Below the pieces are notes generated by a model that was not told the origin of the DNA, made no database searches, and saw only the letters and a program-made list of their open reading frames with translations. Positions 1-64,000 of a DNA stretch of 64,000 bases are shown piece after piece. The stretch is from Candidatus Heimdallarchaeota archaeon (lineage in GTDB: Archaea; Asgardarchaeota; Heimdallarchaeia; Heimdallarchaeales; Heimdallarchaeaceae): NCBI GenBank assembly GCA_018238545.1, contig JABCTC010000011.1:1-64000 (forward strand), read 5' to 3'. How positions within the stretch are numbered: position 1 is the stretch's first letter; each line of letters opens with the position of its first letter. Both the position numbers and the translations under genes were made by a program.

Positions 1-32
1 TGGGAAACAGCAGCTACAGCAGCTAAAACATA

Positions 33-728
33 ATGGATGCTTATAACTTCACTCAATATAATTCAAAAGCTATTCAAGACAGTATTTCTTTATTAGAAGA
101 AAAGAACTGTTATATAAAATGTAATATAAATCTTGAAGATAATGTTAAATTTATGTCTGGTCTTGAAAAGTTAGCTGAATATGCTATTGCTGATTGTTTT
201 ACTATGGATAATGAAATTCATTTCAAGGCTTGGAAACCATTCACAGGTGGAGTTTCTATTTATCTTGCTGAAAAAGATATACGAAAATCATTGAAAGTAT
301 ATTCATTAGCTGAGAAGGAACTGGTGAATGATTATAGGATTTCTTATATAGGGGGAACAGCAATCGATGAAGATAATAATAATATAGGTCAAGTAAGTAG
401 ATCAGATGTATGGTATGGAATTCAAGATTCAAATGAAATTGACGGAAGTGTTGAGAATGAAATTCAAATCAAAGATTTAACAAGTGCTATTTATATTGGT
501 GAGACATTGATGAGAAGAACTCATATTAATTTAGAAACTCAACCAAGACCTCCAGAGACAATAGCTTTCACTATACCAATTCAATTTAGATATGTGGTTA
601 CATTGAATACTTATTTTAAATTAACTTTTTCAGATGAAGGATGGACAGAGAAATTATTTGAACCTTTCACTGTTGAAAAAGATGAAGACCGAAATGAAAT
701 GAAGATAATTGCAATGGAGGTAGAATAA
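33..728 (+). CDS. Hypothetical protein, possibly viral tail/baseplate-like
   Basis: 231-aa ORF coupled by TAATG overlaps at both ends (31-35, 726-730), i.e. tight virus-like packing; no diagnostic motif. Confidence 0.4.
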   Translation: MDAYNFTQYNSKAIQDSISLLEEKNCYIKCNINLEDNVKFMSGLEKLAEYAIADCFTMDNEIHFKAWKPFTGGVSIYLAEKDIRKSLKVYSLAEKELVNDYRISYIGGTAIDEDNNNIGQVSRSDVWYGIQDSNEIDGSVENEIQIKDLTSAIYIGETLMRRTHINLETQPRPPETIAFTIPIQFRYVVTLNTYFKLTFSDEGWTEKLFEPFTVEKDEDRNEMKIIAMEVE

Positions 729-838
729 TGCAAGGCTCGATTGATACAACTAATTTTCAACATAGATTGAAAGGACTTGAATCTTTTGATGATTGGCATG
801 AAATAGGAGCAGCAGGAGAACCTGCTAATAGTTTGTAA
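728..838 (+). pseudogene. Truncated ORF (MQGSIDTTNFQHRLKGLESFDDWHEIGAAGEPANSL*), possible tail-fibre-like fragment
   Basis: Starts at the TAATG overlap and runs into the opposite-strand repeat gene; WHEIGAAGEPA recalls phage tail-fibre-like motifs (from memory, unverified). Confidence 0.3.
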
Positions 839-2004
839 AAGATGTCCCAATCAGTTCCAGCACCAGCAAAATCAGTTATATCTTCCCAAGCTATATACAC
901 ATTGCCAACAGAATCAACTGCAAGAGAAGAATAGAAAGACTTAGCTGTAATTTCGGTGGAAACAACTTCTGTAATAGTCCAAGAGGAGGAAGAGTCCCAG
1001 CATTTGTAGAAAATATCTAAATCTGGTCCAGCTCCAGCATAATCAGTCCAATCATGCCATGCTATATAAATATTACCAGTATAATCAACTGCAAGAGAAG
1101 GAAAGTGAGAATCAGCTGTACTTTCTGTAGAAACAACTTCTGTCGCGGTCCATGAGGAGGAAGAAGCTTCCCAGCATTTGTAGAATATATCCTTATCTGT
1201 TCCAGCTCCAGCATAATCAGTCCAATCATGCCATGTTATATAGATATTACCAGTATAATCAACTGCAAGAGAAGGAAAGTAAGAAGTACTTGTACTTTCT
1301 GTAGAAACAACTTCTGTCGCGGTCCATGAGGAGGAAGAAGCATCCCAGCGTTTGTGGAAGATATCTGGATCCATTCCAGCTCCAGCATAATCGGTATCAT
1401 CCCGCCACGTTATATGAATATTCCCTGCAGAATCAACAGCAAGAGAAGGATGCCAAGAATCACCTGTACTTTCTGTAGAAACGACTTCTGTCGCGGTCCA
1501 TGAGGAGGAAGAAGCTTCCCAGCGTTTGTAGAAGATATCCGCATCTGATCCAGCTCCAGCATAATCAGTTAAATCCCGCCACGCTATATAGATATTACCA
1601 GCAGAATCAACTGCAAGAGAAGGATATTGAGAATGACCTGTACTTTCGGTGGAAACCACCTCTGTTGTGGTCCAGGAGGAGGAAGAGTTCCAGCGTTTGT
1701 AGAAAATATCCATATCTGTTCCCGCACCATTATAATCAGTCCAATCTTCCCACGCTATATGAATATTCCCTGCAGAATCAACAGCATGAGAAGGATACTC
1801 AGACCAACCTGTACTTTCGGTGGATACGACTTCCGTAGTACTCCATTTCCAATCAGTTCTATCAAAGGGATCTGTGTTGTATTGATTATGTGTTTTATCT
1901 AATGGCGTTTTTACGCTAGAAGTATTAAGAGAAGAAGAGCTTATTAAAAAAACAATAAGAAGAATACTTAAAACTATAGATGGTTTATTTTTTTTCTTTT
2001 TCAT
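757..2004 (-). CDS. Secreted/membrane-anchored repeat protein, probable beta-propeller; C-terminus may be truncated
   Basis: Basic N-terminus plus hydrophobic signal; six 58-59-aa repeats WTxTEVVSTESTxxSxxPSLAVDxxGNIxIxWxDxTDYAGAGxDxDIFYK. Confidence 0.75.
   Translation of the reverse strand: MKKKKNKPSIVLSILLIVFLISSSSLNTSSVKTPLDKTHNQYNTDPFDRTDWKWSTTEVVSTESTGWSEYPSHAVDSAGNIHIAWEDWTDYNGAGTDMDIFYKRWNSSSSWTTTEVVSTESTGHSQYPSLAVDSAGNIYIAWRDLTDYAGAGSDADIFYKRWEASSSSWTATEVVSTESTGDSWHPSLAVDSAGNIHITWRDDTDYAGAGMDPDIFHKRWDASSSSWTATEVVSTESTSTSYFPSLAVDYTGNIYITWHDWTDYAGAGTDKDIFYKCWEASSSSWTATEVVSTESTADSHFPSLAVDYTGNIYIAWHDWTDYAGAGPDLDIFYKCWDSSSSWTITEVVSTEITAKSFYSSLAVDSVGNVYIAWEDITDFAGAGTDWDIFYKLLAGSPAAPISCQSSKDSSPFNLC
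835..1848 (-). repeat. Six intragenic tandem repeats of about 174-177 bp
   Basis: Near-identical recurring DNA blocks such as tactttctgtagaaac..cttctgtcgcggtccatgaggaggaagaagc. Confidence 0.85.
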
Positions 2005-2331
2005 AATATAACCTTTTTTTTAATTATTATTTCGTTCAAGTTCAAACGAAATTTTTCATATTGTGTACAATAGGTGTGAAAAATAAAAGCATTTTCCCTT
2101 TAGTTCAGATTTACCTCTAATTTTCTTTCTCCTTTAACCACCAAAAAAGACAAAATTACAGATGGAAAATAATGTTTTTCACAAATTACTCAAAACAGAT
2201 TCATGCTCTAGAACAATATTTATTTAAGATTTTGGAGCATTTTTCTTTCTCCATAAGTTTATAAAGATACCTTGAGAGTTCTACTAGATTACAGTGTTGT
2301 TCACAGAATTACATTGTAAACTGAAATAAAC

Positions 2332-2760
2332 TTGGATATGGTAAATATGAAAATAGAATTTGAACCTAAATTATTCTTTTGGATTACTGCTGTTGTTGCC
2401 GGTGCCTTTGGTTTAGCTTTCATCTTTGGACCACAATTCATGTACGAGCTAATTGGTTTCTCCTCTGATGCAGATGGCTATCTGATGGTACGATTCTTTG
2501 GTTTAATGGTTTTGGGCGTAAGTATCCTCACCTTTTGGGCTAGAAACTCCGAACTTTCTCAAACAAGAGAAGCAATTATACTCATGCTAACAGTTTGTTA
2601 CACTTTGATGACAATAACACATTTGCTTGTGATGTTTATACGAGGACCACCTCTACTAACAAATGTTTGGCTATGGATTGTTGTAGTTCTACATCTCAGC
2701 TTAGTAGGAATCTATGGATACTTCTTAATAAGAGACTGGAAAAAAGTGAGAGCGTTATAA
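2332..2760 (+). CDS. Small four-TM membrane protein
   Basis: Four hydrophobic segments; true start may be ATG 2338 or 2347. Confidence 0.7.
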   Translation: MDMVNMKIEFEPKLFFWITAVVAGAFGLAFIFGPQFMYELIGFSSDADGYLMVRFFGLMVLGVSILTFWARNSELSQTREAIILMLTVCYTLMTITHLLVMFIRGPPLLTNVWLWIVVVLHLSLVGIYGYFLIRDWKKVRAL

Positions 2761-2950
2761 TTCTAGAGAAGAAGGAATCACTATTATGTATTCTTTCATT
2801 TTCTTTTCTAAAAATCTTAAATGAGATAATGTCTTCTATTTGACAAATTTCTATGAATTTATCCGTAAATCTAAATTATTGGAACTATTCCCAGCTTATG
2901 TTATACACATTTCCCGCAAAATTCATATGACATATATAGTAATGTTATCC

Positions 2951-4243
2951 ATGAAGGCTATAATCAATGTGAAAATATATGATTATGAAACCTATATTGA
3001 AAACGGTTTTTGTATTTATGGTAAAGAGATCAACGCAGTCGGAAATATGAAGAATTTTCCTGATTTTGATGGTGAAATTATTGACGGTAAGAACAAAATT
3101 CTCCTTCCAGGACTTATCAATTCTCACACCCATATCTATTCTACACTTGTTCGAGGAGCTTCCATTCCTTTTAATCCTAAGAGCTTTAGAGATATCTTAG
3201 AACAACTTTGGTGGAAGTTCGACAGTAAGCTTGACAATGAAACTACTTACCATAGTGCTATGGTTTACGGTATAGAATCTTTGAAAAACGGTGTTACATC
3301 ACTTATTGATCATCACGCAAGTGGTATTGATATTTTAGGTAGTCTTGGAGAGCTAAAGAAAGCTATTGTCGATACTCTTGGTATGCGTGGTATTTTCTGT
3401 TTTGAAACTAGTGATCGTTTTAATATTGATAAATGTATAAAAGAAAATCAAGCTGGACTGAATTACGATTCATCCGATGCAAAAGGAATGTTTGGTCTTC
3501 ATGCCTCAATGAGTCTCTCTGAAGAAACTCTTAACAAAGTAAGCGATGTGATTGGAAGTGCTCCAATTCACGTTCATATTGCAGAAAGTAAAGAGGACGA
3601 AGATGACTCTTTAGAGAAATATAACATGACTGTTGTAGATCGTTATCTAAAACATAATCTTCTGAATCCCGATTCGATTCTTGCTCATTGTGTTCACATT
3701 AATGAAGATGAAGCGAAAATTATAAGTGAAAAGAAAACTGTCATCGCTCTCAACCCAACTTCAAACATGAACAATGCTGTTGGCTCATTTAATATAGATA
3801 TTTTCCGAAACAACAATATTCCGATAATTATTGGAAATGATGGTCTTGGCACTAATATTGCTAAAGAATGGACCTATTTCTTCTTCGCTGGTAAAGCAGG
3901 TATCAATGATCCTGTTGGCATAGGATTTGATGAACTATTAAGTTACATTAATGGTTCCTATGATTACTTTGGTAGAAGAATGGGAATAAAAATAGGTAAA
4001 ATTAAGAAGGGTTATGTTGCTGATTTTGTGCTTGTTCCTTATCTTAATCCAACGGACATGGACGAAAACAATGCTTTTGGTCATGTTTTCTTTGGTTTGT
4101 TTGACAATTTCAAACCCTCTTGCGTGATAGTTAAAGGTAAAACTCTCATAGAGAATTACAAGAGCATATTTGATGAGGAAACGTTATATAAGAACGCTCG
4201 AATGGCTTCTCAAGCCTTATGGAAAAGGCTAGGTGACACTTAA
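2951..4243 (+). CDS. ssnA: SsnA-like metal-dependent amidohydrolase
   Basis: PGLINSHTHIYS, DHHAS, GLHAS, HVHIAES, AHCVH, NPTSNMNNAVG, GNDG motifs; ATG 2951 preferred over ORF start 2840. Confidence 0.8.
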   Translation: MKAIINVKIYDYETYIENGFCIYGKEINAVGNMKNFPDFDGEIIDGKNKILLPGLINSHTHIYSTLVRGASIPFNPKSFRDILEQLWWKFDSKLDNETTYHSAMVYGIESLKNGVTSLIDHHASGIDILGSLGELKKAIVDTLGMRGIFCFETSDRFNIDKCIKENQAGLNYDSSDAKGMFGLHASMSLSEETLNKVSDVIGSAPIHVHIAESKEDEDDSLEKYNMTVVDRYLKHNLLNPDSILAHCVHINEDEAKIISEKKTVIALNPTSNMNNAVGSFNIDIFRNNNIPIIIGNDGLGTNIAKEWTYFFFAGKAGINDPVGIGFDELLSYINGSYDYFGRRMGIKIGKIKKGYVADFVLVPYLNPTDMDENNAFGHVFFGLFDNFKPSCVIVKGKTLIENYKSIFDEETLYKNARMASQALWKRLGDT

Positions 4244-5317
4244 ATGGATCTTTCAGTAAAAATTCTTGGTTTGTATTTTGAAAATCCTCTTGGTCCAGCA
4301 GCTGGTCCTATTGTAGAAGGGCTTGAAAATATGCTGTTCTTCAATAATAACACATGTGGTTTTAATGTTGCAAAGACTATTTCTGTTGAAGGAGCTATTG
4401 TTCCTAAACCATGTATTGCGGGAACTTCAAATACTATCTACAATTGTGAACTTTGGTCTGAGTTGCATTCAGATGTCTGGATAAATGAAATTCTTCCAAC
4501 TATTCACAAAGATAAGAAAAAACCTTTAATCATCAGTGCTGGTTACAAAGAAGAAGATTTTAGATATCTTATTCCAAAACTTGATCCTTTTGCAGATATG
4601 TTTGAAATTTCAACTCACTATGTTAAAGAAAATCTCGCAGGTATAGTAAAAAGTATCCGAGAAAATACTGACAAACCTATTTTTATGAAACTCAGTCCAC
4701 ATGTTGACGATTACCTTGGTTTCGTAAAAACTGTACTAGATGCTGGAGCAACAGGTATAGTTGCAATCAACTCATTAGGACCAGGAACAGCTATAGATCT
4801 AGATAATCGTTCAGTGCTCTTAGCTGAAGAAATATGGATGAGTGGTCCAGCAATCAAACCGATAGCACTTCATCGAGTATATAAGATACGCAAAGCTTTT
4901 CCAGATATTCCAATAATCGGCGTAGGGGGGATTGGGTCAGCTAAGGACGTTCTGGAATTTATTTTAGCGGGGGCTGATCTTGTACAGATGCTTTCTGCAG
5001 CACTTATCAAAGGCAGAAAATTATATGGTAAAATCATAGCAGATCTCCCCAAAGCACTTGAAAAATTTGGCTTTTCATCAATCGAAGAGATTAGGAAAAT
5101 CAGAAAGGAAACTATTTTCAAGGATATAGTTAAAGCTGTAGATAACTATCCCTCTTTCAACGAAAAGTGTAACATGTGTGGTCTCTGTGTTCGTATATGT
5201 CCAGCTGGAGCTTTATCTGAGGCAGAAACCATAATCGTAGATAAAGAGAAATGTATACACTGTGGATTATGTGAATCACGTTGTCCCCAGGATGCAATAT
5301 ATGGAGTGCTAAAATGA
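4244..5317 (+). CDS. Dihydroorotate/dihydropyrimidine dehydrogenase-family flavoprotein (PreA-like) with C-terminal 2x[4Fe-4S] ferredoxin
   Basis: NPLGPAAGP, KLSP, SGPAIKP, IIGVGGI, AGADLVQ; two CxxCxxCxxxCP motifs. Confidence 0.8.
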   Translation: MDLSVKILGLYFENPLGPAAGPIVEGLENMLFFNNNTCGFNVAKTISVEGAIVPKPCIAGTSNTIYNCELWSELHSDVWINEILPTIHKDKKKPLIISAGYKEEDFRYLIPKLDPFADMFEISTHYVKENLAGIVKSIRENTDKPIFMKLSPHVDDYLGFVKTVLDAGATGIVAINSLGPGTAIDLDNRSVLLAEEIWMSGPAIKPIALHRVYKIRKAFPDIPIIGVGGIGSAKDVLEFILAGADLVQMLSAALIKGRKLYGKIIADLPKALEKFGFSSIEEIRKIRKETIFKDIVKAVDNYPSFNEKCNMCGLCVRICPAGALSEAETIIVDKEKCIHCGLCESRCPQDAIYGVLK

Positions 5318-6525
5318 ACAATCACATATTGAAATGTATAACTTGTAAGAAAGAATTTGATCCAAAACCCGGTCTCTATTATTGTGAAGATTGTGGTCAG
5401 ATTATGGGTACCTTAGAAGTAATCTATGATTACGAGACTATCAAAGAGAAATCAAATATCAAAGATATGAAATTCGATAAAAAAGCTTCCATGTATCAAT
5501 TTAATTTTCTACTACCAACAGAATCAAAATTGAAGTTTGATGAATATGTAGGAGGCACTCCATTGTATAAATTTGACCTTCTTGGAATCAAGGATGTTCT
5601 TCTAAAATACGATGGCTCCAACCCCTCTAGTTCATACAAAGACAGAGCAAGCTCTATAGCTATTAATAGAGCTCTTGAAGAAGGAAATGATACTGTCTTC
5701 TGTGCTTCAACTGGCAATGCGGCAGCATCTCTTGCGATGCTAAATGCTCAAACTAAAATGGAAACATACATCTTTGTTCCATCAACTATCCCTAATGGGA
5801 AGCGAGCTCAACTCGAGATATCGGGGGCAGAGGTTATGGCAGTGGAAGGAACCTATGATGAAGTCTATGATTTGTCTCTGGAATTAGGTTTGAAGAAAGG
5901 GTGGTACTGCAGAAGTGCTGCAATTAATCCATATTTATTGGAAGGAAAAAAAACTGGAGCATTTGAAATAATAATTCAAAACGATTTCAATGTACCAGAT
6001 TATGTTCTTATTGGTGTAGGAGATGGAACAGTAATTAGCTCTCTTTACAAAGGATTTTGGGAATTCAAAGAAATAGGTCTGACAGATAAGATTCCCCGTA
6101 TTATTGGAGTTCAAGCTGAAGGTATACCAGCGATAAAGAAAGTATTTGATAAAGGTAAACCCTACATACCTCAAACTATCGAGGGTAATACTGTTGCTGA
6201 TAGTATCTCTGTTGGTAAACCACGTGATGTCATTAAAGCGTGTACCTATATTGAAGCATGCAATGGTTATTTCATCACTCTTACAGACGAAGAAATTTTA
6301 GATGCCATAATCGAATTAGGAAAAGAGACTGGGTTATTTGCTGAACCAGCTGGAGTAGTTCCTTATGGTGGGCTGAAAAAGCTTATTTATGAAGGAAAAA
6401 TAACCAAATCAGATACTGTTTGCCTTGTCATAACCGGTAATGGTCTCAAAGATGTTAATGCAGTTGAAGGTTTGATAAACACAGAATCTTTAACAGTTAA
6501 AGATTTAGAAAAAAGGTTTGAATGA
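5314..6525 (+). CDS. Threonine synthase-like PLP enzyme
   Basis: N-terminal CxxC..CxxC, NPSSSYKDR (PLP Lys), ASTGN, EGKKT, VGDG, EPAG, TGNGLKD; ATGA overlap with upstream gene. Confidence 0.85.
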   Translation: MNNHILKCITCKKEFDPKPGLYYCEDCGQIMGTLEVIYDYETIKEKSNIKDMKFDKKASMYQFNFLLPTESKLKFDEYVGGTPLYKFDLLGIKDVLLKYDGSNPSSSYKDRASSIAINRALEEGNDTVFCASTGNAAASLAMLNAQTKMETYIFVPSTIPNGKRAQLEISGAEVMAVEGTYDEVYDLSLELGLKKGWYCRSAAINPYLLEGKKTGAFEIIIQNDFNVPDYVLIGVGDGTVISSLYKGFWEFKEIGLTDKIPRIIGVQAEGIPAIKKVFDKGKPYIPQTIEGNTVADSISVGKPRDVIKACTYIEACNGYFITLTDEEILDAIIELGKETGLFAEPAGVVPYGGLKKLIYEGKITKSDTVCLVITGNGLKDVNAVEGLINTESLTVKDLEKRFE

Positions 6526-7886
6526 TGAAATTTATTCTTAACCAAGAAATAATAGAAATAGATGAACCATTAGGTAGCTCTACACTTGATTTCCTAAGAA
6601 ATAAAGGTGTGAAAGGAGTTAAAGAAGCCTGTCATGAAGGAGATTGTGGGGCATGTATGATTCTTGTAGGAAAACTAAAAGATGACGAGTTAGTTTATCG
6701 CGCAGTCACATCTTGTATACTTCCGCTTGGAGAAGTTGAAGGCAAACATGTAGTTACAATTGAGGGGTTAAATCAGAAAGAGTTGAACCCTATCCAGCAA
6801 GCTCTTGTCGATACAGGAGGGGTGCAATGTGGGTATTGCACACCAGGATTTGTTATAAGCCTTACTGGTCATTTTATGAATAGTGAGCTTGAAAATGATA
6901 ATATTCTTACAGCTATTGAAGGTAATGTTTGCAGATGTACAGGACATGCTTCAATTATACGTGCTGCAAATCTTCTATCAGACAAGTATTCATCAGTAAA
7001 AGAATCTAAACAACAGTGGACAAAAGCTCTTATTGATGTTAGAATTCTTCCTTCATACTTCTCAAATATAGCAGATAGATTGAGAGAGTTGAAAAAAACA
7101 CCTCAACAAACTAAAGGTAGATTTATCGCTGGAGGGACAGATCTCCTTGTACAGAATGAATCAATTGAAAATCCTGTATTTTTATCAGAGATGAATCTAG
7201 CCAATATTTGGTCGGATGCGAATTATATTTATGTTGGAGCAATGGCAAACACAGAAAAAATACGCTTATCTACAGATTTGAACAAGGTTCTAGACATAAA
7301 GAATCATCTTTTTACAGTATCTTCGCTACCCATCAGAAAACAAGCAACTATTGGTGGGAACATAGTAAATGCTTCACCTATCGGAGATCTAACGATATAC
7401 TTTCTTGCACTTGATGCAGATATTAGTATCCTAAATGGTGAAACAAGTAGAATAATCAAACTCAAAGATTTTTACAAGGGATACAAAATTTTAGACCTTG
7501 AAAAAGGAGAAATACTTGAATGGGTTAGAATCAGAAATGAGGAGAAACTTTTTTCGTTCGAAAAAGTAGCTAAAAGAGAACATCTTGATATTGCAAGTAC
7601 CAACAGTGCTCTTTCATTAACTTTAGAAGGAAAAATAATCAAAGATATTCATTTATCTGCGGGGGGTGTTGGACCAATTCCAATGCATTTAGATAAAGCC
7701 TCATCCTTTCTTGAGAATAAAAAAATAGATGCTTCAATAATAAAGGAAGCTGCACTAATAGCACTGACAGAGATCAGTCCAATTGATGATGTTAGAGGTT
7801 CAGCTAAATACAAGAGTTTACTATTACAACAATTAATCTATGCTCACTTTCTGAAGCTATTTCCTGAAATGGAGGAATTAATATGA
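6522..7886 (+). CDS. xdhA: Xanthine dehydrogenase small subunit (2x[2Fe-2S] + FAD)
   Basis: KEACHEGDCGAC, QCGYCTPG, GNVCRCTG, AGGTDL, ATIGGNIVNASPIGD. Confidence 0.9.
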   Translation: MMKFILNQEIIEIDEPLGSSTLDFLRNKGVKGVKEACHEGDCGACMILVGKLKDDELVYRAVTSCILPLGEVEGKHVVTIEGLNQKELNPIQQALVDTGGVQCGYCTPGFVISLTGHFMNSELENDNILTAIEGNVCRCTGHASIIRAANLLSDKYSSVKESKQQWTKALIDVRILPSYFSNIADRLRELKKTPQQTKGRFIAGGTDLLVQNESIENPVFLSEMNLANIWSDANYIYVGAMANTEKIRLSTDLNKVLDIKNHLFTVSSLPIRKQATIGGNIVNASPIGDLTIYFLALDADISILNGETSRIIKLKDFYKGYKILDLEKGEILEWVRIRNEEKLFSFEKVAKREHLDIASTNSALSLTLEGKIIKDIHLSAGGVGPIPMHLDKASSFLENKKIDASIIKEAALIALTEISPIDDVRGSAKYKSLLLQQLIYAHFLKLFPEMEELI

Positions 7887-10126
7887 AAAATGATCTTACA
7901 CCTCCACATACACGAGGAGAATCAATATTCGTTGATGATATCCCTGAACCCGAGAACTTACTACACGCTGCTGTTTTTGCATCAAATATTGCTCATGGTA
8001 AAATAGCTAATTTGGATATATCAGAAGCTGAGAAATCTGAAGGAGTTTGCAGAATATTAATAGCGAAAGACATTCCCGGAGAAAATCAGATAGGGGGAGT
8101 AATACAAGATGAAGAACTCCTTGCTGATGAAGTGGCAGACTTTATTGGACAACCTGTTGCAATAATCCTAGCTGAAACAAAAAAACAGGCAAGAGAAGCT
8201 CTTACTAAAATAAAGATAACTTATGAAGAATTACCTGCAATCTTTGATCCTCGAGAAGCGGCCAAGAAAGGCTCGTTAATTGCCCCTTCGCGAACATTTA
8301 CCCTTGGCGATGTTGATTCTGTATGGGAAAAATGCGCCACAGTAGTAGAAGGTCGAGCTGATTCTGGAGGACAAGAGCACATATATTTTGAAACACAAAG
8401 TGCATTAGCTATCCCAGGTGAAAGTGGAAGAATAACAATTTATTCAAGCACTCAATCTCCTACACTTGTTCAAAGAATAACAGCACGTATCCTTGGTTAT
8501 GATATGAACCTAATTGAAGTGGATGTGAAGAGACTAGGAGGAGCTTTTGGTGGTAAGGAGGATCAAGCTAATCCATGGGCTGCCTTCTGCGCTCTAGGTG
8601 CCTATCATACTGGTCGTCCAGTTAAACTAGTTCTAGGTAGAACTGAAGACATGCAAATGACTGGCAAGCGTCATCCTTACTCAACTGATTACAAAATAGG
8701 GCTCAATGAAGAAGGAAAAATTCTTGCATTTGAAGCTGATTATTATCAGAATTCAGGCGCAAGTGCTGACCTCTCTACAGCTATTCTTGGACGAACTATG
8801 TTCCATGCAACTAATGTTTACTACGTACCTAATGTGCGAATAACAGCTTATCCTTGTAAAACTAACCTCGCACCATTTACAGCTTTCAGGGGTTTTGGAG
8901 CGCCTCAGGGGATGTTTGTTATGGAATGCGCATTATCTCATGCTGCAGATATTACAGATATACCTATTTCAGTTTTACAAAAAAAGAATTTACTCGAAGA
9001 AGGGGATCAATTTCCTTACGGTATGCGCATTGAAAGGTCTCAGATAAAGAGAAGTTTTGATGAAGTTGTTTTAAATTCTAAATATGAAGAACTGAAGAAT
9101 AAACAGGAAATATTTAACGAGAAACATCGATTTACTAAAAAAGGAATAGCTATCATGCCCGTTTGCTTTGGAATATCATTCACAACCACAATGTTAAATC
9201 AAGCTGGGGCACTTGTTCACATCTATACTGATGGTAGCGTCAGCATAAGCACAGGAGCAATTGAAATGGGACAAGGCGTGAATATGAAAATCAGGACAAT
9301 TGCTGCTCATGCTTTATCGATCAATATTAATCGAATTCGTATTGAAAGCACAAATACAACTCGTGTTGCTAATACATCACCAACAGCTGCTAGTAGTGGT
9401 TCTGACCTTAATGGTAAAGCAGCAGAAATAGCTTGCACCAAAATAATAGAGAGATTAAGAAATTTGGTTTCTGAAAAATTGGGTAGTGGATTGATAACCA
9501 TTAAAGATGAGATTATCTACTCTGAAGGAAAGAAAGTAGATATTACTTGGGAAGAACTCATATGGTTAGCTTATACGAAAAGAATAAATCTCTCTGCTCA
9601 AGCACTTTATGCTACACCAAGAATCTATTTCGATAAAAAGAAGGAGAAGGGAAGACCATTTGGTTACCATGTTTACGGAACAGCTGTTACAGAGGTAACA
9701 GTCGATTGTCTTAGAGGAACATATGTTGTAGATAAGGTGCATATTGTTCATGATGCTGGCAGAAGTTTAAACTATCTAATTGATATTGGTCAAACAGAGG
9801 GAGGATTATTGCAAGGAATCGGTTGGATGACAATTGAAGAGTTAGTTTATGATAATGGAAAACTTCTTTCTAGTGCTCTTGCAACTTACAAGTTTCCAGA
9901 CCTTCACTTTACACCAGAAATTGATGTGACTTTTCTTGAAGATGCTGATAATCCTGAAGCTGTGATGAAATCAAAGGCTATTGGAGAACCACCGTTTATG
10001 TATGGAATCGGGACTTACTTTGCACTAAAGAATGCTGCTAGGTCATTTCGCAAAGATAAGGAGTGGGAATATTCTTCTCCTCTTACACCAGAAAAACTCT
10101 TACTCTATCTTCATGAATTGGAGTAA
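7883..10126 (+). CDS. xdhB: Xanthine dehydrogenase molybdopterin-binding subunit
   Basis: GGQEHIYFE, RLGGAFGGKE, AFRGFGAPQ, EMGQG, SKAIGEPP (catalytic Glu). Confidence 0.92.
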   Translation: MKNDLTPPHTRGESIFVDDIPEPENLLHAAVFASNIAHGKIANLDISEAEKSEGVCRILIAKDIPGENQIGGVIQDEELLADEVADFIGQPVAIILAETKKQAREALTKIKITYEELPAIFDPREAAKKGSLIAPSRTFTLGDVDSVWEKCATVVEGRADSGGQEHIYFETQSALAIPGESGRITIYSSTQSPTLVQRITARILGYDMNLIEVDVKRLGGAFGGKEDQANPWAAFCALGAYHTGRPVKLVLGRTEDMQMTGKRHPYSTDYKIGLNEEGKILAFEADYYQNSGASADLSTAILGRTMFHATNVYYVPNVRITAYPCKTNLAPFTAFRGFGAPQGMFVMECALSHAADITDIPISVLQKKNLLEEGDQFPYGMRIERSQIKRSFDEVVLNSKYEELKNKQEIFNEKHRFTKKGIAIMPVCFGISFTTTMLNQAGALVHIYTDGSVSISTGAIEMGQGVNMKIRTIAAHALSININRIRIESTNTTRVANTSPTAASSGSDLNGKAAEIACTKIIERLRNLVSEKLGSGLITIKDEIIYSEGKKVDITWEELIWLAYTKRINLSAQALYATPRIYFDKKKEKGRPFGYHVYGTAVTEVTVDCLRGTYVVDKVHIVHDAGRSLNYLIDIGQTEGGLLQGIGWMTIEELVYDNGKLLSSALATYKFPDLHFTPEIDVTFLEDADNPEAVMKSKAIGEPPFMYGIGTYFALKNAARSFRKDKEWEYSSPLTPEKLLLYLHELE

Positions 10127-10147
10127 TAAATCAAAACTAAAGTAAAG

Positions 10148-11119
10148 ATGTTTGTTATGAATGAAAAACAATTTTGGGAAATGGTTCTAGATACTCTGGA
10201 AGAAGGAAATAGTGCAGTACTTGTTGTTATAATCGATAAGAAAGGATCTGGACCAAACTTACCAGGAGCAAAGATGTTTGCAACATCAAATGAAGTGAGT
10301 GGAACTGTAGGAGGAGGAATCTCTGAACTTAATTTACTAAATCATGCTAGGAGATTATTGAAAGAAGGAAAGATTGCCACTGAAACTATCCTCCTAGAAC
10401 ACAGTGAAACTGCAGAAGAAAATCGTTCAGGTATGATCTGTTCTGGTTCGCAGACTTTCGCATTAGTTCCTCTATCAACTTTGGATAAGAGCACTATCAA
10501 AGCAATAATAGAAGCTTATGATGAAGTAAAAACAGGCATAATTGCCTTAAGCGAAAAAGGAATCAGTTTTGATAGAAACAAATCTTTAACGGAAGATAGA
10601 GTTTTTTCCACAGAAAACGAAATATGGCTGTATCAAGAAAATATTGCACAGCAAGATAAACTCTTTATTATAGGAGGAGGGCACGTATCACTTGCTTTAT
10701 CTCGGGTCATGAAAACACTGGATTTTCATATTACAGTTTATGATGATAGAGAGAATCTACCAACCATGAACAACAACACATTTACTCACAAAAAGCAAAT
10801 TCTAAGTTATGACGATATTGCTGGAAATATCCCAGAAGGAGATAATATCTATGTTATTGTTATGACTTTTAGACATTTTTCAGATGAAAACGTACTTGAA
10901 AGGATTATTTCTAAGAAGTGCAGGTATATTGGAATGTTAGCAAGTATAAAAAAAGCAGAAACAATTTTCTCTAATCTTGATAAAAAGGGTGTTTCAAAAG
11001 ATCTTCTTGATATAGTTCACTCTCCCATCGGTATAAAAATCCAAAGCAATACTCCTGAAGAAATTGCCATAAGCATAGCTGCAGAAATTATCCTCACCAA
11101 AAATTCTAAGTCCAAATAA
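10148..11119 (+). CDS. xdhC: XdhC/CoxI Moco-insertion accessory protein
   Basis: GTVGGG, MICSG, IGGGHVS, YIGML, SPIG..TPEEIAISI; follows xdhAB. Confidence 0.88.
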   Translation: MFVMNEKQFWEMVLDTLEEGNSAVLVVIIDKKGSGPNLPGAKMFATSNEVSGTVGGGISELNLLNHARRLLKEGKIATETILLEHSETAEENRSGMICSGSQTFALVPLSTLDKSTIKAIIEAYDEVKTGIIALSEKGISFDRNKSLTEDRVFSTENEIWLYQENIAQQDKLFIIGGGHVSLALSRVMKTLDFHITVYDDRENLPTMNNNTFTHKKQILSYDDIAGNIPEGDNIYVIVMTFRHFSDENVLERIISKKCRYIGMLASIKKAETIFSNLDKKGVSKDLLDIVHSPIGIKIQSNTPEEIAISIAAEIILTKNSKSK

Positions 11120-11145
11120 AAAAAGGCATAATTTTTACCTTAATC

Positions 11146-11484
11146 CTATACTGAAATTATATCAAAATCATCTTTTACCCAGTTTTCCAATGGAGTGTGA
11201 CCGAATAAATCGTCATGGACAGGTAATTTTTGTCTTTCAGCCGAATCTAAGGCTCCAGTAGCTTTTGCGCACACTTTACAGACAGAGAAAATTAATTTAT
11301 TCTCCTTCATCTTTTCAAATTTATCATTCCTATTTTCTTCATAAGTTGGAATTAATTTGCACCCTTCACTTTCAAAGACTACACCTACTTTGTAACCTTT
11401 TTCAAAAAAATCTAGCACATTCATCATTACATGAACAAATGTACCTTTGTTTGCAGACCATATCACAAATAATAGCTTCTTCAT
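11146..11484 (-). CDS. DsrE-family protein
   Basis: VVFESEG and VCKVCAK motifs, 112 aa. Confidence 0.65.
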   Translation of the reverse strand: MKKLLFVIWSANKGTFVHVMMNVLDFFEKGYKVGVVFESEGCKLIPTYEENRNDKFEKMKENKLIFSVCKVCAKATGALDSAERQKLPVHDDLFGHTPLENWVKDDFDIISV

Positions 11485-11537
11485 TTGGATTCCTCTGTAA
11501 CTGTAAAGGAAAATTGTTTAAAACACTTTTCCTTCAA

Positions 11538-14500
11538 TTATATGAATCGTTTTCTAAGAAGATATTTTTTGTTAACAAGAGTGAAAACTGTATTCAAAAT
11601 ATCATCTAATTCTACATTTTGGAATTCAGTTATTATTGAACTAACAGATACTGATTCAGATTTTACTATATAGTTAGTAATTTTCACATTAATATCTTTT
11701 AGTTTCTTAATATCCTTCTTCTTTTTATCATTCAATTGCAGTGGGAAGAATAACCAAATATACAAAGTTTCAGCAATTTTGTCTTGAATTAGATTCTTCT
11801 TTTCAACATAAGGATCCATTTTGCCATCCCATACACCCTCTATTGAGAAGGAATATTCAAACCACATTATTAAATCAAACAATCTAGATGTAAGTTCACT
11901 GCTTATCTCCTCAGATGAAAACATGAAAACTGAATACTGTTCAGCACTAGCAGTATTAACTACAAAATTTCTGTATTCTAGTTTCTTAATCCCACCGGTA
12001 CCCATTCCTCCAATTTGTTTACCCATTGAAGCTACTACTGAGAGAAAACCTGTAATCAGCGAAGTATCTACAGTCTTCTTGTACTCAATATCATATTCAA
12101 ACACTGGAAGGCTTGTCTCATTGTGAATGAATAGAAGTTTCCTAAGAGACAAGATATTTTCAAACAATGCTACAAGATTCGATCCTTCAGAAACGTCAAC
12201 TATATCCCCTTTACCTTTCCCTCTTTTATTTCCAACAACAGCAACAATTGATATTATCGCGATCAGAACGATTGAAACACCTATGATTACACCTATCAAA
12301 TAAGGAGGAAATTCAGAAGGAGGAGTAGTAGGGGGGGGAGTAGTAGGGGGGGGAGTAGTAGGGGGGGCAGTTACTTGATTAATCACAACATCAAATGTTG
12401 TTTCAAGTTTCTCGTTGCTATAACTAGATTTGAAATGTGATTTTGATATATCCAATACTAAATCAAATTCATTGAATCGAATTGCTTGAGAGGAGATAGT
12501 AACATAGTTAATCTCATCTTCATAATTAACATAATAATCTTCTTGAGCCACTATTGCTCCTTGGATTACTATTGACAATTCGCTTTCCGATACCTCCATT
12601 GGGTTTCGGTCAGCATCAGTTTCATTGATCAATCTGAAAGATATGATCAAATCTTCAGTAGAGTTGCTTTCTATAGAAGTTTCTATAGGTTCTACAGAGA
12701 ATATATTGAATATTTCAAGATTAAGAATCACATGATGATTTTCTAATAGGATGCTCGTTGTAGTAAGCTCAATTGTATAAGAACGAGCTGTAATATTATC
12801 ATCAAAGGTAATACTGTGAAAATCATTATTGGAGGTTAAATTCCCATTATCTCCCCAACTTGTTTGATATTCGATTGTGGTGTTTTCTATTATTTCTCCA
12901 TAACTAGTAAAGAAAGGTTCACTTAACTTGTAATAGCTACTATTAATAAAAAGTTCATCCCCATTCTGTCGAACTATGGTTTGGGTAACGTTACTTACCC
13001 AATTACTGTTATCAGGAATTTCCTCCCATTCAACATTGAAGTAAGTAGAAGCTTGGACATAAATTGGTTGAGAGTAGATACCTATTTCTGTACCGTTGTT
13101 CCAATAAACAAATGCTGTCCAGATTCCTTCAGGGTCGCTTCCATAAACGGAAGGATCAAGGGTTATCTCAGATGAGTATAACCCTGGACCATCTGGTGTG
13201 AAATCTAGAAGAGTATATGGGGACAAATCAGTATAAGTCAAATTGATTGGAAGACTTGTTTTTAGAGCAATTATCTCTCCATCAGGGTTGAATAAAGTAA
13301 AGTTTAGTGTCCCTGAAATGGTATTTTCTATAAGTGTTATTGTTGAGTAAATGGTAGAACCCTCATAACCTGTAGCATTTATTCCATCTGTAGTCCAATG
13401 ACCTAAGGAAAACAGATTTGTTGGTTCCTCTTCATTTGATAATTCCAGTGATTGAATGAAATTAGGACTAGAAGTTTCTAACCTAAAATACCCAGCTGAC
13501 ACATTAGAGTCTAAATAACATAGATAAGTATCACTGGAAAGTATAGTTGGAAAGGTATCAGTATCATTATAATAACAAATTGGACTATCGTTCCAATCAC
13601 TTATTGTTGCTACATGTATCATTCTCTCATAAATTGAGAATGTGGAAGGATCTACAGATGAAACATCCCAAGTTAAGTTCCAATATATTGAGTAATCTCC
13701 AGCTGTTGAGTTAAATGCCGCAAAGTAAGAATCAGCAGTTATTGAGTTTATGAAACTGTAAGAGTTGTTGAAGGTTATTTCTAAAGAAGTGTCACTTGTT
13801 AGATTATGTAGACCTATTGAAGTAATTTGAGAATCTATGTCTAGGACATCAATGTCATTATCCTTCAATGTAATTCTATTTAAGTCTTTGAATTCCATTG
13901 CTGAACCAGTTTGATTTGAAGGTAGTAATTCAACATTTAAAGTAAAATCAACAGATGGAAGATAATTCCAAGTTAATAGATTGTCCATGTAGTATGAATC
14001 ACCGAGATATGGGGGCACTGAATTACTATGCCAAAAATAGAATTTAGGACCTATTGAAGTGATATCTGTAAAAGTTGCAATAACATAATATTTCCCTTGA
14101 TCTAGAATTATATCTGTAAAATCATAATACAAGAATCCCGAGATAATTTGATTAGTAGTATTATAGGGTCCATCAACACTTGATGAGTAAATTTGACTCA
14201 TATTAGGCTGACCAGAAATTTCATCTGCTTTGACAATAATTAAGTCAAAATCGTTTATTCCTGTCTGGCTTCCATCTGTACTCAGATGAAGTTCTGCACC
14301 ATAAAACATAGCATATTCCCAAGGAACATTGAAACTTTGTGCTATAGCATGTTTAGTATCGTCTAGATGATCGTCACCATCTTCTTCGAGTTCAATCGGA
14401 TAAAAATCTTGTTTAGCAAGAACTTGTGTCATATTGTAGTTTAACAAAGAAGAATCGTAAGCTGAAGCGATATCAACATTCGTAAAATTATCTTCAAAAT

Positions 14501-14813
14501 ATCCAGTTAAAGAATTATAGGTTAAATTAAGAGAAAAATCGTCATAAACAGTTAGTATATCTTCAACATTAACATTATTTCCTGAACCACTTAGATTTGT
14601 TACAGGAGTATATGGAAAAGAACTGTAATCTTCGAGTAAATTTGGCATTTGATCTACTGGATTTATTTGTTCTAGATTATCTTTACCAAGGAAATCATTA
14701 GTGTTTGTAGCTGTTAAGCCTTTTAGACTTGTAAGAGTAATGGAAAATATAAATAAATATGCTAAAATGATAATTGATGAAACTTTTGACCCTTTCGATA
14801 AACCCCTAAACAT
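11538..14813 (-). CDS. Large receptor-like membrane protein: extracellular region, Pro/Thr linker, TM, cytoplasmic longin-like + winged-helix-like domains
   Basis: N-terminal signal/TM, Asn/Ser/Thr-rich ectodomain, (PPPTT)n, TM, then LLFIHNETSLPVF..DTSLITGFL..IKKLEY. Confidence 0.7.
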   Translation of the reverse strand: MFRGLSKGSKVSSIIILAYLFIFSITLTSLKGLTATNTNDFLGKDNLEQINPVDQMPNLLEDYSSFPYTPVTNLSGSGNNVNVEDILTVYDDFSLNLTYNSLTGYFEDNFTNVDIASAYDSSLLNYNMTQVLAKQDFYPIELEEDGDDHLDDTKHAIAQSFNVPWEYAMFYGAELHLSTDGSQTGINDFDLIIVKADEISGQPNMSQIYSSSVDGPYNTTNQIISGFLYYDFTDIILDQGKYYVIATFTDITSIGPKFYFWHSNSVPPYLGDSYYMDNLLTWNYLPSVDFTLNVELLPSNQTGSAMEFKDLNRITLKDNDIDVLDIDSQITSIGLHNLTSDTSLEITFNNSYSFINSITADSYFAAFNSTAGDYSIYWNLTWDVSSVDPSTFSIYERMIHVATISDWNDSPICYYNDTDTFPTILSSDTYLCYLDSNVSAGYFRLETSSPNFIQSLELSNEEEPTNLFSLGHWTTDGINATGYEGSTIYSTITLIENTISGTLNFTLFNPDGEIIALKTSLPINLTYTDLSPYTLLDFTPDGPGLYSSEITLDPSVYGSDPEGIWTAFVYWNNGTEIGIYSQPIYVQASTYFNVEWEEIPDNSNWVSNVTQTIVRQNGDELFINSSYYKLSEPFFTSYGEIIENTTIEYQTSWGDNGNLTSNNDFHSITFDDNITARSYTIELTTTSILLENHHVILNLEIFNIFSVEPIETSIESNSTEDLIISFRLINETDADRNPMEVSESELSIVIQGAIVAQEDYYVNYEDEINYVTISSQAIRFNEFDLVLDISKSHFKSSYSNEKLETTFDVVINQVTAPPTTPPPTTPPPTTPPSEFPPYLIGVIIGVSIVLIAIISIVAVVGNKRGKGKGDIVDVSEGSNLVALFENILSLRKLLFIHNETSLPVFEYDIEYKKTVDTSLITGFLSVVASMGKQIGGMGTGGIKKLEYRNFVVNTASAEQYSVFMFSSEEISSELTSRLFDLIMWFEYSFSIEGVWDGKMDPYVEKKNLIQDKIAETLYIWLFFPLQLNDKKKKDIKKLKDINVKITNYIVKSESVSVSSIITEFQNVELDDILNTVFTLVNKKYLLRKRFI
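12322..12366 (+). repeat. 3x 15-bp tandem repeat GGAGTAGTAGGGGGG encoding a PPPTT linker
   Basis: Directly visible; G runs of 8, 8 and 7. Confidence 0.9.
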
Positions 14814-15000
14814 GTTACTACTCCTATGGTTATTCTATGAATCGCTTATTTAAAGTTCTTACAAAGGCAACTTTCCTTATAAATAAGGTTCATTGTATCT
14901 AATTGAAGTACAACTGACTTAACTCTACTCCTTTAATTCTTTAAATAGATATCTAAAAGGAGATGAAGTGGTGATTTTTTTCTCAAACTATTAAGCAGGA

Positions 15001-18000
15001 TCAATCAGCATTGTTTGTTATCAGTTTTTCTTCTTTCACCAAAATCATTATCCTTTCAAGAATCGCTTCATTAGAGTATTCATCAAGTTGATCCATAATA
15101 AGAGCAGTAGTAGCTTTGCCTTTACCATTGATAAAGGAGACAATCTCTTGGTCTATGGTTTTTAGTTTACTAAGATCTTCAAGTGTCTTTGATGGTGCTT
15201 GTAGTGGAAACATGAACCAAAGGAATAGTTCTTCTACCACTTTTTCGTTGATACTTGTCTTATATTCGTTGAATATATCCATCGAGCCTTCCCATTTTGC
15301 CCCCTCGTACCCGAAAATCACATCAAACCATTTAACAAGATTATCTAACCCTTGTTCAAATTCTACTTCTAATTCTGTATCAGAGAAAGAATATATAGTA
15401 TACGCTCCACTTGAAGCACTTGTTACAACAAAATTATAATATTCTATTTTCTTAATACCTGTTCTTGCACCACTCATTTCTGCCCCTATTGATGATATTG
15501 CTTGAAGTACTCCACTGATTATTGACGGATCTAACTCTGCTCTCTCATCCAAACTGTATTCATAAATTGGAGAACTAGTTTCATGATGAACTACAAGTAT
15601 ACGTTTTATCATAAATGCAGATTGAAAGATAGCTCGAGCCTTTGATTTGTCCGCTTCATGTTCTTCTTTTCTCTTGCTCATTTGTGTTCTAGTAACAAAG
15701 AATGCTCCTACACCTAGTCCTGCAACTACAACTAGTGACAGTGCAATTATCAAACCTATTGGTAGTCCTCCAGTTGGTGTTTTAATACTAATTGTTGCAA
15801 GAATAAAACTCAGCACTGTGTCATATCCTTCTTTGGACGCTGTTACTCTAACGTTCAGTGTTTTGGTTTCAGGTTCGTTAATTCGAATTATGAGTGTATA
15901 TATACCATCATTCTCTGAGTTTTCAATTATTTCCACACCAGGTTTTGCTATATCTAAAGATACTTCTATTGTTGCACCTTTAATTTGTTCAGAATGTGTT
16001 TCATCTATCCATTCAAAAGTCAAAGTTATCTGACTGCTAGTATTTGTCTCTGAAACTGTAATGATTGGTTCGACAGAGGTATCTGCAACAGCTAATATGT
16101 CGTAATTGATTGTATTTGATGCTATCGGATCACCTAGCGATTCAACAAAATAGATTTTCTGAACAGAGATTTCTACTTCATAATTTGCAGGTAAGTTATC
16201 TAATACATCATTATAGATAGTTAACAAGAAGTGATCATCGACCCCAACACTCATGTATTCAACCATTGGTGTTAATGAAGTTCCATTTATTGCTACATGT
16301 ATGGAAAGGTTGTTAGTAATTGGAGCACTTCCATTTGTTACATCTACAACAGAAAATGTAAATTCTGCGTTATCAATGTAATAGTACACCGGATTTACAG
16401 ATTGAGGTTCAAGGACACGGAACTCATGTAGTAGAATCAAAGAAAATTGATCTGAATGAGATTGTAAGAATGGTCCTTTTGCATATATATCTATGAGATA
16501 GGACCCTTCTGTTATATTTGGTGCTAGACTATAACTATAATTTCCTGAATCAAATGCAAGATTATCTGTATCTAACCAACTTGTTGTATAGTAAACATCT
16601 CCGTTAGGAATGTATGTTCCTAAACCTGTAAAGAATGGATCGCTGATATTGTAGTAACTAACTTTAATGTTAATCGCTTCACCATTTATTCTAGTAATCT
16701 CAGTAGAGGATAATTCTAACCAGTCTCCTCCTACTTCTTCTTCTACGAAGAATGAAGCCAATGTTGGTTTGAAAACAGTAATTGTTTGAGTGAAAAGTCC
16801 TGCTTCCGTACCGTTTGTCCAATAATAAACCACTGTCCAATATCCTTCAGCATCTGATGCAGATATAGACGGATCAAATGTAACATTGGCTTTGAAAAGT
16901 GAACCTTCTGTATAAGCATCATTAGTATAGGAAGAATTGTCTAGATAGATAAGATTAACCGGCAATGAGCTCTTCAGTGGAAGTATATTACCATTACTAT
17001 CCAATACGGAATAATTTAGTGCCCCCCCGCTCGTTATGAAATTCTCTATGCTTGCAGTCGACAGTATTGTCGTTCCTTCAAAACCAAATGCGTGTGTCTC
17101 ATTATTTGTCCAGTATCCTAACTCTTGAAGTGTATCACTTATGGACGTCGTTGTGATGTAATTTGGACTTGTAATCGTGAACTCAAAGTTTCCGCTATCA
17201 TATTGGTTTATGTTAAATAAGATGGATAAATTATACTCAAAAACATTTCCAACCCAACTTCCAGTTATTGGAATCCCCCCATTCAATAAAAATGAGAAAG
17301 CTGTTTTATTCCAATCATTTGGAACAGAAAATGCTTGAAATCTAGTGGTGTTTGTATATGTTCCCAAACTCACAACATCTGTAGTCCAAGAATGAGTCCA
17401 TGTGTTACTATACTCATTATATGTAGAATTAAGAAGATCAATTACCGAAGTAGAAGCGTAAGTTCTACTAAATTGATAACTACTGTTCGATTGAAGAATA
17501 ACGGCCCTATTTGATGTTAATATATGAAGCCCAGTTCCACTAATAATTTGATCGAGTGTTGTAACATTAGCTCCATTATCAGTTAGATCCACTGTTGTTG
17601 GATCTGTATATGTCAGGGGATTTCCACCACTATCTGATTCTTGTATATGAGAGGCAAATGCAACAGTTCTCCCATTTGGATCAGGACCGACCCAGCTTGT
17701 CCCATCATGATAATACGTTATTCCTTGAGAAATTTGTTGGCTTCTCCAGAATAATCCTGAATCATCATCAACATCAATAGTTGAAAGGTTTGCAACAACG
17801 AAATAGGATCCAATACTTAATGTATAGTCTACAAAATCGATGTACGCCATGATGTCTATACTACTCACGGGAAGAGGATTAGCTAGACTAAATGTGTTAT
17901 CAATGGCAGTACTTAGAATTGCACTCATATTGGGTGTTCCGGACACACTTTTTTCTACAAGAAATATATCTATTTCATCTCCAACATAACCTAATCCGAA

Positions 18001-18513
18001 AATTTCTAATCCCAATTGGGCTCCATGGAATATAGCATAAGGAGTAAGTACATCAAACCCAATAGCATAACTTATTCTTGAAGATGTTAATTCATCAACA
18101 ATTCTATTTCCTCCATCTTGAATGAAATCTACATCAATAGCACTTTCAAGTGTCAGATTATATTGTAATATGTCATCTGAATAACTTGTGGGAGAGGTAA
18201 TAGTGTAAGAATTATTATAACCATTAGTTGAATTCAAATCAATGTTAAGAGAATCGTATACAGCTAAAGTGTCATCAATGACAAGAGAATCTCCTGAATC
18301 CGATAAACTATCAATGGGTGTATAATCATATTTAATTCGGTTGGTCAAATCCGAAGTATTTGGTGAGATGTTATCATCATCGATAATATTTGAAAAAGAA
18401 TCTATGGAGAAATTGTTGAGATTGTTTTCTATTAGAATTGATGACACAAGTGAAAATGTGAAAAGCGCAATAATTGTACATGATAAAATTTTTTTGTTGA
18501 TATTATGACCCAT
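15001..18513 (-). CDS. Paralogous receptor-like membrane protein with C-terminal longin-like + winged-helix-like domains
   Basis: Shares LGxWT..GxEG, YWxNGTExG and ILVVHHETSSPIY..DPSIISG..IKKIEY blocks with 11538-14813. Confidence 0.7.
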   Translation of the reverse strand: MGHNINKKILSCTIIALFTFSLVSSILIENNLNNFSIDSFSNIIDDDNISPNTSDLTNRIKYDYTPIDSLSDSGDSLVIDDTLAVYDSLNIDLNSTNGYNNSYTITSPTSYSDDILQYNLTLESAIDVDFIQDGGNRIVDELTSSRISYAIGFDVLTPYAIFHGAQLGLEIFGLGYVGDEIDIFLVEKSVSGTPNMSAILSTAIDNTFSLANPLPVSSIDIMAYIDFVDYTLSIGSYFVVANLSTIDVDDDSGLFWRSQQISQGITYYHDGTSWVGPDPNGRTVAFASHIQESDSGGNPLTYTDPTTVDLTDNGANVTTLDQIISGTGLHILTSNRAVILQSNSSYQFSRTYASTSVIDLLNSTYNEYSNTWTHSWTTDVVSLGTYTNTTRFQAFSVPNDWNKTAFSFLLNGGIPITGSWVGNVFEYNLSILFNINQYDSGNFEFTITSPNYITTTSISDTLQELGYWTNNETHAFGFEGTTILSTASIENFITSGGALNYSVLDSNGNILPLKSSLPVNLIYLDNSSYTNDAYTEGSLFKANVTFDPSISASDAEGYWTVVYYWTNGTEAGLFTQTITVFKPTLASFFVEEEVGGDWLELSSTEITRINGEAINIKVSYYNISDPFFTGLGTYIPNGDVYYTTSWLDTDNLAFDSGNYSYSLAPNITEGSYLIDIYAKGPFLQSHSDQFSLILLHEFRVLEPQSVNPVYYYIDNAEFTFSVVDVTNGSAPITNNLSIHVAINGTSLTPMVEYMSVGVDDHFLLTIYNDVLDNLPANYEVEISVQKIYFVESLGDPIASNTINYDILAVADTSVEPIITVSETNTSSQITLTFEWIDETHSEQIKGATIEVSLDIAKPGVEIIENSENDGIYTLIIRINEPETKTLNVRVTASKEGYDTVLSFILATISIKTPTGGLPIGLIIALSLVVVAGLGVGAFFVTRTQMSKRKEEHEADKSKARAIFQSAFMIKRILVVHHETSSPIYEYSLDERAELDPSIISGVLQAISSIGAEMSGARTGIKKIEYYNFVVTSASSGAYTIYSFSDTELEVEFEQGLDNLVKWFDVIFGYEGAKWEGSMDIFNEYKTSINEKVVEELFLWFMFPLQAPSKTLEDLSKLKTIDQEIVSFINGKGKATTALIMDQLDEYSNEAILERIMILVKEEKLITNNAD

Positions 18514-18607
18514 TATAATCCCAGAAGATTTGTTTTTAGTTTATATGTTAATTTTACTTTAAATCTTTATTGTTTATATTTATTACGTAGGTGTAGATAG
18601 TTGATAC

Positions 18608-19291
18608 TTAATCATGAGAGGAAGTAACCAAATAACCTTTATCCACTAAACCAAATATCTCATTTAGAATTTCTTCTTCATCAAATTGCTTGAAATAATC
18701 TAACAGACGTGCTGATGTACAACTCTTGTTTTTATCTACACACTCAAAGATAGTCCTGCCAAACACTGACAACTGTTTTGTATCTAATTGTTTGTTCTTG
18801 GATGTTTGAAGGGGATAAAGCAACCAGAGATACAGATTCTGTGAAATTTTGTTTTCGATTATAGCTTTGTTAATTTTAAAAATGTCTAGTGAACCATCCC
18901 AATTATCCTTTATTGATCGAAAGGCTGTGCTAAACCATGAAATTAACTTCTGCATTCCTTTTTCAATCTCTTTTTCTAAATCGGTTTCAGAAAATATATA
19001 AATTGTAAAACCATTGAAGTGAGACCCTGATACAACAAAGCCATGAAATTCAAGTTTCTTAAAGCCCGTTGGTCTTCCTATCATCTCTTGACCTATAACT
19101 GATATAGCTTCAAGAATCCCAGTAATCATAGAAGAATCAAAAGGAATCGTGTTTTCAACATCTTTTTCGAATACTGGAAGACTTGTTTCATGGTGAACTA
19201 TCAGAATTTTTTGAATCATGAAGACAGTTTGATAAATGTCTCGTAGTCTATTATAAGGTAAATTATCCGTACTAACCATTGTTTCGCTCAA
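18608..19291 (-). CDS. Soluble longin-like + winged-helix-like protein, equivalent to the cytoplasmic part of the two adjacent genes
   Basis: ILIVHHETSLPVF..DSSMITG..FKKLEF..WF..WDG..LWLLYPLQ; no TM. Confidence 0.7.
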   Translation of the reverse strand: MSETMVSTDNLPYNRLRDIYQTVFMIQKILIVHHETSLPVFEKDVENTIPFDSSMITGILEAISVIGQEMIGRPTGFKKLEFHGFVVSGSHFNGFTIYIFSETDLEKEIEKGMQKLISWFSTAFRSIKDNWDGSLDIFKINKAIIENKISQNLYLWLLYPLQTSKNKQLDTKQLSVFGRTIFECVDKNKSCTSARLLDYFKQFDEEEILNEIFGLVDKGYLVTSSHD

Positions 19292-19513
19292 TCTTGAACC
19301 CCCAAGATTTGCAATTAGATTTACGGACTTCCTTTTGTAAGTTCCTCCTTAAAAACTTTCTTGGTAAAAGTGGTAGAAGAAAAATTTTTGTAAGACTTTA
19401 TTTTTATCTATGTATTAGTATCATACCTTATTAGTTAGTCTCCCTTCTTGAAAGAAGACCTTAAGACAATCTTTTAAGAATAAAGTTTTTAATTTTAGTT
19501 TCATTTTATAAGT

Positions 19514-20068
19514 ATGGTAAAACCATATCATCAATATGATTATAGAAGCTTTTCAATGTATTATGATGGTGACGCATTAAGAATAAGCAAAAAAGGATCA
19601 TCTCCTATTGATAGAGAAGAATTCATCAGAGAAACAGATAATGAATTGCTAATCTATTATGAAGAGGAATATGATGGTATACATAATGCGTTTCTATTCG
19701 ATTTCCATTCTGGAGATTGTGTATTTTACAAAACAGAACAAAGTTTCTTAGATTACTTAGATGACGATAACAACTTTATTGGTTGGGGAAACTCAGTTAC
19801 ATTAAAACGAACAGAAAATGACGATAGATTCGAATCGATGCCATGGAATACAACGAGTGTATGGACAGGATATATGTACTGGAAGATTGGGAAAGCTCTA
19901 GATGATGAGGAAACTAGACAATACATCGCTGAAAAAAAGAGTCGCAACCCATCACTGATACCTTTACCGGTAGAAAATCTTCTTGAGAAAGCAATTCGAG
20001 CATATCAAACGTATATGAATGAGGCGAAAGAGAAGAGGGAACAAAGCAAAAATAATAAAGACGTATAA
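19514..20068 (+). CDS. Hypothetical protein
   Basis: 184-aa ORF with genome-typical composition. Confidence 0.6.
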   Translation: MVKPYHQYDYRSFSMYYDGDALRISKKGSSPIDREEFIRETDNELLIYYEEEYDGIHNAFLFDFHSGDCVFYKTEQSFLDYLDDDNNFIGWGNSVTLKRTENDDRFESMPWNTTSVWTGYMYWKIGKALDDEETRQYIAEKKSRNPSLIPLPVENLLEKAIRAYQTYMNEAKEKREQSKNNKDV

Positions 20069-20084
20069 GTAAATTTCAGAAAGT

Positions 20085-20327
20085 ATGGTATTTGTTTACC
20101 TAGCATTGAAAACACCAACCATTTCATGGTTAGATTCACTGTTTTACTGGTCTTGGTCTATGTATATAGGTATAGCTACAAGTATGCTTTGTGTGTTTTT
20201 CATATTATTAGATAATAGAGAGTTGTGGCCCCTTTATCCATCAATTGGAACATTCGTATTTGCTGTTCTAATTACTATTCAAAAATTTACTTTAAAGAAC
20301 TTAAATAAGAAAATAGTGGAGGACTAA
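20085..20327 (+). CDS. Small membrane protein
   Basis: 80 aa with hydrophobic segments; follows 19514 closely. Confidence 0.45.
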   Translation: MVFVYLALKTPTISWLDSLFYWSWSMYIGIATSMLCVFFILLDNRELWPLYPSIGTFVFAVLITIQKFTLKNLNKKIVED

Positions 20328-20359
20328 CACATAGTCGCTATTATATCTATATTTGTAAA

Positions 20360-20515
20360 TTATGTTCTAGATTTATTTTGTACTAGAGGTTCAACTTCAT
20401 CATTTAATATGTGTAACAAAAAATGTGGCACACAGTATATCTTACCATCTTCAGCATGAATTAGATGTCTATTATTTACATACCCACAAAGATGACACTT
20501 TTCAATCAAGATCAT
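20360..20515 (-). CDS. Small zinc-finger protein (51 aa, not in ORF track), half-LIM-like
   Basis: MILIEKCHLCGYVNNRHLIHAEDGKIYCVPHFLLHILNDEVEPLVQNKSRT*; CxxC..CxxH. Confidence 0.55.
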   Translation of the reverse strand: MILIEKCHLCGYVNNRHLIHAEDGKIYCVPHFLLHILNDEVEPLVQNKSRT

Positions 20516-20724
20516 ATTTCCATCGCTTCGTATTGTATCAAGTAACCATCAACTATTTATAAATTTAATTTTAAGTGTTTTGTAATAAATATAGGTAATG
20601 TTAAATAAATATAAATTGAGTTAAATAAATATAGGTGTGGTGTGATAACTATCATTACTAAACTATATAGTCAAAAAACCTGCTATGAAAAGTGAGCAAA
20701 AAATGAAGAAAAGATAGAAAAATA

Positions 20725-21114
20725 TTACATTTGAGTAAACTTATCTGCAAAATCAGATCTTAGTTGAGATTCAATTTCTTCCAGATTATCTTCGATTTTT
20801 CTAACTTCAAGCTTTTTCTTATCCATTTTCTTCTGAATGTCTGTTATGTTTTTCTTATATTTAGCAATAGCCGCTTCCTTTTTCTTCAGTTTCATCTCTT
20901 GTTTCAGAGCTTTGTCTTCATTACCACTTTCTCTGAATTTTTGAATCTTAAGAAGCTGTTCTTGAACTTCAGCTTTCCCTTCAGCTTGTTTCCGCTGTAA
21001 ACTTGCTTTATCTCCTTCTAGCTCATTGAAATCTTCTTTTTCATCAAACAGTTTTTCCTTGGTTTTGAATTTTTTTGCTAGTTTTTTGTAATATTTTATG
21101 TCTCGATCACTCAT
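20725..21114 (-). CDS. Charged coiled-coil protein
   Basis: K/E-rich helical heptad pattern, 129 aa. Confidence 0.7.
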   Translation of the reverse strand: MSDRDIKYYKKLAKKFKTKEKLFDEKEDFNELEGDKASLQRKQAEGKAEVQEQLLKIQKFRESGNEDKALKQEMKLKKKEAAIAKYKKNITDIQKKMDKKKLEVRKIEDNLEEIESQLRSDFADKFTQM

Positions 21115-21216
21115 GGGTATGCAAATAGTTTTTTGTTCTATAAATGTATTCTGTACCCGGAAAAATTAGCCGCTCTTAAGCACAACATTCTTTAGTCTTT
21201 TTGAGAATCTTTCATA

Positions 21217-21783
21217 ATGTCCTTTTTTGATAACTGGTACAGAGGTGATGCCACCTTAAAAGCTGAACCAGATGAAGAATTAGTAAAATTATTCAATGAA
21301 AAAGGTGATGGGAAGGTTCTAGATATTGGTTGTGGACGGGGAAGAAATAGTCTTTATCTTGCAAGTCTTGGTTATGATGTTATTGCAGTTGATGTCTCAA
21401 AACATGCTATCATACAATTAGATCAAAATGCAAAATTACTTGGTTATGATATTGAGGGTATAGTTTGTGATATTGGAGATTATTCTTTCACAGAAAAATA
21501 TGATATAATAGTTATAAGTAATGTTCTTCAATTCATTTTAAAGAGGGTTGAACAAATCAATATAATTTACAAAGTGATGGAATACATAACTACTAATGGA
21601 ACTATTTTTATTAAGCATCCATTAACAATACTGGATTTAGAAAGTCAGTGCTTAAGAAATGGTATGTTGAATCGATTTTTTACTCATTCTGAATTTAACT
21701 GGGAAATATTGCTTGATGTTAACAAACTCGCTGGACGTAAGAAAGATTGTGAATTGAATATTTTCATAGCTAAGAAATCTTGA
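21217..21783 (+). CDS. Class I SAM-dependent methyltransferase (TehB-like)
   Basis: VLDIGCGRGRNSLYLA, AVDVS, YDIIV. Confidence 0.85.
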   Translation: MSFFDNWYRGDATLKAEPDEELVKLFNEKGDGKVLDIGCGRGRNSLYLASLGYDVIAVDVSKHAIIQLDQNAKLLGYDIEGIVCDIGDYSFTEKYDIIVISNVLQFILKRVEQINIIYKVMEYITTNGTIFIKHPLTILDLESQCLRNGMLNRFFTHSEFNWEILLDVNKLAGRKKDCELNIFIAKKS

Positions 21784-22043
21784 AATAAAAGATAACAAGA
21801 GATTAAGTGCAATCTACAATGACAAGGGTATCCGTCATTTTTTTCAAAACAGAAGAATAGAAGATTGTATTTGTATTAACCACATACTTTATTAGGCTTC
21901 AATCTAACCTTTCATACTGATTAAAAATAAGAATGTTAGATTTTGTTTAAGTCTTTGAAAGATTAACTCGTTTCTGATAGTCGATTTTTAATTAAGGAAT
22001 CTCTCACGAGATTCGAAACAATAATTCAATTGGAGGAATTAAC

Positions 22044-22241
22044 TTGAAAGGAAATATCAAAAGAATGATTTCTGATAAAGGTTATGGATTCATCACTGTA
22101 GAAGGAGAAGAAAAAGATCTCTTTTTCCACCGTACTGGTACTACAGGTGAATTTGATGATCTCAATGAAGGAGACGAAGTCGAATTCGATCTAGAAGAAA
22201 CCGATAGAGGAACTCAAGCAAATAACGTAAACAAAGTCTAA
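22044..22241 (+). CDS. Cold-shock domain protein
   Basis: KGYGFI (RNP1), DLFFH (RNP2), EGDEVEF; GGAGG SD before TTG; T-rich tract downstream. Confidence 0.92.
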   Translation: MKGNIKRMISDKGYGFITVEGEEKDLFFHRTGTTGEFDDLNEGDEVEFDLEETDRGTQANNVNKV

Positions 22242-22382
22242 GATTGAAAGGAATGTAAATTTCAGACACTTAGAATTACTTTCTTTTTTTATCTATTTTT
22301 TATTTTTCAATAATTATGCTAGAAATTACTAAAATCAGACATTCATATGCTTTTTCAGTAAATAAGAAAGTTAAAGCTAGTT

Positions 22383-23639
22383 TTAGCTTTGATTCAAGAT
22401 TAACCTAACATTAAGATCAAGTTCTTCACCTTTCTTTGTTAGACCTGTAATATATAATGTTTCATGGTTTCGTATTCCTTGTTCTTTCAATGTTGAATCC
22501 ATTTCTACATCTACTGGGTCTTTTTTATCAATTATCCAAAATGAAGGTAAAAATTCAGGATCATAACTATATCCTCTGTTTTTTATGATAGTTAGTAAAA
22601 CATCAACAGTTGCAGTTGCAGGTATTTTTACTTCTTCAATTATTGTAGCATTCCTACCACAGAGCATGCATTTCTTATTTGGTGGTTTTTCTATATAGAA
22701 GAATTTCCCTACTAATCCATTGTAAATAACATATTCAGGATTTACAGTACCAAGTTCAATTCCTTTGAGATGGTGCATAAGTTTCAATGCTTCTTGTGAT
22801 TGTAAAGAGGCTATTACAGCATTAATACTAATTATTGTTGGGTCGTGTTGGTCAACCATTTTCACAGCTTCATCCAAAGAAAATACCTTTTCAGAGGGGA
22901 AATGCTCTTTCACTAAGTTATTTGCATAGTTTATTACAAGATTCATTTCTTCCAAAATGGTCGTATCAGGGGGTCTATTGTTCTTTGACTCAAAATATAG
23001 TTGTCCTTTCAACAAACAGTGAGATTTTTTTCTTGGTATTCCCACTAGTGTACAAGCTGCTAAAGTTTCTCTTTCTCGTTCTTGCTGTGGATCACATTGA
23101 AGGCATGCATTTTCATCTGGCAAATAGGTGTAAACATGACCATAATATGTTGCAGTTCCTCCATCAATCATTGGTTTCTTAAACTGAACCGCTCTTCGTA
23201 TTAGCTCGTTTCTTGCTGTAACAGAATCTAAACCAGAAACATACATATCAGCTGTAGCATATACCTCTGGGTCAACATCTTCTAGATTGGAATGGTGCCA
23301 AATATATTTACTGTAAGGATTTATTTTCATTAGAGCTCTTGCTGCAACTTTAGCTTTAGGTTCTCCTTCATCTGCATCTGAGAAAAGTATTTGTCTATTA
23401 AGATTGGAATATTCAATAATATCTAAATCGATAAGGTGAATAGTTCCTACACCGGCCATAGCTAAGTTCTTTGCTATTTCTGTTCCCAATCCCCCAACTC
23501 CAACAATTAAAACCGTTGAATCTTTCAAAGCTTTCTGATTCCATCCAGGTAATCTAAGTTGTCTATCAAAACGTATTCTCTCATCTTTTGAAAGGGTTTC
23601 ATCGAAGAAATTAGATTTTTTTATGTTTTTTGCATTCAT
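22383..23639 (-). CDS. Ubiquitin-like activating enzyme E1 (ThiF/UBA family; UBA2/UBA3-like catalytic Cys motif; C-terminal ubiquitin-fold domain)
   Basis: RFDRQ, GVGGLG, DLDIIEYSNLNRQ, CxxC, ACTLVGIPRKKSHC. Confidence 0.9.
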   Translation of the reverse strand: MNAKNIKKSNFFDETLSKDERIRFDRQLRLPGWNQKALKDSTVLIVGVGGLGTEIAKNLAMAGVGTIHLIDLDIIEYSNLNRQILFSDADEGEPKAKVAARALMKINPYSKYIWHHSNLEDVDPEVYATADMYVSGLDSVTARNELIRRAVQFKKPMIDGGTATYYGHVYTYLPDENACLQCDPQQERERETLAACTLVGIPRKKSHCLLKGQLYFESKNNRPPDTTILEEMNLVINYANNLVKEHFPSEKVFSLDEAVKMVDQHDPTIISINAVIASLQSQEALKLMHHLKGIELGTVNPEYVIYNGLVGKFFYIEKPPNKKCMLCGRNATIIEEVKIPATATVDVLLTIIKNRGYSYDPEFLPSFWIIDKKDPVDVEMDSTLKEQGIRNHETLYITGLTKKGEELDLNVRLILNQS

Positions 23640-23770
23640 TTAAAGCACGCGTTCCATCTATCTATATTATTCAATGATAAATTCTGTGATATTTAAATTT
23701 AAATGTAGTTTTCAGTAGAAAAATAAAGAGACTCAATTAGAGTCTTCATTAAAAAATAAAAGATTAAGAA

Positions 23771-24130
23771 TTATCCTGCTGTTGAAACTGGGATCAGTAG
23801 AACTGTATCTCCATCTTCAACTCCATAATTTTCAAGAACATCGTCATTGTCACATGTTCTTCCAGCATGGGATAGATGGAATTCATCAGGTGGTAATCCA
23901 AAAATCTGGCTAACTGTATATTTTATATCACTAATTGGGGCATCAGTTGCTACAACAAGTTTTTCTTGTTTTGGACTTGGTCCAATGGTGCTTTGGAAAT
24001 ATACACTTATTTTCTTACCTGCTGGTGTTTTAGTCTTAGCAGGAGTTTTGGATTTTATCTCGGTTTCAATAACCTTTTCTTCTTCTTCTTCTTCTTCGTC
24101 AAAAGAAATTTCTTCAAATTCTTCGCTCAT
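23771..24130 (-). CDS. Ubiquitin-like modifier with acidic N-terminal extension, ending -STAG
   Basis: ISDIK..FGLPPDEFHLSHAGR..LENYGVEDGDTVLL aligns by eye with the ubiquitin core; adjacent to E1. Confidence 0.85.
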   Translation of the reverse strand: MSEEFEEISFDEEEEEEEKVIETEIKSKTPAKTKTPAGKKISVYFQSTIGPSPKQEKLVVATDAPISDIKYTVSQIFGLPPDEFHLSHAGRTCDNDDVLENYGVEDGDTVLLIPVSTAG

Positions 24131-24385
24131 TTTTTTTCAATCCTGTTAGTTTACAAATACTATTATCGAATACAATTATTAAAAAATTACCTATATTATC
24201 CAAAATAACTGTTCTTATTTAAAAACTTAAATAAACCTAAAATCTTAATTAATAACAATAAAGTTACAAATTGGGGTTTAGATAGGTTTTCAAACAAATT
24301 AGTCAATATTTATTCAAAAGCTGAGGTTTGAAAACGTTCAAAAATCAGTAAAAATATGAAAGGCTAGAACAGGTGTGACTTACAC

Positions 24386-25120
24386 ATGGGTAAAAGAAAC
24401 AAAAAAAAAGGTATTTCGAATAAAGTTCCTAAGCAAAAATTCCCGTTCGATTCGAAAATCCCAAAACATAAATTGCCTAAAGATAAAATACCCAAAAGTC
24501 AAATAAGGGATGAAGATTTTTTCCCTCCAGAAAAAAGAAAAACTCGAAAAATAGAATCAAAGCCTGTAAGATCACAGCTCAGAGACAGTCGAGAATCAGG
24601 GAAAAATAAAGGGATTCCAAAAGAGAAGATTGTTTCTAAAATCCCAAAAAGTCAAAAATTTAAGCAAAACCGTAAAAATAGCAAAAACATACCAAAACAG
24701 AAGATACCTAAAACAAAAATCCCCAAACAGGACTCTTTTTCAAGAACAGAATCACCTAATTACATTCCACAAGAAGAAAAAGCTAAACCAAAGAAAAAGG
24801 AGTCTCTTCCACCTAGAAGAGAGAGGTTCAAAGAAATTGATTCTATAGATTCTAAAGCACTAAAAAAAGAAGAGAAGAAAAAGAGAGAAGAAACACCTCC
24901 TTCTGATGATCGAGATAAATTTTCAGAAATTAAAGAATCAGATTCTCATTCACTACCAAAGGAAGAAAAAAGAGAAAAGAGAACAAGAGAAGCTCCTGCA
25001 ACTTCCAATATTGAGGAAACAAAAAAGGATAAGATACCAAAACAAAAAATACCAAAACACAAAGTTCCAAGCCAAAAATATCCTAAACAAACTAAGAAAC
25101 CAAAACAAAAAAGAAGCTAA
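24386..25120 (+). CDS. Lys-rich disordered protein with K[ILVFY]PKx repeats
   Basis: 244-aa open frame with repeated KIPK motifs; GGTG-type SD upstream. Confidence 0.65.
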   Translation: MGKRNKKKGISNKVPKQKFPFDSKIPKHKLPKDKIPKSQIRDEDFFPPEKRKTRKIESKPVRSQLRDSRESGKNKGIPKEKIVSKIPKSQKFKQNRKNSKNIPKQKIPKTKIPKQDSFSRTESPNYIPQEEKAKPKKKESLPPRRERFKEIDSIDSKALKKEEKKKREETPPSDDRDKFSEIKESDSHSLPKEEKREKRTREAPATSNIEETKKDKIPKQKIPKHKVPSQKYPKQTKKPKQKRS

Positions 25121-25138
25121 ATAGAGATAAGATATTAC

Positions 25139-25717
25139 TCATACAAATATAGCCATAATAGCTGAGTAGAGATAAATTATCCCAGAAATTAGTAGAAAGA
25201 AATTTTCAAAATATGTTACTGATGTAACAATATAAATGGTGGGGATAATTAACATTAGTAAAAATCCAGCAAATTTAGGATTCGTCCCTTTTTCACTTGT
25301 ACTTCTAAATCTAATGAATGGATATCTAATAAAGGTTCTAAAAAGCAAAAATGTACTATATAGATAATATGGTAATAAAAGAAAATCAACAGCATTGATT
25401 TCCCTGAAACTTTCATCAGGAAACCCACTAATTGTAACTATACCAAAATCATTTACACCAAAGAGTATTTGAGCTAGCAATATTAAAACTGGAACAATGG
25501 GCAAAATAAAAACGTAAATAAATTCGTTGAATGTGGCTTTATGTTTTAAATAGAACAAACTTCGAATTACATAGAATAAGGATATGAAGACATATATGGA
25601 TAAGAAAATGAAAAATTTGCCTAAGTCAACATTTCCCTCAATGAAATAGTATATGGAGACACCTACTAAGGATAACGATGTTATAAATGATGCTGTTATA
25701 TGTGTCCAAGTACCCAT
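25139..25717 (-). CDS. Multi-pass membrane protein, paralogue of the TM domain of the adjacent RING protein
   Basis: About 6 TM; shared YxKHKA..LP and P-x-I-x-x-R blocks. Confidence 0.7.
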   Translation of the reverse strand: MGTWTHITASFITSLSLVGVSIYYFIEGNVDLGKFFIFLSIYVFISLFYVIRSLFYLKHKATFNEFIYVFILPIVPVLILLAQILFGVNDFGIVTISGFPDESFREINAVDFLLLPYYLYSTFLLFRTFIRYPFIRFRSTSEKGTNPKFAGFLLMLIIPTIYIVTSVTYFENFFLLISGIIYLYSAIMAIFV

Positions 25718-25777
25718 TTTTTGACCTCAATATTTTCTAGATTAGAAGTATTTAATCTCTAGCTTTCCGCACTCATT

Positions 25778-26884
25778 TCATAATTTGTTTACTACTCTTT
25801 CAATATAGATCTTTGTTGTGATTCTGTATTTAGGATTTCTTACATATGAATTTGAAATTGGTTTATTACATCTTGCACAATATTTTGAATTTTGGTACCA
25901 GCTTCTGAATTCATCTTCATGTGCTGGATATTTGCAATGAGGACAGAGGATTATTTTTCTTGTATCCTTCTTCTCAAAATCCATGAAACATATTATACAT
26001 TTTACTTCTTCTTTACTAGCCTTACCATTTGGGAAATAATCACGAACTGTAGTTTTAGTTTTAGTGGTTTTTGTGGATTTCTTAGTTTTCTTTCTGGTTG
26101 TTACTTCAATACCAGGAGCAATTTTAGCACTTCTTCTAGCTCTAGAAACTGACTTTGTGGTTCTAGTTCTTGTTGGAGAGGATAGTTGTCTGCTTCTGGA
26201 AGTTTGAGAAGAAGACCTTCGAACTGTAGTTGATGAGGTTCTTGCCCTAGTAGAGCTTCTGCTAGGAGAACTACTAGACATTATTACTGTACGTCTTTCT
26301 GATTTTATCAGTCTAACAAATATGAAATATCTAAAAATGAAAACTAAGTATATAATTGTGAAAATGAGACTAACTAGATCAATTTTCCCGTTTATAAAAA
26401 ATCCTAGTAGAATCGTGAAAACAAAAACACTATGAATTAATAAAGGAATAATTCTTTTTTTCCTCACTTTTCGTCTAATTGCTATTGCTGGCCATTTTCC
26501 CGAATAATAATTATTGAAATGCATAGTTAATATAATAACTGGGACAATTAAAGATAAAGAAATTAAATTGAAGAATATCTCTACTGCATTCCCACTAGAA
26601 GATATCAAAAACATCTCGTAAGTTGCTGCAAACGAAGTGATGTAATTGCCCATCAGAAGTATAACAAAAGGGAGAAGTAGGAATTGAGTACTAGCAAGAA
26701 TAGCTTTGTGTTTCTTATAGTGTCTCCTTTCTAGGAGGTACCTTAATGCTACAACGACATACAAAGTGATGAAAAAAATCGTCAGCATTATAGGTGTTTC
26801 ACTCTGGATTATAACATAGAGTATTCCAACAACTAACCCAACAATTCCGATTGCTAGATAAGTTTTGAAATTATTTAACTCCAA
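25778..26884 (-). CDS. Multi-pass membrane RING-finger protein (putative E3 ligase)
   Basis: About 6 TM, S/T/R-rich linker, CIIC..CPHC....H..E..W..CARC. Confidence 0.8.
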   Translation of the reverse strand: MELNNFKTYLAIGIVGLVVGILYVIIQSETPIMLTIFFITLYVVVALRYLLERRHYKKHKAILASTQFLLLPFVILLMGNYITSFAATYEMFLISSSGNAVEIFFNLISLSLIVPVIILTMHFNNYYSGKWPAIAIRRKVRKKRIIPLLIHSVFVFTILLGFFINGKIDLVSLIFTIIYLVFIFRYFIFVRLIKSERRTVIMSSSSPSRSSTRARTSSTTVRRSSSQTSRSRQLSSPTRTRTTKSVSRARRSAKIAPGIEVTTRKKTKKSTKTTKTKTTVRDYFPNGKASKEEVKCIICFMDFEKKDTRKIILCPHCKYPAHEDEFRSWYQNSKYCARCNKPISNSYVRNPKYRITTKIYIERVVNKL

Positions 26885-26910
26885 TTAAAATACAACTCAT
26901 ATAATTTTTA

Positions 26911-27639
26911 TTAAGATTTATCCTCTTTATTTTTCATGAAAGTGTTTATAGACTCATAACACGCTTCACTACTCATTCCTTGAACTTCAACAGATAGCTG
27001 ATAATACTTTTGTTTGTCTTGATGAATGCGAAATACACCAATCCCATAATCCTCTGGTGAGAGCATCAGGGGGTCGATAACAAGTGCTATAGATTTGTTC
27101 CAAAATGTTTGATATCTTAGATGTGTTCTGTAGTCATCACCACTCAAGAATGGAGTGTAACTTGGATGGGAATGAGCCCAACCGATTATGAAATGCTCGT
27201 TACCTTTCTTGTGGAAGATTTCTGTAAATATGTTTTGATCAACAATTTCTACGCTTACAGCATCTCCTTGATCAACAGGCCAGTAATCCTCAACAATGAT
27301 TTGCTCTAGCGGTGTTTCTTCATCGCTAATTTTTCCTGTAAGTAATCCAATTACTTCTACCCATTTCTTCTTAGGGATAGAATCATTAGCATAAGATAAA
27401 GCATGTTTTGCAAGTTTTAGATAAGCTTTGGGCTTCAATACAATCTCTGAAATAGGTTTGATTTGAAGTATATCTTCAGTTATGGTTTCTTCGCTAATTT
27501 CTTTAGCTTCCTTTTCCTTTTCCTCTACAATTTTATCAACTTTGTACAATTCTAGAGTTTTTTCAATTGCTTCAATTTTCTCAAGGAGTTTTTTATATTC
27601 AGCAGGATAATTGGTTCCATCATCTTCCATAATTTTCAC
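26911..27639 (-). CDS. JAB1/MPN+ (JAMM) metalloprotease, Rpn11/CSN5-like deubiquitinase
   Basis: EVIGLL..G and GWAHSHP..FLSGDD; ALVIDP. Confidence 0.9.
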   Translation of the reverse strand: MKIMEDDGTNYPAEYKKLLEKIEAIEKTLELYKVDKIVEEKEKEAKEISEETITEDILQIKPISEIVLKPKAYLKLAKHALSYANDSIPKKKWVEVIGLLTGKISDEETPLEQIIVEDYWPVDQGDAVSVEIVDQNIFTEIFHKKGNEHFIIGWAHSHPSYTPFLSGDDYRTHLRYQTFWNKSIALVIDPLMLSPEDYGIGVFRIHQDKQKYYQLSVEVQGMSSEACYESINTFMKNKEDKS

Positions 27640-27662
27640 AACAAATTAATTATATTTTAGAT

Positions 27663-28196
27663 TTACCAGTATGATTTTGCATACTTTTTACTTATTGTAC
27701 TCGCTTTTTTGATGAATTTCTTTTTGTTATTTAAAAATTCCAAAGCCGCTTCTTTGTTAAATACATCTTTGGGATTTACATAAGCTCCTTCGACATTAAA
27801 CATGGCAAGTATTGAGTGAATGACAGTAGTGATGCTTTTGGATGGAGACCAACCATCGTGTTTTCCTACTAAATCATTATCTACAAGAGCGAGACAAATA
27901 TTTCTTTTCTTTGGATATTCTTTTGGATTAGGCCAGAAATTAGGATGCCAAATAGGTGTGTGAAGTCTTACAAATGGAGGTTTGTAAGGATAATTTGGTC
28001 CAAAGAATATTTCTAATTTATATTTACCTCCAGCATAAGGAGTCCCCTTAGGAGCTTTGAATCCTATAGCTAGATGATCCATTGACTTCTTAGCTTTGGG
28101 GAATGATTTTACTTGCGCAACTATGCCTTCTTTATGTAATTTCCTCAAGGCTTCGTAATCTTTTATGACTCTTTGTTTTCTAATTTTTATCACCAT
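27663..28196 (-). CDS. Ubiquitin-conjugating enzyme E2
   Basis: GTPYAGG.Y, YPYKPP, WHPN, ICL (catalytic Cys), WSPS. Confidence 0.92.
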   Translation of the reverse strand: MVIKIRKQRVIKDYEALRKLHKEGIVAQVKSFPKAKKSMDHLAIGFKAPKGTPYAGGKYKLEIFFGPNYPYKPPFVRLHTPIWHPNFWPNPKEYPKKRNICLALVDNDLVGKHDGWSPSKSITTVIHSILAMFNVEGAYVNPKDVFNKEAALEFLNNKKKFIKKASTISKKYAKSYW

Positions 28197-28353
28197 ACAA
28201 CTTGAAATATAATAAAGTAAATCACTATTTATTTACAATACATTTACACTATCTGCACTCTTAACGGAAATATAAAAGACTTTGCAAACTATCAATCAAA
28301 ACCATGAAGAGCGGTTGGGAAACTGTTTTAATTAATGAATACTTTTACTATCT

Positions 28354-29046
28354 ATGAGCGTATTTCATATTGTAGGAAATGAATTGATTCCAATCACGGA
28401 GCCTTATCAGTTTCTTAATGGTGATGTCTATATTATTGAAACAAAAAACAATCTGTGGATATGGTTAGGTTCTAAATCTTTTGCTGATGAAAAATTTATT
28501 GGTTCTTGGGGAGCAAAGAAAATCGAAAGTCAAAATAAGGAGCTGAAAATTGAAACCATCAATCAAGGTTTCGAGCCTGCAGAGTTTAAGGAACAGATTG
28601 CCTTTGAAATTGTTGAAGGAGATACCTTAGGTTTTCTCAAATCAATTGACACAAAATATGAGAAAGATTTCAGATTGCTTCAGATTAAGGAGGATGATGA
28701 AGGAGCAGTGATAGTTTCAGAACTACCTATTGAACACAAACACTTTCAATCCGATGATGCTTTTGTTCTAGATGCTTACAGCGTTCTTTATGTCTGGATT
28801 GGTAAAGATAGTCAGGTTAAAGAGAAATATGAAGCTGGAAGAATCACTAGACTGTTAGAAGTAGAGAGAAAAAGATTTCCAATTATTTATGTAATCGAAG
28901 AAGAGAACGAACCTGATGGTTTTCGTGAGCTTCTCTACAAATTGGGATTAAGGGATGGAATTATGGAATTAAGAAGGACAGTGAAAAGAGTAGACGAGAA
29001 AAAAGGTTCTACATCCAAAAAATGGTGGCAGTTCTGGAAAAGATGA
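28354..29046 (+). CDS. Two-domain gelsolin/villin-like actin regulator
   Basis: Two repeats: FLNGDVYII..WIWLG..S and FQSDDAFVLD..YVWIG..S..EK; C-terminal KKWWQFWKR. Confidence 0.85.
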   Translation: MSVFHIVGNELIPITEPYQFLNGDVYIIETKNNLWIWLGSKSFADEKFIGSWGAKKIESQNKELKIETINQGFEPAEFKEQIAFEIVEGDTLGFLKSIDTKYEKDFRLLQIKEDDEGAVIVSELPIEHKHFQSDDAFVLDAYSVLYVWIGKDSQVKEKYEAGRITRLLEVERKRFPIIYVIEEENEPDGFRELLYKLGLRDGIMELRRTVKRVDEKKGSTSKKWWQFWKR

Positions 29047-29167
29047 TTCTTTTCCTCCTTCTCAAAACCAAATGCTTCCTAAATAAGAATAAAACGCAAT
29101 TTCGTAAAGCTATTTAAACCGAAATATTTTCTCTGTTTTTATATGGAAAAGTCATTTTACTTATGAA

Positions 29168-29368
29168 ATGATGAGCGAACTTTTTACTGAACAACATGAA
29201 ATTGCAGAGTGTAGTGTAGATGGAGAAAAATGGTTTGACATCTCAGAAACAGCAGCTCTGTTCTCCATAAATGATCATTATCTTTTGAAAGAATTGGATG
29301 CGGTTTTAAATCATTATAATAAAGGACACATTGTTCCTGTCGAATACATTCTATATCGAAAAAAATAG
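29168..29368 (+). CDS. Small hypothetical protein
   Basis: 66-aa ORF preceded by a TTTAAA-type box. Confidence 0.45.
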   Translation: MMSELFTEQHEIAECSVDGEKWFDISETAALFSINDHYLLKELDAVLNHYNKGHIVPVEYILYRKK

Positions 29369-29380
29369 CTAGAATTCTTT

Positions 29381-29905
29381 TCAGAAAATCTTTGAGACGT
29401 CCTCCCACACATAGCCTACTTCTTCGTATACAATGCCCCATTTCTCAACTCTTTGAGTTTCTTTTGGCATCCCACCTAATTTTTCATAAAAAAGGCTGTT
29501 GGTGTTTCCTTTCAGAATCCAGACTATCATTGATTTAAAACGCTTATCAACAAAGAAATCTACTATTTGTTCAGTTAATCTACTTCCCAATTTCTTTCTC
29601 TGATATTCCTTCAAGATATAGATTATGCTCAAATTGCAATCATAACGAAAGATTCTATCGTCATTTTTTCTTCCTGCTGCGATGCCTACAATTTCCTTGT
29701 CATCATTTTCTGCAACAAGAGCTAAGCTTGTATAGGTTTTTGAGATACTATCAAGGTTTCTAGCCCACCTTGTGGTTTCTTCTTCAACTGAAAGATTATC
29801 CAGAACTTCATCTGGAAATAATCCCTCATAGGTCGTCTTCCACGAATTCACTTTTACTTTGGCTATTCCAGCTGCATCAGCTGTTGTCGCTTCTCTAATC
29901 AACAT
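29381..29905 (-). CDS. GNAT-family N-acetyltransferase
   Basis: IREAT..DA..IA, YQRKKLG, FYEKLGG. Confidence 0.88.
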   Translation of the reverse strand: MLIREATTADAAGIAKVKVNSWKTTYEGLFPDEVLDNLSVEEETTRWARNLDSISKTYTSLALVAENDDKEIVGIAAGRKNDDRIFRYDCNLSIIYILKEYQRKKLGSRLTEQIVDFFVDKRFKSMIVWILKGNTNSLFYEKLGGMPKETQRVEKWGIVYEEVGYVWEDVSKIF

Positions 29906-29949
29906 TGTTTACTTTAAGTATTATAATAATAAAAAGATGATGCATGATT

Positions 29950-30588
29950 TTATTCATCATTAAATTGATATCCACTTTTCTTCCAGGTTTTGTACATAGT
30001 AGGGTTTTTCTTCAGAAATTCATCCCTTTCTTTCTTTGGCACTCGATTTAAAATACATGAGAAGTTCACGCAATCCTTGCAAACATACAGTTGAATAAAA
30101 ATATACCATAGTGTTATACCGAATATTGTTATGCCTAGAAAAATCCACAATTGCCCTATTGTCAGAAATACCATTGGAATCAAGAAGATAAGATTTGCAC
30201 CCACAAGAAACTGTGCATTCTCGAATTTACTCATAGGACCTGGTTTAAATTTAGATGTTTTCAAAAATCCATAATTGATTGAGCAATGCAATGTTTTGCT
30301 CTTACCTTCAGCATAATACGGACAATGAGAACACAGTATTTGAGGTTCCCATACAAGGAAGAAAAACATGATATAACCCACCCAAGAGAGTATAGATATG
30401 AGATTCAAAGGAAATCCTAAAAGTATCAAACCTACAAATGCAGGTATAAATGCAATTGAAAAAGGTATACCAAATATTATCTAATATTTAATATTCATAT
30501 GGCAATGTAATCTACCTTTCAATCCACAATCAGAACAATTTTCTTTACTCTCCCAAATGCAAATGTCGTGAGGATTTTTGATTGTCAC
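29950..30588 (-). pseudogene. Cys-rich membrane protein interrupted by an in-frame TAG at 30481-30483
   Basis: GTG 30588 reads VTIKNPHDICIWESKENCSDCGLKGRLHCHMNIKY*IIFGIPFSIAFIPAFVG in frame with the tracked ORF 29950-30429 (CSHCPYY, CKDCVNFSC). Confidence 0.7.
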
Positions 30589-30680
30589 GATAATGAAATA
30601 CTGTCTGAATTTTTAAGTATTTGTTAAAATTATTTAGAAACATATTTATTAGCTGATAGGGGTATATTACATGTTTACAG

Positions 30681-31715
30681 ATGAATAGATATTATCTAAA
30701 ACGCCTTCTCTCAGCAGTTTTTATAATTGCTATCATCGTAGGGGGAGTTTTTATTTCGTATGATATTGTTGGAAATACTTTTAGGTTTTATTATTTCCTT
30801 TTCTATGTTGTAGGATGCATTATAATTATCCCCACTCTTTTGAGAATTTATTGGTACATTAAGTTAAAGAGAGAAACTCGTAAACCTTCTAAATTAACTG
30901 AAGTCTATATCGATCATGCTAAGGAACTAGTTACAGATAAGGAAAAGATACTTACAAAAATCGTATCCACTATTAGAGAACTTGGTGGAGAGATTATAGA
31001 AAAATATCTTGATCAAGTTCCTAGAGTAATTTTTTATTTCCCAAATGAACATAAATACAATTTTTTTCATAGAACAACAGTAAAGGTTCTTTCAGTTAAT
31101 GAACTAGTTATAGATACGATGATGAAAGCAGATTATCCTTTGGCTTTCAGTATTAAGCGGAAAAGAGGAATGAAGAGTGATACTGGTGATGATGTTGATT
31201 TACCTAGTTCCAGTGAATTCTACATCTTTCATTCAAATCATCACTCATTCTATGAGACTCTACTTGAAAAAGAAGAAATTAACAAAATGCTAATCGACAT
31301 GAAAGAAGATTTGAAGCAATTTACACTGAATCGTAAATTTGCAGAAGCACGTATCAGAAACAGTGAAAAGGTATCAACATACCTTGAACTTCTTGCTAAG
31401 TTGTATGAAGAGCTTCTACTAAAGGACTTCGATGATTTGGAAGTTGAAGAGATTCTTTGTTATCAGTGTGATAGTGTTTTTGAAGCTAATGAGGAGACTT
31501 GTAATCAATGTGATGCTCATAGACCAACATGTAAAGTCTGTTTACTTGACTTAAAACCTTCGGAAAAGAATATTGTTGTTAAAACACCTTGTTGTGAAAC
31601 ATACGCACATAAAAAACATCTCATAACATGGTTGGAGCTGAACAGTAAGTGTCCTAATTGTAAAACTGACTTATTCTTATGGTTAAGAGGTTTAAAGCAA
31701 AATAATCAAGGATAG
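30681..31715 (+). CDS. Two-TM membrane protein with C-terminal zinc ribbon + RING finger (putative E3)
   Basis: CYQC..CNQC, then CKVC..PCC...AHKKHL..W..CPNC. Confidence 0.8.
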   Translation: MNRYYLKRLLSAVFIIAIIVGGVFISYDIVGNTFRFYYFLFYVVGCIIIIPTLLRIYWYIKLKRETRKPSKLTEVYIDHAKELVTDKEKILTKIVSTIRELGGEIIEKYLDQVPRVIFYFPNEHKYNFFHRTTVKVLSVNELVIDTMMKADYPLAFSIKRKRGMKSDTGDDVDLPSSSEFYIFHSNHHSFYETLLEKEEINKMLIDMKEDLKQFTLNRKFAEARIRNSEKVSTYLELLAKLYEELLLKDFDDLEVEEILCYQCDSVFEANEETCNQCDAHRPTCKVCLLDLKPSEKNIVVKTPCCETYAHKKHLITWLELNSKCPNCKTDLFLWLRGLKQNNQG

Positions 31716-31768
31716 CAGAATTTTCGATTACTTTCTACATCCATAAAAGAAAAAGAGGAAATAAGATT

Positions 31769-32785
31769 TTAATTAGCAGCTTTCTTACTGGTAGATTTCT
31801 TCTTATCACCATACTTGATTTTTTCGTAATTAGCTTCTAATATACGAGTGAACTCTTCTGCTAAGTGGAGTAAAACCTTAGGGTCAAGAACTGTTAGACT
31901 TATCAAGTATCTTCTATTCAGCCTATCTCGTTCATATATCATCCAATCTACTTCATCATCGATATAGTCCTTGAAATCTTCACCAGTTTCCATAATTGCT
32001 GCTACAGCATGAGAGTGACGATCATCTGAGTGAGTAGCCCACTTCACAGGATATACGTAATGAGTTTCTTTGACTTTTTTTCCATACAGAAACAAATGAG
32101 ATATCCCATCTTTCTCTGTTTCAAAGCGCTCTACTTTAATATTAAGAACTTCCTCTTCACGTAGTTTGTCTGTAGGTATAACTGCTGTTGTTTTGTTAGG
32201 TTGAAGGATCGTTACAAAACTTGTAGAGATACCTGTTACAACACCTTCAATATTCATATCATTAATAATCAGATAATCACCAACATTGTGGTGTTTACTT
32301 AGTACAAGATGTAATCCCGAGAATATTTGCCCTAAGGACCTTGATGCAGCTAAGCCAAAAGCAGCACCCACTGTTGCCGCAACTCCTATGACTGCACCTA
32401 CGAAATTTTCAAATTTGGTCATATAAGCGATACCGAAAAATAGAATTACTACAAATCTGATTAAAACGCGTATTGTATTCTCTATATCATCAGTTATTCT
32501 TTCTTTGAAAGTTCTAAGAATTATTTCAACAATCCAGACGATAAGGAAAGCGATTAAAGTATAAATGAAGAATGAATCAACAAATTGAATCAACATTTCT
32601 TGGTAATTCAATGATTCTTCAACTCCAGCATCGTAAAAATTGTCATCATACCATTTTTGTATAAAATTAGTTTCTGTAAAACGACTAATGAAGTAAAATG
32701 TGACTATTACAATGAAAATAACTATTAGCAATATATATAAAATGTGTTTTTTCTTAAATTTTGATTTAGTTTTATTTGTATTCAT
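31769..32785 (-). CDS. MscS-family mechanosensitive channel
   Basis: TM helices, GAAFGLA..LGQIFSG, VGDYL, EGVV..I, IP motifs. Confidence 0.8.
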   Translation of the reverse strand: MNTNKTKSKFKKKHILYILLIVIFIVIVTFYFISRFTETNFIQKWYDDNFYDAGVEESLNYQEMLIQFVDSFFIYTLIAFLIVWIVEIILRTFKERITDDIENTIRVLIRFVVILFFGIAYMTKFENFVGAVIGVAATVGAAFGLAASRSLGQIFSGLHLVLSKHHNVGDYLIINDMNIEGVVTGISTSFVTILQPNKTTAVIPTDKLREEEVLNIKVERFETEKDGISHLFLYGKKVKETHYVYPVKWATHSDDRHSHAVAAIMETGEDFKDYIDDEVDWMIYERDRLNRRYLISLTVLDPKVLLHLAEEFTRILEANYEKIKYGDKKKSTSKKAAN

Positions 32786-32863
32786 AATACCACAATATGC
32801 TTTTTGAGTTATATAAGAGAGGTTAAAAATAAAACTATCGCTTGGGAGTTGGTAAGAAGAGTG

Positions 32864-33763
32864 TTAATTTCTCTTCTCAAACCATGGGATAAATGAGGAT
32901 ACTCTTGATTTATAGTCATTATATCCCGGATATTTCTTCTTCAGTCTGTTCTCCATCAACGGGATACTTATTGCCAAGAATAATATTGTCATGCATATAG
33001 GTCCTATTACCACCCATAGAGTAGATACACCATTTGCTATTGCAAAGAAAAACATACCCCACCAGAAACTAACTTCTCCAAAGTAGTTGGGGTGTCTTGT
33101 AACTGACCAAACTCCTTTTGTCATAAATTCATCTTTTTGCTTTGTCTTGACGAAGTTTCTGAGTTGTTCATCAGCTACTGTTTCTAATATTGTTGCGCCC
33201 AAAGCTACTATTATCCCAATTATATCAAAAACTGTAAAAGTTGCGCTTGTTGAAATTATGCTATAATAAATAGGAATACAACCCAAGAATACTATCAATG
33301 TAGGCATCATTTGTAATCCTGTGAAATTTATGAACCAGAACAAACTAGGTTTCTCTTCTCTAAATTTAGCATATCGCCAATCTTCATGATTTAAACCTTT
33401 CCAACCTCTAACCCAGTTAAAAGTTAACCTTCCACCCCAAATGATTACAAGTGCTAATATCACTATCTGTCTGATTGTTATTGTTGGGAAATTATCAGCT
33501 GTTATTAACCAATACAATATGATGGGTATTGGAATAAAACTCCAGTAGGGATCGTAAAGGCTAGTATTCTTAAAGAAGACACTAATGCTGAATATTATCA
33601 TGGTTGCTATTACATCAACAATAAAAGCTGTCAGAATTGGATGGAGCAGAGGATGTAATACAATTCCGATACCTATAGCAGCTCCAATTGCTAAAGTATA
33701 GGATATAAAGCATAATAATAGAGATATTAACTTGTTATCCTTGTAAGTTTTATTTTCACTCAA
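32864..33763 (-). CDS. DUF1295 / steroid 5-alpha-reductase-like membrane protein
   Basis: YDPYWS, WGGRL, EDWRY, ETVADEQL, RHPNYFGE. Confidence 0.88.
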   Translation of the reverse strand: MSENKTYKDNKLISLLLCFISYTLAIGAAIGIGIVLHPLLHPILTAFIVDVIATMIIFSISVFFKNTSLYDPYWSFIPIPIILYWLITADNFPTITIRQIVILALVIIWGGRLTFNWVRGWKGLNHEDWRYAKFREEKPSLFWFINFTGLQMMPTLIVFLGCIPIYYSIISTSATFTVFDIIGIIVALGATILETVADEQLRNFVKTKQKDEFMTKGVWSVTRHPNYFGEVSFWWGMFFFAIANGVSTLWVVIGPICMTILFLAISIPLMENRLKKKYPGYNDYKSRVSSFIPWFEKRN

Positions 33764-34050
33764 AGTAAATTCACCATTTATTTAGGACTTTGGAATTTCA
33801 AGGTTTTACATAAACCTTACCTCATACAATTCAAAATAGTTGACTAGAAATGCACGTTAAAAAGAAAGAACCATCTATAGATTAATGCACGTATACAGCT
33901 GATATGGTAGAGAAACTACAAGATATCTATAAAGGGATTGAAGAAAAGTAGAACTTTGTTTATCTAATCAACATTTTACAGCAATTCTTAATACCTATTG
34001 GAGCATGATATTAACTGAAGCTGTTTAGAACAAGATTTCCAGGTGTCAGA

Positions 34051-34197
34051 ATGAAATGCCAGAAATGTGGTAAGTTTTTAGTCAAAATAGGAGAAAATAA
34101 ACAATACTGTAAAGTTTGTAATCTACTCTACTATTTTCTAGTACCTGGCATGTTCCCTAGGATTTTCAAAATGAGTGAAAATTCTGTGAAAAGTTAA
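34051..34197 (+). CDS. Small zinc-ribbon protein (48 aa, not in ORF track)
   Basis: MKCQKCGKFLVKIGENKQYCKVCNLLYY..; AGGTG SD-like upstream. Confidence 0.6.
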   Translation: MKCQKCGKFLVKIGENKQYCKVCNLLYYFLVPGMFPRIFKMSENSVKS

Positions 34198-34287
34198 ATT
34201 TAGCAAATAATAGCTTCAATTTTTTAGTGTTTATTCACTAAATGTAAGACGCTGTTTTTACTTTGGTTTAAATACAAATCTTACCAT

Positions 34288-34680
34288 ATGATAGCAGGAG
34301 AGAATTTATTGCCGGGAAAAATAACTCATGTAGTAATAGGTGAAATTATTGGTTTATCGTTGGTAGGATTAGCATATTACTTCTTTACTTCAGAGATTAA
34401 TTACTTCACATTAGCACTGATTTTGGCTTCCTCACTTGTATGTATATTTCTAGGAGCGATATTGCCAGATCTAATCGAGCGCCCAACTAATCCAGATCAC
34501 AGAAAATTCTTTCATTCTTGGTTCATCTTTGCAGTAACTTTTATCGTATCTTTTGTTATGGCATTTGTTGTTATTCCGCTCTATGACCACCTTTTTTATG
34601 TATATCCCATTTTTGGTTTTTGTCTAGGATACTTCAGTCACTTATTATTGGATTCTACAACAAAGAGAAGTTTGACATGA
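34288..34680 (+). CDS. YdjM-like membrane metal-dependent hydrolase
   Basis: TH..LPDL..HRKFFHS..SHLLLD. Confidence 0.8.
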   Translation: MIAGENLLPGKITHVVIGEIIGLSLVGLAYYFFTSEINYFTLALILASSLVCIFLGAILPDLIERPTNPDHRKFFHSWFIFAVTFIVSFVMAFVVIPLYDHLFYVYPIFGFCLGYFSHLLLDSTTKRSLT

Positions 34681-34755
34681 TCAACACAAATCTGAAAATC
34701 GATTTTTTTGTGTGGTTTTAATAGTATATGGTTCACAAATTATCAGTGATAATTC

Positions 34756-35043
34756 TTGGTTAAGATAATTCTACTTTTCGAATCAACTTGTTCTAAATGT
34801 GGAGCCAAAGCTAGATACTATTGTTCTAATTGTGGTAAACCACTCTGTGGGCGATGCTTAAGTAGAGAGAAGAAAGAATTAGTTTCAAATATTATTATTC
34901 CAGCTGGTTTATGTAGTATGTGCGTAGAAGTAAGAATTGATAATTATAAGAGAGGTGAGATGAATCCTCTTTCTGAAGCTGTCACTATTTACGTCACTGA
35001 TCCTATTTTTAAAGAAAAAATCGTTAATAACTCAGATTTATGA
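34756..35043 (+). CDS. Zinc-finger protein (B-box/HIT-like)
   Basis: CSKC..CSNC..CGRC..CSMC. Confidence 0.65.
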   Translation: MVKIILLFESTCSKCGAKARYYCSNCGKPLCGRCLSREKKELVSNIIIPAGLCSMCVEVRIDNYKRGEMNPLSEAVTIYVTDPIFKEKIVNNSDL

Positions 35044-35087
35044 GTAAAGCATTTATTTGGGGAGATTAAGGTAGATTTGGTTTTCAT

Positions 35088-36464
35088 ATGACTGAATCTT
35101 CACTGAATAAAGAAATACAGAAGAAAATACTTACTGATCCACTGATGTGGAAGTTTCGGTTATATGGATTCTTTAAGAATCTGAGGTTTTTTGAACCGTA
35201 TCTTATTGTGATGCTCCTCATATATTTAGGTGATTCTGATTTTCCATTACTAACTATCGGAACTCTTTTCCTAGTTCAAGAGGTATTTACTTATCTTTTT
35301 GAGATCCCTTCAGGAATTCTTGCAGACAAGTTTGGAAGAAAGAATGAACTGTTATTATGTTTTCTTTTCTATGTCTCATCATTTGTGTTATACTTCATTG
35401 GTTTCAGTTTATCGTTTGATTTCTTCTTTGTCTTGTTTATTGCAGCAGCTCTATACGGTTTGGGAGAATCGTTTCGCTCCGGAACTCATAAAGCCATGAT
35501 CTTGACTTGGATGGACAAAAATAACTTTAGTGAACATAAAACGTTTGTTTATGGAAGAACTCGCTCATGGTCATTAATAGGTTCGACAGTTAATGGTATA
35601 ACATCAATTTTCCTAGTTCTCTTTTTACCAAATGCACAATGGGTGTTTTTAGTGGCCATTATTCCATATATTTGTGATTTTGTCCTTATTGCAACCTATC
35701 CAAAATACATGAATGAGCATAAACCAAGAAAGACAACTTTTTGGAAAGAGATGGGGAAAGGGTTTAAGGACATATTTGTAGCATTTAAAGATAGAAGATT
35801 AAGGAAAGGAGCATTTTCATCAGCTTCTTACGATGCAATATATAAGAGTCTTAAAGATTACATACAACCTATCATCAAAATCTATATTATAGTCATCTTA
35901 GCTAACTTCGGTCTAGCTAATAACTCTTCCATTTTAACACCAGATAACTTAATAATAATCATTTTAGGAAGCATGTATTCACTTTTTTATCTACTTTCGT
36001 CTTTTTCTTCAAGATATGCATACATTGTTAGAAACTGGTTCAAGAGCGTAAAGAATTCTATGGACATCTTATTCTATTTATTTGCAGGTGTTCTTATTTT
36101 AAATGCGATTTTCATATCCGTTCGTTTACCTATTGTTGTGGTTTTTCTTTATCTTCTAATATACATCTTTCAAAACGTAAGAAGACCGTTTTGTGTTGAT
36201 TATCTAGGAGGTATAATGAAAAAAGAGGAAAGAGCCACTGTTCTTAGTGCAGAATCCCAGATTAAATCGATATTAGTTTTTGTATTTGCACCGTTGTTTG
36301 GTTTTATTGCAGATTTTGCAGGTCCATTAGTTGGATTAGATTCTTATTACTCCATTCCTATTTTATTTGTTCTAATTGCTATTGTAATGGTTGTAGTAAA
36401 CCTTTTTCTACTAAGTGGAGATACTAAAATAATAGAGGAACAAAAAGTAGGAAATAGCAAGTGA
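35088..36464 (+). CDS. MFS transporter
   Basis: About 12 TM; EIPSGILADKFGRK, SGTHKA, RATVLS. Confidence 0.9.
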   Translation: MTESSLNKEIQKKILTDPLMWKFRLYGFFKNLRFFEPYLIVMLLIYLGDSDFPLLTIGTLFLVQEVFTYLFEIPSGILADKFGRKNELLLCFLFYVSSFVLYFIGFSLSFDFFFVLFIAAALYGLGESFRSGTHKAMILTWMDKNNFSEHKTFVYGRTRSWSLIGSTVNGITSIFLVLFLPNAQWVFLVAIIPYICDFVLIATYPKYMNEHKPRKTTFWKEMGKGFKDIFVAFKDRRLRKGAFSSASYDAIYKSLKDYIQPIIKIYIIVILANFGLANNSSILTPDNLIIIILGSMYSLFYLLSSFSSRYAYIVRNWFKSVKNSMDILFYLFAGVLILNAIFISVRLPIVVVFLYLLIYIFQNVRRPFCVDYLGGIMKKEERATVLSAESQIKSILVFVFAPLFGFIADFAGPLVGLDSYYSIPILFVLIAIVMVVVNLFLLSGDTKIIEEQKVGNSK

Positions 36465-36580
36465 ACAATTTTCTAAAATGTATGTCCTTATGACTCTAAT
36501 CCAAATTTTGAAAGAAGTATATATTTAATAATAACTCTACACAAGCTAAAGGTGAAGTCAAAACTGACCCAACATTTCAC

Positions 36581-37108
36581 ATGGTGAATAACTTGAATGA
36601 AACATTAATTGTTTATGGAACTAGATATGGCGCAACTCCAGAAGTATGTGCCGAAATCCAAAAAATATTAGAAAAAGAGTATAAAATAGTAGTAGAGATA
36701 TGGAATCTTAAGGATTACAGAGCCTGTCCAGATTTGGAAGAGTTTGATAATATTATCTTAGCAAGCGGTATCGAACATGGGAAATGGACAGAAAATACAA
36801 GAAAATTCCTTACAAAAGATTTGAGAGACAAAAATGTTGCTGTTTTTATTTCTTCTAGTTTTGCGGGAGAAAAAGAGCTTTATGATTATGCTTACAAAAA
36901 TTTCTTAGAAGATGTTCTTGCAGAATATCCTGAAGTGAATATTGTGACCAAGGCAGCTTTTGGTGGTAGAGTTCCAAAGAAAGAATTACCAAATATCGCA
37001 AAAAATGCAATCGTTGCCCGATTGCCAGAATTTCAAGAAGACAATAGAAATTGGGATAAAATCACAGAATGGGCTCATGAAGTAGGAAAAATATTTGCTA
37101 ATAAATAG
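36581..37108 (+). CDS. Flavodoxin-domain protein (HemG/Flavodoxin_5-like)
   Basis: LIVYGTRYGAT, FGG, DNRNWDKI..WA. Confidence 0.85.
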   Translation: MVNNLNETLIVYGTRYGATPEVCAEIQKILEKEYKIVVEIWNLKDYRACPDLEEFDNIILASGIEHGKWTENTRKFLTKDLRDKNVAVFISSSFAGEKELYDYAYKNFLEDVLAEYPEVNIVTKAAFGGRVPKKELPNIAKNAIVARLPEFQEDNRNWDKITEWAHEVGKIFANK

Positions 37109-37242
37109 ATTTTCTCGTAAAATCTTGATTTATTTAATAGATCTGTAACATGACCACTTTTCAAATAATCCCATAAAATATAACATACTTTTTGTACATT
37201 TTTTTGGGTGTTTAAATAGGGTAGTGTAGTTTGTACGTTGAA

Positions 37243-37365
37243 GGATTGTAGCTATGCACCACTTTCTTGGTGATCCTTGGGGTTACATCCAACAAACAAA
37301 CATCCAAAAGCGAACCGTAAGCAACTTTGTAAGATGTGGGCGGTGTAGGAGGGGATGTGACAGCC
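37243..37365 (+). ncRNA. Candidate structured RNA with hairpin-hinge-hairpin-ACA (H/ACA-like) layout
   Basis: TTTAAATA box at 37211-37218; stems GGA(T)TGTAGC/GTTACATCC, CACCA/TGGTG, ACATCC/GGATGT, ACCG/CGGT; AAACAA hinge; ACA at 37360-37362; GC-richer than flanks. Confidence 0.4.
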
Positions 37366-37459
37366 CCATGATGTGTCTTAGGCACTTCTAAAGAGTTTGT
37401 ACAAAATTCATGTCATATCTATCCTAGTTTTTAAAAAGTGATTGTGAAATATAATAATA

Positions 37460-38854
37460 ATGAAATTTCTACAAAAAACTGCAAACAAGGTAATTTTTTA
37501 TGGTATAATCGGAGTAGTCCTTATTTCCTCAACAGCACTATTAGTTTATTTTGGAATTGATCAAACACCTCCAACTGTTGAATTTAGTTCGCCTCTTAGT
37601 CTAGATATTGTTTCGGGAACATACAATATTGAATATACAATGGCAGATACAGGTGGATACACAGCGAAAATTAAAACAATCGAGTTATATATCGATGAAT
37701 CTCTTGTTTCAAATAATGTAAGCTATGCTTGGGACACAACTGAATATGATGATGGATATCATACATTATATGTAAAAGTCGCAGACGGAGCAGGGAATAT
37801 TGCAGAAGATACGATTGTAATTACAGTTGATAATTTTCTTGATTCAGCACCCACAGATTTGTTCAAAATTCTCAATTATAACGTCTATGAAAGTGGTGTA
37901 AATCCAGAATGGAAGGATGTTGTCAAAGCTGAAAATCCAGATATTGCTGTATTCGTAGAAACAGGGGATTGGGACAATAGTGAAAATAAACAGTTAGATG
38001 CCTATGTAAATGAATTCAACGGCTACTTCTATGATGAAGCCCCATATATTGGATATACAACACAAGGAATAAAATGGAACACCCAAGGGGAGGCTATTCT
38101 AAGCCGCTATCCTGTTCTAGAGGTTTATCAAGCCGAAATTCTCCATGCCGATGATGATTCAACTGTAGATTTAACACACGCTCTACTCCATGTTGTTGTT
38201 GACATAGAAGGAAATGAAGTGCACATTATTGCAATTCATTTAAAAGCTGGTCAAACACTAGGGGAAAGAAATACACGGGATAGAGAACAAGAAGCTATTA
38301 TTAATTATATGGATGAAAACGTTGGAGATGCGCCCCTAATCTACATTGGAGATTTAAATTGCAATTCACCAGAGGACATTGGTGCACTTGAAGGTGATAA
38401 ACATGATGAATTTGGTATAGGACCAGTAACTATGATCCTTTATCCTGATGACCCAATTTATGGCAATTATTCTTCAGAATATCACAACTTCACTGATGTT
38501 TTCAGAACTTTAAATCCATCAGATCCCGGATTCTCCTTACACATACCATCTTTAACAACTAGGATTGATTATATTTTTGTAAACCAACATTTTACAAATG
38601 CTTTCATTAATTCTGGAATAAAAAGTAACACAGAATTTGATGATATAGGTTCTGATCATTATACTGTAGATGCATTAATATCGATAGAAAACATAACAAT
38701 GCTATCAATTTCACCCAAGTATTTCGCAGTAACTGAAAATACAGAGGAGTGTTTCAACAGTTTTTCACCTTTGAGTAAATTATCAATGACTGAAAAATTT
38801 GCACAACAGCTTGTGAGTGTTTTTACTCCAAACTTATTAAAAAAGAAATTATGA
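37460..38854 (+). CDS. Membrane-anchored extracellular endonuclease/exonuclease/phosphatase (EEP) with Ig-like domain
   Basis: N-terminal TM, DQTPPTV..WDT..DG.H Ig-like module, YNV, LSRYP, HLKA, GDLN, RIDYIF, SDH. Confidence 0.85.
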   Translation: MKFLQKTANKVIFYGIIGVVLISSTALLVYFGIDQTPPTVEFSSPLSLDIVSGTYNIEYTMADTGGYTAKIKTIELYIDESLVSNNVSYAWDTTEYDDGYHTLYVKVADGAGNIAEDTIVITVDNFLDSAPTDLFKILNYNVYESGVNPEWKDVVKAENPDIAVFVETGDWDNSENKQLDAYVNEFNGYFYDEAPYIGYTTQGIKWNTQGEAILSRYPVLEVYQAEILHADDDSTVDLTHALLHVVVDIEGNEVHIIAIHLKAGQTLGERNTRDREQEAIINYMDENVGDAPLIYIGDLNCNSPEDIGALEGDKHDEFGIGPVTMILYPDDPIYGNYSSEYHNFTDVFRTLNPSDPGFSLHIPSLTTRIDYIFVNQHFTNAFINSGIKSNTEFDDIGSDHYTVDALISIENITMLSISPKYFAVTENTEECFNSFSPLSKLSMTEKFAQQLVSVFTPNLLKKKL

Positions 38855-38953
38855 GAGCCCTTTTTCTTTCCTTTTTCTTTGTACAGCACTTGTAAGGGCT
38901 AAATTTGCATAACATCTATATACTTGTTTGCGCTTCTATTGTTGGGGATATAT

Positions 38954-39604
38954 ATGTCGTCTGATGATTCACCATCTGACATATCGAATACAATTGTATA
39001 TTGTGCAGTGTTAATTAGTGATACGATGGTAAGAATGGCAGACCTTGTTACGCTAACCTTGCTTTATCACCCGGGGATGGAAGAAAGAGTCGAAATGATG
39101 GAATCACTGTATGAAAATATAGTAAATTTCATTGATGATATCACAACAACAATTTATGCGCCCATGGATCGATATGAATTATCTATCAATCAGTATGACC
39201 CTATTTTTTCTAATCTAAAAAATGTTTCAAAGATGATGGTTGACCTTATTTCACAGCTTTCTCAACAGCATATAGAGATGCAACTTCAAATTCTGGAGTA
39301 TCTTTACAACTTAAACAAATCTATTCTGGGAGCAATAACTGAATTTAGTTACCTTGTTCATGCAAATAATAATGACATTCAAGCTTATGACCGAAAGAGA
39401 ATTACAGATATCGAAATAGTAGGGCATAAAATCTATCGTATGTTATTAAAGGAAATAAGTGAAAATTCTAATGATTGGAAACAAGGGTTTATACAGAACG
39501 TAGTAACTGAGAAAATGAGTTCAATTATCTATTACACTTGTGAGGCAAGTAAGAAGATTTATGCTGCTAAGCTTGCAAATATTGGTATTTCAAAAATTAA
39601 GTAA
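38954..39604 (+). CDS. PhoU/DUF47-like helical protein
   Basis: Helical; TTIYAPMDR and I..IE..G..IYR patterns resemble DUF47. Confidence 0.5.
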   Translation: MSSDDSPSDISNTIVYCAVLISDTMVRMADLVTLTLLYHPGMEERVEMMESLYENIVNFIDDITTTIYAPMDRYELSINQYDPIFSNLKNVSKMMVDLISQLSQQHIEMQLQILEYLYNLNKSILGAITEFSYLVHANNNDIQAYDRKRITDIEIVGHKIYRMLLKEISENSNDWKQGFIQNVVTEKMSSIIYYTCEASKKIYAAKLANIGISKIK

Positions 39605-39649
39605 AAATAAAGTCTTTTTAATATCAATGGTTTTGTAAAACTGAGCTAA

Positions 39650-40417
39650 ATGAAGATTTCTCAATATAATATCTCTCCAAACCTAAAGATAATCGATTCT
39701 TTACCTATTTTGTTCATTCAAGACGAGAGAATATTAGTAATTGCAGATCTTCATTTAGGTATTGAAGCCATTATGTCTAGAGATGGTACATATTTACCTC
39801 ATAACCAAACCCAAGATATAATCGAACTAATTTCACATTATCTTAAGGAAATAAAACCAGATGAACTAATTCTAAATGGAGACGTCAAACATAGTTTTCA
39901 TGAACCAACAGAGATAGAAAATAGAGATGTTCAGAGGTTTCTTAGAGCAATTTCCCCTCTTGTAAGTAAGATATCAATAACTCAAGGAAATCATGATGTT
40001 TTTCTAAGTTGGGCCACAAAAGGCATGGATAATGTTTGTATTTACAAAAACCATTATACAAAAGGTAAATATTTTTTCACTCATGGTGATAAGGAATTAC
40101 CTAAGGTACTTCCGGAGAAAACAAAGTATATTATTATTGGTCATGAGCACCCAATTCTTGAAGCTAGAATCAATAAATTGCAGAAAATTAGAGCTCCAGC
40201 TTTTGTAGTTGTCCCCATGAAGAAGAAGGATATAAAATTAATAGTTTTGCCAGCTTTCTCTGCATATTCTTCTGGAACGCCAATCAATCCAGATTCGAAA
40301 AATAATCTTTTATCACCCATTCTACGAAACGATGTTAATCTTTCTGAATGTCAATTATATGCTCTGGATAAAAACAAAGAAGTCTTTCATTTTCCTTCCT
40401 TTAAGGAATGGACATAA
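39650..40417 (+). CDS. Calcineurin-like metallophosphoesterase (archaeal SbcD/Mre11-related)
   Basis: ADLHLG, GDVKH, GNHD, THG, GHEHP, LPAFS. Confidence 0.88.
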   Translation: MKISQYNISPNLKIIDSLPILFIQDERILVIADLHLGIEAIMSRDGTYLPHNQTQDIIELISHYLKEIKPDELILNGDVKHSFHEPTEIENRDVQRFLRAISPLVSKISITQGNHDVFLSWATKGMDNVCIYKNHYTKGKYFFTHGDKELPKVLPEKTKYIIIGHEHPILEARINKLQKIRAPAFVVVPMKKKDIKLIVLPAFSAYSSGTPINPDSKNNLLSPILRNDVNLSECQLYALDKNKEVFHFPSFKEWT

Positions 40418-40494
40418 GATATTTCTCCCCAAAGTTAATAAATCTTATAGAAGTATTTTATTCAATTAGATATAATCAACTGAGTGGATTTTAA

Positions 40495-40773
40495 ATGTCT
40501 AAAAAGGAAAGCCTAAGGCCTACAATCTGTATGTTCCCTTGTCCAGTTTGTGCAATAGATACAGATGTAGATCTTTTTGAAAAATCTACTCGTTCAACAT
40601 TTTACTGCAGGGTTTGTGCAAGAGTATATATTTGTAAGCTTCCTCTTGGTTCAATTCAAGTCGGGGAGAATATTCGATATATTTGTCCTATTGATCATAC
40701 TGAATTAGAAGAATCTCCTTTTAGAGCAAAAGAAATTGAATTGCTTATCGAAAAGGCTAAAGAAGGTAAATAG
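40495..40773 (+). CDS. Small zinc-finger protein
   Basis: CPVC..CRVC..C..CPID. Confidence 0.65.
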   Translation: MSKKESLRPTICMFPCPVCAIDTDVDLFEKSTRSTFYCRVCARVYICKLPLGSIQVGENIRYICPIDHTELEESPFRAKEIELLIEKAKEGK

Positions 40774-40788
40774 AACATCACTCTGAGA

Positions 40789-41763
40789 TTGATGAAATCA
40801 AAGAAAAACAAATATCCTAGAGTTACTCCAATCGATATAAAAGACAAAGATTCTATTACTGATCTTATTGCAGAATTTCACTCTTCTGGAGTTTTTGGTC
40901 CAGGTAGAATTGCTAAGGCTGTTGACATCTATACAGAGATGATAAAACAAAAAGCCACAGTTTTCCTCGGCATAGCTGGAGCTTTAGTACCAGGGGGCAT
41001 GAGAAAGATTTTGACAGATATGATCACAGAAGGTATGGTAGATGTTATTGTATCTACAGGAGCAAATGTCACCCATGATTTGATTGAAGCCTTTGGAGGA
41101 AAACATATTCGACACGTTCCTTATGAATCAGATCAAGAGTTACGAGACAAATCTATCGATAGGATATATGATGCATTCGTTGCTGATGAATCATTTATGA
41201 AATTGGAAGATAATCTGCAACCTATATTCAAAGAAATATGGGAGAATAATAAGGATGAAACAAATACTTTGGTAATCTCAACATGTAAACTAATGGAACT
41301 AATAGGAGAAAAACTAGATGACGAGGGGTCATTCGTTAAAGCTGCGTATGATAACAAAGTACCAATTTACGTTCCAGCATTAGCTGATAGTGTCGTAGGA
41401 CTTCAATTATGGTTATTTTCCCAATTAAATAGAACACTTATAGATGATATGGATGACTTAGGTTCAATTCAAAGACTTGCATGGGATTCAGAAAAAGCAG
41501 GAGCATTTTTCCTTGGAGGTGGGGTTCCAAAAAACTACATTTTTCAATCTCGTTTAATGTCTCCAAAGTCATTTGATTATGCAATACAAATTACGATGGA
41601 CCGTGTAGAAACAGGGGGTTTATCAGGCGCATCACTAGAAGAAGCAGTCTCTTGGGGAAAAGTAAAATCAGATAGCAGAATGATCAATGTTGTATCAGAT
41701 ATCACAATTGCCTTGCCCTTGATTTTTCAAGCAACATTGACCAATCTGAAAAAAGCTGACTAG
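40789..41763 (+). CDS. dys: Deoxyhypusine synthase
   Basis: STGANVTHD, PALADS, GGGVPKN, GGLSGASLEEAVSWGK. Confidence 0.93.
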   Translation: MMKSKKNKYPRVTPIDIKDKDSITDLIAEFHSSGVFGPGRIAKAVDIYTEMIKQKATVFLGIAGALVPGGMRKILTDMITEGMVDVIVSTGANVTHDLIEAFGGKHIRHVPYESDQELRDKSIDRIYDAFVADESFMKLEDNLQPIFKEIWENNKDETNTLVISTCKLMELIGEKLDDEGSFVKAAYDNKVPIYVPALADSVVGLQLWLFSQLNRTLIDDMDDLGSIQRLAWDSEKAGAFFLGGGVPKNYIFQSRLMSPKSFDYAIQITMDRVETGGLSGASLEEAVSWGKVKSDSRMINVVSDITIALPLIFQATLTNLKKAD

Positions 41764-41808
41764 TACAAAAGTAAGATTATTAATTGAACAATACAAATTT
41801 AAGAATAG

Positions 41809-42612
41809 ATGACCAAAAACAATATCTCAACTTTCGTCTCAACTGAACGTTTATCAGATTTTTTAGTTGACGAAAATTACAAGATACTTGATCTTCGTAC
41901 TCAAGAGAAATTTGGTCAAGGACACATAGTTGGTTCTATTCATGTTGACTCAGAATTATTCATAAAAAGGGATGATGAAGGAATCAACATAGTTCCTGAA
42001 AAAGGAGTAATTCTTACTGTTTTAAGGGAGAAGGGGGTTAATAAAGATGATACGCTTATCCTTGTTGATGATGTTTTTAATCTGAATTGTTCTATTGCAG
42101 TTTGGGTTTTTCATTACTATGGTTTTTTTAATGTACAACTGTTAGATGGAGCTTTATCAAAATGGGAAAAGGAAAACAGACAATTAACAACAGAAGTAGC
42201 TTTTTATCCCCCTGGTAATATTGATTTCACTGTTGAAAATTCTTCAATTATTATCACAAAAGATGAAATACTCATGAATATTTATTCGGAGGATTATATA
42301 TTTGTTGATAATCGATCAGAATATGCCATAAAATATGATCAACAGGGAGGAACCATTCCTGGTGCTAAACAATTCTTTTATCTTGACATCTTTGAAGAAT
42401 ATCCTGATTATTTCATACTAAGAGATCTTAAAATCATACACAAAGAGTTACACGAGAAAGAAATAAATGAAGATAAAACTATTATTCTTTTCTGTGAATC
42501 AGCACCTCAATCTGCCTTGTTTTATCTGGTTATGAAAGAATTGGGTTATCCAAATGTTAAACTATATCTAGCTGGATATGAAGAATGGCGAATTATATGC
42601 TCGTTTCTCTAA
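41809..42612 (+). CDS. Tandem-rhodanese sulfurtransferase
   Basis: LDLR..GHIVGS, LDGALSKW, TIPGA, FCES, Y.AGYEEW. Confidence 0.8.
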   Translation: MTKNNISTFVSTERLSDFLVDENYKILDLRTQEKFGQGHIVGSIHVDSELFIKRDDEGINIVPEKGVILTVLREKGVNKDDTLILVDDVFNLNCSIAVWVFHYYGFFNVQLLDGALSKWEKENRQLTTEVAFYPPGNIDFTVENSSIIITKDEILMNIYSEDYIFVDNRSEYAIKYDQQGGTIPGAKQFFYLDIFEEYPDYFILRDLKIIHKELHEKEINEDKTIILFCESAPQSALFYLVMKELGYPNVKLYLAGYEEWRIICSFL

Positions 42613-42624
42613 AACTAACGTTTC

Positions 42625-44457
42625 TTACCTGTTTTGACCAAAGTATTTTGCAAGAAAATCTTGACGTAATCCATATATTTGGGTAATTTCTGAATCAATT
42701 TCCGCTTCAATTTCTAAGATTTGAGGTTCTATGCCGTCTTTCGATTTGTCGAGTAATGAAAGAATTTGTCTTACATACTTAGATACTATAGCTCTTTCAC
42801 TTATTGGTGGTATGGGAATACCCTTCAATGGAAAGCTGAAAAATTCTAGCATTTTCCCTTTTGTTTTACCTGCTTCCCTAAACCAGAAATTAGTAAAACT
42901 ACTATTGAGAATTCCTAGGATAGCTAAGGTATCTTTCTCATCTTTAGGAACTATAGCATAGATATCAGTTGCTCCAAAATGCCTCTCCGTATCTAAAGAG
43001 AACCTTGGTAATAAGCTTCTGTAGGGACACAGTATTTTTGTTTGTGATTTGACAAAGGTAGATAGGTTTCGATATACGCTATAATCAAACCATCGTATCT
43101 TGTTCTTTTCCATTAGACGTTTTCTATCTGGTCCCATCGTTAACAATGATTTGTTTCTAGTAAGATATTTCTGAGTGTTTGGATAATCTGACAATTCAAT
43201 TATTCTAGATGGCAATATGGCCCTCAATTCTTTCTTTTTTGAGATTAACCATCTTTGAACATGTCTATTTGTTACGAAAGGAACTAGAACCTCTTCTTCA
43301 ATATTATTAATTTTCAGTTCATGTTGATTTAATACAAAAACTTCTTTTACTCCTGGTGAAAGTCCTTGTGCAATCTTAGCAATATTGCCAAGTTTATCGA
43401 AATTGCTATTATTACTAATTTCTTTAATTATAGATAGATATCGGGATAGAACCCATTTTGTAGCACTGAGTTCGGATGGATTAATAGAAAGATGTTTTGG
43501 CAATAACCTACTCGATTTCTTGAGTTCAAAGAAATTTTTAGGAAGATTCTTTACAAAGTTAAAGTTCTGATTTGGTGGCCTATTCTGTATTGTAAGAATA
43601 CTTGTCGAGACATTAAGCCATCGACCTTCATCTTTGAAGATTCTAATACCTTCTAGGTTAATGATTTCCAATATTTGATAACGCAAAATCTCAGATCTTA
43701 ACAAATCTGCATATTGATTTTCTATCCAATAATTTGGTGTAATCAAAGAGACAATACCATCGTTTTTTAACAAACTGAGGGATTTCATAATGAAAAAATA
43801 ATATATGTCTGAAGATGCACGAAATAGATGTTTCCATCGCTTAGAGGTCTTCAAATAATCAAATAGAAGTTGTGTATCCTCTGTTCTAGTCTCAATTTTT
43901 TTTAGATTGAAATATGGCGGGTTACCAACAATTACATCAAAAGAGTCTATATCACTAAAACTCTCCTCCCAAGAAAACGGTTTCATCTTTGAGATTTGAG
44001 TGCTCGAAAACATTTCCTTAGCATCAATATCGACAATACTATTACCACATTTCAAATTACCAAATGATTCACCTTGAAAAATGGGATAAGTTTTGGAAAT
44101 CCGGGTTTTGCATATTTCTAAAGTGTTAGAATTGAGTTCAACACCATAAATATTACTTGTTACAAAACGATAAAAAAAGTCCATTTTCAATTTTCCGTCA
44201 TATTTAGAATAAGATCTTAAAACATTCCAGAGCCATTTCAACAACCCTAAAATAAAATTACCAGTTCCAATTGAAGGATCACAGAAACGTAATTTAGAAA
44301 GTGTTTCGGTAAATTGTTTATAGTTGCCCAGCTCTATCCTTTTAGATGAGATTAACTGATTAAATACCTGCTCTATCATAAAATCTACCACTGGAGAAGG
44401 TGTGTAGAATTCACCAGTTTTCTTTCTGTGATTCTGATTAAGATTCATAGGTTTCAA
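42625..44457 (-). CDS. N6-adenine DNA methyltransferase (Eco57I/TaqI-like) with target-recognition domain, apparently orphan
   Basis: GEFYTP, DPSIGTGNF, FDVIVGNPPY, ILNS..W. Confidence 0.88.
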   Translation of the reverse strand: MKPMNLNQNHRKKTGEFYTPSPVVDFMIEQVFNQLISSKRIELGNYKQFTETLSKLRFCDPSIGTGNFILGLLKWLWNVLRSYSKYDGKLKMDFFYRFVTSNIYGVELNSNTLEICKTRISKTYPIFQGESFGNLKCGNSIVDIDAKEMFSSTQISKMKPFSWEESFSDIDSFDVIVGNPPYFNLKKIETRTEDTQLLFDYLKTSKRWKHLFRASSDIYYFFIMKSLSLLKNDGIVSLITPNYWIENQYADLLRSEILRYQILEIINLEGIRIFKDEGRWLNVSTSILTIQNRPPNQNFNFVKNLPKNFFELKKSSRLLPKHLSINPSELSATKWVLSRYLSIIKEISNNSNFDKLGNIAKIAQGLSPGVKEVFVLNQHELKINNIEEEVLVPFVTNRHVQRWLISKKKELRAILPSRIIELSDYPNTQKYLTRNKSLLTMGPDRKRLMEKNKIRWFDYSVYRNLSTFVKSQTKILCPYRSLLPRFSLDTERHFGATDIYAIVPKDEKDTLAILGILNSSFTNFWFREAGKTKGKMLEFFSFPLKGIPIPPISERAIVSKYVRQILSLLDKSKDGIEPQILEIEAEIDSEITQIYGLRQDFLAKYFGQNR

Positions 44458-44496
44458 ACAGTTCCTTATCGGGAGTTAACATATTCAATAAAAAAA

Positions 44497-44573
44497 GGTT
44501 TGTTCTCCCTCCCAAAATCCGGTGTATGAAGCTGTGCCACGAAGTGGAGAGCCATGTCCAAGAGAAGGGAAGA
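44497..44573 (-). ncRNA. Candidate single-hairpin structured RNA with 3' ACA and U-tract
   Basis: Minus strand: UCUUCCCUUCU/GGGAGGGAGA basal stem, inner AUG/CAU, GCU/AGC, CCAC/GUGG, then ACA, AACC, U7. Confidence 0.3.
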
Positions 44574-44739
44574 TTGATTGCTTTAAAAACCGGTGAATCT
44601 AATTGCATTAAGATTGCATATTTTGTCACTTTCTTTACTTGGGGTTTTTATAGTTTCGTAGAAAAATATCCCCTATTATATCGTTTACATGGAAAATTAA
44701 TTATCTAAAGTTACTGAACTAAAAAAGAATGGATTAGGT

Positions 44740-46827
44740 TCAGCAGCTTGCTAAATTAACTAATCTTTCCCATCTTTCGTCTACTGTTTCTTGAATCTCA
44801 ATTAATTTCTTCTTCCATTCAGGTTTGAACAGATGTCTAAATCTTCCTTGAAGCTTAAGATAATCCTCAACTGGGACTTTTCTATCAGGATTCTTAGCAA
44901 TTCTTGCAGATTCTCCTGTTAAAATCCATTCTCCTAGGTAAGTTCCGTATAGTGGGAAGAAACAAGATTTTACAGCAATTTTAGTGGTTTCTATAGAGAT
45001 TTCAGGTGCATATCGTTGGCCAAGATTACAAGGTGAATCAACTAACAAGAAAGCTGAACCATCGTGTTTCAAGCCAGCTTGAACTTTAGCCATTAAATCT
45101 CTGATATAAGCTGGACTTGCAGTAAAAGCAGGAATTTCATGAGCAGCCATAATTTCAGCCAAAGGTTTAGCCCATTTAATCTTACCAGGGATGACCTTTC
45201 CAGGAGGACTTGTTGTAGTAGCAGCACTTTGAGGAGTACCTCCAGAGCGTTGGATTCCTGTGTTGTGAACTACTATACCATCTGCAATAAAATTATGTTC
45301 GTCCTCAACCCTAAGATCAATTGTAGGCTCTTCTCGAATGAAATTTATAGAAACTATTTTTTCAGTTTTAAAATTAGGATTGTCAGCGAGGAAATCTCTT
45401 TGTTTTATCTGTGAGAGGTACTTTCCTACATTTGGTTCCTTTTTCCTACTGAAACAGATATATCCATAATTACTATCCTCAAGTAACTTTCTGTACACCA
45501 CAAACGTACCCTTTTTCTTTTGTTGTTTGTGTATTTTTCCTACACGATAATTCATTGTTTGAAGAAGCAATCTCATTGTTTTTAATAGTTCAATGCTTGC
45601 AGAAACGTATCTATTGCTTTTGCCGATTGTATAGCCATCTGATTGTAATAATCCTTTAATCAGGCCTTCTTTTTCTTCCAATGGAAGAGTAAAAATCCAC
45701 GAAGGAATTTTTTTATTTTTAGCACCCTTTCCAATATCTAACGAATCTATAAATTTCGCTAGATTCACTGAATAGATATAGACATCATTTGGATTAACTT
45801 CGCTAGGTGTTATTCCAAAAAGTTTCTGAGTAAGTTCTATCAATCTTTTTCTTTCTTTTGTATCTTTAGGAATTGAAAAACCAATTTCTGTTTTATGAAC
45901 TCTAACCCATCCATCACCAATAAATAACCCAAGAAACTCCATGAGTTCAGGATTGCTTTCTTTTGGTAAAGCAACTTCATTTAGTTTGTTTACTTTGTAA
46001 TCACCTAATTTGGACATTTTGATTGTTTCAAAAGTATAACTATTTCCTTCCGCTAAACTTTTTAACACAACTATTTCATCCCCCACATTTAGCTCCCCTA
46101 ATGTTTTCCAAATTAACTTGTTTTCAATGTTTTTTCTACTTCTTTGAACTATTAAAAATGGATGGTTAATTGTGGTACGAATTGTGTGATGAAGTGTGTT
46201 TAATTCATATATTTTTTTGATTCCATTATCAAATATCCCACTACATTCTTTTAGCACAAGTTCCCCAGATTTTTGGTTAAACGCATAAACTTGGTCACCT
46301 ATCTTGATATCCGTTACCCGTTTAAGTCCCTCTTCTGTCATAATATGAGTATCTAAACTTAAGCAATTCATGTAAGCTCCATTGTTGTAACAAACGTAGA
46401 GGAAGTCATGACCTCGTTCTATAGCTCCAGATAGACTCTGTAAGCCTATATCATATGTGCCCCCATCACCTCCAAAAATAATCATATTCACATTTCTATC
46501 AGGTTTGTTTTGCTTCCTTCTCATAGCTTTCATTGCTTCAATTGCCCCAGAAGCTGTAGCAGGTGCATTTTCGAAAGCATTATGCAACCAAGGAGCATTC
46601 CATGCTGTATAAGGATATATGGTTGTTGCTACTTCTAGACAACCTGTGGCATTAACAATCATTATTGGGTCACCTAGAGCTTTTGCAGCTAATGTGACTT
46701 GTCTTGCCATTATTCCAGCACCACAACCCGAGCATAATCGATGACCACTTGTTAATACTTCACCTAGCTTTGACCATTCTTGTAAGTCTTTCACAGATAT
46801 ACTTGGTAATTCTAACATTTTCTTCAC
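44740..46827 (-). CDS. porB: Pyruvate/2-oxoacid:ferredoxin oxidoreductase beta subunit, intein-containing
   Basis: [33 protein letters not shown]|TGIQRS, QGRFRHL. Confidence 0.92.
45262..46365 (-). mobile_element. Intein (368 aa) with LAGLIDADG homing endonuclease in porB
   Basis: Starts CLSLDT, block [15 protein letters not shown] and GLLQSDG, ends [12 protein letters not shown] followed by Thr. Confidence 0.93.
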
Positions 46828-46828
46828 C

Positions 46829-48010
46829 TTAACTCCTATATCCTATCCACTCTTGGGTTAATGTTTTCCCTTCTTCGTGGTAAACTTTTGCTTTTTCATA
46901 AGCTTCGATAATTTGAGGTAAAGTTAATACTCTTCCACCCAAACCATTGATGAATCCATGCAAAGTTGGAACATCTTTTTTACCATATAATGCAGTTGCT
47001 ATGTCTCCTTGCACAATAGTTCCTGGAGACCCATAAGTTGCAGATCTATCGAGAATTGTTGCAGATTTTATTCCCTTCAAAGCATCATAAATATCGTCGA
47101 TTGGGAATGGTCTATGTAATCTGATTTTTAGTGCTCCAACTTTTTCTCCTTTCTCTCTTAACTTGTTTACTACTGCTTTAGCATTTCCAGCTGTAGCACC
47201 ATAAGAGATGAAAGCATGTTCAGCATCTTCGAGCTGGTATTTCTCGACAATTTCCATTTTTCTTCCAGTTAATTCTGTAAATTCTGCCATTACCTCTTTT
47301 GTTACTTTATAGGCATTCTGCATTGCTTCTTCTTGTTGTCTTTTTATTTCCATGTAGTAATCTTGTAAAACTAAAGATCCAAAAGTCATAACTTCATCAG
47401 GACTAAATTTATACTTAACATCTCTTTCAGCTGGGAGAAACTCCTCAACATCTGTTTTACTCATTGTTTCTACTCTTTCTAGAGCATGTGTAACAATGAA
47501 ACCTTCAATTCCAAACATTGTAGGTAATTGAACATCTGGGTGTTCACCTATTTTGAAAGACATTATTGTTTCATCATATGCTTCTTGTGCTGATTCTCCA
47601 AAAAGTGAAACCCATGAAGCATCTCTACATACTAGTTGATCAGTACATTCTCCATGAATGTTTATTGGCGCACTGAAAGCTCTGTTTGCAACTGCAAGAA
47701 CAATTGGGCACCTCATTCCTGAAGCAACATATAGAATTTCATACATCAATGCAAGCCCTGCTGAAGCTGTTGCTGTAAAAACTCTTGCTCCTGTCATTGA
47801 TGCACCTACACAGGCTGACATCGCGGAATGTTCAGACTCTACAGGAATAAAACTTGTATCTACTTCACCATTATTGACAAAATCACTGTATCTTTCAACG
47901 ATTATTGTTTGAGGAGTAATTGGATAAGCTGCTAGTACATCAGGATTAACTAATTTTACTGCGTATGCAACTGCTTCATCACCAGTCATACCTCTAACTT
48001 GTTTTAACAT
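46829..48010 (-). CDS. porA: Pyruvate/2-oxoacid:ferredoxin oxidoreductase alpha subunit
   Basis: [27 protein letters not shown]. Confidence 0.93.
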
Positions 48011-48016
48011 CCATCA

Positions 48017-48337
48017 TCACCTTGTTAATCTCTTTAATTCTATTGCATCTGCGGGGCAATGTTTTGCACATATTCCACAGCCTTTGCAATAATTTACATC
48101 AACCATCGCTTTCATATCCTCATCCATTTCTATTGCTGCATCAGGACAGTAATAAAAGCAATTCATACAGCTAATACATTTCGATTTGTCAATTATAGCT
48201 TTGAAAGCTGACCAATCACCTGTCTTATATTCATATGCAGTATGGAAAGGGACCGTTCCACCAATTGGCAGATTTTTGGTTCCCCATTTTTCACTTACCC
48301 ATTTCTTCAGTTCTTTGGGAGCTTCTTTCTCAACCAT
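48017..48337 (-). CDS. porD: Oxidoreductase delta subunit (2x[4Fe-4S])
   Basis: KTGDW, CISCMNCFYYCPD, CKGCGICAKHCP. Confidence 0.92.
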   Translation of the reverse strand: MVEKEAPKELKKWVSEKWGTKNLPIGGTVPFHTAYEYKTGDWSAFKAIIDKSKCISCMNCFYYCPDAAIEMDEDMKAMVDVNYCKGCGICAKHCPADAIELKRLTR

Positions 48338-48898
48338 CTACTCCACCTCTTCGTATGCTCGCTTGATTGCTACAACATTTTTTTCTCCCAATACTCCAGG
48401 GAATCTTCTAGTTGTCACATCGAGTAAACTTTCTAATTTGACTAATTTTGTTACCTTAATTAATGCCCCTAGCATTACGAGATTTGGTACATTGCGACCA
48501 ATTTCTTCCATAGCTATTTTTGAACCTGCAACTTTGTATATGTTAGCATGACATCCTTCAAAAAACCTCATTAATGATTCTTTCAGCCCTTCATAATTTA
48601 CAACAATTGTACCTCCCTCTTTTATTCCATCAGCTACTGGAACATCATCTAACAAAGTGGGGTCAATAACCACAACAATATGTGGGTTATATACTTCAGT
48701 TTTTTCCGTAAAAGGCTCTGAACATATACGAGCATATGAGGTTACAGGCGCCCCTGCTCTCTCTGGTCCAAAGTTCGGAAAAGCATGAACATATTGATTT
48801 TCTAAGATTGCTGCTTCAGCTAAAAGACGTGAAGCTGTCACAGCACCTTGCCCTCCTCTACCATTCAGTCGGACATCAGTGATTTCTACCAATTTCAT
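48338..48898 (-). CDS. porG: Oxidoreductase gamma subunit
   Basis: GRGGQGAVT, FGPERAGAPV, NLVMLGAL; ATG 48898 preferred. Confidence 0.92.
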   Translation of the reverse strand: MKLVEITDVRLNGRGGQGAVTASRLLAEAAILENQYVHAFPNFGPERAGAPVTSYARICSEPFTEKTEVYNPHIVVVIDPTLLDDVPVADGIKEGGTIVVNYEGLKESLMRFFEGCHANIYKVAGSKIAMEEIGRNVPNLVMLGALIKVTKLVKLESLLDVTTRRFPGVLGEKNVVAIKRAYEEVE

Positions 48899-49013
48899 TA
48901 CACCTTCAATAAATGAACTTCTTATAAGCACGACAAATACGTATAAATTAAACCTTATGCTATGTATCTAAGAGCAATACATCTAGAAGCTTAACATAAA
49001 AATCAAAAAGAGG

Positions 49014-49568
49014 TTAGGATAATTCAGCTTTAATAGATTTTTCAATCATCATTCTTGTAATTTCGTAATAGATATCATTGATATTCTGACCATTTTTTGC
49101 AGAAACTTCATAATAAGGGAGAGTCTTCAACTTAAATTCTTTCCTTTTCTTCTCTGCATATTCTAAGATATCTTTCTTTTCGACTTCTCTTTGTTCTTGA
49201 ACATCAGTTTTATTTCCTATCAAGATAGCTGGTAAAATATCTTCACACACATCATATACTTCTTTGAACCACTTATCCAGTTGCTCAAAGGATGTTCTAT
49301 CTGTTATGTCACAAACAACAAGCACACCATAGGACCCCTTGTAATATAAAGGTCGTACATACGAAAAACGGTCATGTGATCCTGTATCCCAAGTTTGTAG
49401 CTTCACTTTGTTTCCATCAACTTCTATGTCCTTAACAGAAAATTCTACTCCAATTGTTGGTAGATATCTTTCCCTAAACATACCTGTAGCGAATCTCAAA
49501 GTGATAGATGTTTTTCCCACTCCGGGATTTCCAACTATAATCGTTTTGAACAGGTAGTCAAAAAGCAC
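49014..49568 (-). CDS. Rab-like small GTPase
   Basis: YLFK..GNPGVGKTS, PTIGVEF, WDTG, GNKTD, EVSAK. Confidence 0.92.
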   Translation of the reverse strand: MLFDYLFKTIIVGNPGVGKTSITLRFATGMFRERYLPTIGVEFSVKDIEVDGNKVKLQTWDTGSHDRFSYVRPLYYKGSYGVLVVCDITDRTSFEQLDKWFKEVYDVCEDILPAILIGNKTDVQEQREVEKKDILEYAEKKRKEFKLKTLPYYEVSAKNGQNINDIYYEITRMMIEKSIKAELS

Positions 49569-49729
49569 AGTTATTCACTGATTATTTCTATCTCGTTCCT
49601 ACTTAAATCTATCTAAAGTTGTAGCTAGATAAATATTACTAGAGTAGTTTTAAGAACGTTCTAAACGTCTCTTATAGATACTTAGTTTATTTCAGATAGG
49701 TTTAAATTTTAAAAACCGCACATTATTTT

Positions 49730-50293
49730 GTGAGATTCATAATCATATTTGGTCCTCCTGCGGTAGGAAAAATGGCAGTGGGGAAAGAGCTGTCTAAACG
49801 AACCGGTTTCAAACTTTTACACAATCATATGACCATCGAATTACTAATTCAACTCTTTGACCATGGAACACCAAAGTTTCTCAAACTAAACTCTGAATTT
49901 CGAATGAGAATTTTTGAAGAAGCTGCAACTAGTGATTTATCTGGGTTTATTTTTACATATGTCTGGGACTTAAGTCTACAAGAAGAGAAAGATTATGTCG
50001 AACTTATCAGTAATTTATTTCTTAAAAATAAGTGGGAAGTTTATTATGTTGAGTTAAAGGCATCTTTAGAAGAGAGATTAAAGCGGAACAAAACCAAGGT
50101 TAGGCTTATAGAAAAACCTTCTAAACGTGACACAAAACTATCAGAAGAACGATTAATTGCTATGGATGCTAAGCATAAAATGAACACAGATGGAGAATTC
50201 TATTATCAAAATAATTATTTGAAGATAGTCAACACAGATCTAACTGTAGCAGAAACAGTAGAAAAAATTGTAAATGCATTTGGTTTCAGTTAA
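49730..50293 (+). CDS. P-loop kinase (shikimate-kinase-like AAA family)
   Basis: GPPAVGKM, HNH, ERLKRN. Confidence 0.8.
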   Translation: MRFIIIFGPPAVGKMAVGKELSKRTGFKLLHNHMTIELLIQLFDHGTPKFLKLNSEFRMRIFEEAATSDLSGFIFTYVWDLSLQEEKDYVELISNLFLKNKWEVYYVELKASLEERLKRNKTKVRLIEKPSKRDTKLSEERLIAMDAKHKMNTDGEFYYQNNYLKIVNTDLTVAETVEKIVNAFGFS

Positions 50294-51069
50294 AATGCAT
50301 CATCTTCATAATAGGGAAGAATCTTTCCGCTAATGAACTCAAATAAAACAGGCTCTCCGGTTAGTTCAGGTTTTCCTTTTACGTTAATTACTTTAACTTC
50401 AGTAATTGGGCGATCCGCTTTGGTTTTGGATTGTGATACTCTAATTGTGACATCACAATTATGTTCTATCGCTCTAACTAATATCGGGTCATGTGCATCT
50501 TGATGTAATGTAAAGACCGTCACTGAACCATCTTTTTTATTTGCAGCCAATCTGTTCTGTAAGAAAGAGAATAATATTTTCTTGCTTTCATCAGCTGCAT
50601 AAATAATTGACGACAAAGATATGACAATCCCTCTTTTTAGGATTTGTTGATTTTGCACATGCAAAAATGATCTTCTTATTGTCTCGTTTATTTCTCTTGG
50701 TTTAGCAAGATCTTGGATAGAATATTGGTGGGTTGTTTTCAAATCTGTATATCCAAATGGATTGCTGAAAGCATCAATGAACTTCAAACGCCCAGTAGCT
50801 TCTAGCATTTCAGGATTAATACCAAGCCCATTCAGCATTTCATTATAAAATTCGTAAGGATGCTCTGTTGAGAAAATATATCCATACTCCCCAGTCTTCA
50901 ACCCTTCAGCTAGAAATTGTAAAACAAAGGGATCAGCTTCAGCACCAATTTCATCTTCAATCAAAACATTGGAACCAGCTGCGACTCCTCCACCTAGAAT
51001 TTCATCGAGTGTTGGGACTCCAAAAGAAAATAGCCTTTTCTCAGATGTTGCTGGACTATTATTAAACAT
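50290..51069 (-). CDS. KaiC/RAD55-family ATPase-like protein with degenerate Walker A
   Basis: GVPTLDEILGGG, DEIGAEAD in place of GxxGxGKT, FIDAFS. Confidence 0.75.
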   Translation of the reverse strand: MFNNSPATSEKRLFSFGVPTLDEILGGGVAAGSNVLIEDEIGAEADPFVLQFLAEGLKTGEYGYIFSTEHPYEFYNEMLNGLGINPEMLEATGRLKFIDAFSNPFGYTDLKTTHQYSIQDLAKPREINETIRRSFLHVQNQQILKRGIVISLSSIIYAADESKKILFSFLQNRLAANKKDGSVTVFTLHQDAHDPILVRAIEHNCDVTIRVSQSKTKADRPITEVKVINVKGKPELTGEPVLFEFISGKILPYYEDDAF

Positions 51070-51139
51070 AAATTATCATCTCATTTATTCTATACGATTC
51101 TGTGTATTAACAGATATTTAAGATTTCGTGCAGTGCACG

Positions 51140-51466
51140 TCACTTTGACTTTCTATTCAGTTTCTTTCTGAATTTTTGGTCAACATTAGCATTTGTTCTA
51201 TAAACATAACTGGGAAATTGCCCTTTTGGGTTCTTAGACCGGGGGCTTTGTTCAGTTTTAATGGGGCGGAGACATTCACCTGAATCACCTAGTTTCCTCT
51301 CTCTGCAATCTGCATAGCTACACATGTAACCTAAACATTCAGAATCATCTAAACGACAAATAAAACTCTTATTTCCTCGATCTTGTTTAATTCTTAGCAT
51401 TCTCTTGCTACATGAAAAAGATTTGCAAGTAAGTTTGCACATTCTATCTTCAGATTTAATAGTCAT
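51140..51466 (-). CDS. Cys-rich hypothetical protein
   Basis: Eight Cys in the N-terminal half, basic tail. Confidence 0.65.
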   Translation of the reverse strand: MTIKSEDRMCKLTCKSFSCSKRMLRIKQDRGNKSFICRLDDSECLGYMCSYADCRERKLGDSGECLRPIKTEQSPRSKNPKGQFPSYVYRTNANVDQKFRKKLNRKSK

Positions 51467-51550
51467 TTTGTAATCTTACCGATTTTAACTAAAAGTATTA
51501 AACCAAATTTTCTTATAAGTTTTTCTTATAATCATAATAATTAACCGACT

Positions 51551-52078
51551 CTACCAAGGTACATCCTTTATTTTGAGTGAGTACGCAAGAACATTTGTTC
51601 CTATATGCAATAATGGAGCGAAAACCAGTAATGATAGCCAAAATTCCCATGGGAGTGTTCCAAATACTGGCCAACTCCAGAGCAATCCAAATAAGATATA
51701 TCCTACTTGATCAAAAATGGGAAAACTTCCCCCTGATGAAATATTAATTCTTCGTTTCACAAAAGATCCAAACATATCCCCAAAATTGCACCCAAAACCC
51801 ATGAGAGCACCTATCCAGAAGGGATAATTGATACCGTATTGTACCATAAATAAATCAGAAGCTAAGAACCATACTATTACCCCAATTAGAAAACCGGATA
51901 AGATTCCATAGAATAATCCCCATAAGGTTTTATTATCACCTAGCATTCTTTTACCATCTTTTAGAACTTTATATCCATCTACGGGATATCCACCACCCAA
52001 AATGGCTGGAACGGCATTGGAAACTAGAATCGGTAGAGCAAAAAGAAATGATACACCAACATCTGTTATAAAGACCAT
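51551..52078 (-). CDS. carS: CDP-archaeol synthase
   Basis: N..P..GG..PVD..DGKR.LGDNKT, GDMFGSFVKRR, P.FDQ. Confidence 0.9.
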   Translation of the reverse strand: MVFITDVGVSFLFALPILVSNAVPAILGGGYPVDGYKVLKDGKRMLGDNKTLWGLFYGILSGFLIGVIVWFLASDLFMVQYGINYPFWIGALMGFGCNFGDMFGSFVKRRINISSGGSFPIFDQVGYILFGLLWSWPVFGTLPWEFWLSLLVFAPLLHIGTNVLAYSLKIKDVPW

Positions 52079-52207
52079 TTATTGAACCTTCTGAATAAGA
52101 AATTGAACAAATTTACATGTATATAAAACATTTGACACTAGGAAACCATCACAATTCTTGATGAAGTGACAAAAAGATTAATTTTAGAATCTGTTTACTA
52201 TAGGCTA

Positions 52208-53260
52208 ATGATAGATTTAGCTGTTATTTATTCCGAGTTATTTAAAAAACACAAAATGGATCGAGTACACCCTGAATCACCCGCAAGATTAGATGAGATT
52301 ATTAAAGGAGTGAAAGAGCTTCAGTACGAGATCAAGAAGGATATTGAATTTTATAAACCACAATATATTTCAGAAAAAGAACTTGTATCAGTTCACGTTG
52401 TGGATTTGATAAGAAAGGTTCAAGCGATATCAGAAGCAGGAGGGGGAATGATAACTATCGACACAACGCTTAATCCACACACATATGATATTGCTAGATT
52501 AGCAGCTGGAGCAACAAAACAAGCTGCAGAGATAGTTGATAAAGGAGAAGCAAAAAGAAGTTTTGCGATCGTTCGTCCTCCAGGTCACCATGCAGAATCA
52601 AACTCAGCGGGGGGGTTCTGCTATTTCAACAATATTGCTATAGCAGCTGATTGGTTAGTAAACGACAAAGGTTACAAAAGAGTAGCAATTATCGATATTG
52701 ATCATCACTTTGGGAACGGAACGTCTCACATTTTTTACCATCGCAAAGATGTTTTCTATTTTTCGATTCATGCTCATCCAATGTATTCGTACCCAGGTTC
52801 GGGATATCCAACAGAAATAGGTGTCTCTGAAGGAAAAGGATATAATGTTAATGTAGCATTGCTACCCGGAGTTACATCTAGCGATTGGTTGAAGTCACTA
52901 GAATTTGGTCTAAATATTCTAAAACAGTACAAACCTGAAATCATTTTGGTTTCAGTAGGCTTTGATTCTTTAGGGGGAGATCCTGTTGGAATAATGAACA
53001 TCGCTCCGAACGCTTTTTGGGGAGCTGGACACTTGCTCAACCAATTTGCTGAAGAATATTGCAATGGAAAAATCATTTGTACTTTGGAAGGAGGATACAA
53101 ATTAGATCAACTAAAAGACGTTAGCAAGAAATTCATTTTAGGATTAATGGGAGAGAAACTAATAGTTTTAAACAAGATAATGAGCAGAGAGATGACTGAA
53201 CAAACGAGAAGTATGATAGTTCAAACTAAGAAAGCATTAAAGGAATATTGGAATTTCTAA
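52208..53260 (+). CDS. Histone deacetylase-family protein
   Basis: HPESPARL, RPPGHHA, GFCYFNN, DIDHHFGNGT, GFDSLGGDP, LEGGY. Confidence 0.92.
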   Translation: MIDLAVIYSELFKKHKMDRVHPESPARLDEIIKGVKELQYEIKKDIEFYKPQYISEKELVSVHVVDLIRKVQAISEAGGGMITIDTTLNPHTYDIARLAAGATKQAAEIVDKGEAKRSFAIVRPPGHHAESNSAGGFCYFNNIAIAADWLVNDKGYKRVAIIDIDHHFGNGTSHIFYHRKDVFYFSIHAHPMYSYPGSGYPTEIGVSEGKGYNVNVALLPGVTSSDWLKSLEFGLNILKQYKPEIILVSVGFDSLGGDPVGIMNIAPNAFWGAGHLLNQFAEEYCNGKIICTLEGGYKLDQLKDVSKKFILGLMGEKLIVLNKIMSREMTEQTRSMIVQTKKALKEYWNF

Positions 53261-53379
53261 ACATACTGCTAATTTGTTGAAGAGGAAAGAAAATCTTTGT
53301 TAACCCACAGGAAGTTTTTATAACTGTTATCTTTAAAAGATGGGAATAGTTTTTAAATATCTATTTTATTTCCAATTCC

Positions 53380-54774
53380 ATGTCTGAAGTTATTGAAGAA
53401 GAGGTTGAAATAGAAACTAAAACATCTAAATACAACGTCTTCAAATGGTCAATGTACGATTTAGCAAATACAGTATATTCGATGATAATTGTTAGTTTGA
53501 TAATCAATCGTTATGTATTGGTGATAGGACAAGTAGAACATGGAATGACTTATGGTGAAGCCAGTTTCGTTTATGGAGTCGTAGCAGCTGTTATGCAAGT
53601 AATCACTGCAATTGGTATGCCCATTATGGGAGCTTTAAGTGACACTACTGGTAAAAGAAAACCATTTGTTCTTGTTTTAACCGGAGTAATTCTATTATTC
53701 TCTAGTCTTCTTGGTTTATTCCACAATATTACAGTAGTATTGATTCTCTATGTAATTGCTAATATTGCTTATCAATGGAGTCTCGCATTTTATGATGCAA
53801 TGCTACCTTTTATAGCTAATCCAAAAGATGTCGGTAAAGTTGGAGGATTTGGAGTTGCCTTTGGTTACTTAGGTACAATAATCTCTTTGTTAGTAATGTT
53901 TCCATTAATTTTGATTTACGGTGATGTTGTAAGTAAAGATGCTAATATAGCTAATCTATCATATGGTTATACAGGTTATTGGTGGATATTTGTTGTCCCA
54001 ATGGCTCTTTTCCTTGTATTTGGGATTCCTTTGATTTTCGTTAAAGAAAAGCAGAAAAAAGTAAAATTATCGGAACAGAAAGATGTTCTTAAAAATACCT
54101 TTAAACAGCTTGGGACGACTTTTAGAGATATAAGAAAACATCGTCAAATGTTAATCTTTGTGATAGGGTATTTCTTTATTGCAGATGTTGCAAATGTTAT
54201 TGTAGCTTATATGACTCCCATAGTAACTGATGCGCTTCAAATCGAAGGTGCGGATATTTCAACAGATCTTTTTGCGATAATTTTCATAATTATTGCAACT
54301 GTTGCAGCTGTAGCTTTTACATATTTCATTGGTAAATTTGCAGAAAAATATGGTGCTAAAAACGCTTTCTTCCTAGTTGGAGGATTATGGGGTCTTGCTT
54401 TGATTATAGGAATCGTAGCAATATTCGTATGGGCACCCATAACAATTGGATTTAATTTTCCATTTATCATGATACTTCTAATGGGATGTTCTGCTGGTGT
54501 AGCTTTAGGAGGTACCTGGACAGCTCAAAGGGTTATGGTTGTGGAATTAGCTCCCAAAGAGAAATTTGGCGAATATTTTGGATTCTCAAAACTAAGTGGG
54601 AAGGTTTCTTCAGCATTAGGACCAATTATTTTTGGAGCAATACTACTAGCTTATGATCCAACAATCGGTTTCAAATCATATGGAATAGCCATGGCTGTTG
54701 TTGGTGGAATAATGTTATTTGGTTTAATAATCATAGCTTTTATTCGACCTGATAAATCTGCAAAGAATTACTAA
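53380..54774 (+). CDS. MFS transporter (UMF1/Atg22-like)
   Basis: WSMYDLAN, FYDAML, GYLG, GEYFG; about 12 TM. Confidence 0.88.
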   Translation: MSEVIEEEVEIETKTSKYNVFKWSMYDLANTVYSMIIVSLIINRYVLVIGQVEHGMTYGEASFVYGVVAAVMQVITAIGMPIMGALSDTTGKRKPFVLVLTGVILLFSSLLGLFHNITVVLILYVIANIAYQWSLAFYDAMLPFIANPKDVGKVGGFGVAFGYLGTIISLLVMFPLILIYGDVVSKDANIANLSYGYTGYWWIFVVPMALFLVFGIPLIFVKEKQKKVKLSEQKDVLKNTFKQLGTTFRDIRKHRQMLIFVIGYFFIADVANVIVAYMTPIVTDALQIEGADISTDLFAIIFIIIATVAAVAFTYFIGKFAEKYGAKNAFFLVGGLWGLALIIGIVAIFVWAPITIGFNFPFIMILLMGCSAGVALGGTWTAQRVMVVELAPKEKFGEYFGFSKLSGKVSSALGPIIFGAILLAYDPTIGFKSYGIAMAVVGGIMLFGLIIIAFIRPDKSAKNY

Positions 54775-54788
54775 TCTTTTCCTTTCTT

Positions 54789-56018
54789 TTAATAAATTAG
54801 AAGGAAAGGATTATTTTTCCTCTTCCTTTTTTTTCCATTTCTGTTATTTCTAACTAATCCTGCAAAGCCTATTATTATCACAATTGATAGGATAAGCATT
54901 GAAATTAGTGAGACAGATAGTGACGTATTGAACAGAATAAATACTAGACTTACTATGAAATACAACAGATTTCCTATAGATGAATAGATTGAGACAATAG
55001 TAGCTCTAAGATCCGAAGTAGCTTTCCTTTGTATCATAGTTGATATTATGGGTGCTCTTCCTCCTCTTGCTAATTGTACTGCAAACATGGTAGTTAGAAT
55101 TATCAAAGAATCAAAGTACCATAGAACGAATATGCTAACTATTTCTAGGATCATGAATCCTAGTAACAGGAAATCTTCGTGGTGTTCCTTTATCCTTGCA
55201 AATAACCAGCTACCTATTGCAGCCACTAAATTCATCCCAGCAAAGATTAACCCAATATGCAGCGAATTTAACCCATTGCTAAATAGTTTTGGCTGATATG
55301 CCCAGAAAGCCACTCTTTGAGCTACTGAGAAAGCAATGAAAGCTAATAGTACACCTATAAGGAATTTCGATTTGAACAACGTTTTTAGTGCTGACTTCGT
55401 TGCCTTTTGTATACTCTGTGATTTCGCCCTTTCTTTCTCTTCCATTAGTAAGCTTATCACAACTTTAATTCCGGAGATTATACCAATTATGAACAAAGGC
55501 CATCTAAGTGAGTATAGAGCAATAACACCAGAAATTGGTAAAGAAACCATTGCAACTATAAAAGCAAGAGTTGAAGATTTTCCGATGATTTTCTTAAACC
55601 TATCTTCTTTTCCATAGTATGCAAGAGTGTCATACAACAATCCTGTATCAGATCCGGATATAGCAGCTAAGCCCATTCCAAATACTGCTTCACTTATTGC
55701 GAAAGCTGCAAAACTTCTACCTAATCCATAACATACACTTGCTATTGCTATTAACAGGTAACCTCCAGCAAGTACGTATCTACGTTTGAATGAATCGGAT
55801 AAAGCTCCGCTTGGTATTTCAAAGATAACTACCGATAAAGCAAATATCCCTTGAAGGAACAGCATTTGACTGAAATCAAGACCAGCTTCGCCCCATATTT
55901 TAACAGCTACAGGAATAACCATAGCTATGAAATCTAGTCGTAACAGAATGAATAGTAAACTATTCTTTCGAACTTCATCCACTTGTGAACTATTTTTTTG
56001 TGTAACTTGCGATTTCAT
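54789..56018 (-). CDS. MFS transporter
   Basis: EIPSGALSD..RR, SGSD.GLLYD, RATIVS; AAGGAG SD. Confidence 0.88.
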   Translation of the reverse strand: MKSQVTQKNSSQVDEVRKNSLLFILLRLDFIAMVIPVAVKIWGEAGLDFSQMLFLQGIFALSVVIFEIPSGALSDSFKRRYVLAGGYLLIAIASVCYGLGRSFAAFAISEAVFGMGLAAISGSDTGLLYDTLAYYGKEDRFKKIIGKSSTLAFIVAMVSLPISGVIALYSLRWPLFIIGIISGIKVVISLLMEEKERAKSQSIQKATKSALKTLFKSKFLIGVLLAFIAFSVAQRVAFWAYQPKLFSNGLNSLHIGLIFAGMNLVAAIGSWLFARIKEHHEDFLLLGFMILEIVSIFVLWYFDSLIILTTMFAVQLARGGRAPIISTMIQRKATSDLRATIVSIYSSIGNLLYFIVSLVFILFNTSLSVSLISMLILSIVIIIGFAGLVRNNRNGKKRKRKNNPFLLIY

Positions 56019-56255
56019 ATTATATTTTCTCCTTTTTGATAAGAGAAATTGCCAATAATTGGTGAAAATTCGATATTTTCCAATAGGAGTGATAGAATAA
56101 AACCTCAGAATAGAATCTCAGAAATGACCCCAAAAAGAATGATAACTGAATTATAAGTGAGTTATGGGATTGGTCATTCTGATGTTCATCTAATCGGACC
56201 AAAAGCGACAGTATCCACTAAAAGTATATACCAATTTGTTGTATTTTGTCGCTCA
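56019..56255 (-). promoter_or_regulatory. Candidate structured 5' leader of the MFS gene with an SD-sequestering stem
   Basis: Inverted repeats 56204-10/56247-53, 56118-29/56172-82, 56142-47/56160-65, 56029-33/56085-89. Confidence 0.35.
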
Positions 56256-56409
56256 TTCTTGAACATCATAACTCTAAAATCTATTTTTCTAATTTGTCTT
56301 AAAAAGGTGTCGATAAACAATATACTCTTCAGAATAGGTCAGTACTCGCTTTTTAATTTTGAATGTTCTATGATAAAAGTTATAATTTTGCATTACTCTT
56401 TTATAACTG

Positions 56410-57297
56410 ATGTCTAACTCCGACAACTCATATATTGATGTTTTTGAGAATGTGCAGAAGCTAATTGTGGGTAGGAAAAAAGAACTACGACTAATGATAA
56501 ATGCTGTTAGCAAAGGGCTGCCAATAATTATTGAAGGTCCTGTGGGGACAGGTAAGACTGAGATGGCTAAGGTTCTTGCTCAATCTCTTGAAAGACCTTT
56601 TGTTAGGGTAGATGGTGACGATAATCTTACCTCAATTAAGTTGAAAGGTTGGTACGACCCCCCATTAGTTCTAGAGAAGGGTTTTTCCCGCGAAACGTTC
56701 ATTCCTGGACCTCTAACTCATTCTATGGAAAATGGAGGAATATTCTTTTATAATGAAGTTAATAGAGCTCCCTCCGAAACGATAAATGCAGTTCTAACCG
56801 CACTAGACGAGAAATTAATTACCATTCCTCAAATTGGAGAAATTGTCGCTAAAGAAGGATTCATCTCAATTTTCACATATAATCCTGAAGACACGGTGGC
56901 TACGAACCCACTGCCTAAAGCATTTTATGATCGATGTATTTGGATTCATGTCTCTCATCAAACATTTGAAGAAATGAAAGAAATCGTATTTCTAAGAACA
57001 GGTTCCTCCGATAACTTGATGATTTCCATTTCTTGTGAAATTGTTCAAGCCACAATTAATCATCCAGAATTGGAAACAAGTTCTACTGTTAGAGGAGCTA
57101 TTCATTTAGTTGAACTATATGAAGATCTAGAGACAATTGATGAACAAACACTAATTGAAAGAGCAATAGCTGTGCACTCTCGAAAAATCAGATGTAAAAC
57201 AACAAGTAGTAAAACAGAAAGTGAAATTATCGAGGAAATTGTTTCGAAAATTCTGTCTAGATATGAAGATGACCGCATACTCCGAAAAAAAGAGTAA
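56410..57297 (+). CDS. MoxR-family AAA+ ATPase
   Basis: EGPVGTGKT, PGPL, FYNEVNRA, TYNP, LPKAFYDR. Confidence 0.9.
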   Translation: MSNSDNSYIDVFENVQKLIVGRKKELRLMINAVSKGLPIIIEGPVGTGKTEMAKVLAQSLERPFVRVDGDDNLTSIKLKGWYDPPLVLEKGFSRETFIPGPLTHSMENGGIFFYNEVNRAPSETINAVLTALDEKLITIPQIGEIVAKEGFISIFTYNPEDTVATNPLPKAFYDRCIWIHVSHQTFEEMKEIVFLRTGSSDNLMISISCEIVQATINHPELETSSTVRGAIHLVELYEDLETIDEQTLIERAIAVHSRKIRCKTTSSKTESEIIEEIVSKILSRYEDDRILRKKE

Positions 57298-57335
57298 TTG
57301 GTGACCCTACACTCAGTATTGTAGGGGATGAGCCA
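57285..57335 (+). other. Candidate programmed -1 frameshift signal (A AAA AAA plus stem-loop/pseudoknot)
   Basis: CGA AAA AAA GAG TAA at the MoxR end; -1 frame open from 57273 into the VWA ORF; perfect stem CCCTACA/TGTAGGG at 57305-57326. Confidence 0.6.
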
Positions 57336-57338
57336 TTC

Positions 57339-58325
57339 TTGACCTTTCCTTCCAAAAATGCTGGTCGTATGATAATTAACGAAATACAGATGGAATTAGG
57401 TAAAAGACAAGAAGATATGGCTAAAATTTTTGAGTTAGCTGAACAAGCTGCTGAAAATAGAAATTTGGATGCTCTTAGATTAATTGCCACTAATTATCCA
57501 ACGTTAGCTGCAAAAATCATGAACAACATGGAAATTAGTGACATAATTTTGGATCAACTTAGAGGGGAAGATTTAATCCAATTATATTCAAGAACTAAGA
57601 AACATCTAAAATATCAGCTTCGAAAAAGGATGTTAGATAGGCTTATACCTTTTATAACAGAACAAGCAAAAGCTATTTACCGGAGAGGAGTATCTGCATC
57701 AGTTTCAAAATACATTAATTATGAACCAGGACTTGATTGGGAACTTGAAATGACTATAGAAAAAATGATGAGTACTGGCAAATTATCACCTGATTATGAT
57801 AGCATTGTCTCAAAAGAGCCTATTAAGAAGAAGAGGAGCATTGTTGTTTGTATCGATAAAAGTTTGAGTGTTTTGCGACTTATTCATCAAATCGTTCTGA
57901 TGGCATCAGTTTTATCTTTATCAGTCAAGAAAGAAAATTTTTCTATTATTGCATTTGATTCTGAATCAGCTATTCTGAAACACATGAACAAATACACCGA
58001 CCCTGATGAACTTGTAGAACTTATTTTGAATATCGAAAGCGGTGGAAAAACCAATCTCGAAGATGCGCTTAAACTTGCCTTAGACCAACTCAAACAAAGT
58101 TCCTCTAGAGAAAAAATTGTCTATATGATAAGTGATCTTGAGAGAACGATTGGAGGTAACCCTCTTCCTATTATTCAAAATATAGAAGATTTAAGAGTAA
58201 TTTATGCTCGAACTTATCGCCGGGTTTCTTTTGTAGATGAAGTTATCTCGCTCTCTAATGTTTCCTTAATAGAATTAAACTTTGACAGTGACTTAGTGGA
58301 AATAACTACAAAGTTGATTTCTTAA
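57339..58325 (+). CDS. VWA (MIDAS) domain protein, MoxR partner; possibly expressed as a frameshift fusion
   Basis: IDKSLS (DxSxS), GGKTN, ISD; frame open upstream to 57273. Confidence 0.85.
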   Translation: MTFPSKNAGRMIINEIQMELGKRQEDMAKIFELAEQAAENRNLDALRLIATNYPTLAAKIMNNMEISDIILDQLRGEDLIQLYSRTKKHLKYQLRKRMLDRLIPFITEQAKAIYRRGVSASVSKYINYEPGLDWELEMTIEKMMSTGKLSPDYDSIVSKEPIKKKRSIVVCIDKSLSVLRLIHQIVLMASVLSLSVKKENFSIIAFDSESAILKHMNKYTDPDELVELILNIESGGKTNLEDALKLALDQLKQSSSREKIVYMISDLERTIGGNPLPIIQNIEDLRVIYARTYRRVSFVDEVISLSNVSLIELNFDSDLVEITTKLIS

Positions 58326-59671
58326 TCATCTTTTTGTATCACTTTTTTCTTCTTAGGTAAATCTATTAGTTGATCTACAGTGATTAATGTTACACCAATC
58401 AATCCCATTACAAGCCCTTCAATTTGTGCTTCATTTCGCAAGAAAGTATAATTTATTGCAATTGTTGCTTCATAGTAGAATGTTTCAGAAATGTTCCATT
58501 GACTAACAAAAGCAATAACATAATTATTTTCAACGGCTGTTGTTTCATTAAGTAATATACTGATCCCTGCAGAATTTTCCTCGTGAATTAATTGTTTAAC
58601 GAAGTAACTCTCCTCTACTATGGGGTTTGTCAAAGAGTTGTAACTAACAATCATGTTTGCATAAGTTATATTCTGATCATAATACTGTAAAGTCAAATTA
58701 TCAAAAGCATTGAAGAAATCAAAGAAAGTGTTGTTATTTGTTAACACTACAGTAGTGTTATATGGAGTAAGACCGTACTCACTTTGAAAAATCAGTTCTG
58801 TTGAAGATTGTGGTCTATTAGTAAAAACAAGTCCCAAAGTTGGATCAAAATAATTCTGCGTATTAACATAATTAGAAGAAACTTGATAATTAACTACTCT
58901 TTCCTGTCCAATTACTGGTCCAAGTAACAAACCTGCGCCAATAAAAAATAACCCAATTAAAGTCATTTGTTTAGAAATTCTTTTCCAAGTAATCTTCAAT
59001 ATCCTTCCAGTTTTATTTGGTTCATTCTTCTTTTTCCTTTTCTTCCTCTTAAAGACTGGTAGCACTATTACAACTAACCAAGTAATCATAATAATCAGAT
59101 GAAGTCCAAATTGCTCAATAGGCAAATCCCAGTAATTGCCCACAATCTGACTTCTCTCAGCTTGTGTTAAATCCACAAAAAACATGCCTGTCCCTTCTTG
59201 AAAAGAGTAGATTCTCCAATCTGGAATAATTCCAAGGAAGGATAAGGGAAAGAATAACCATGGCTGGTTTTCGAATCTAAGATATACTGATAATTCATAG
59301 AAATTTGTATCTATAGGCCAGAATAGAAGTATTGGATCCCAACCTAAATCTAGACCTATATGTAATAACCACATGATTGAAGCAAGTTTGAAAAATCTGA
59401 TAATTCTTTTACCTCTTTCATCAAAAGAATTAGTTCGTTTATTGATTAAACCTATAACAATAAAGCTCAATAAAACAAATGCCGGTGGGATTATACTGTG
59501 TGTATACGACCGATGCGTCCCAATTAGCAGGTCTATATCAGGGAAAATAGCAAAAACGTTTATCAGGAGAAATTCCCATCTATGTTCCTTATAATATTCT
59601 CGGTTTTCCTTAGACAACAATAACCAAACAATAAGACCTTGCAATGCTAGGTGTGTAAAAGTATAAGTCAT
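58322..59671 (-). CDS. YdjM-like membrane metal-dependent hydrolase with added extracellular domain and C-terminal TM
   Basis: TH..FPDID..HRSYTHS..LHIGLD..LFWP. Confidence 0.75.
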   Translation of the reverse strand: MTYTFTHLALQGLIVWLLLSKENREYYKEHRWEFLLINVFAIFPDIDLLIGTHRSYTHSIIPPAFVLLSFIVIGLINKRTNSFDERGKRIIRFFKLASIMWLLHIGLDLGWDPILLFWPIDTNFYELSVYLRFENQPWLFFPLSFLGIIPDWRIYSFQEGTGMFFVDLTQAERSQIVGNYWDLPIEQFGLHLIIMITWLVVIVLPVFKRKKRKKKNEPNKTGRILKITWKRISKQMTLIGLFFIGAGLLLGPVIGQERVVNYQVSSNYVNTQNYFDPTLGLVFTNRPQSSTELIFQSEYGLTPYNTTVVLTNNNTFFDFFNAFDNLTLQYYDQNITYANMIVSYNSLTNPIVEESYFVKQLIHEENSAGISILLNETTAVENNYVIAFVSQWNISETFYYEATIAINYTFLRNEAQIEGLVMGLIGVTLITVDQLIDLPKKKKVIQKDD

Positions 59672-59901
59672 TCTATCACTCGTTTTTTCTTAAAATTTAT
59701 AGCACTCTATTCATTAAGTAGTTTCTTATTTTCACATTTTGCACAAAATTTCACTTAAAAAACATAATGGATCGCTAGTTAAAATGATTATTAGTTTATA
59801 TACTAAAAGTTCTTTATATTAATGGGAGTAAAATTTAGGCTTGTTGAAGTAAGACTTATTATACTGAAAGAAATGAGTCTGTAAGTAGTAAGGTTGACAA
59901 A

Positions 59902-62900
59902 ATGCATGTTGATATGACCTCCACTCCAGTTGAAAGATTCCGCGAATTCTATCAAGGTTACCAGGATGAGAATGGGAAGCATATTTACATTGAACAAGTT
60001 CAGAAAATGTCTCTTGAGGGGCTTTCTTCAGTAATTCTCAATTATGATGATCTGTTAAGATACGACCCAGAACTTGCAAGGCTTCTCAGAGAGAATCCTG
60101 AGGAAACTATCAAAGCAGCTGATGATGCTTTAGTTGAAGTTCTTCGTGTTGAAGATCCTATTTATGCTTCAAGTGGAGAAGTGTTTCATGCACGATTTAT
60201 CAGCATTCCAGATATAGTGGATCTAAGAAGATTAAGATCTGTTCATCTTGGTCAATTCATCTCTGTTGAAGGGATAATTATCAGACAAAGTGTTGTCAAA
60301 CCACTTTTAGTTCAAGGTGTATTTCAATGTGCGATATGTGGAGAGGTGCATTATATCAACCAAGAGGATGGGATGTATGCCGAGCCCTCTAGGTGTGTTA
60401 ATCCCAATTGTGGGAAGAAAGGACCCTTCAAATTATTAACTGAAGAATCAACCTACACCGATTTACAAACTGTAACTGTTCAAGAGAAACCAGAAGAATT
60501 ACCTCCTGGACAAATCCCAAGATCACTGCCTTCAAGATTAGTAGGAGATTTAGTAGACTCTGTTAGAGCAGGTGACAGAGCTATAGCTTCAGGTATCCTA
60601 AAAATGCGTCCATCTCGTACAGCTCAAGGTAAAAGTAAAACAGCGACATTTGATCCATGGTTAGATGTAAACTTCATATCGTCTAAAGATAAAGAATATG
60701 AAGACATAGAAATCGACCCTGAAACAGAGGAAGAAATTATTAAACTTTCCAAGGATCTTAATATTCATAGAAGGATAGTGCGATCAATAGCACCTTCAAT
60801 TTATGGGATGGAAACAATAAAGGAAGCACTAGCTTCAGTGTTGTTTGGAGGAGTATCAAGAGTTGCACCAGATGGGATGAAACAAAGAGGAGATTCAAAT
60901 GTACTGTTAGTAGGTGATCCTGGAGTCGCAAAGTGTTGTCATGGTGAGACTGAAATCCTTGAAGTTAACGGTGTGACCACAACTATTGAGAAAATTGTGA
61001 ATAAACAGCTGGCTATTAATTCTACAAAGATTGACGATGGCTATTATGCCGAAGGAACCTTACCAATTTTTACATTAAATATGAATGGTAAACTAGAAAA
61101 ATCAGTTGCAAACATTTTCTGGAAGAGAGAAGCACCAAAAATCATGTTTAAAATTAAAACAAATTTAGGGAACGAAATTACAGTAACTCCTACACACCCA
61201 TTTTTTGTAACAGAAAATTGTGAAATAGAGAGCAAGAAAGCGAAATTATTAAAAGTTGGGGATTTTATTGCATCACCTCTAGGTGTACAAAATGAATCAG
61301 AGTCATCGATAGACATCGATATTAAAAAAGGTCTAACAACTGCACAAAAGGTAAATATTCCAAAGAAGATTACGCCTGAGCTAGCTAGATTGTTAGGATA
61401 CCTCTGTGGTGATGGATGTGTATATGAAGCTAATACTTCTTATGTAACATCTTTCACCAATGCTGATAAAAAGCTGATAGATGACTACATATACTGTTTT
61501 GAACAATCATTTAAGAACATTAATTTTTATCAAGAAAATAAAATAAACAGTCCTCAAACCAGAGAGATTCGTGCTTATTCCATTGAATTAGGTAGGTTTT
61601 TCCAGAAACTAGCACCTTCACTTCTGGAAGGGTCGGACAATAAACGAGTTCCGAATGCAATAATGAAGGCACCTAATGAATTATCAAAGGAATTCTTAAA
61701 AGGATACTTTGATGCAGATGGAACTGTAAATAAAAAACGAGCGACGATTTCTGCAACATCTTCCAGTGGGAAATTACTGTCAGATATTCAATTGCTACTT
61801 AGAAGACATAATATTGTCTCACAGATAGGTTATACTCATTCTAAAAGTCAAACTTCTAAGAAAAAGAAATATCATAGATTGAAAATTACTTCTATTGTCA
61901 ATTTTAAGAATTTCAAGCATGAAATCGGGTTTAGTTCCATTAAAAATGAAAGATTAGATAAAAACTTTTATTCTAACACAAATATTAACGTGGTACCTGG
62001 ACTAAGCCAATTCCTATTAGAACTACGAGAAGAATATGGATTATCTCAATATGAGATGGGAATTACAAGAAGTACATACCAACACTATGAAAAAGGAGAT
62101 AGAAATCCCTCAAGGGGTAAATTAAGAGAAATTATTCTAGAAATTAGTAGAATCAAACAAAGTATAAAAATAGAACAACTGCAAAAGTTGATCGATGCGG
62201 ATATTTTTTGGACAAGAATCGTATCAATCAAAGAAATTATTCCAGATTTTGAATGGGTTTATGATTTACAGGTTCCGGAAACACACAACTTTGTTGCTAA
62301 TGGTATATTTGTTCACAATAGCCAAATGTTGCAATATATAGCGCGATTAGCTCCTAGAGGATTACTAACCTCTGGAAAGGCAAGCTCGGCCGCAGGACTT
62401 ACCGCAGCTGTCGTTCGTGATCCCGATTCAGGCGAGTTTACTTTAGAAGCTGGTGCGTTAGTATTAGCAGATAGGGGTGTTTGTCTTATTGATGAATTCG
62501 ATAAGATGAACCCAGTCGACCGTTCTGCGATACATGAGGCGATGGAGCAACATACGATCAGTATTGCGAAAGCAGGGATAGTTGCTACGCTTAATGCTCG
62601 AACCTCTATCATTGCCGCTGCTAATCCTCGTTTTGGTAGGTATGAAGACTCTCGTCCTCCCAATGAAAATATCAATCTTCCCCCTACTATTCTATCTCGT
62701 TTCGATTTGATTTTTGTTATCAAAGATATACCTGACGAAGATAAAGACAAAAAAATGGCTAGACACATATTAGAATTGAGAAGAGGGCATATTACTGAAG
62801 CTGTAGAACCTGTTATTCCAATGGAGTTACTTCGAAAATATATCAGTTATGCAAAACAACAAGTTGAGCCAGCTTTAACTGATGAAGCTATGGAAAGAAT

Positions 62901-63354
62901 TGAAGCCTATTATTTAGATTTAAGGAAAACTTCAGATGAGAATACAGCTATAGCTATTACACCCAGATATCTTGAAGCAATTATTCGTTTATCTGAATCT
63001 CAAGCAAGAATGGCTTTGAAAGATGAAGTTACAATTGATCATGTTGAAGCTGCTATAAATCTTCTAAGATCTTCTCTAGAACAGGTAGGAAAAGATCCAG
63101 TTACAGGTAAAGTTGATATTGACTTCTTACTTTCAGGAACAACTAAGGCTACTAGATCAAAAATGCAAACTGTTATTGATTTAATTAAAGAGGAATCTCG
63201 AAAAGGAACCGTTGACATAGTGCCAGTTAGGAAAATCAAAGAGCTTGCCAAAGAGAATAATATCGAAGAAGATTTTGTAGATAAAGTTATAGAACAACTT
63301 CGAAGTAATGGTGAGATATATTCACCAAGAGATGGTTACGTTAAGTTAGCATAA
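59902..63354 (+). CDS. mcm: MCM replicative helicase, intein-containing
   Basis: CAIC..C..C zinc finger, IAPSIYG, GDPGVAK|SQ, LEAGALVLAD, IDEFDKM, SRFDL. Confidence 0.97.
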   Translation: MHVDMTSTPVERFREFYQGYQDENGKHIYIEQVQKMSLEGLSSVILNYDDLLRYDPELARLLRENPEETIKAADDALVEVLRVEDPIYASSGEVFHARFISIPDIVDLRRLRSVHLGQFISVEGIIIRQSVVKPLLVQGVFQCAICGEVHYINQEDGMYAEPSRCVNPNCGKKGPFKLLTEESTYTDLQTVTVQEKPEELPPGQIPRSLPSRLVGDLVDSVRAGDRAIASGILKMRPSRTAQGKSKTATFDPWLDVNFISSKDKEYEDIEIDPETEEEIIKLSKDLNIHRRIVRSIAPSIYGMETIKEALASVLFGGVSRVAPDGMKQRGDSNVLLVGDPGVAKCCHGETEILEVNGVTTTIEKIVNKQLAINSTKIDDGYYAEGTLPIFTLNMNGKLEKSVANIFWKREAPKIMFKIKTNLGNEITVTPTHPFFVTENCEIESKKAKLLKVGDFIASPLGVQNESESSIDIDIKKGLTTAQKVNIPKKITPELARLLGYLCGDGCVYEANTSYVTSFTNADKKLIDDYIYCFEQSFKNINFYQENKINSPQTREIRAYSIELGRFFQKLAPSLLEGSDNKRVPNAIMKAPNELSKEFLKGYFDADGTVNKKRATISATSSSGKLLSDIQLLLRRHNIVSQIGYTHSKSQTSKKKKYHRLKITSIVNFKNFKHEIGFSSIKNERLDKNFYSNTNINVVPGLSQFLLELREEYGLSQYEMGITRSTYQHYEKGDRNPSRGKLREIILEISRIKQSIKIEQLQKLIDADIFWTRIVSIKEIIPDFEWVYDLQVPETHNFVANGIFVHNSQMLQYIARLAPRGLLTSGKASSAAGLTAAVVRDPDSGEFTLEAGALVLADRGVCLIDEFDKMNPVDRSAIHEAMEQHTISIAKAGIVATLNARTSIIAAANPRFGRYEDSRPPNENINLPPTILSRFDLIFVIKDIPDEDKDKKMARHILELRRGHITEAVEPVIPMELLRKYISYAKQQVEPALTDEAMERIEAYYLDLRKTSDENTAIAITPRYLEAIIRLSESQARMALKDEVTIDHVEAAINLLRSSLEQVGKDPVTGKVDIDFLLSGTTKATRSKMQTVIDLIKEESRKGTVDIVPVRKIKELAKENNIEEDFVDKVIEQLRSNGEIYSPRDGYVKLA
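60934..62319 (+). mobile_element. Intein (462 aa) in the MCM Walker A motif, with LAGLIDADG endonuclease and HTH insertion
   Basis: Starts CCHGET, TPTHPF, LGYLCGDG and GYFDADG, ends HNFVANGIFVHN followed by Ser. Confidence 0.93.
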
Positions 63355-63368
63355 TTTTGTGATGTTTG

Positions 63369-64000
63369 ATGAATATTGCAGATCTTCCCATCCCGCAAAT
63401 TGTGAAAGATAAATTAGCGAAGGAAGGAATAATTTCTCTCTACCCACCTCAAGTAGAGGCCATAAACAAGAAACTACTTGATGGGAATAATCTTGTTGTT
63501 GCTATACCTACAGCTTCTGGTAAAACACTTTTAGCAATTTTAGCAAGTTTGAAAGTAATCGCTGATAAAGGGTTAAAAACGCTATATCTTTCACCTCTGA
63601 GAGCTCTTGCTTATGAGAAATTTATTGAATTCAAAAACTATCTAGACTTGTTAGGTAAAAGAACTATTCTACTAACTGGTGACTATGATGGAGAGGATAG
63701 TAATGCAAAATATGCTGATGTGATCATTGCAACAAATGAGAAGATTGATTCCGCAATTCGACATCAAGCTAAGTGGATTAGTAAGATTGGTTTGGTTGTA
63801 GCTGATGAGGTTCATCTCATTAATGACTCATCTAGAGGTCCTACATTAGAAGTTGTTTTAGCGCAACTCAGAAAATTAACAAAAGCACAGATTTTAGCTC
63901 TTAGTGCGACAATAAGAAATGCTGATGAAATCGCTAGATGGTTAGAAGCGGAACTCGTTTCTAGCGATTGGCGACCGGTTAAATTGAATGAAGGGGTTCT
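63369..64000 (+). CDS. hel308: Hel308/Ski2-like DEAD/H helicase (partial, runs off the window; not in ORF track)
   Basis: MNIADLPIP..LYPPQ..IPTASGKT..PLRALA.EK..DEVHL..RGPTLE..LSATI.NA. Confidence 0.9.
   Translation, partial: MNIADLPIPQIVKDKLAKEGIISLYPPQVEAINKKLLDGNNLVVAIPTASGKTLLAILASLKVIADKGLKTLYLSPLRALAYEKFIEFKNYLDLLGKRTILLTGDYDGEDSNAKYADVIIATNEKIDSAIRHQAKWISKIGLVVADEVHLINDSSRGPTLEVVLAQLRKLTKAQILALSATIRNADEIARWLEAELVSSDWRPVKLNEGV

Follow-up and report, generated by a model that had tools for sequence, protein, structure and literature searches.

The Caldiarchaeum subterraneum operon brings together ubiquitin, an E1-like and an E2-like enzyme, a small RING finger protein (srfp) and an Rpn11-like JAMM protease, and the Ub/E1/E2/small-RING/Rpn11 set has been reconstituted in vitro, showing that such genes can work as a cascade (PMC5654768, PMC6043591). 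Known Asgard loci encode GG-ubiquitin, E1, E2/UEV, a soluble RING E3, ESCRT-I/II/III and Vps4, and in published surveys the 'E3' was scored by IPR018611 (UFM1 ligase) or a soluble RING was studied (PMC9192718; bioRxiv 10.1101/2023.07.25.550441). Membrane ligases of eukaryotes, including Hrd1/SYVN1, gp78/AMFR, the RNF121 type, Tul1/Dsc and Pex2/10/12, have a multi-pass domain followed by a cytoplasmic RING-H2-like finger.

Here we describe a cluster at positions 22383-28196 of a 64,000-nucleotide stretch of DNA (the window) from Candidatus Heimdallarchaeota archaeon (GCA_018238545.1 JABCTC010000011.1:1-64000). It confirms that this Heimdall-type Asgard archaeon has a complete ubiquitin-like set consisting of a tag (Ubl), E1, E2, JAMM and a RING-type membrane protein (TM-RING), the same five functions that lie together in Caldiarchaeum and likewise with E1 and E2 of eukaryote type. 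The two clusters differ in that the window modifier ends in Ala-Gly rather than Gly-Gly and has a conserved N-terminal arm, in that the RING, which shows a CPxC knuckle and Glu in the ligand 6 position, is carried on a long tether behind six membrane helices, and in the presence of an additional RING-less membrane paralogue. The Asgard ubiquitin-ESCRT loci share phylum and enzyme families with the cluster, but the E3s of the Asgard surveys are distinct from TM-RING, and we found no papers in the literature describing the membrane RING of the Asgard operon.

Organization and conservation of the cluster

All seven open reading frames of the first-pass annotation lie where it had placed them (Table 1). 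Its reading of a co-oriented run holds for the E2, JAMM, TM-RING, RING-less paralogue (TMpar), Ubl and E1 genes, the first four of which are separated by gaps of 23, 26 and 60 nt, but the annotation missed that the Lys-rich gene runs antisense to them; because this gene is on the opposite strand, the cluster consists of at least two transcription units. The intergenic region between the divergent Lys-rich and Ubl genes is presumed to contain the promoter for Ubl-E1.

Table 1. Coordinates of features in the cluster, counted from the first nucleotide of the window
Feature	Position	Strand	Basis
E1 activating enzyme, 418 aa	22383..23639	(-)	Pfam ThiF 7.2e-55
Ubl, ubiquitin-family modifier, 119 aa	23771..24130	(-)	Pfam ubiquitin 4.2e-7
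AT-rich divergent intergenic region, Lys-rich gene to Ubl gene	24131..24385	.	sequence
Lys-rich low-complexity protein, 25% K, IPKxK repeats	24386..25120	(+)	ORF, composition
TMpar, RING-less paralogue of membrane domain, 192 aa	25139..25717	(-)	hhalign to TM-RING membrane-domain profile
TM-RING protein, 368 aa: six helices, disordered basic linker, C-terminal domain	25778-26884	(-)	
TM-RING, RING-type zinc-finger domain, residues 284-368, and stop codon	25778..26035	(-)	invariant columns, fold
TM-RING, cytoplasmic tether, residues 199-283, Ser/Thr/Arg/Lys-rich, disordered	26036..26290	(-)	pLDDT <50 over 199-275
TM-RING, membrane domain, residues 1-198	26291..26884	(-)	hydropathy and AF2
JAMM/MPN+ metalloprotease, Rpn11-like, 242 aa	26911..27639	(-)	Pfam JAB 4.2e-13, above cut-off
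E2 ubiquitin-conjugating enzyme, 177 aa	27663..28196	(-)	Pfam UQ_con 2.8e-26, above cut-off

The first-pass annotation had made its reading depend on conservation of the gene linkage across Asgard genomes, and in a survey of 96 unique Asgard loci from many lineages the linkage is strongly conserved. JAMM lies directly upstream of TM-RING in 96/96 loci, an arrangement far beyond chance, and E2-JAMM-TM-RING are found together in 91/96. Linked clusters occur, by lineage name, in Heimdall, Hod, Loki/Prometh, Thor, Hermod, Odin and Hel, and this breadth suggests that membrane-located tagging is probably older than eukaryotes. The genes usually run Ubl-E1-E2-JAMM-TM-RING; in the window's genus Ubl-E1 has moved downstream, and by this comparison the order in the window is a derived rearrangement, a point that escaped the first-pass annotation. 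In the same genus an antisense gene splits the cluster.

The modifier and its enzymes

The complete E1/E2/RING-type/Ubl/JAMM set that had been claimed is present, with E2, JAMM, Ubl and E1 all matching Pfam families and keeping their catalytic motifs; the nearest solved relatives of all four are of eukaryote type. The E2 has HPN at residues 84-86 and a catalytic Cys101, with a 7-residue insert lying between the two, together with a WSPS loop corresponding to the SPA-like RING-contact loop. Of 40 orthologues, 39-40 keep HPN, Cys and W-S-P (H84-P-N and C101 in 39/40), and the closest solved relatives are UBE2T, UBC9 and UBE2L3 (~1e-14). With its UQ_con match, HPN and catalytic Cys, the protein qualifies as a canonical E2 of the UBC fold.

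The JAMM protein has a charged, helical N-terminal extension of ~60 aa followed by E92...H153-S-H155...S163-x2-D166, residues conserved in 40-41 of 41 orthologues. These form the E...H-x-H-x7-S-x2-D metal site expected of a JAMM/MPN+ deubiquitinase, and assignment to the Rpn11-like type agrees with its closest solved relatives, Caldiarchaeum CsRpn11 (6fjv, 1e-11) and then Rpn11/PSMD14, CSN5 and AMSH. The E1 contains a ThiF adenylation domain with GxGGxG at 47-52, zinc knuckles at C179-x2-C182 and C324-x2-C327, and Cys196 as the candidate catalytic residue; 39-40 of 40 orthologues keep these motifs (G47-x-G-G-x-G, C179/C182, C324/C327 and C196). Its closest solved relatives are Uba1 (2.5e-33), then UBA3 and SAE2, and the Gly motif, knuckle pair and Cys point to an adenylating enzyme of the ThiF/MoeB/Uba type. 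The unassigned C-terminal ~90 aa may be a ubiquitin-fold domain.

The Ubl ends in ...LLIPVSTAG-stop without GG, and so is encoded in its mature form; in some relatives the protein has 1-4 extra residues. S116, T117, A118 and G119 are invariant across orthologues, and an acidic/KSKTP N-terminal arm of ~40 aa is conserved. Both the STAG end and the arm were missed by the first-pass annotation. PF00240 is matched by 23/23 orthologues, and among solved chains the Ubl profile retrieves ubiquitin as well as the Caldiarchaeum Ubl (6fj7, 2mqj). Although the family domain fits, the invariant S-T-A-G C-terminus, not Gly-Gly, excludes ubiquitin sensu stricto. Ufm1 was also rejected: no Ufm1 family appears in the Pfam matches of the 23 Ubl members, Ufm1 chains are absent from the best 60 of 394 PDB sequences found with the profile, the E1 matches UBA5 at only 5e-11, and the E2 has HPN. 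The Ubl is thus best described, from its sequence, as a non-GG modifier of the ubiquitin family, and because it ends in Ala-Gly, E1 and JAMM may recognize it differently from ubiquitin.

The membrane domain, its tether and the RING-less paralogue

A polytopic RING-bearing protein had been proposed, and this is borne out. AF2 places six helices in TM-RING at residues 6-27, 30-58, 67-86, 107-127, 145-165 and 170-198 (pLDDT ~90), and Lys plus Arg residues number 5 and 8 in loops 2 and 4 as against 0, 0 and 1 in loops 1, 3 and 5; the model supports an N-in/C-in membrane domain and a cytoplasmic RING. No Pfam or NCBIfam family was matched by the membrane domain, and its HMM, searched against 1.84 billion representatives, recovered only its own family (95 cluster representatives). 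The tether is strongly basic (25 Lys plus Arg versus 3 Asp plus Glu), and the alignment has no consensus over it.

TMpar proves to be a true paralogue of the TM-RING membrane domain, as had been claimed: BLASTP gives only 3e-4, but profile comparison by hhalign gives 97.4% (E 1.4e-11, 182 columns). It has an invariant R127/R131-Y-x2-I-R136 motif and in the sample examined is restricted to Heimdall/Hod-type loci, usually directly downstream of TM-RING. TMpar is a candidate partner subunit of TM-RING, and a RING-less paralogue recalls heteromeric membrane ligase complexes.

Since homology of the membrane domain to eukaryotic polytopic ligases was detected neither with the HMM nor in Pfam, and the best VIA match to HRD1 (9uav_B; Z 8.6, 117 residues, rmsd 3.5) scores the same as unrelated helical proteins, within the stated range of noise, no family kinship is proposed. 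The RING profile matches AMFR (0.29) and synoviolin (0.39) weakly, among many RING-H2 domains, and the window cluster encodes no Hrd3/SEL1L, Der1 or Cdc48-recruitment genes. With these ligases TM-RING shares its layout, a multi-pass domain ahead of a cytoplasmic RING-H2-like finger, and the likeness seems to be one of possible working mode rather than of family membership.

The RING-type domain

The name 'RING' for the C-terminal domain is supported by a conserved Cys/His pattern, a profile match to RNF24 and the predicted fold, but it does not hold at the Pfam level, where no RING model exceeds its gathering cut-off; the window protein scores best with zf-RING_16 (0.014) and zf-RING_2 (0.018). 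Sub-threshold matches among 41 members are common (zf-RING_16 in 35, Prok-RING_1 in 29 and zf-RING_2 in 25; best 9.8e-6). Positions C296, C299, C314, C317, H322, E325, W329, C336, R338 and C339 are invariant, with the spacing C-x2-C-x14-C-x2-C-x4-H-x2-E-x10-C-x2-C, giving seven invariant Cys/His plus Glu325 at predicted ligand 6. The model (pLDDT 92.5) shows a confident RING/U-box fold: Foldseek ranks 1-50 against the PDB all belong to the RING/U-box class, either as the domain itself or as a protein that contains it (probabilities reaching 1.00, TM-scores of 0.5-0.77, best E 1.5e-3), and the VIA Z is 6.7 to 3lrq and Ring1b.

Against PDB sequences the profile finds RNF24 first (7.8e-6), with H322 and E325 at RING-H2 ligands 5 and 6, followed by RNF4, EL5, Arkadia and RNF38, and RING-H2 fingers (RNF24, EL5, Arkadia/RNF165, RNF38) are the best matches in both sequence and structure. 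TM-RING shares with them the C-x2-C start, the H-x2-[ligand]-hydrophobic-x2-W helix and the C-x2-C end. It differs in a C-P-x-C knuckle replacing the C3-x-H4 pair, and in a last pair that reads C-x-R-C with its first Cys followed by Ala, Ser or Pro. One predicted zinc site would also need the invariant Glu where RING-H2 has Cys, an unusual arrangement.

These departures bear on whether the protein is a ligase. It could instead be an anchor, a receptor or the main substrate, with the finger a Ubl- or protein-binding module and transfer accomplished by E2 without an E3. The predicted sixth ligand is Glu, all RING matches in Pfam are below cut-off, zf_UBZ (14/41) and zinc-ribbon models are weak matches too, and a Lys-rich tether beside the finger would suit an acceptor. 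The Arg/Lys 'linchpin' that follows the last Cys in many active RINGs is replaced by N, S or D. In its CPxCxxPA motif the domain is also similar to the zinc finger at the C-terminus of IFT-A WDR19, a protein not known to be a ligase. We nevertheless regard this explanation as unlikely, as the structural matches above are uniformly of the RING/U-box class and active RING-H2 ligases head the sequence matches. Established RING-E2 structures assign contact roles to an Ile and a Trp of the RING and to the E2 loop, and the corresponding positions are kept: in the RING, Ile298 (after C296) and W329, which are invariant or conserved, and in the E2 the WSP residues. Moreover, where the functional Caldiarchaeum operon has its small RING finger protein, the window cluster has the TM-RING gene (PMC5654768).

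A proposed conjugation pathway at the membrane

The analysis establishes which genes are present, their catalytic motifs, the topology, the RING fold, the paralogy and the linkage across Asgard archaea; the biochemical steps that follow, like the ligase activity, the heteromer and the type of substrate, are inferred. The cluster probably specifies a self-contained ubiquitin-like conjugation pathway working on the cytoplasmic side of the cell membrane. E1 would adenylate the C-terminal Gly of the Ala-Gly-ending Ubl and load it onto Cys196, from which it would be handed on to Cys101 of E2. The six-helix protein, carrying its RING-type domain on a flexible basic tether of ~85 residues, would recruit E2~Ubl and promote passage of the Ubl to lysines of membrane-embedded or nearby proteins, perhaps even those of its own Lys-rich tether, and TMpar probably pairs with its membrane domain. 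The Rpn11-like JAMM would remove the tag, and in relatives with extra residues would also trim the Ubl precursor. Dedication of the cascade to modifying membrane proteins or to their quality control, which the first-pass annotation thought probable, is plausible from the location of the ligase; no substrate, proteasome, Cdc48, ERAD component or ESCRT gene is linked within the window cluster.

The acceptor might instead be a lipid head group or other non-protein molecule, with the membrane ligase positioning E2~Ubl at the bilayer. ATG8 is attached to PE, ubiquitin is joined to PE via the membrane RING ligase Tul1, and ATG8 and ATG12 have a single C-terminal Gly; the Ubl likewise has a single C-terminal Gly and needs no processing, and the ligase is an integral membrane protein. 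However, the E2 is a canonical HPN-type UBC and not ATG3/ATG10-like, the E1 is closest to Uba1, UBA3 and SAE2 rather than ATG7, the Ubl belongs to the ubiquitin family and is not ATG8-like, and the tether would put the RING well off the bilayer, making a lipid target highly improbable.

A second ubiquitin locus

The same genome has a separate GG-ubiquitin/ESCRT locus on another contig (C21), which the first-pass annotation had missed. It encodes Ub, E1, a UEV-Vps23-Vps28 fusion, Vps22/36, Vps25 and Vps4, lacks JAMM and TM-RING, and its ubiquitin ends in ...TKGG-Y. Tags on membrane proteins could be a sorting or turnover signal read by ESCRT in an endocytic or MVB-like manner, not a signal for ERAD-like extraction and quality control: a full ubiquitin-ESCRT locus is encoded, Asgard UEV domains bind ubiquitin (PMC9192718), and the window cluster is linked to neither Cdc48 nor proteasome genes. 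Yet at the ESCRT locus a separate GG-ending ubiquitin and a separate E1 are encoded, the window Ubl differs in C-terminus and N-terminal arm, and in the 96 loci, screened for the cluster's own gene families, the genes annotated beside the operon are only Ubl, E1, E2, JAMM, TM-RING and TMpar. We therefore give an ESCRT-read signal only a small chance, and retain protein modification at the membrane by the self-contained cascade as the preferred reading.

Tentatively, and with considerable doubt, the Ubl-E1-E2-JAMM-TM-RING operon could represent an ancestral pan-Asgard membrane-bound ligase system of ubiquitin type, with its own Ala-Gly modifier, running parallel to GG-ubiquitin and a prokaryotic forerunner in function, perhaps in descent, of eukaryotic membrane RING ligases such as Hrd1, gp78 and Dsc. 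If so, ubiquitylation of membrane proteins would predate the endomembrane system.

The Lys-rich gene is tied to the cluster by position only. No family was found for its product in family searches, and outside the window's genus its conservation at this place extends to a sister genus only.

Content and layout of the cluster

The cluster region contains seven open reading frames (see table), and the first-pass annotation had described it as a complete ubiquitin-like conjugation system built around a membrane E3. The conjugation set is indeed present, with Pfam matches for the E2 conjugating enzyme, the JAMM metalloprotease, the ubiquitin-like modifier (Ubl) and the E1 activating enzyme, each retaining its catalytic motifs. 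No Pfam or NCBIfam family was assigned at cut-off to the other three products, which are the membrane protein with a C-terminal finger (TM-RING), its finger-less neighbour (TMpar) and a lysine-rich protein.

Features of the cluster, its neighbours and the second ubiquitin locus
Feature	Location	Strand	Description
E1	22383-23639	-	418 aa; Pfam ThiF 7.2e-55
Ubl	23771-24130	-	119 aa; Pfam ubiquitin 4.2e-7
Lys-rich protein	24386-25120	+	244 aa, 25% lysine; between TMpar and Ubl
TMpar	25139-25717	-	192-aa membrane protein
TM-RING	25778-26884	-	368-aa membrane protein, Cys/His-rich end
TM-RING membrane part	residues 6-198		six helices; pLDDT about 90
TM-RING tether	residues 199-283		disordered, Ser/Thr/Arg/Lys
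TM-RING C-terminal domain			folded; pLDDT about 90
JAMM	26911-27639	-	242 aa; Pfam JAB 4.2e-13
E2	27663-28196	-	177 aa; Pfam UQ_con 2.8e-26
Gelsolin	28354-29046	+	two repeats; Pfam Gelsolin 7e-20
Cys-rich membrane protein	29950-30429	-	159 aa; no family match
Second membrane RING protein	30681-31715	+	344 aa
Second-locus ubiquitin	C21 L162		78 aa, ends TKGG-Y
Second-locus E1	C21 L162		338 aa, own to locus
Second-locus UEV-Vps23-Vps28 fusion	C21 L162		487 aa
Second-locus ESCRT genes	C21 L162		EAP30/Vps22-36 protein, ESCRT-II/Vps25 protein, Vps4

The E2, JAMM, TM-RING and TMpar genes are tightly packed on one strand with gaps of 23, 26 and 60 nt, as had been noted. Ubl and E1 do follow on the same strand beyond the Lys-rich gene, but that gene itself lies on the opposite strand, convergent with TMpar and divergent from Ubl, with a 255-nt AT-rich spacer on the Ubl side. 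The cluster here therefore comprises at least two transcription units and not a single co-oriented run. A scan for sigma-70-type promoters found fewer sites than in shuffled sequences, and is uninformative because the model is not suited to archaea. The Lys-rich product is of low complexity with repeated IPKxK motifs.

As judged from their sequences, these are intact enzymes of the eukaryotic type. The nearest solved chains are UBE2T, UBC9 and UBE2L3 for the E2, Uba1, UBA3 and SAE2 for the E1, and the Caldiarchaeum Rpn11-like protein, followed by Rpn11, CSN5 and AMSH, for JAMM. Across the window and about 40 orthologues, the E2 HPN, Cys101 and WSP loop, the JAMM E...HxH...S..D motif, and the E1 glycine motif, both CxxC knuckles and Cys196 are all conserved.

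A candidate membrane-bound RING ligase

TM-RING, a "hypothetical protein" in database entries, was modelled with AlphaFold2 from 41 orthologues (mean pLDDT 78) alongside hydropathy analysis, and both predict the polytopic architecture that had been proposed. Lysine and arginine residues are concentrated in loops 2 and 4 (five and eight) and in the tether (25), with zero, zero and one in loops 1, 3 and 5. This distribution predicts that both termini are cytoplasmic (N-in/C-in) and that the finger lies in the same compartment as E1, E2 and Ubl.

Eleven residues of the C-terminal domain are invariant in the 41 orthologues (C296, C299, C314, C317, P320, H322, E325, W329, C336, R338 and C339). None of the Pfam RING models reaches its cut-off against these 41 members, although RING models are the commonest weak matches (zf-RING_16 in 35/41, Prok-RING_1 in 29/41 and zf-RING_2 in 25/41; best 9.8e-6). 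A profile of the finger matches RNF24 best among solved chains (7.8e-6), followed by RNF4, EL5, Arkadia/RNF165 and RNF38, and in the alignment to RNF24 residues H322 and E325 fall at ligands 5 and 6, respectively, of RING-H2; where RING-H2 fingers usually have C3-x-H4, TM-RING has a CPxC knuckle. Modelled alone, the finger reaches a pLDDT of 92.5, and the Foldseek PDB matches listed for it (ranks 1-50) are all RING or U-box domains or their carriers, with probabilities up to 1.00 and a best E of 1.5e-3; the full-length model gives RING/U-box matches only, at E of 0.19 or above. The weak Pfam matches, the RNF24 profile match and alignment, and the fold of the isolated domain together identify a predicted RING-type domain with an unusual C4-H-E-C2 pattern, in which Glu is a candidate ligand and ligase activity is putative. 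An alternative that makes the membrane protein an anchor or substrate of the cascade, not its ligase, has the sub-threshold Pfam scores in its favour and the RING-like profile and fold against it, and we consider it unlikely.

The CPxCxxPA-H motif of the RING domain (25781-26035) finds a further match in the zinc finger at the C terminus of the IFT-A subunit WDR19/IFT144 (PDB 8bbf, 3.4e-4), and 19 of the 41 members match Pfam Zf_2nd_IFT121. This resemblance may reflect a shared finger subtype, or chance.

The membrane domain has no relatives detectable by profile and structure searches beyond its own family and TMpar. A membrane-domain HMM recovered 95 matches among 1.84 billion representatives, each either about as long as TM-RING or TMpar or apparently a shorter fragment, and no other family; the ESM Atlas gave no usable match to residues 1-200, and Foldseek against the PDB gave no credible match to this domain in the full-length model. 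A wide VIA-align search returned a best Z of 8.6, inside the tool's stated noise band and shared by FHIP1B, RabGGTase, human HRD1 and others. This score, at noise level for helical bundles and equal for unrelated helical proteins, is not enough for us to accept the lead to Hrd1, a polytopic RING ligase of eukaryotic ERAD. TMpar aligns with the membrane domain by hhalign over 182 columns (97.4%, E 1.4e-11) where BLASTP gives 3e-4; by this profile evidence it is a genuine paralogue, as first suggested. It was seen only in Heimdall/Hod-type loci among those sampled.

Linkage across Asgard archaea

TM-RING has matches at E ≤ 0.001 in 263 of 399 genomes, the weaker of which probably reflect the RING finger only; full-length matches occur in many Asgard families. 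We compiled 40 regions, covering nine or more GTDB families, together with 80 named loci; 96 loci remained once duplicates were removed. JAMM lies directly upstream of TM-RING in all 96, and E2-JAMM-TM-RING is found in 91, more than the 87 whose upstream sequence reaches 1,400 bases; as loci were selected by TM-RING, these counts indicate that TM-RING sits beside JAMM and E2, not that a TM-RING accompanies each such E2. The expected conservation of linkage is thus borne out. The order Ubl(s)-E1-E2-JAMM-TM-RING is present in 69 of the 96 loci, and that of the window, E2-JAMM-TM-RING-TMpar ... Ubl-E1, in 16, all from a sister genus or the window's own, of which Heimdallarchaeota AB_125 is a member, so that the window order is a derived rearrangement.

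The Lys-rich gene is kept only in this rearranged form, always antisense between TMpar and Ubl. Loki/Prometh-type loci (for example L064, 4746-5555, and L070, 4746-5543, both minus strand) have a further two Ubl genes ahead of the operon. One of these, on the opposite strand, is an open frame of ~265 aa; its Ubl domain (about 120-130 aa counted from the chosen start) ends ...IALIPSRKEK and, having no terminal Gly, cannot be conjugated. A full Ubl-E1-E2-JAMM-TM-RING operon also occurs in a record labelled 'Candidatus Deferrimicrobium sp.' (L147, DATKTP010000227.1); its contig is part of a genome (G122) retrieved by a search within the window's Asgard phylum, and the label probably results from an error of binning or naming.

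The modifier and a second ubiquitin locus

The modifier is not GG-ubiquitin. Every operon Ubl ends ...LLIP[VA]STAG, sometimes with one to four further residues, and these proteins share an acidic/KSKTP N-terminal arm; the nearest solved chains are ubiquitin and the Caldiarchaeum Ubl. The last Arg of the Ubl stands 28 residues before its C-terminus. The single-Gly end, and Ufm1 homologues reported for Asgard archaea in 2026 (PMC12962969), raised the possibility of Ufm1, which we reject because the operon Ubls are ubiquitin-family in 23/23 members, the E1 is not UBA5-like and the E2 is not UFC1-like.

The same genome carries a second ubiquitin locus on another contig (C21, locus L162, 6278-12295), corresponding to the published Heimdall ubiquitin-ESCRT cluster (PMC9192718). 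This second locus has its own ubiquitin and E1, and the window cluster is thus a separate, parallel system. The Ala-Gly tag might instead direct sorting by ESCRT and not quality control; the ESCRT genes of the second locus speak for this reading and its separate ubiquitin and E1 against it, and it seems improbable.

Interpretation

On our best reading, the cluster probably encodes a self-contained Ubl cascade in which the membrane RING protein would act as E3 on the cytoplasmic side. JAMM would trim Ubl and remove the tag, and TMpar would be a likely partner subunit. The suggestion that the cascade is dedicated to modifying membrane proteins or to their quality control is plausible and derives only from the location of the ligase; no substrate, Cdc48, proteasome or ERAD genes are linked to the cluster. 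Attachment of the tag to a lipid is highly improbable.

Archaeal E1/E2/RING/JAMM operons are regarded as the origin from which the ubiquitin system of eukaryotes grew. Archaeal operons encoding Ub, E1, E2, RING and JAMM have been described, and one was reconstituted (PMC5654768, PMC6043591); these papers refer to small RING finger proteins. Here the operon's RING component would be carried by an integral membrane protein paired with a non-GG modifier. An Asgard survey scored E3s by IPR018611, and a Helarchaeial study worked with a soluble RING encoded in the ESCRT cluster. We found no description of a polytopic RING or an Ala-Gly modifier in the literature on the operon, with a mention in Spang 2015 or Zaremba-Niedzwiedzka 2017 possible. 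An active ligase would mean that the archaea most closely related to eukaryotes already tagged targets at a membrane and ran two parallel ubiquitin-type systems, and it would provide a minimal five-gene set with which to reconstitute a membrane E3 pathway and to study the origin of ERAD-like or sorting ligases.

Neighbours of the cluster

The second membrane RING protein, 2.5 kb from the cluster, combines two TM helices at its N terminus with a cytoplasmic region, a CxxC...CxxC ribbon and a finger resembling RING-H2 (zf-RING_2 2.3e-5, under the cut-off); its RING aligns with that of TM-RING (BLASTP 8e-5). The gelsolin gene is divergent from that of E2, a position kept only in the closest relative (L035); it lies elsewhere in the other genus members examined. 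Across the genus (L035-L044; E 1e-75 to 1e-88), homologues of the Cys-rich membrane protein lie no more than a few kb from the cluster.

Follow-up and report, generated by a model that had tools for sequence, protein, structure and literature searches.

The ubiquitin operons of archaea are regarded as precursors of the eukaryotic ubiquitin system. At eukaryotic membranes, ESCRT sorting and ER-associated degradation are both driven by ubiquitin. The polytopic membrane ligases of the RING-H2 type, such as Hrd1/synoviolin, gp78/AMFR, RNF139/TRC8 and RNF121, come with additional membrane subunits; yeast Asi1/Asi3 is a heteromer of paralogous polytopic proteins. Work on the E3 of archaeal operons has to date dealt with a small, soluble RING protein (PMC5654768, PMC6043591; bioRxiv 10.1101/2023.07.25.550441). 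The operon of Candidatus Caldiarchaeum subterraneum encodes ubiquitin, an E1-like protein, an E2-like protein, the small RING finger protein srfp and an Rpn11/JAB protein (PMC5654768, PMC6043591), and the Helarchaeia cascade of E1, E2 and RING E3 acts on UEV-Vps23 (bioRxiv 10.1101/2023.07.25.550441).

The locus described here, from a Candidatus Heimdallarchaeota archaeon, resembles the Caldiarchaeum system in being an operon of a ubiquitin-like modifier, a ThiF-type E1, a UQ_con E2, a JAB protein and one RING protein as the E3. While the Caldiarchaeum RING protein was described as small, with no membrane domain mentioned (PMC5654768, PMC6043591), the Heimdall RING is attached to a six-helix domain through a linker of ~90 aa, has Glu at ligand position 6, and is encoded with a RING-less paralogue and a modifier ending in Ala-Gly. 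In the Helarchaeia cascade, too, genes for E1, E2 and ubiquitin accompany that of an Asgard RING E3, which was active in vitro (bioRxiv 10.1101/2023.07.25.550441); assays of this E3, however, used the purified full-length protein, whose N-terminal loop binds the substrate, and no membrane domain or paralogous partner was described. The eukaryotic polytopic ligases have the same order of parts, a membrane domain of several helices at the N-terminus and then a cytosolic RING-H2-like finger, but no sequence or fold likeness was found between their membrane domains and the Heimdall domain, and their RINGs have Cys at ligand 6. Asi1 and Asi3 differ in that both subunits keep a RING, whereas one member of the Heimdall pair is RING-less. 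The protein also falls outside the RING-CH (MARCH/Doa10) class, with its RING at the C-terminus, Pfam RINGv not among its matches, and RING-H2 families as its best profile matches.

Gene pair, operon and distribution

The window, meaning the whole stretch of 64,000 nucleotides that was analyzed (GCA_018238545.1, contig JABCTC010000011.1, positions 1-64,000, forward strand), contains the E2-JAB-TM-RING-partner unit on its minus strand. An E2 ubiquitin-conjugating enzyme (27663-28196; UQ_con, Pfam 3e-26) is the first gene of this unit, and a JAB/MPN isopeptidase (26911-27639; Pfam JAB 4e-13) lies immediately upstream of the gene for the membrane RING protein (TM-RING, P0002; 25778-26884, 368 aa), which is followed by the gene for the RING-less six-helix partner (P0001; 25139-25717, 192 aa). 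The last two open reading frames had been picked out in an earlier sequence-only reading and were present on the minus strand where it placed them. Gaps along the unit were 23, 26 and 60 nt, the second separating the JAB and TM-RING genes. The start codon of P0002 is TTG, in agreement with the MELNN start of its homologues. A Shine-Dalgarno-like GAGGT (25724-25728, minus strand), read directly from the sequence, was present 6 nt upstream of the P0001 ATG and falls within the 60-nt gap after the P0002 stop codon. Further along the same strand are a ubiquitin-like modifier (23771-24130; Pfam ubiquitin 4e-7), whose C-terminus reads IPVSTAG and thus ends in Ala-Gly and not Gly-Gly, and an E1-like activating enzyme of the ThiF family (22383-23639; Pfam ThiF 7e-55).

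Clustering of a ubiquitin-like modifier, ThiF-type E1, UQ_con E2, JAB and RING protein, with the gene order unchanged, was common to 25 loci from many Asgard families. Every Heimdall locus examined had the order Ub-(Ub)-E1-E2-JAB-TM-RING-partner, and in one of them (L017) the operon genes abut or overlap by 10 nt. The pair is a conserved operon unit beside the E2, JAB, E1 and ubiquitin-like genes. The partner was detected in 53 of 399 Asgard genomes and the Heimdall-type TM-RING in 43 of 399, in the same families (f1, f4 and f5, with f6 confirmed in locus L050), and where a genome had both genes the pair was located on one contig, within about 2.7 kb, in 36 of 42 cases. The partner is restricted to these four Heimdallarchaeial families and nearly always adjoins the TM-RING gene. 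In loci L001, L023 and L024 it was found on the opposite strand, one or two genes away, so co-transcription is not universal. Genomes that were without both genes were also without the operon E2; because they are without the whole operon, this co-loss says nothing specific about the pair.

The TM-RING protein itself is Asgard-wide. A Loki-type query matched 134 of 399 genomes, and with the 43 more matched by the Heimdall-type profile the protein is present in well over a third of the Asgard genomes sampled, mostly as the last gene of the operon and without a partner. Since most Asgard lineages with a TM-RING have no partner, the partner is an accessory that Heimdallarchaeia acquired, not a second subunit common to all, and in principle the ligase can do without it. 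A downstream small TM open reading frame was observed in just 1 of 14 Loki-type loci. This candidate Loki-type partner, a multi-helix ORF of 143 aa after the TM-RING (L028/L029), had no counterpart in the 13 other Loki-type loci or in 11 loci of other families, and was rejected as a conserved partner. No fused, 12-helix form of TM-RING and partner was present among 96 library matches, and a search for longer, fused proteins found none, which by the nature of that search is weak evidence.

The two membrane domains

The membrane domain of P0002 comprises aa 1-197 (26294-26884, minus strand). Both it and P0001 have six hydrophobic helices in the same arrangement, and the sequence-only reading had aligned the two by eye and proposed a duplicated pair. 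KHKA occupies residues 58-61 in both proteins, the proline of LLP/IVP is at 116 and 115, respectively, and RYPFIRFR (131-138) corresponds to KWPAIAIR (130-137). The AF2 secondary-structure plans of the two also agree, down to a small beta-hairpin in the TM3-TM4 loop. By direct BLASTP only residues 17-61 aligned (E 4e-4), and hhalign with narrow profiles gave E 0.012 and 3.6% probability, a score reached by 1-2 of 100 layout-preserving shuffles; the partner HMM by itself misses P0002 in the genome of the window. With broad profiles, built from 35 and 34 sequences of three family-level Heimdall lineages, hhalign returned 94% probability and E 1.5e-7 over 126 collinear columns (P0001 20-146 versus P0002 20-147), and the residue pairings made by eye were reproduced. 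None of 120 layout-preserving block shuffles matched this score (z>10). HMM cross-matches between the two families exceeded the background of all ORFs in the genome, and when a profile of the TM-RING membrane domain only was run against 1.84 billion proteins, it retrieved four partner-family proteins (E 1.5e-9 to 2e-4) and nothing outside this Asgard family.

Weak direct and narrow-profile signals, together with the failure of the partner HMM in its own genome, are what might be expected if the similarity were a compositional artefact of hydrophobic helices in unrelated genes. That explanation is effectively refuted by the broad-profile alignment far above its shuffles, by reciprocal cross-matches that beat every unrelated ORF of the genome, and by full-length matches to partner proteins alone in the 1.84-billion-protein search. 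Judged by profile comparison, P0001 and the first ~197 aa of P0002 are real but distant paralogues, and the duplication proposed earlier can be upheld; BLASTP, the narrow profiles and the partner HMM taken alone would have understated the relationship. In the family tree the partner clade was supported at 100/100, with a branch length of 2.8 and the same internal branching order as the Heimdall TM-RING clade. Its long branch joins inside the Heimdall TM-RING group, in conflict with the distribution of the partner, and from the tree we used only the monophyly and the mirrored branching order, not the placement of the duplication.

With respect to topology, the distribution of K+R and D+E predicted an N-in/C-in arrangement for both families, with the RING in the cytoplasm. 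The two cytoplasmic loops are the most conserved parts of both, with column identity of 0.64-0.81 as compared with 0.34-0.41 in the outer loops. In P0001 the conserved loop motifs are YLKHKATFNE and RYPFIR..SEKG. Homologous cytoplasmic loops carry different invariant residues in each family, which fits divergent, non-redundant roles.

The P0001 model had a pLDDT of 72.7; the P0002 model had one of 53.6 at full length, and its membrane domain is of low confidence (50-67). With the P0001 model, a VIA-wide fold search gave a best Z of 8.0 to helical hairpins only, Foldseek against the PDB gave a best E of 0.7 to SWEET/SemiSWEET with poor TM-scores, the best TM in the ESM Atlas was 0.41, and a Protein Atlas feature search with P0001 returned unnamed clusters only (best score 0.84). 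The full-length P0002 model in Foldseek produced weak U-box and RING matches alone, at E 0.4 or worse. Neither membrane domain has a Pfam match. The sequence-only reading had claimed no homology to Hrd1 or Derlin. Neither of these, nor Doa10/MARCH6, nor any other fold, whether solved or from the Atlas, gave a significant match to the six-TM P0001 model, which was left without a fold assignment. Hrd1, Derlin and rhomboid were not among the top matches of this model in the VIA-wide, Foldseek PDB and Atlas searches, a result that leaves room for remote kinship.

Linker and RING finger of the TM-RING protein

As had been noted from the sequence, only P0002 carries a linker and a RING. The linker (aa ~198-282; 26039-26293, minus strand) is S/T/R-rich, predicted to be disordered (pLDDT about 30) and cytoplasmic, and varies in sequence among homologues while its composition and ~90-aa length are kept. 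The C-terminal RING-H2-like finger (aa 283-368 plus stop; 25778-26038, minus strand) has the pattern C296-x2-C299-x14-C314-x2-C317-x4-H322-x2-E325-x3-W329-x6-C336-x2-C339, in which seven canonical ligands (C296, C299, C314, C317, H322, C336 and C339) are invariant. The eight-ligand C3H2C3 set is incomplete, with Cys at ligand 4 (C-x2-C, not C-x-H) and Glu at ligand 6. The Glu in HEDE, already read as the sixth zinc ligand position in the sequence-only reading, was present at this position (H322-E-D-E325) in 25 of 25 and 22 of 22 aligned sequences and in 71 of 72 library representatives, the sole exception being an Asgard homologue with Ala. On these alignments, a zinc-ligand position occupied almost universally by Glu sets the family apart as a distinct RING variant. 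Glu325 may bind zinc, although the Ala of the one homologue argues that coordination of the metal may not depend on this side chain.

The best match of the RING profile was the RING-H2 of RNF24 (E 2.1e-7), spanning 59 positions of the RNF24-type domain (PDB 2ep4), followed by RNF4, RNF165/Arkadia, RNF38 and EL5 at E 1e-3 to 1e-2. By this profile similarity the P0002 finger is RING-H2 kin. His322, the conserved Trp and both the first and the last Cys pair align with RNF24. At ligands 3/4, RNF24 reads C-x-H and the Asgard family C-x2-C (His316 being replaced by Asn in some members); at ligand 6, RNF24 carries Cys and the Asgard family Glu. Single-sequence Pfam scores were below the gathering cut-offs (15-16 versus 27-29 bits; for zf-RING_2, 15.7 versus 27.3). 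At the positions that we take to contact the E2, namely an aliphatic residue after the first Cys, a Trp three after ligand 6 and a Pro after ligand 7, the family has Ile, Met or Thr after C296, an invariant W329, and Ala, Ser or Pro after C336. Since the RING scores below the Pfam cut-offs and is without the canonical sixth ligand, catalytic competence is not assured.

A candidate two-subunit membrane ligase and its alternatives

The observation behind the sequence-only reading is borne out, and its interpretation, a duplicated pair forming a two-subunit membrane complex, is supported in part. The reading that we prefer, at about even odds (probability roughly 0.5), is that P0002 is the membrane-embedded E3 of a ubiquitin-like tagging operon and that P0001 is its duplicated, RING-less twin, associating with it as a heteromer. 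The six-helix domain of P0002 would span the cytoplasmic membrane, its two ends facing the cell interior, and the flexible linker of ~90 residues would hold the RING-H2-type finger in the cytoplasm, where it would recruit the charged E2. P0001 would have arisen when the membrane domain was duplicated in an ancestor of several Heimdallarchaeial families; its linker and RING would have been lost or never acquired, and it would have kept its place as the following gene. When subunits of oligomeric membrane proteins are duplicated, they commonly go on interacting as heteromers, and the two paralogues, having the same topology, would most likely lie next to each other in the membrane and form a pseudo-symmetric heteromer, with P0002 as the catalytic subunit and P0001 using the conserved cytoplasmic loops of its own to modify the choice of substrates, stability or regulation. 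The tagged targets may be proteins in or near the membrane, and the JAB enzyme would process the tag or take it off again. The joint inheritance of the pair, its adjacency and the identical topology suggest, indirectly, a two-subunit membrane ligase, in which P0002 would have E3 activity and the two proteins would physically associate.

Instead of being a stable subunit, the partner might serve as a RING-less decoy or as a regulator. In that case it would keep an ancestral surface that recognizes substrates, lipids or a shared docking factor and would compete with or gate the ligase, for instance if it shielded substrates or titrated an adaptor, with no fixed heteromer formed. Dominant-negative paralogues without a catalytic module are a common regulatory device; a fold and topology shared with the ligase domain, combined with different invariant loop residues, would suit such a role, as would a ligase that works without the partner in most Asgard lineages. 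Ligands common to both proteins are an assumption, however, and the tight operon coupling, with the partner directly downstream and sometimes overlapping, suggests near-stoichiometric co-production of a kind more typical of subunits, so that we regard a decoy as unlikely, though by no means negligible. There is a comparably small but real possibility that the partner acts in the membrane independently of the ligase, for instance as a channel, a scaffold or a small transporter, or is a client of the ligase, and has been kept in place by co-regulation or genomic inertia. Its strong divergence from the ligase domain and its displaced, opposite-strand position in the three loci named above would be accounted for in this way. 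Against it, the linkage has lasted across four family-level lineages with branching that follows that of the ligase, gain and loss affect the entire module, conservation is concentrated in the cytoplasmic loops rather than in polar residues within the membrane that might line a pore, and no transporter family was matched in Pfam or in the VIA-wide, ESM Atlas, Foldseek PDB and Protein Atlas searches.

A further alternative is an archaeal Hrd1/Der1 retrotranslocation channel, in which two membrane half-channels would make the bilayer thinner and carry misfolded proteins, secreted or of the membrane, to its cytoplasmic side for tagging and extraction. The resemblance is architectural only, a polytopic domain with a cytosolic RING-H2 finger beside a RING-less polytopic partner, with the Hrd1/synoviolin RING among the weak RING matches (sequence E 0.07-0.3; fold E 0.54). 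The membrane domain has no detectable sequence or fold likeness to Hrd1, Derlin or rhomboid, and the operon contains no Cdc48 or proteasome gene. Moreover, P0001 and P0002 are paralogues, unlike Hrd1 and Der1, which to our knowledge are not paralogues of each other, and we consider a channel of this type very doubtful.

As the operon E3 is an integral membrane protein, the tagging reaction is placed at the membrane. Our search of the literature outside subscription journals found no membrane-anchored archaeal RING, and neither a RING-less paralogue nor the near-universal Glu variant was described there. The RING-less paralogue, specific to Heimdall lineages, would provide a first candidate multi-subunit membrane ligase from outside the eukaryotes, and from archaea that are their close relatives. 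A more specific and rather improbable form of the heteromer reading is that the pair serves as a pseudo-symmetric intramembrane recognition module, choosing membrane proteins for the STAG-ending tag and feeding ESCRT-type sorting or extraction and degradation. Were this so, membrane-protein ubiquitylation by a multi-subunit polytopic E3 would be a pre-eukaryotic invention, with a single-gene form across Asgard archaea and a two-subunit form elaborated in Heimdallarchaeia.

One further gene adjoins the pair. Convergent with the partner gene, on the plus strand (24386-25120), is a gene for a disordered, Lys-rich protein (25% K) with repeats of the IPKQKIPK type, which could be a substrate or an adaptor. 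This neighbour is kept beside the partner in several Heimdall lineages.

Relationship of the two membrane domains

P0002 (25778-26884, minus strand), in which a six-helix membrane domain (residues 1-197) is followed by an S/T/R-rich linker and a C-terminal RING (hereafter TM-RING), and its RING-less 192-residue partner P0001 (25139-25717, minus strand) share six hydrophobic helices with equal spacing, and the motifs paired by eye in the sequence-only reading were found at near-identical residue numbers in both. In the AF2 model of P0001 (pLDDT 72.7) the helices span 2-27, 30-59, 65-86, 109-131, 147-170 and 173-191, and residues 92-108 form a small hairpin. While the P0002 model was poorer (pLDDT 53.6 overall, with 50-67 in the membrane domain, about 30 in the linker and 70-79 in the RING), it followed the same plan, including the hairpin. 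In both families K+R clusters at the N-terminus, in loops 2-3 and 4-5 and after TM6, and D+E in loops 1-2, 3-4 and 5-6, a distribution which gives a predicted N-in/C-in topology and would place the RING in the cytoplasm. Mean column identity was highest in the two cytoplasmic loops (0.64-0.81) and lowest in the outer loops (0.34-0.41); the homologous cytoplasmic loops carry a distinct set of invariant residues in each family.

Direct comparison by BLASTP aligned P0001 and P0002 over residues 17-61 only (E 4e-4). When the family alignments A1 and A2 were compared with hhalign, the outcome was E 0.012 and a probability of 3.6%, a score attained by 1-2 of 100 shuffles in which columns were permuted inside blocks of 10 or 20, leaving the helix layout intact. 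Profiles were also widened with divergent loci from other Heimdall families. Partner proteins of the divergent lineage scored up to 27.8 bits with the RING-family membrane profile, and the LC_2 TM-RING scored 22.1 bits with the partner profile; the genome-wide maxima for unrelated ORFs were 15.6 and 12.8 bits, respectively. With profiles of 35 and 34 sequences, hhalign returned a probability of 94% and E 1.5e-7 over 126 collinear columns, and the pairings made by eye were recovered in this alignment. Its score of 53.3 was reached by none of 120 shuffles (mean about 15, SD 3, maximum 29.8).

An Asgard-wide profile built from TM-RING membrane domains only (A5) was searched against 1.84 billion representatives and yielded 96 proteins. 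Four of these, 192-199 aa in length, aligned over almost the entire domain (E 1.5e-9 to 2e-4) and belong to the partner family by the partner profile (E 1e-43 to 9e-63). Each of the 94 matches tested, out of the 96, fitted one of three profiles (Heimdall TM-RING, Loki TM-RING or partner). With partner proteins retrieved in this way and every tested match in-family, paralogy of the two membrane domains is established, and the domain appears restricted to the TM-RING/partner family at HMMER sensitivity. The duplicated pair proposed earlier is thus upheld by hhalign, shuffling and library search alike.

Genomic setting, distribution and origin of the pair

The window belongs to a Heimdallarchaeial (Asgard) genome, the assembly of which comprises 3.6 Mb in 128 contigs and is 92% complete; homologues of both proteins bear Heimdallarchaeota or Heimdallarchaeaceae names. 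Both ORFs lie within a ubiquitin-like conjugation cluster, where the minus-strand series E2 (UQ_con, 27663-28196), JAB/MPN isopeptidase (26911-27639), P0002 and P0001 is separated by gaps of 23, 26 and 60 nt, and GAGGT stands 6 nt 5' of the P0001 ATG. Beyond P0001 are a convergent Lys-rich ORF (24386-25120, plus strand), the Ub-like modifier gene (23771-24130, minus) and a ThiF-type E1 (22383-23639, minus). A gelsolin gene with two repeats (28354-29046, plus) diverges from the E2 gene at a distance of 157 bp. A second membrane RING protein, P0110 (30681-31715, plus, 344 aa), is encoded about 2.5 kb away from the cluster on its E2 side; in it a soluble domain separates two N-terminal helices from a C-terminal RING-H2 of canonical type (zf-RING_2, E 2e-5).

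The partner profile matched 53 of 399 Asgard genomes, all from a single class and spread over four family-level groups (f1 22/29, f4 9/12, f5 19/22, f6 2/2). The Heimdall TM-RING profile matched 43 of 399 in the same groups, plus three marginal matches elsewhere, and missed at least one true case (genome G078, recovered in locus L050). Of the 42 genomes having both genes, 36 have them no more than about 2.7 kb apart on the same contig. The operon order is Ub-(Ub)-E1-E2-JAB-TMRING-partner; the TM-RING and partner genes abut or overlap in f5, whereas LC_2-like lineages have the partner on the opposite strand, one or two genes off. The operon E2 is likewise missing from genomes without the pair.

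A Loki-type locus has the same architecture as in Heimdall, and its membrane domain, found in 134 of 399 genomes (114/135 in the largest family), is homologous to the Heimdall domain (hhalign 95.8%, E 7e-9, 186 columns). Of the two types, the Heimdall one (E 1.5e-7) is far closer to the partner than the Loki one (E 0.0045). In loci of eight further families no partner followed TM-RING, which is the last operon gene. A 143-aa four-helix ORF 3' of a Loki-type TM-RING (L028 4154-4585, minus; the same as L029 418-849) was rejected as a conserved partner, being present in a single genome and unconserved in 13 related loci. In the tree the partner forms a single clade (100/100) on a long branch joining the Heimdall part, with the internal branching order of the Heimdall TM-RING clade. 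The simplest history would be that the membrane domain was duplicated once in a Heimdallarchaeial ancestor and that both copies were then inherited together.

We give a probability of about one half to P0001 and P0002 forming a putative heteromeric ligase. That P0001 is instead a non-stoichiometric decoy or regulator we consider unlikely, and an independent role, or one as a client, seems improbable too. No fused TM-RING/partner form was present among the 96 library matches or in a search for longer proteins, the latter being weak evidence. No fold relative of the membrane domain was recognisable in structure-based and protein-feature searches with P0001, so the comparison with Hrd1/Derlin is by analogy only. 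In the searchable literature, archaeal operon E3s are described as RING proteins that are small or were purified, with no mention of a membrane domain or of a paralogous partner.

The RING finger and the operon modifier

C296, C299, C314, C317, H322, E325, W329, C336 and C339 are invariant in 25 close and 22 broad homologues; H316 is variable, and Asn in several. Pfam scores of the single RING sequence fell under the cut-off. The best match of the RING family profile was the RING-H2 finger of human RNF24 (E 2e-7), with other RING-H2 domains coming next, and the RNF24 alignment sets E325 at the sixth ligand and W329 at the conserved Trp. Glu at the sixth Zn-ligand position, as read from the sequence originally, was present in 71 of 72 library representatives with the motif and replaced by Ala in one; because of this constancy the RING is, judged by its sequence, a distinct and conserved variant. 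E325 may be a zinc ligand, though the single Ala variant counsels caution. Ala likewise stands at this position in one Asgard TM-RING homologue (L043 4857-6128, minus), which further has an insertion of about 45 aa after the first helix. About 1 kb past Ub in a Loki-type operon, a soluble protein of 343 aa (L054 10432-11463, minus) has identical RING spacing but the canonical Cys at ligand 6.

The operon modifier (23771-24130 in the window, with 34 modifier-like ORFs from loci L001-L054) ends in a conserved IP(V/A/H)STAG in every Asgard family sampled, with Ala-Gly in place of Gly-Gly. Some copies run on for a further 1-4 residues at the C-terminus that would have to be trimmed. The same genome encodes on contig C21 (30298-30495) a separate 78-aa ubiquitin ending Gly-Gly-Tyr, adjoined by a second ThiF-type E1-like gene of 338 aa (L058 1480-1716 and 1854-2870, respectively), so that two ubiquitin-like systems are present in this organism. 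In view of the STAG ending and the separate ubiquitin on another contig, TM-RING is the candidate ligase for a distinct tagging system whose modifier ends in Ala-Gly.

The Lys-rich protein is about 25% K with IPKQKIPK-type repeats, is apparently disordered and had no Pfam match. Several Heimdall lineages have it next to the gene for the partner (L003 8617-9348; L001 8584-9234; L024 3699-4643; L025 2785-3573; L026 5310-6170). Being lysine-rich and inside a ubiquitin-like operon, it is an obvious candidate for a substrate, acceptor or adaptor. In one Asgard family a protein of about 584 aa resembling the Ub-like modifier lies immediately beside TM-RING (L046 6192-7949, minus; L051 2213-3964, plus); the L051 copy has a PASTAG motif close to its end, so this could be a large fusion protein of the modifier.

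Follow-up and report, generated by a model that had tools for sequence, protein, structure and literature searches.

Genes and features at the MoxR-VWA locus

The window analysed here is a stretch of 64,000 nucleotides from a Candidatus Heimdallarchaeota archaeon (assembly GCA_018238545.1, contig JABCTC010000011.1), and all of the features described lie on its + strand. A gene for a MoxR-type AAA+ ATPase occupies positions 56410-57297 in the 0 frame and encodes 295 aa, the standard product when no shift takes place. It ends CTC CGA AAA AAA GAG TAA. The VWA part follows at 57369-58325 in the -1 frame and consists of a helical N-domain and a VWA domain with a DxSxS MIDAS motif. A TGA at 57270-57272 is the last stop of the -1 frame before it opens, and the TAA at 57295-57297 ends the 0 frame, so that a shift would have to occur within 57273-57297. 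Within this overlap lies the heptamer A_AAA_AAA (57285-57291) in X_XXY_YYZ phase, on which two tRNA-Lys could re-pair perfectly one base back.

From 57273 the -1 frame is open for 350 codons, across the whole VWA gene, until a stop codon at 58323-58325, and its earliest in-frame starts are TTG 57339 and ATG 57369. Between the heptamer and this ATG, a segment of 26 codons (57291-57368) would be read only after a shift, in the -1 frame, as R-VIGDPTLSIVGDEPFLTFPSKNAGR. The linker peptide is VIGDPTLSIVGDEPFLTFPSK, and the predicted fusion has a mass of about 72 kDa. The initial annotation of this DNA had placed an in-phase heptamer at the end of the MoxR gene and had described the -1 frame as stop-free from 57273 with these two as its first possible starts; the coordinates, the phase and the reading of the ORFs all agree. 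Its sizes of 295 aa for the ATPase and 638 aa for the fusion were likewise reproduced by the computed trans-frame product (294 + 344 = 638 aa).

Upstream of the MoxR gene, a TATA-box-like TTATAA (56380-56385) is located 25-30 nt 5' of the ATG and, as read from the sequence, might serve as an archaeal promoter from which a leaderless mRNA is made; no SD-like motif was found before the MoxR ATG. No Rfam family matched positions 57150-57450. A scan of the locus for bacterial promoters and terminators, which is not applicable to archaea, gave nothing above shuffles. The locus is flanked by genes for MFS transporters and for a YdjM-like membrane protein.

The window's MoxR protein matches the Pfam families AAA_5 (2.3e-21) and AAA_3 (6e-13) and has no Mg-chelatase domain. 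Its Walker A motif is GPVGTGKT, its Walker B motif has NE, not DE, and its best NCBIfam match is GvpN-like, under the cut-off. The VWA protein matches VWA_2 (8e-12) and VWA_CoxE (7e-7), and its translation contains DKSLS (MIDAS); a Walker A-bearing AAA_5 ATPase adjoins a MIDAS VWA protein at this locus. Folds were compared on the model of a natural MoxR-VWA fusion from a genome of the sister family (G024; pLDDT 86), not on the window's own proteins. In Foldseek searches, the AAA+ half of this model matched CbbQ as well as NorQ (TM to target 0.79-0.82, E about 1e-15, with E = 2.6e-15 at a TM of 0.82), while NorD VWA chains were matched by the VWA half, a likeness to the solved NorQ/CbbQ and NorD folds that was seen on the G024 fusion model. 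The window locus is a NorQ/NorD-like MoxR-VWA pair. A reading as a chelatase was rejected: TIGR02031 (BchD-ChlD), whose cut-off is 499.55, gave 26.2 bits, over the N-terminal part only, and the large subunit CobN/ChlH (PF02514) was not found in the genome (G000, 91.8% complete), while control genomes gave matches. By sequence, the pair does not belong to the ChlI/ChlD family.

Conservation of the slippery site and the linker

In this genome, an in-phase X_XXY_YYZ heptamer occurs in 12 of 213 ORF pairs with a -1 overlap, and the pattern in a single genome is therefore not beyond chance. AAA makes up 76% of lysine codons, and for an x-K-K peptide the codons xxA AAA AAA would be expected by chance at about 0.22 in each lineage. 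Orthologous loci were fetched from 22 species of the genus, from 4 family members outside the genus and from 11 members of a class-level family (f5) with just ~30% VWA identity to the window; the 37 loci span VWA identities from 94% down to 28%. Conservation of the slippery site and its phase in related Asgard genomes had been named as a check by the initial annotation. An in-phase heptamer is kept in 37/37 loci, down to ~30% VWA identity, and the VWA part is in the -1 frame in all of them; since the relatives are kin, these locus counts overstate independence. A_AAA_AAA itself is invariant in the genus (22/22) and in the other genera of the family (4/4), and in f5 the heptamer is A_AAA_AAC or A_AAA_AAA (11/11). 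In every locus the slip site is a run of 6-9 A, with the 0-frame stop 0-2 codons 3' of the heptamer and, in the relatives, the -1 frame opening 0-22 codons 5' of it. An in-phase heptamer within the overlap is found together with conservation of site, phase and trans-frame coding. The sequence GGTGA (57300-57304) was considered as an SD-like stimulator and rejected, because its position is 3' of the slip site and it codes for Gly-Asp; no SD-like stimulator was identified upstream of the heptamer.

An arrangement of this kind could also arise from an assembly or sequencing error in the homopolymer, hiding a true A8 fusion, or from a recently broken fusion or decaying pseudogene. Homopolymers are error-prone and the family has in-frame fusions. 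However, the frame structure is common to 37 independent assemblies, including the single-contig genomes G063 and G065, and none of the 37 shows an A8 that would fuse the two genes in frame, or an independent VWA start without the heptamer, the two outcomes that the initial annotation had listed as speaking against recoding. In f5, moreover, the heptamer is A6C and is followed directly by TAG, and both halves are under purifying selection (VWA dN/dS 0.09-0.17; MoxR parts 44-72% identical). We consider an error or a broken gene extremely improbable.

The in-frame fusions in the family are informative about the junction. In the case of G024, the orthologous locus holds a free MoxR gene (51% identity to the window's MoxR) and an in-frame 638-aa MoxR-VWA fusion (31-33% identity to the window's proteins), in which the junction CCG AAA AAA CGC encodes PPKKRF. 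An exhaustive search with this fusion as the query found many fused relatives of 600-660 aa; a word-index search with the VWA query had returned no longer (fused) relatives, which reflects a limit of the index. The natural fusions are collinear with the window's pair across the junction. The window's linker matches the low-confidence (disordered) linker in the structure model of the G024 fusion, and the frameshift junction falls at the start of this disordered inter-domain linker.

The linker was also assessed by its pattern of substitution. In the -1 frame it has a pN/pS of 0.42, as compared to 0.83 and 1.37 in the two alternative frames, and with the ratio low there alone, the linker evolves like coding DNA in that frame and no other. 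Protein conservation of 57291-57368 was another check proposed at the outset, and the segment 57292-57368 does evolve as protein in that frame alone. Relatives share the peptide ..GD.T.SIVGDEPF..FPS.., and the linker displays an AGT/TCA serine switch.

These observations bear on the alternative that the locus comprises two ordinary genes, with VWA translation starting at ATG 57369 (or TTG 57339) and with the A7 run, the open frame and the hairpin described below as by-products of AT-rich codon usage and a conserved untranslated spacer. Public annotation of the relatives gives a 318-aa (or 328-aa) VWA protein, ATG 57369 is retained in 19/22 species of the genus, and both the 12 in-phase heptamers in -1 overlaps of this genome and the preference for AAA would be in keeping with a by-product. 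The substitution pattern of the spacer is nevertheless that of protein in the -1 frame only, and the spacer is stop-free in 37/37 loci. No conserved start codon was found within the linker across the relatives, and in many of them the first ATG, GTG or TTG in the VWA frame does not appear until 43-194 codons past the heptamer: +43 in L054, +44 in L015 and L056, +58 in L051 and L052, +69 in L046, +76 in L050, +77 in L047 and +194 in L058. Where ATG 57369 is replaced, the aligned codon is Leu (L008, L013, L015) or, in the G024 fusion, Phe, as would be expected of an internal hydrophobic residue. The collinearity of the natural fusions through the junction also argues against separate genes. An SD-like 5-mer is absent before ATG 57369, which is weak evidence because just 13.8% of ORFs carry one (3.6% in the control). 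Two ordinary genes are thus a distinctly unlikely explanation of the locus. With this ATG conserved in 19 of the 22 species, VWA translation could also begin there independently, alongside recoding, and the codon is a possible start as judged from the sequence.

Downstream hairpin and the paralogous pair

A stem-loop, CCCTACA/TGTAGGG (57305-57311/57320-57326; loop of 8), begins 13 nt after the heptamer and is the presumed frameshift stimulator. It is enclosed by an outer 3-bp helix, GGT/GCC (57300-57302/57332-57334), that begins 8 nt after the heptamer. The 7-bp stem had been pointed out by the initial annotation, with compensatory changes as its check. It is the predicted minimum-free-energy fold; together with the outer helix it reaches -16.3 kcal/mol (z = -2.0), 11/200 shuffles being equally stable, and the hairpin region exceeds all same-size control segments of its own VWA ORF in stability. 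Within the genus the stem is kept, with 91.9% of cells paired as compared to 29-59% with slid partners, and some compensatory changes were found, four pairs being altered on both sides. Part of this pairing could be a by-product of coding, because the stem bases also encode conserved residues. The proposed outer extension TGGT/GCCA is kept among the relatives only as GGT/RCC, which does not vary and so carries no information. This outer helix is paired in 98% of cells and is not independently supported, because two of its pairs never vary and its bases also encode Gly-Asp and Glu-Pro. A pseudoknot between the loop CTCA and TGAG (57329-57332), also suggested at first, was rejected as a conserved feature because the loops vary among the relatives and the pairing is not kept.

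Structure at this place extends beyond the window's own sequence. The region downstream of the heptamer is among the most stable 5% of same-size segments of the respective ORF in 25/37 loci, and the hairpin is weak in L017, L020, L023 and L046. One genus (g10) has the stem swapped for CTCTATC/GATAGAG at the identical location. In the case of f5, the hairpin is GCGGGA/TCCCGC at a spacer of 7 nt; its five G-C pairs never vary, which makes covariation uninformative, and codon choice was examined instead. The Arg codon in this hairpin is CGG in 11/11 loci, a codon that accounts for 3.7% of Arg in the rest of these genes, and the Pro codon is CCC in 11/11 loci, as compared to 12.5% elsewhere. The usual spacer between a heptamer and its stimulatory structure is 5-9 nt. 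A downstream structure at a short spacer, as belongs to a -1 frameshift cassette, is present, but the window's own hairpin is modest (7 + 3 bp) and its core, at 13 nt, exceeds the usual distance.

A paralogous pair, on contig C68, displays a related layout, with T_TTT in phase and the VWA part in the -1 frame in 37/39 scored loci across the phylum. The run is often only T4 (GGT TTT CCC, GAT TTT ATA, GAT TTT CAC), natural fusions of this group read ..FF|R.. at the corresponding point, and two loci of the paralogue family f7 need +1 instead.

Slippage could in principle take place during transcription. Were the archaeal RNA polymerase to add one A in the A7 run, A8 mRNAs would encode the fusion and ribosomes would read them without slipping. 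Every site is a homopolymer of 6-9 A, the product would be identical in the genus (..RKK-RVIG..), and for A/T-rich recoding sites both ribosomal and transcriptional mechanisms are reported, according to a review cited in PMC9227772. The phase, however, is always X_XXY_YYZ, although transcription needs none, and the C68 paralogue often has T4, too short for efficient slippage, and still keeps the -1 layout. The conserved structure is located downstream, with the kind of spacing that ribosomal frameshifting usually has, and is enforced by rare codons in f5, whereas hairpins that stimulate transcriptional slippage are known to lie upstream. Transcriptional slippage is unlikely.

Proposed recoding and related systems

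The region at 57285-57291 is probably a programmed -1 ribosomal frameshift site that joins MoxR to the VWA protein. Recoding is well supported by the comparison across loci, not by the single sequence. That the slip is ribosomal is inferred, as are its efficiency, the roles of the two products and a possible extra free VWA protein from ATG 57369. Most ribosomes on the MoxR mRNA would end at TAA 57295 and release the free 295-aa AAA+ ATPase. A fraction would slip by -1 on A_AAA_AAA as both Lys-tRNAs re-pair, probably aided by the hairpin 8-13 nt 3' of the heptamer. The slipped ribosomes would read AGA GTA ATT and onward, through the flexible linker into the VWA frame, and the product would be a 638-aa MoxR-linker-helical-VWA fusion. 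The gene pair could in this way supply two kinds of ring subunit, one carrying a tethered VWA/MIDAS adaptor and one lacking it, with their ratio set by the frameshift efficiency, and the frameshift might thereby fix subunit stoichiometry. ChlI/ChlD and NorQ/NorD obtain both subunit types from separate or frameshifted genes.

The heptamer itself resembles those of dnaX (A_AAA_AAG) and Sulfolobus fucA (A_AAA_AAT), being an A-rich X_XXY_YYZ site read by tRNA-Lys near a 0-frame stop with a stem-loop downstream. Whereas the dnaX shift truncates a protein and the fucA shift restores a split enzyme, the shift at the window locus would add a whole partner gene.

The precedent of a chlD-type frameshift between AAA+ and VWA parts, invoked by the initial annotation, does exist. 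As described in PMC9227772 (its ref. 16, Antonov 2020, being the source), one fs-chlD gene yields a short AAA+ subunit and a frameshifted long AAA+-linker-VWA subunit; the shifts are mostly -1 and some +1, at AT-rich slippery sites with downstream RNA structure. The same source describes relatives with a separate small-subunit gene and an unshifted fusion, and some fs-chlD hosts that likewise are without CobN/ChlH. At the window locus the shift would fall at the same place, after the AAA+ part and ahead of the linker-VWA part, and would give a short and a long product, and the free ATPase gene and fusion of G024 mirror the separate small subunit and unshifted fusion. In contrast to fs-chlD, the pair belongs to another family, in an Asgard host, and has two paralogous lineages with distinct slippery sites. 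The window locus would work like fs-chlD without being a member.

In NorQ-NorD and CbbQ-CbbO, a MoxR AAA+ hexamer works with a VWA partner that engages its ring, with remodelling of a linker (PMC13036017). The G024 fusion model shares these folds and the MIDAS DxSxS motif is present, at a sequence identity of ~20%, but the known proteins come from separate genes, with no recoding reported in the abstract of PMC13036017, and their targets, NOR and rubisco, have no evident counterpart at the window locus. Midasin/Rea1 is the best solved-structure sequence match to the AAA+ part of the G024 fusion (E = 7e-33, three stretches summed) and also has an AAA_5-type ring with a VWA/MIDAS domain on a flexible tether. 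It is, however, one chain of ~4900 aa with six fused AAA modules, a C-terminal MIDAS and no recoding, and the relation as seen by sequence is one of domain-level similarity only.

To our knowledge, established programmed frameshifts are few among the cellular genes of archaea, and our literature search found none reported for Asgard archaea; the present candidate has unusually complete comparative support. Matches were found in 218 Asgard genomes. We lean slightly towards the broader reading that recoding of NorQ-like MoxR-VWA modules is ancient and common to the whole Asgard phylum. Two paralogous lineages may each join the ATPase to its VWA partner by a frameshift, one with A_AAA_AAN and a hairpin and the other with U_UUU by a stop or rare codon, and lineages may move among frameshifted, +1, in-frame fused and duplicated states, the last with a free ATPase and a fusion whose ATPase part has diverged. 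G024 is a natural example of this proposed resolution by duplication. If the reading is true, few conserved frameshifts known from cellular genes of archaea would be as widespread, and the modules would form a natural series for the origin of tethered-MIDAS AAA+ machines (ChlD, perhaps midasin-like). The candidate frameshift would correct the annotation of hundreds of Asgard loci, each currently called as two genes, and would provide research on recoding with archaeal slippery sites and stimulators that range in strength. The fs-chlD logic, in which one gene gives a free AAA+ subunit as well as one joined to VWA, would be extended to a non-chelatase MoxR family, which by analogy suggests that mixed rings with a set share of tethered VWA adaptors may be a general design.

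A MoxR gene overlapped by a VWA frame

The MoxR-type AAA+ ATPase gene (56410-57297, + strand, 295 aa; AAA_5, 2.3e-21) is overlapped by a VWA-domain ORF (VWA_2, 8e-12; VWA_CoxE, 7e-7) that lies one base out of frame with it and is open from 57273 to 58325 on the same strand. The 3’ end of MoxR reads CTC CGA AAA AAA GAG TAA, and its run of seven A’s forms A_AAA_AAA in the MoxR frame at 57285-57291. A TGA at 57270-57272 shuts the -1 frame, and any change of frame is therefore confined to 57273-57297. In the VWA frame no canonical start precedes TTG 57339, which is followed by ATG 57369. The fold predicted for 57285-57345 places a 7-bp stem (57305-57311/57320-57326) within a short outer helix, at -16.3 kcal/mol (z = -2.0; 11/200 shuffles were equally stable). 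The ORFs, heptamer, stop, starts and stem were rechecked on the window sequence, and every coordinate of the initial annotation, which had proposed a frameshift fusion here, was correct.

The arrangement is probably best read as -1 ribosomal frameshifting on A_AAA_AAA with a downstream hairpin aiding. Ribosomes that do not shift would produce the free 295-aa ATPase, and a hairpin-aided -1 slip would produce a 638-aa ATPase-linker-VWA protein.

The window’s own genome (34% G+C) contains 213 ORF pairs whose -1 open frame crosses the stop of the upstream ORF and continues for at least 150 codons; an in-phase X_XXY_YYZ heptamer was present inside the overlap of 12 of them. A heptamer with an open -1 frame in a single genome is not beyond chance by itself and, given this frequency, the case depends on comparison with relatives. 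Other pairs of this kind lie at C26 20832-23152 (+; A_AAA_AAT between two 390-codon frames), C17 172-1241 (+) and C7 48044-50379 (+), with eight further pairs elsewhere; in most of these a normal start codon lies within or close to the overlap, and they are probably coupled genes of an ordinary kind.

Beside the MoxR-VWA pair is a convergent gene for a 449-aa YdjM-family membrane protein (58322-59671, - strand); upstream (53380-56018 region) lie two transporter genes, one divergent and of the MFS type, the other MFS/Atg22-like. No obvious client of the pair is encoded among these adjacent genes (53380-59671).

Conservation of the heptamer, linker and start codons

Among related genomes, 22 further species of the genus were found to carry the VWA gene (68-94% amino-acid identity), and the public names of these proteins assign them to Heimdallarchaeaceae. 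In 22/22 of these species the VWA frame is already open 30-34 codons before the start given in the annotation. All genus loci share CGAAAAAAAGA, or in two cases AGAAAAAAAGA, in one and the same phase; the 0-frame stop follows 1-2 codons past the heptamer and the -1 frame opens 3-6 codons ahead of it. When 399 genomes of the phylum were searched, three further genera of the family contributed four loci (VWA identity 60, 57, 54 and 38%), and f5, a class-level family, contributed 11 (VWA 28-34%, MoxR 44-46%). All four of the former keep xxA AAA AAA, one codon and then a stop. In all 11 f5 loci the VWA lies in the -1 frame and the heptamer is in phase, either as A_AAA_AAC (CCA AAA AAC TAG) or as A_AAA_AAA (xxA AAA AAA xxx TAG). 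The slippery signal, phase included, is conserved in 37/37 orthologous loci (22 genus, 4 family and 11 f5), which are kin and so not 37 independent trials. From the codon usage of these genes, given x-Lys-Lys, xxA AAA AAA is expected in ~22% of independent lineages, and the genus subclades are near saturation at synonymous sites (pS 0.54-0.70).

Read in the -1 frame, the genus linker encodes the conserved peptide KKR..GD.T.SIVGDEPF..FPS..AGR, and changes between subclades are mostly synonymous in that frame, including an AGT/TCA serine switch. Conservation of 57291-57368 as protein was borne out by the pooled pN/pS of the 25-codon linker, which was 0.42 in the -1 frame versus 0.83 and 1.37 in the other two; deeper into the VWA ORF the values were 0.31 and 0.22.

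The positions of start codons argue against independent initiation of the VWA ORF, because the earliest starts lie 43-194 codons past the heptamer in several loci. ATG 57369, from which free VWA protein may also be made, is kept in 19/22 genus species, the aligned codon being TTG or TTA in L008, L013 and L015, and in L015 the earliest start of any kind is 44 codons past the heptamer. The earliest VWA-frame ATG/GTG/TTG is 43-77 codons past it in L046, L047, L050, L051, L052, L054 and L056, and in L058 the earliest start is 194 codons past it, within the VWA domain. No SD-like motif was found before ATG 57369, which weighs little because only ~14% of ORFs have one.

Downstream structure, a paralogous pair and the nature of the proposed slip

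The ten proposed pairs of the genus stem formed in 91.9% of cells, compared to 29-59% when the 3’ partners were slid by 1-3 columns as a control. Compensatory changes were looked for in relatives and found at four pairs altered on both sides, e.g. C-G to U-A with a Gly-to-Arg replacement; the covariation score was matched by 1/500 shuffles. The pseudoknot variant that had been suggested is not conserved among relatives, and no Rfam family matched. A different 7-8-bp stem, CTCTATC/GATAGAG, occurs in genus g10 at the same spacing from the heptamer. The f5 hairpin, GCGGGA-loop-TCCCGC, is rich in G+C (-10 to -17 kcal/mol) and begins 7 nt past the heptamer. This f5 stem is invariant, so covariation is uninformative there; its codon choice points to RNA-level selection beyond the protein, because 11/11 loci build it from the rare Arg codon CGG and from Pro CCC, which make up 3.7% of the Arg and 12.5% of the Pro codons in the rest of the genes. 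In 25/37 loci the 42 nt after the heptamer are more stable than 95% of same-size windows of their own VWA ORF.

GGTGA (GGTGAC/GGTGAT) at 57300-57304, 8 nt past the heptamer, is near-invariant in relatives and complements the 3’ end that archaeal 16S rRNA usually has. It may perhaps be just Gly-Asp/Glu coding plus stem bases.

The window’s genome carries a paralogous pair on contig C68 (- strand), a NorQ-like MoxR (22502-23383) and a VWA open frame (21423-22544) that is -1 relative to it. This MoxR ends GAT TTT TTC TAG (T_TTT_TTC in phase), and the earliest VWA start is 62 nt past its stop. Of 41 C68-type loci drawn from the order and the wider phylum, 39 place an in-phase T_TTT just ahead of the stop, and 37 of these require a -1 shift and two, in family f7, a +1 shift; the other two have A_AAT_TTC and A_AAC_CCT. 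A downstream hairpin ranks in the top 5% of the locus’s own ORF in 19/39, with pairing maintained as the sequence varies (e.g. GGAGG..CCTCC and GGGAATTCG..CGAATTCCC). Other families contribute five loci where the pair is fused in frame (648-724 aa); three of these read ..FF-R.. where the paralogue has ..DFF-L... At some loci TTT TGA yields an overlapping TTG that could permit coupled re-initiation. The C68-type loci are more mixed than the A_AAA_AAN loci and less fully analysed. GGAGG-like runs occupy the position equivalent to window 57300-57304. The two f7 loci (L068, G089:C37; L070, G081:C90) read AAG TTT TTT CGG ... then stop, with slippery Phe codons, a rare Arg codon (CGG) and the VWA in the +1 frame; slippery codons followed by a rare codon are typical of +1 sites.

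Transcriptional slippage on the A6-A9 run would yield an identical protein in this genus. It is nevertheless an improbable source of the fusion, and ribosomal frameshifting is preferred, because the heptamer keeps a constant codon phase, the position and spacing of the structure downstream of the heptamer fit a ribosomal slip, the f5 stem is maintained through rare codons, and the C68-type paralogue often has short sites of only T4.

In-frame fusions and known systems

In G024, a genome of another family in the same order, the orthologous locus (L021, G024:C74, 1895-4653, - strand) consists of two genes. A free MoxR of 277 aa, 51% identical to the window’s MoxR, is followed eight bases downstream by an in-frame MoxR-VWA fusion of 638 aa, 33% and 31% identical to the window’s two proteins. 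The fusion junction, CCT CCG AAA AAA CGC (PPKKRF; six A’s, in frame), aligns with the window’s predicted trans-frame ..LRKK-RVIG... Of the two ATPase copies the free one is conserved and the fused one has diverged (Walker A GSGKR), a division of labour as in ChlI and ChlD; the gene pair looks like a two-gene counterpart of the frameshift arrangement. With the fusion as query, an exhaustive search that used no profile returned many 600-660-aa proteins with both halves.

An AlphaFold model of the G024 fusion, built on 40 of these proteins and representing that fusion, not the window’s own trans-frame product, had a mean pLDDT of 86. It comprises an AAA+ domain (residues 1-280), a low-confidence linker starting at the junction (287-309), a helical domain (308-425) and a VWA domain (430-636). 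Foldseek matched the ATPase half to NorQ and CbbQ (E ~1e-15, TM to target ~0.8) and the VWA half to NorD VWA chains. By sequence, the best match of the fusion (P0075, residues 21-198) among solved structures was to the AAA modules of eukaryotic midasin/Rea1 (E = 7e-33 over three stretches), with NorQ/CbbQ matches to its AAA+ domain far behind at ~1e-9. Representative matches to P0075 include many midasin-like proteins of 2000-6000 aa, and the midasin match may bear on the origin of midasin’s AAA ring with its tethered MIDAS domain.

The chlD precedent cited in the initial annotation exists: one frameshifted gene gives small and medium chelatase subunits, with AT-rich slippery sites, downstream structures and mostly -1, sometimes +1, shifts, and relatives have separate chlI and unshifted chlD (PMC9227772). 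The window locus would operate as frameshifted chlD does, yet membership in that chelatase family was rejected: it scored 26 bits against the BchD-ChlD model (cut-off ~500), its MoxR has AAA_5 and not the chelatase domain of ChlD, its fold, judged by Foldseek on the G024 model standing for the window locus, is NorQ/NorD-like, and CobN was not found in its genome. For NorQ/NorD, a VWA protein that engages the ring and a linker that is remodelled are described (PMC13036017). From the ChlI/ChlD and NorQ/NorD analogies, we infer that the shift would set how many plain subunits a MoxR hexamer contains for each one that bears a VWA domain.

No relevant paper emerged from full-text searches for frameshifting in combination with MoxR/VWA or Asgard. 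There are good odds that MoxR-VWA recoding is widespread in Asgard archaea.
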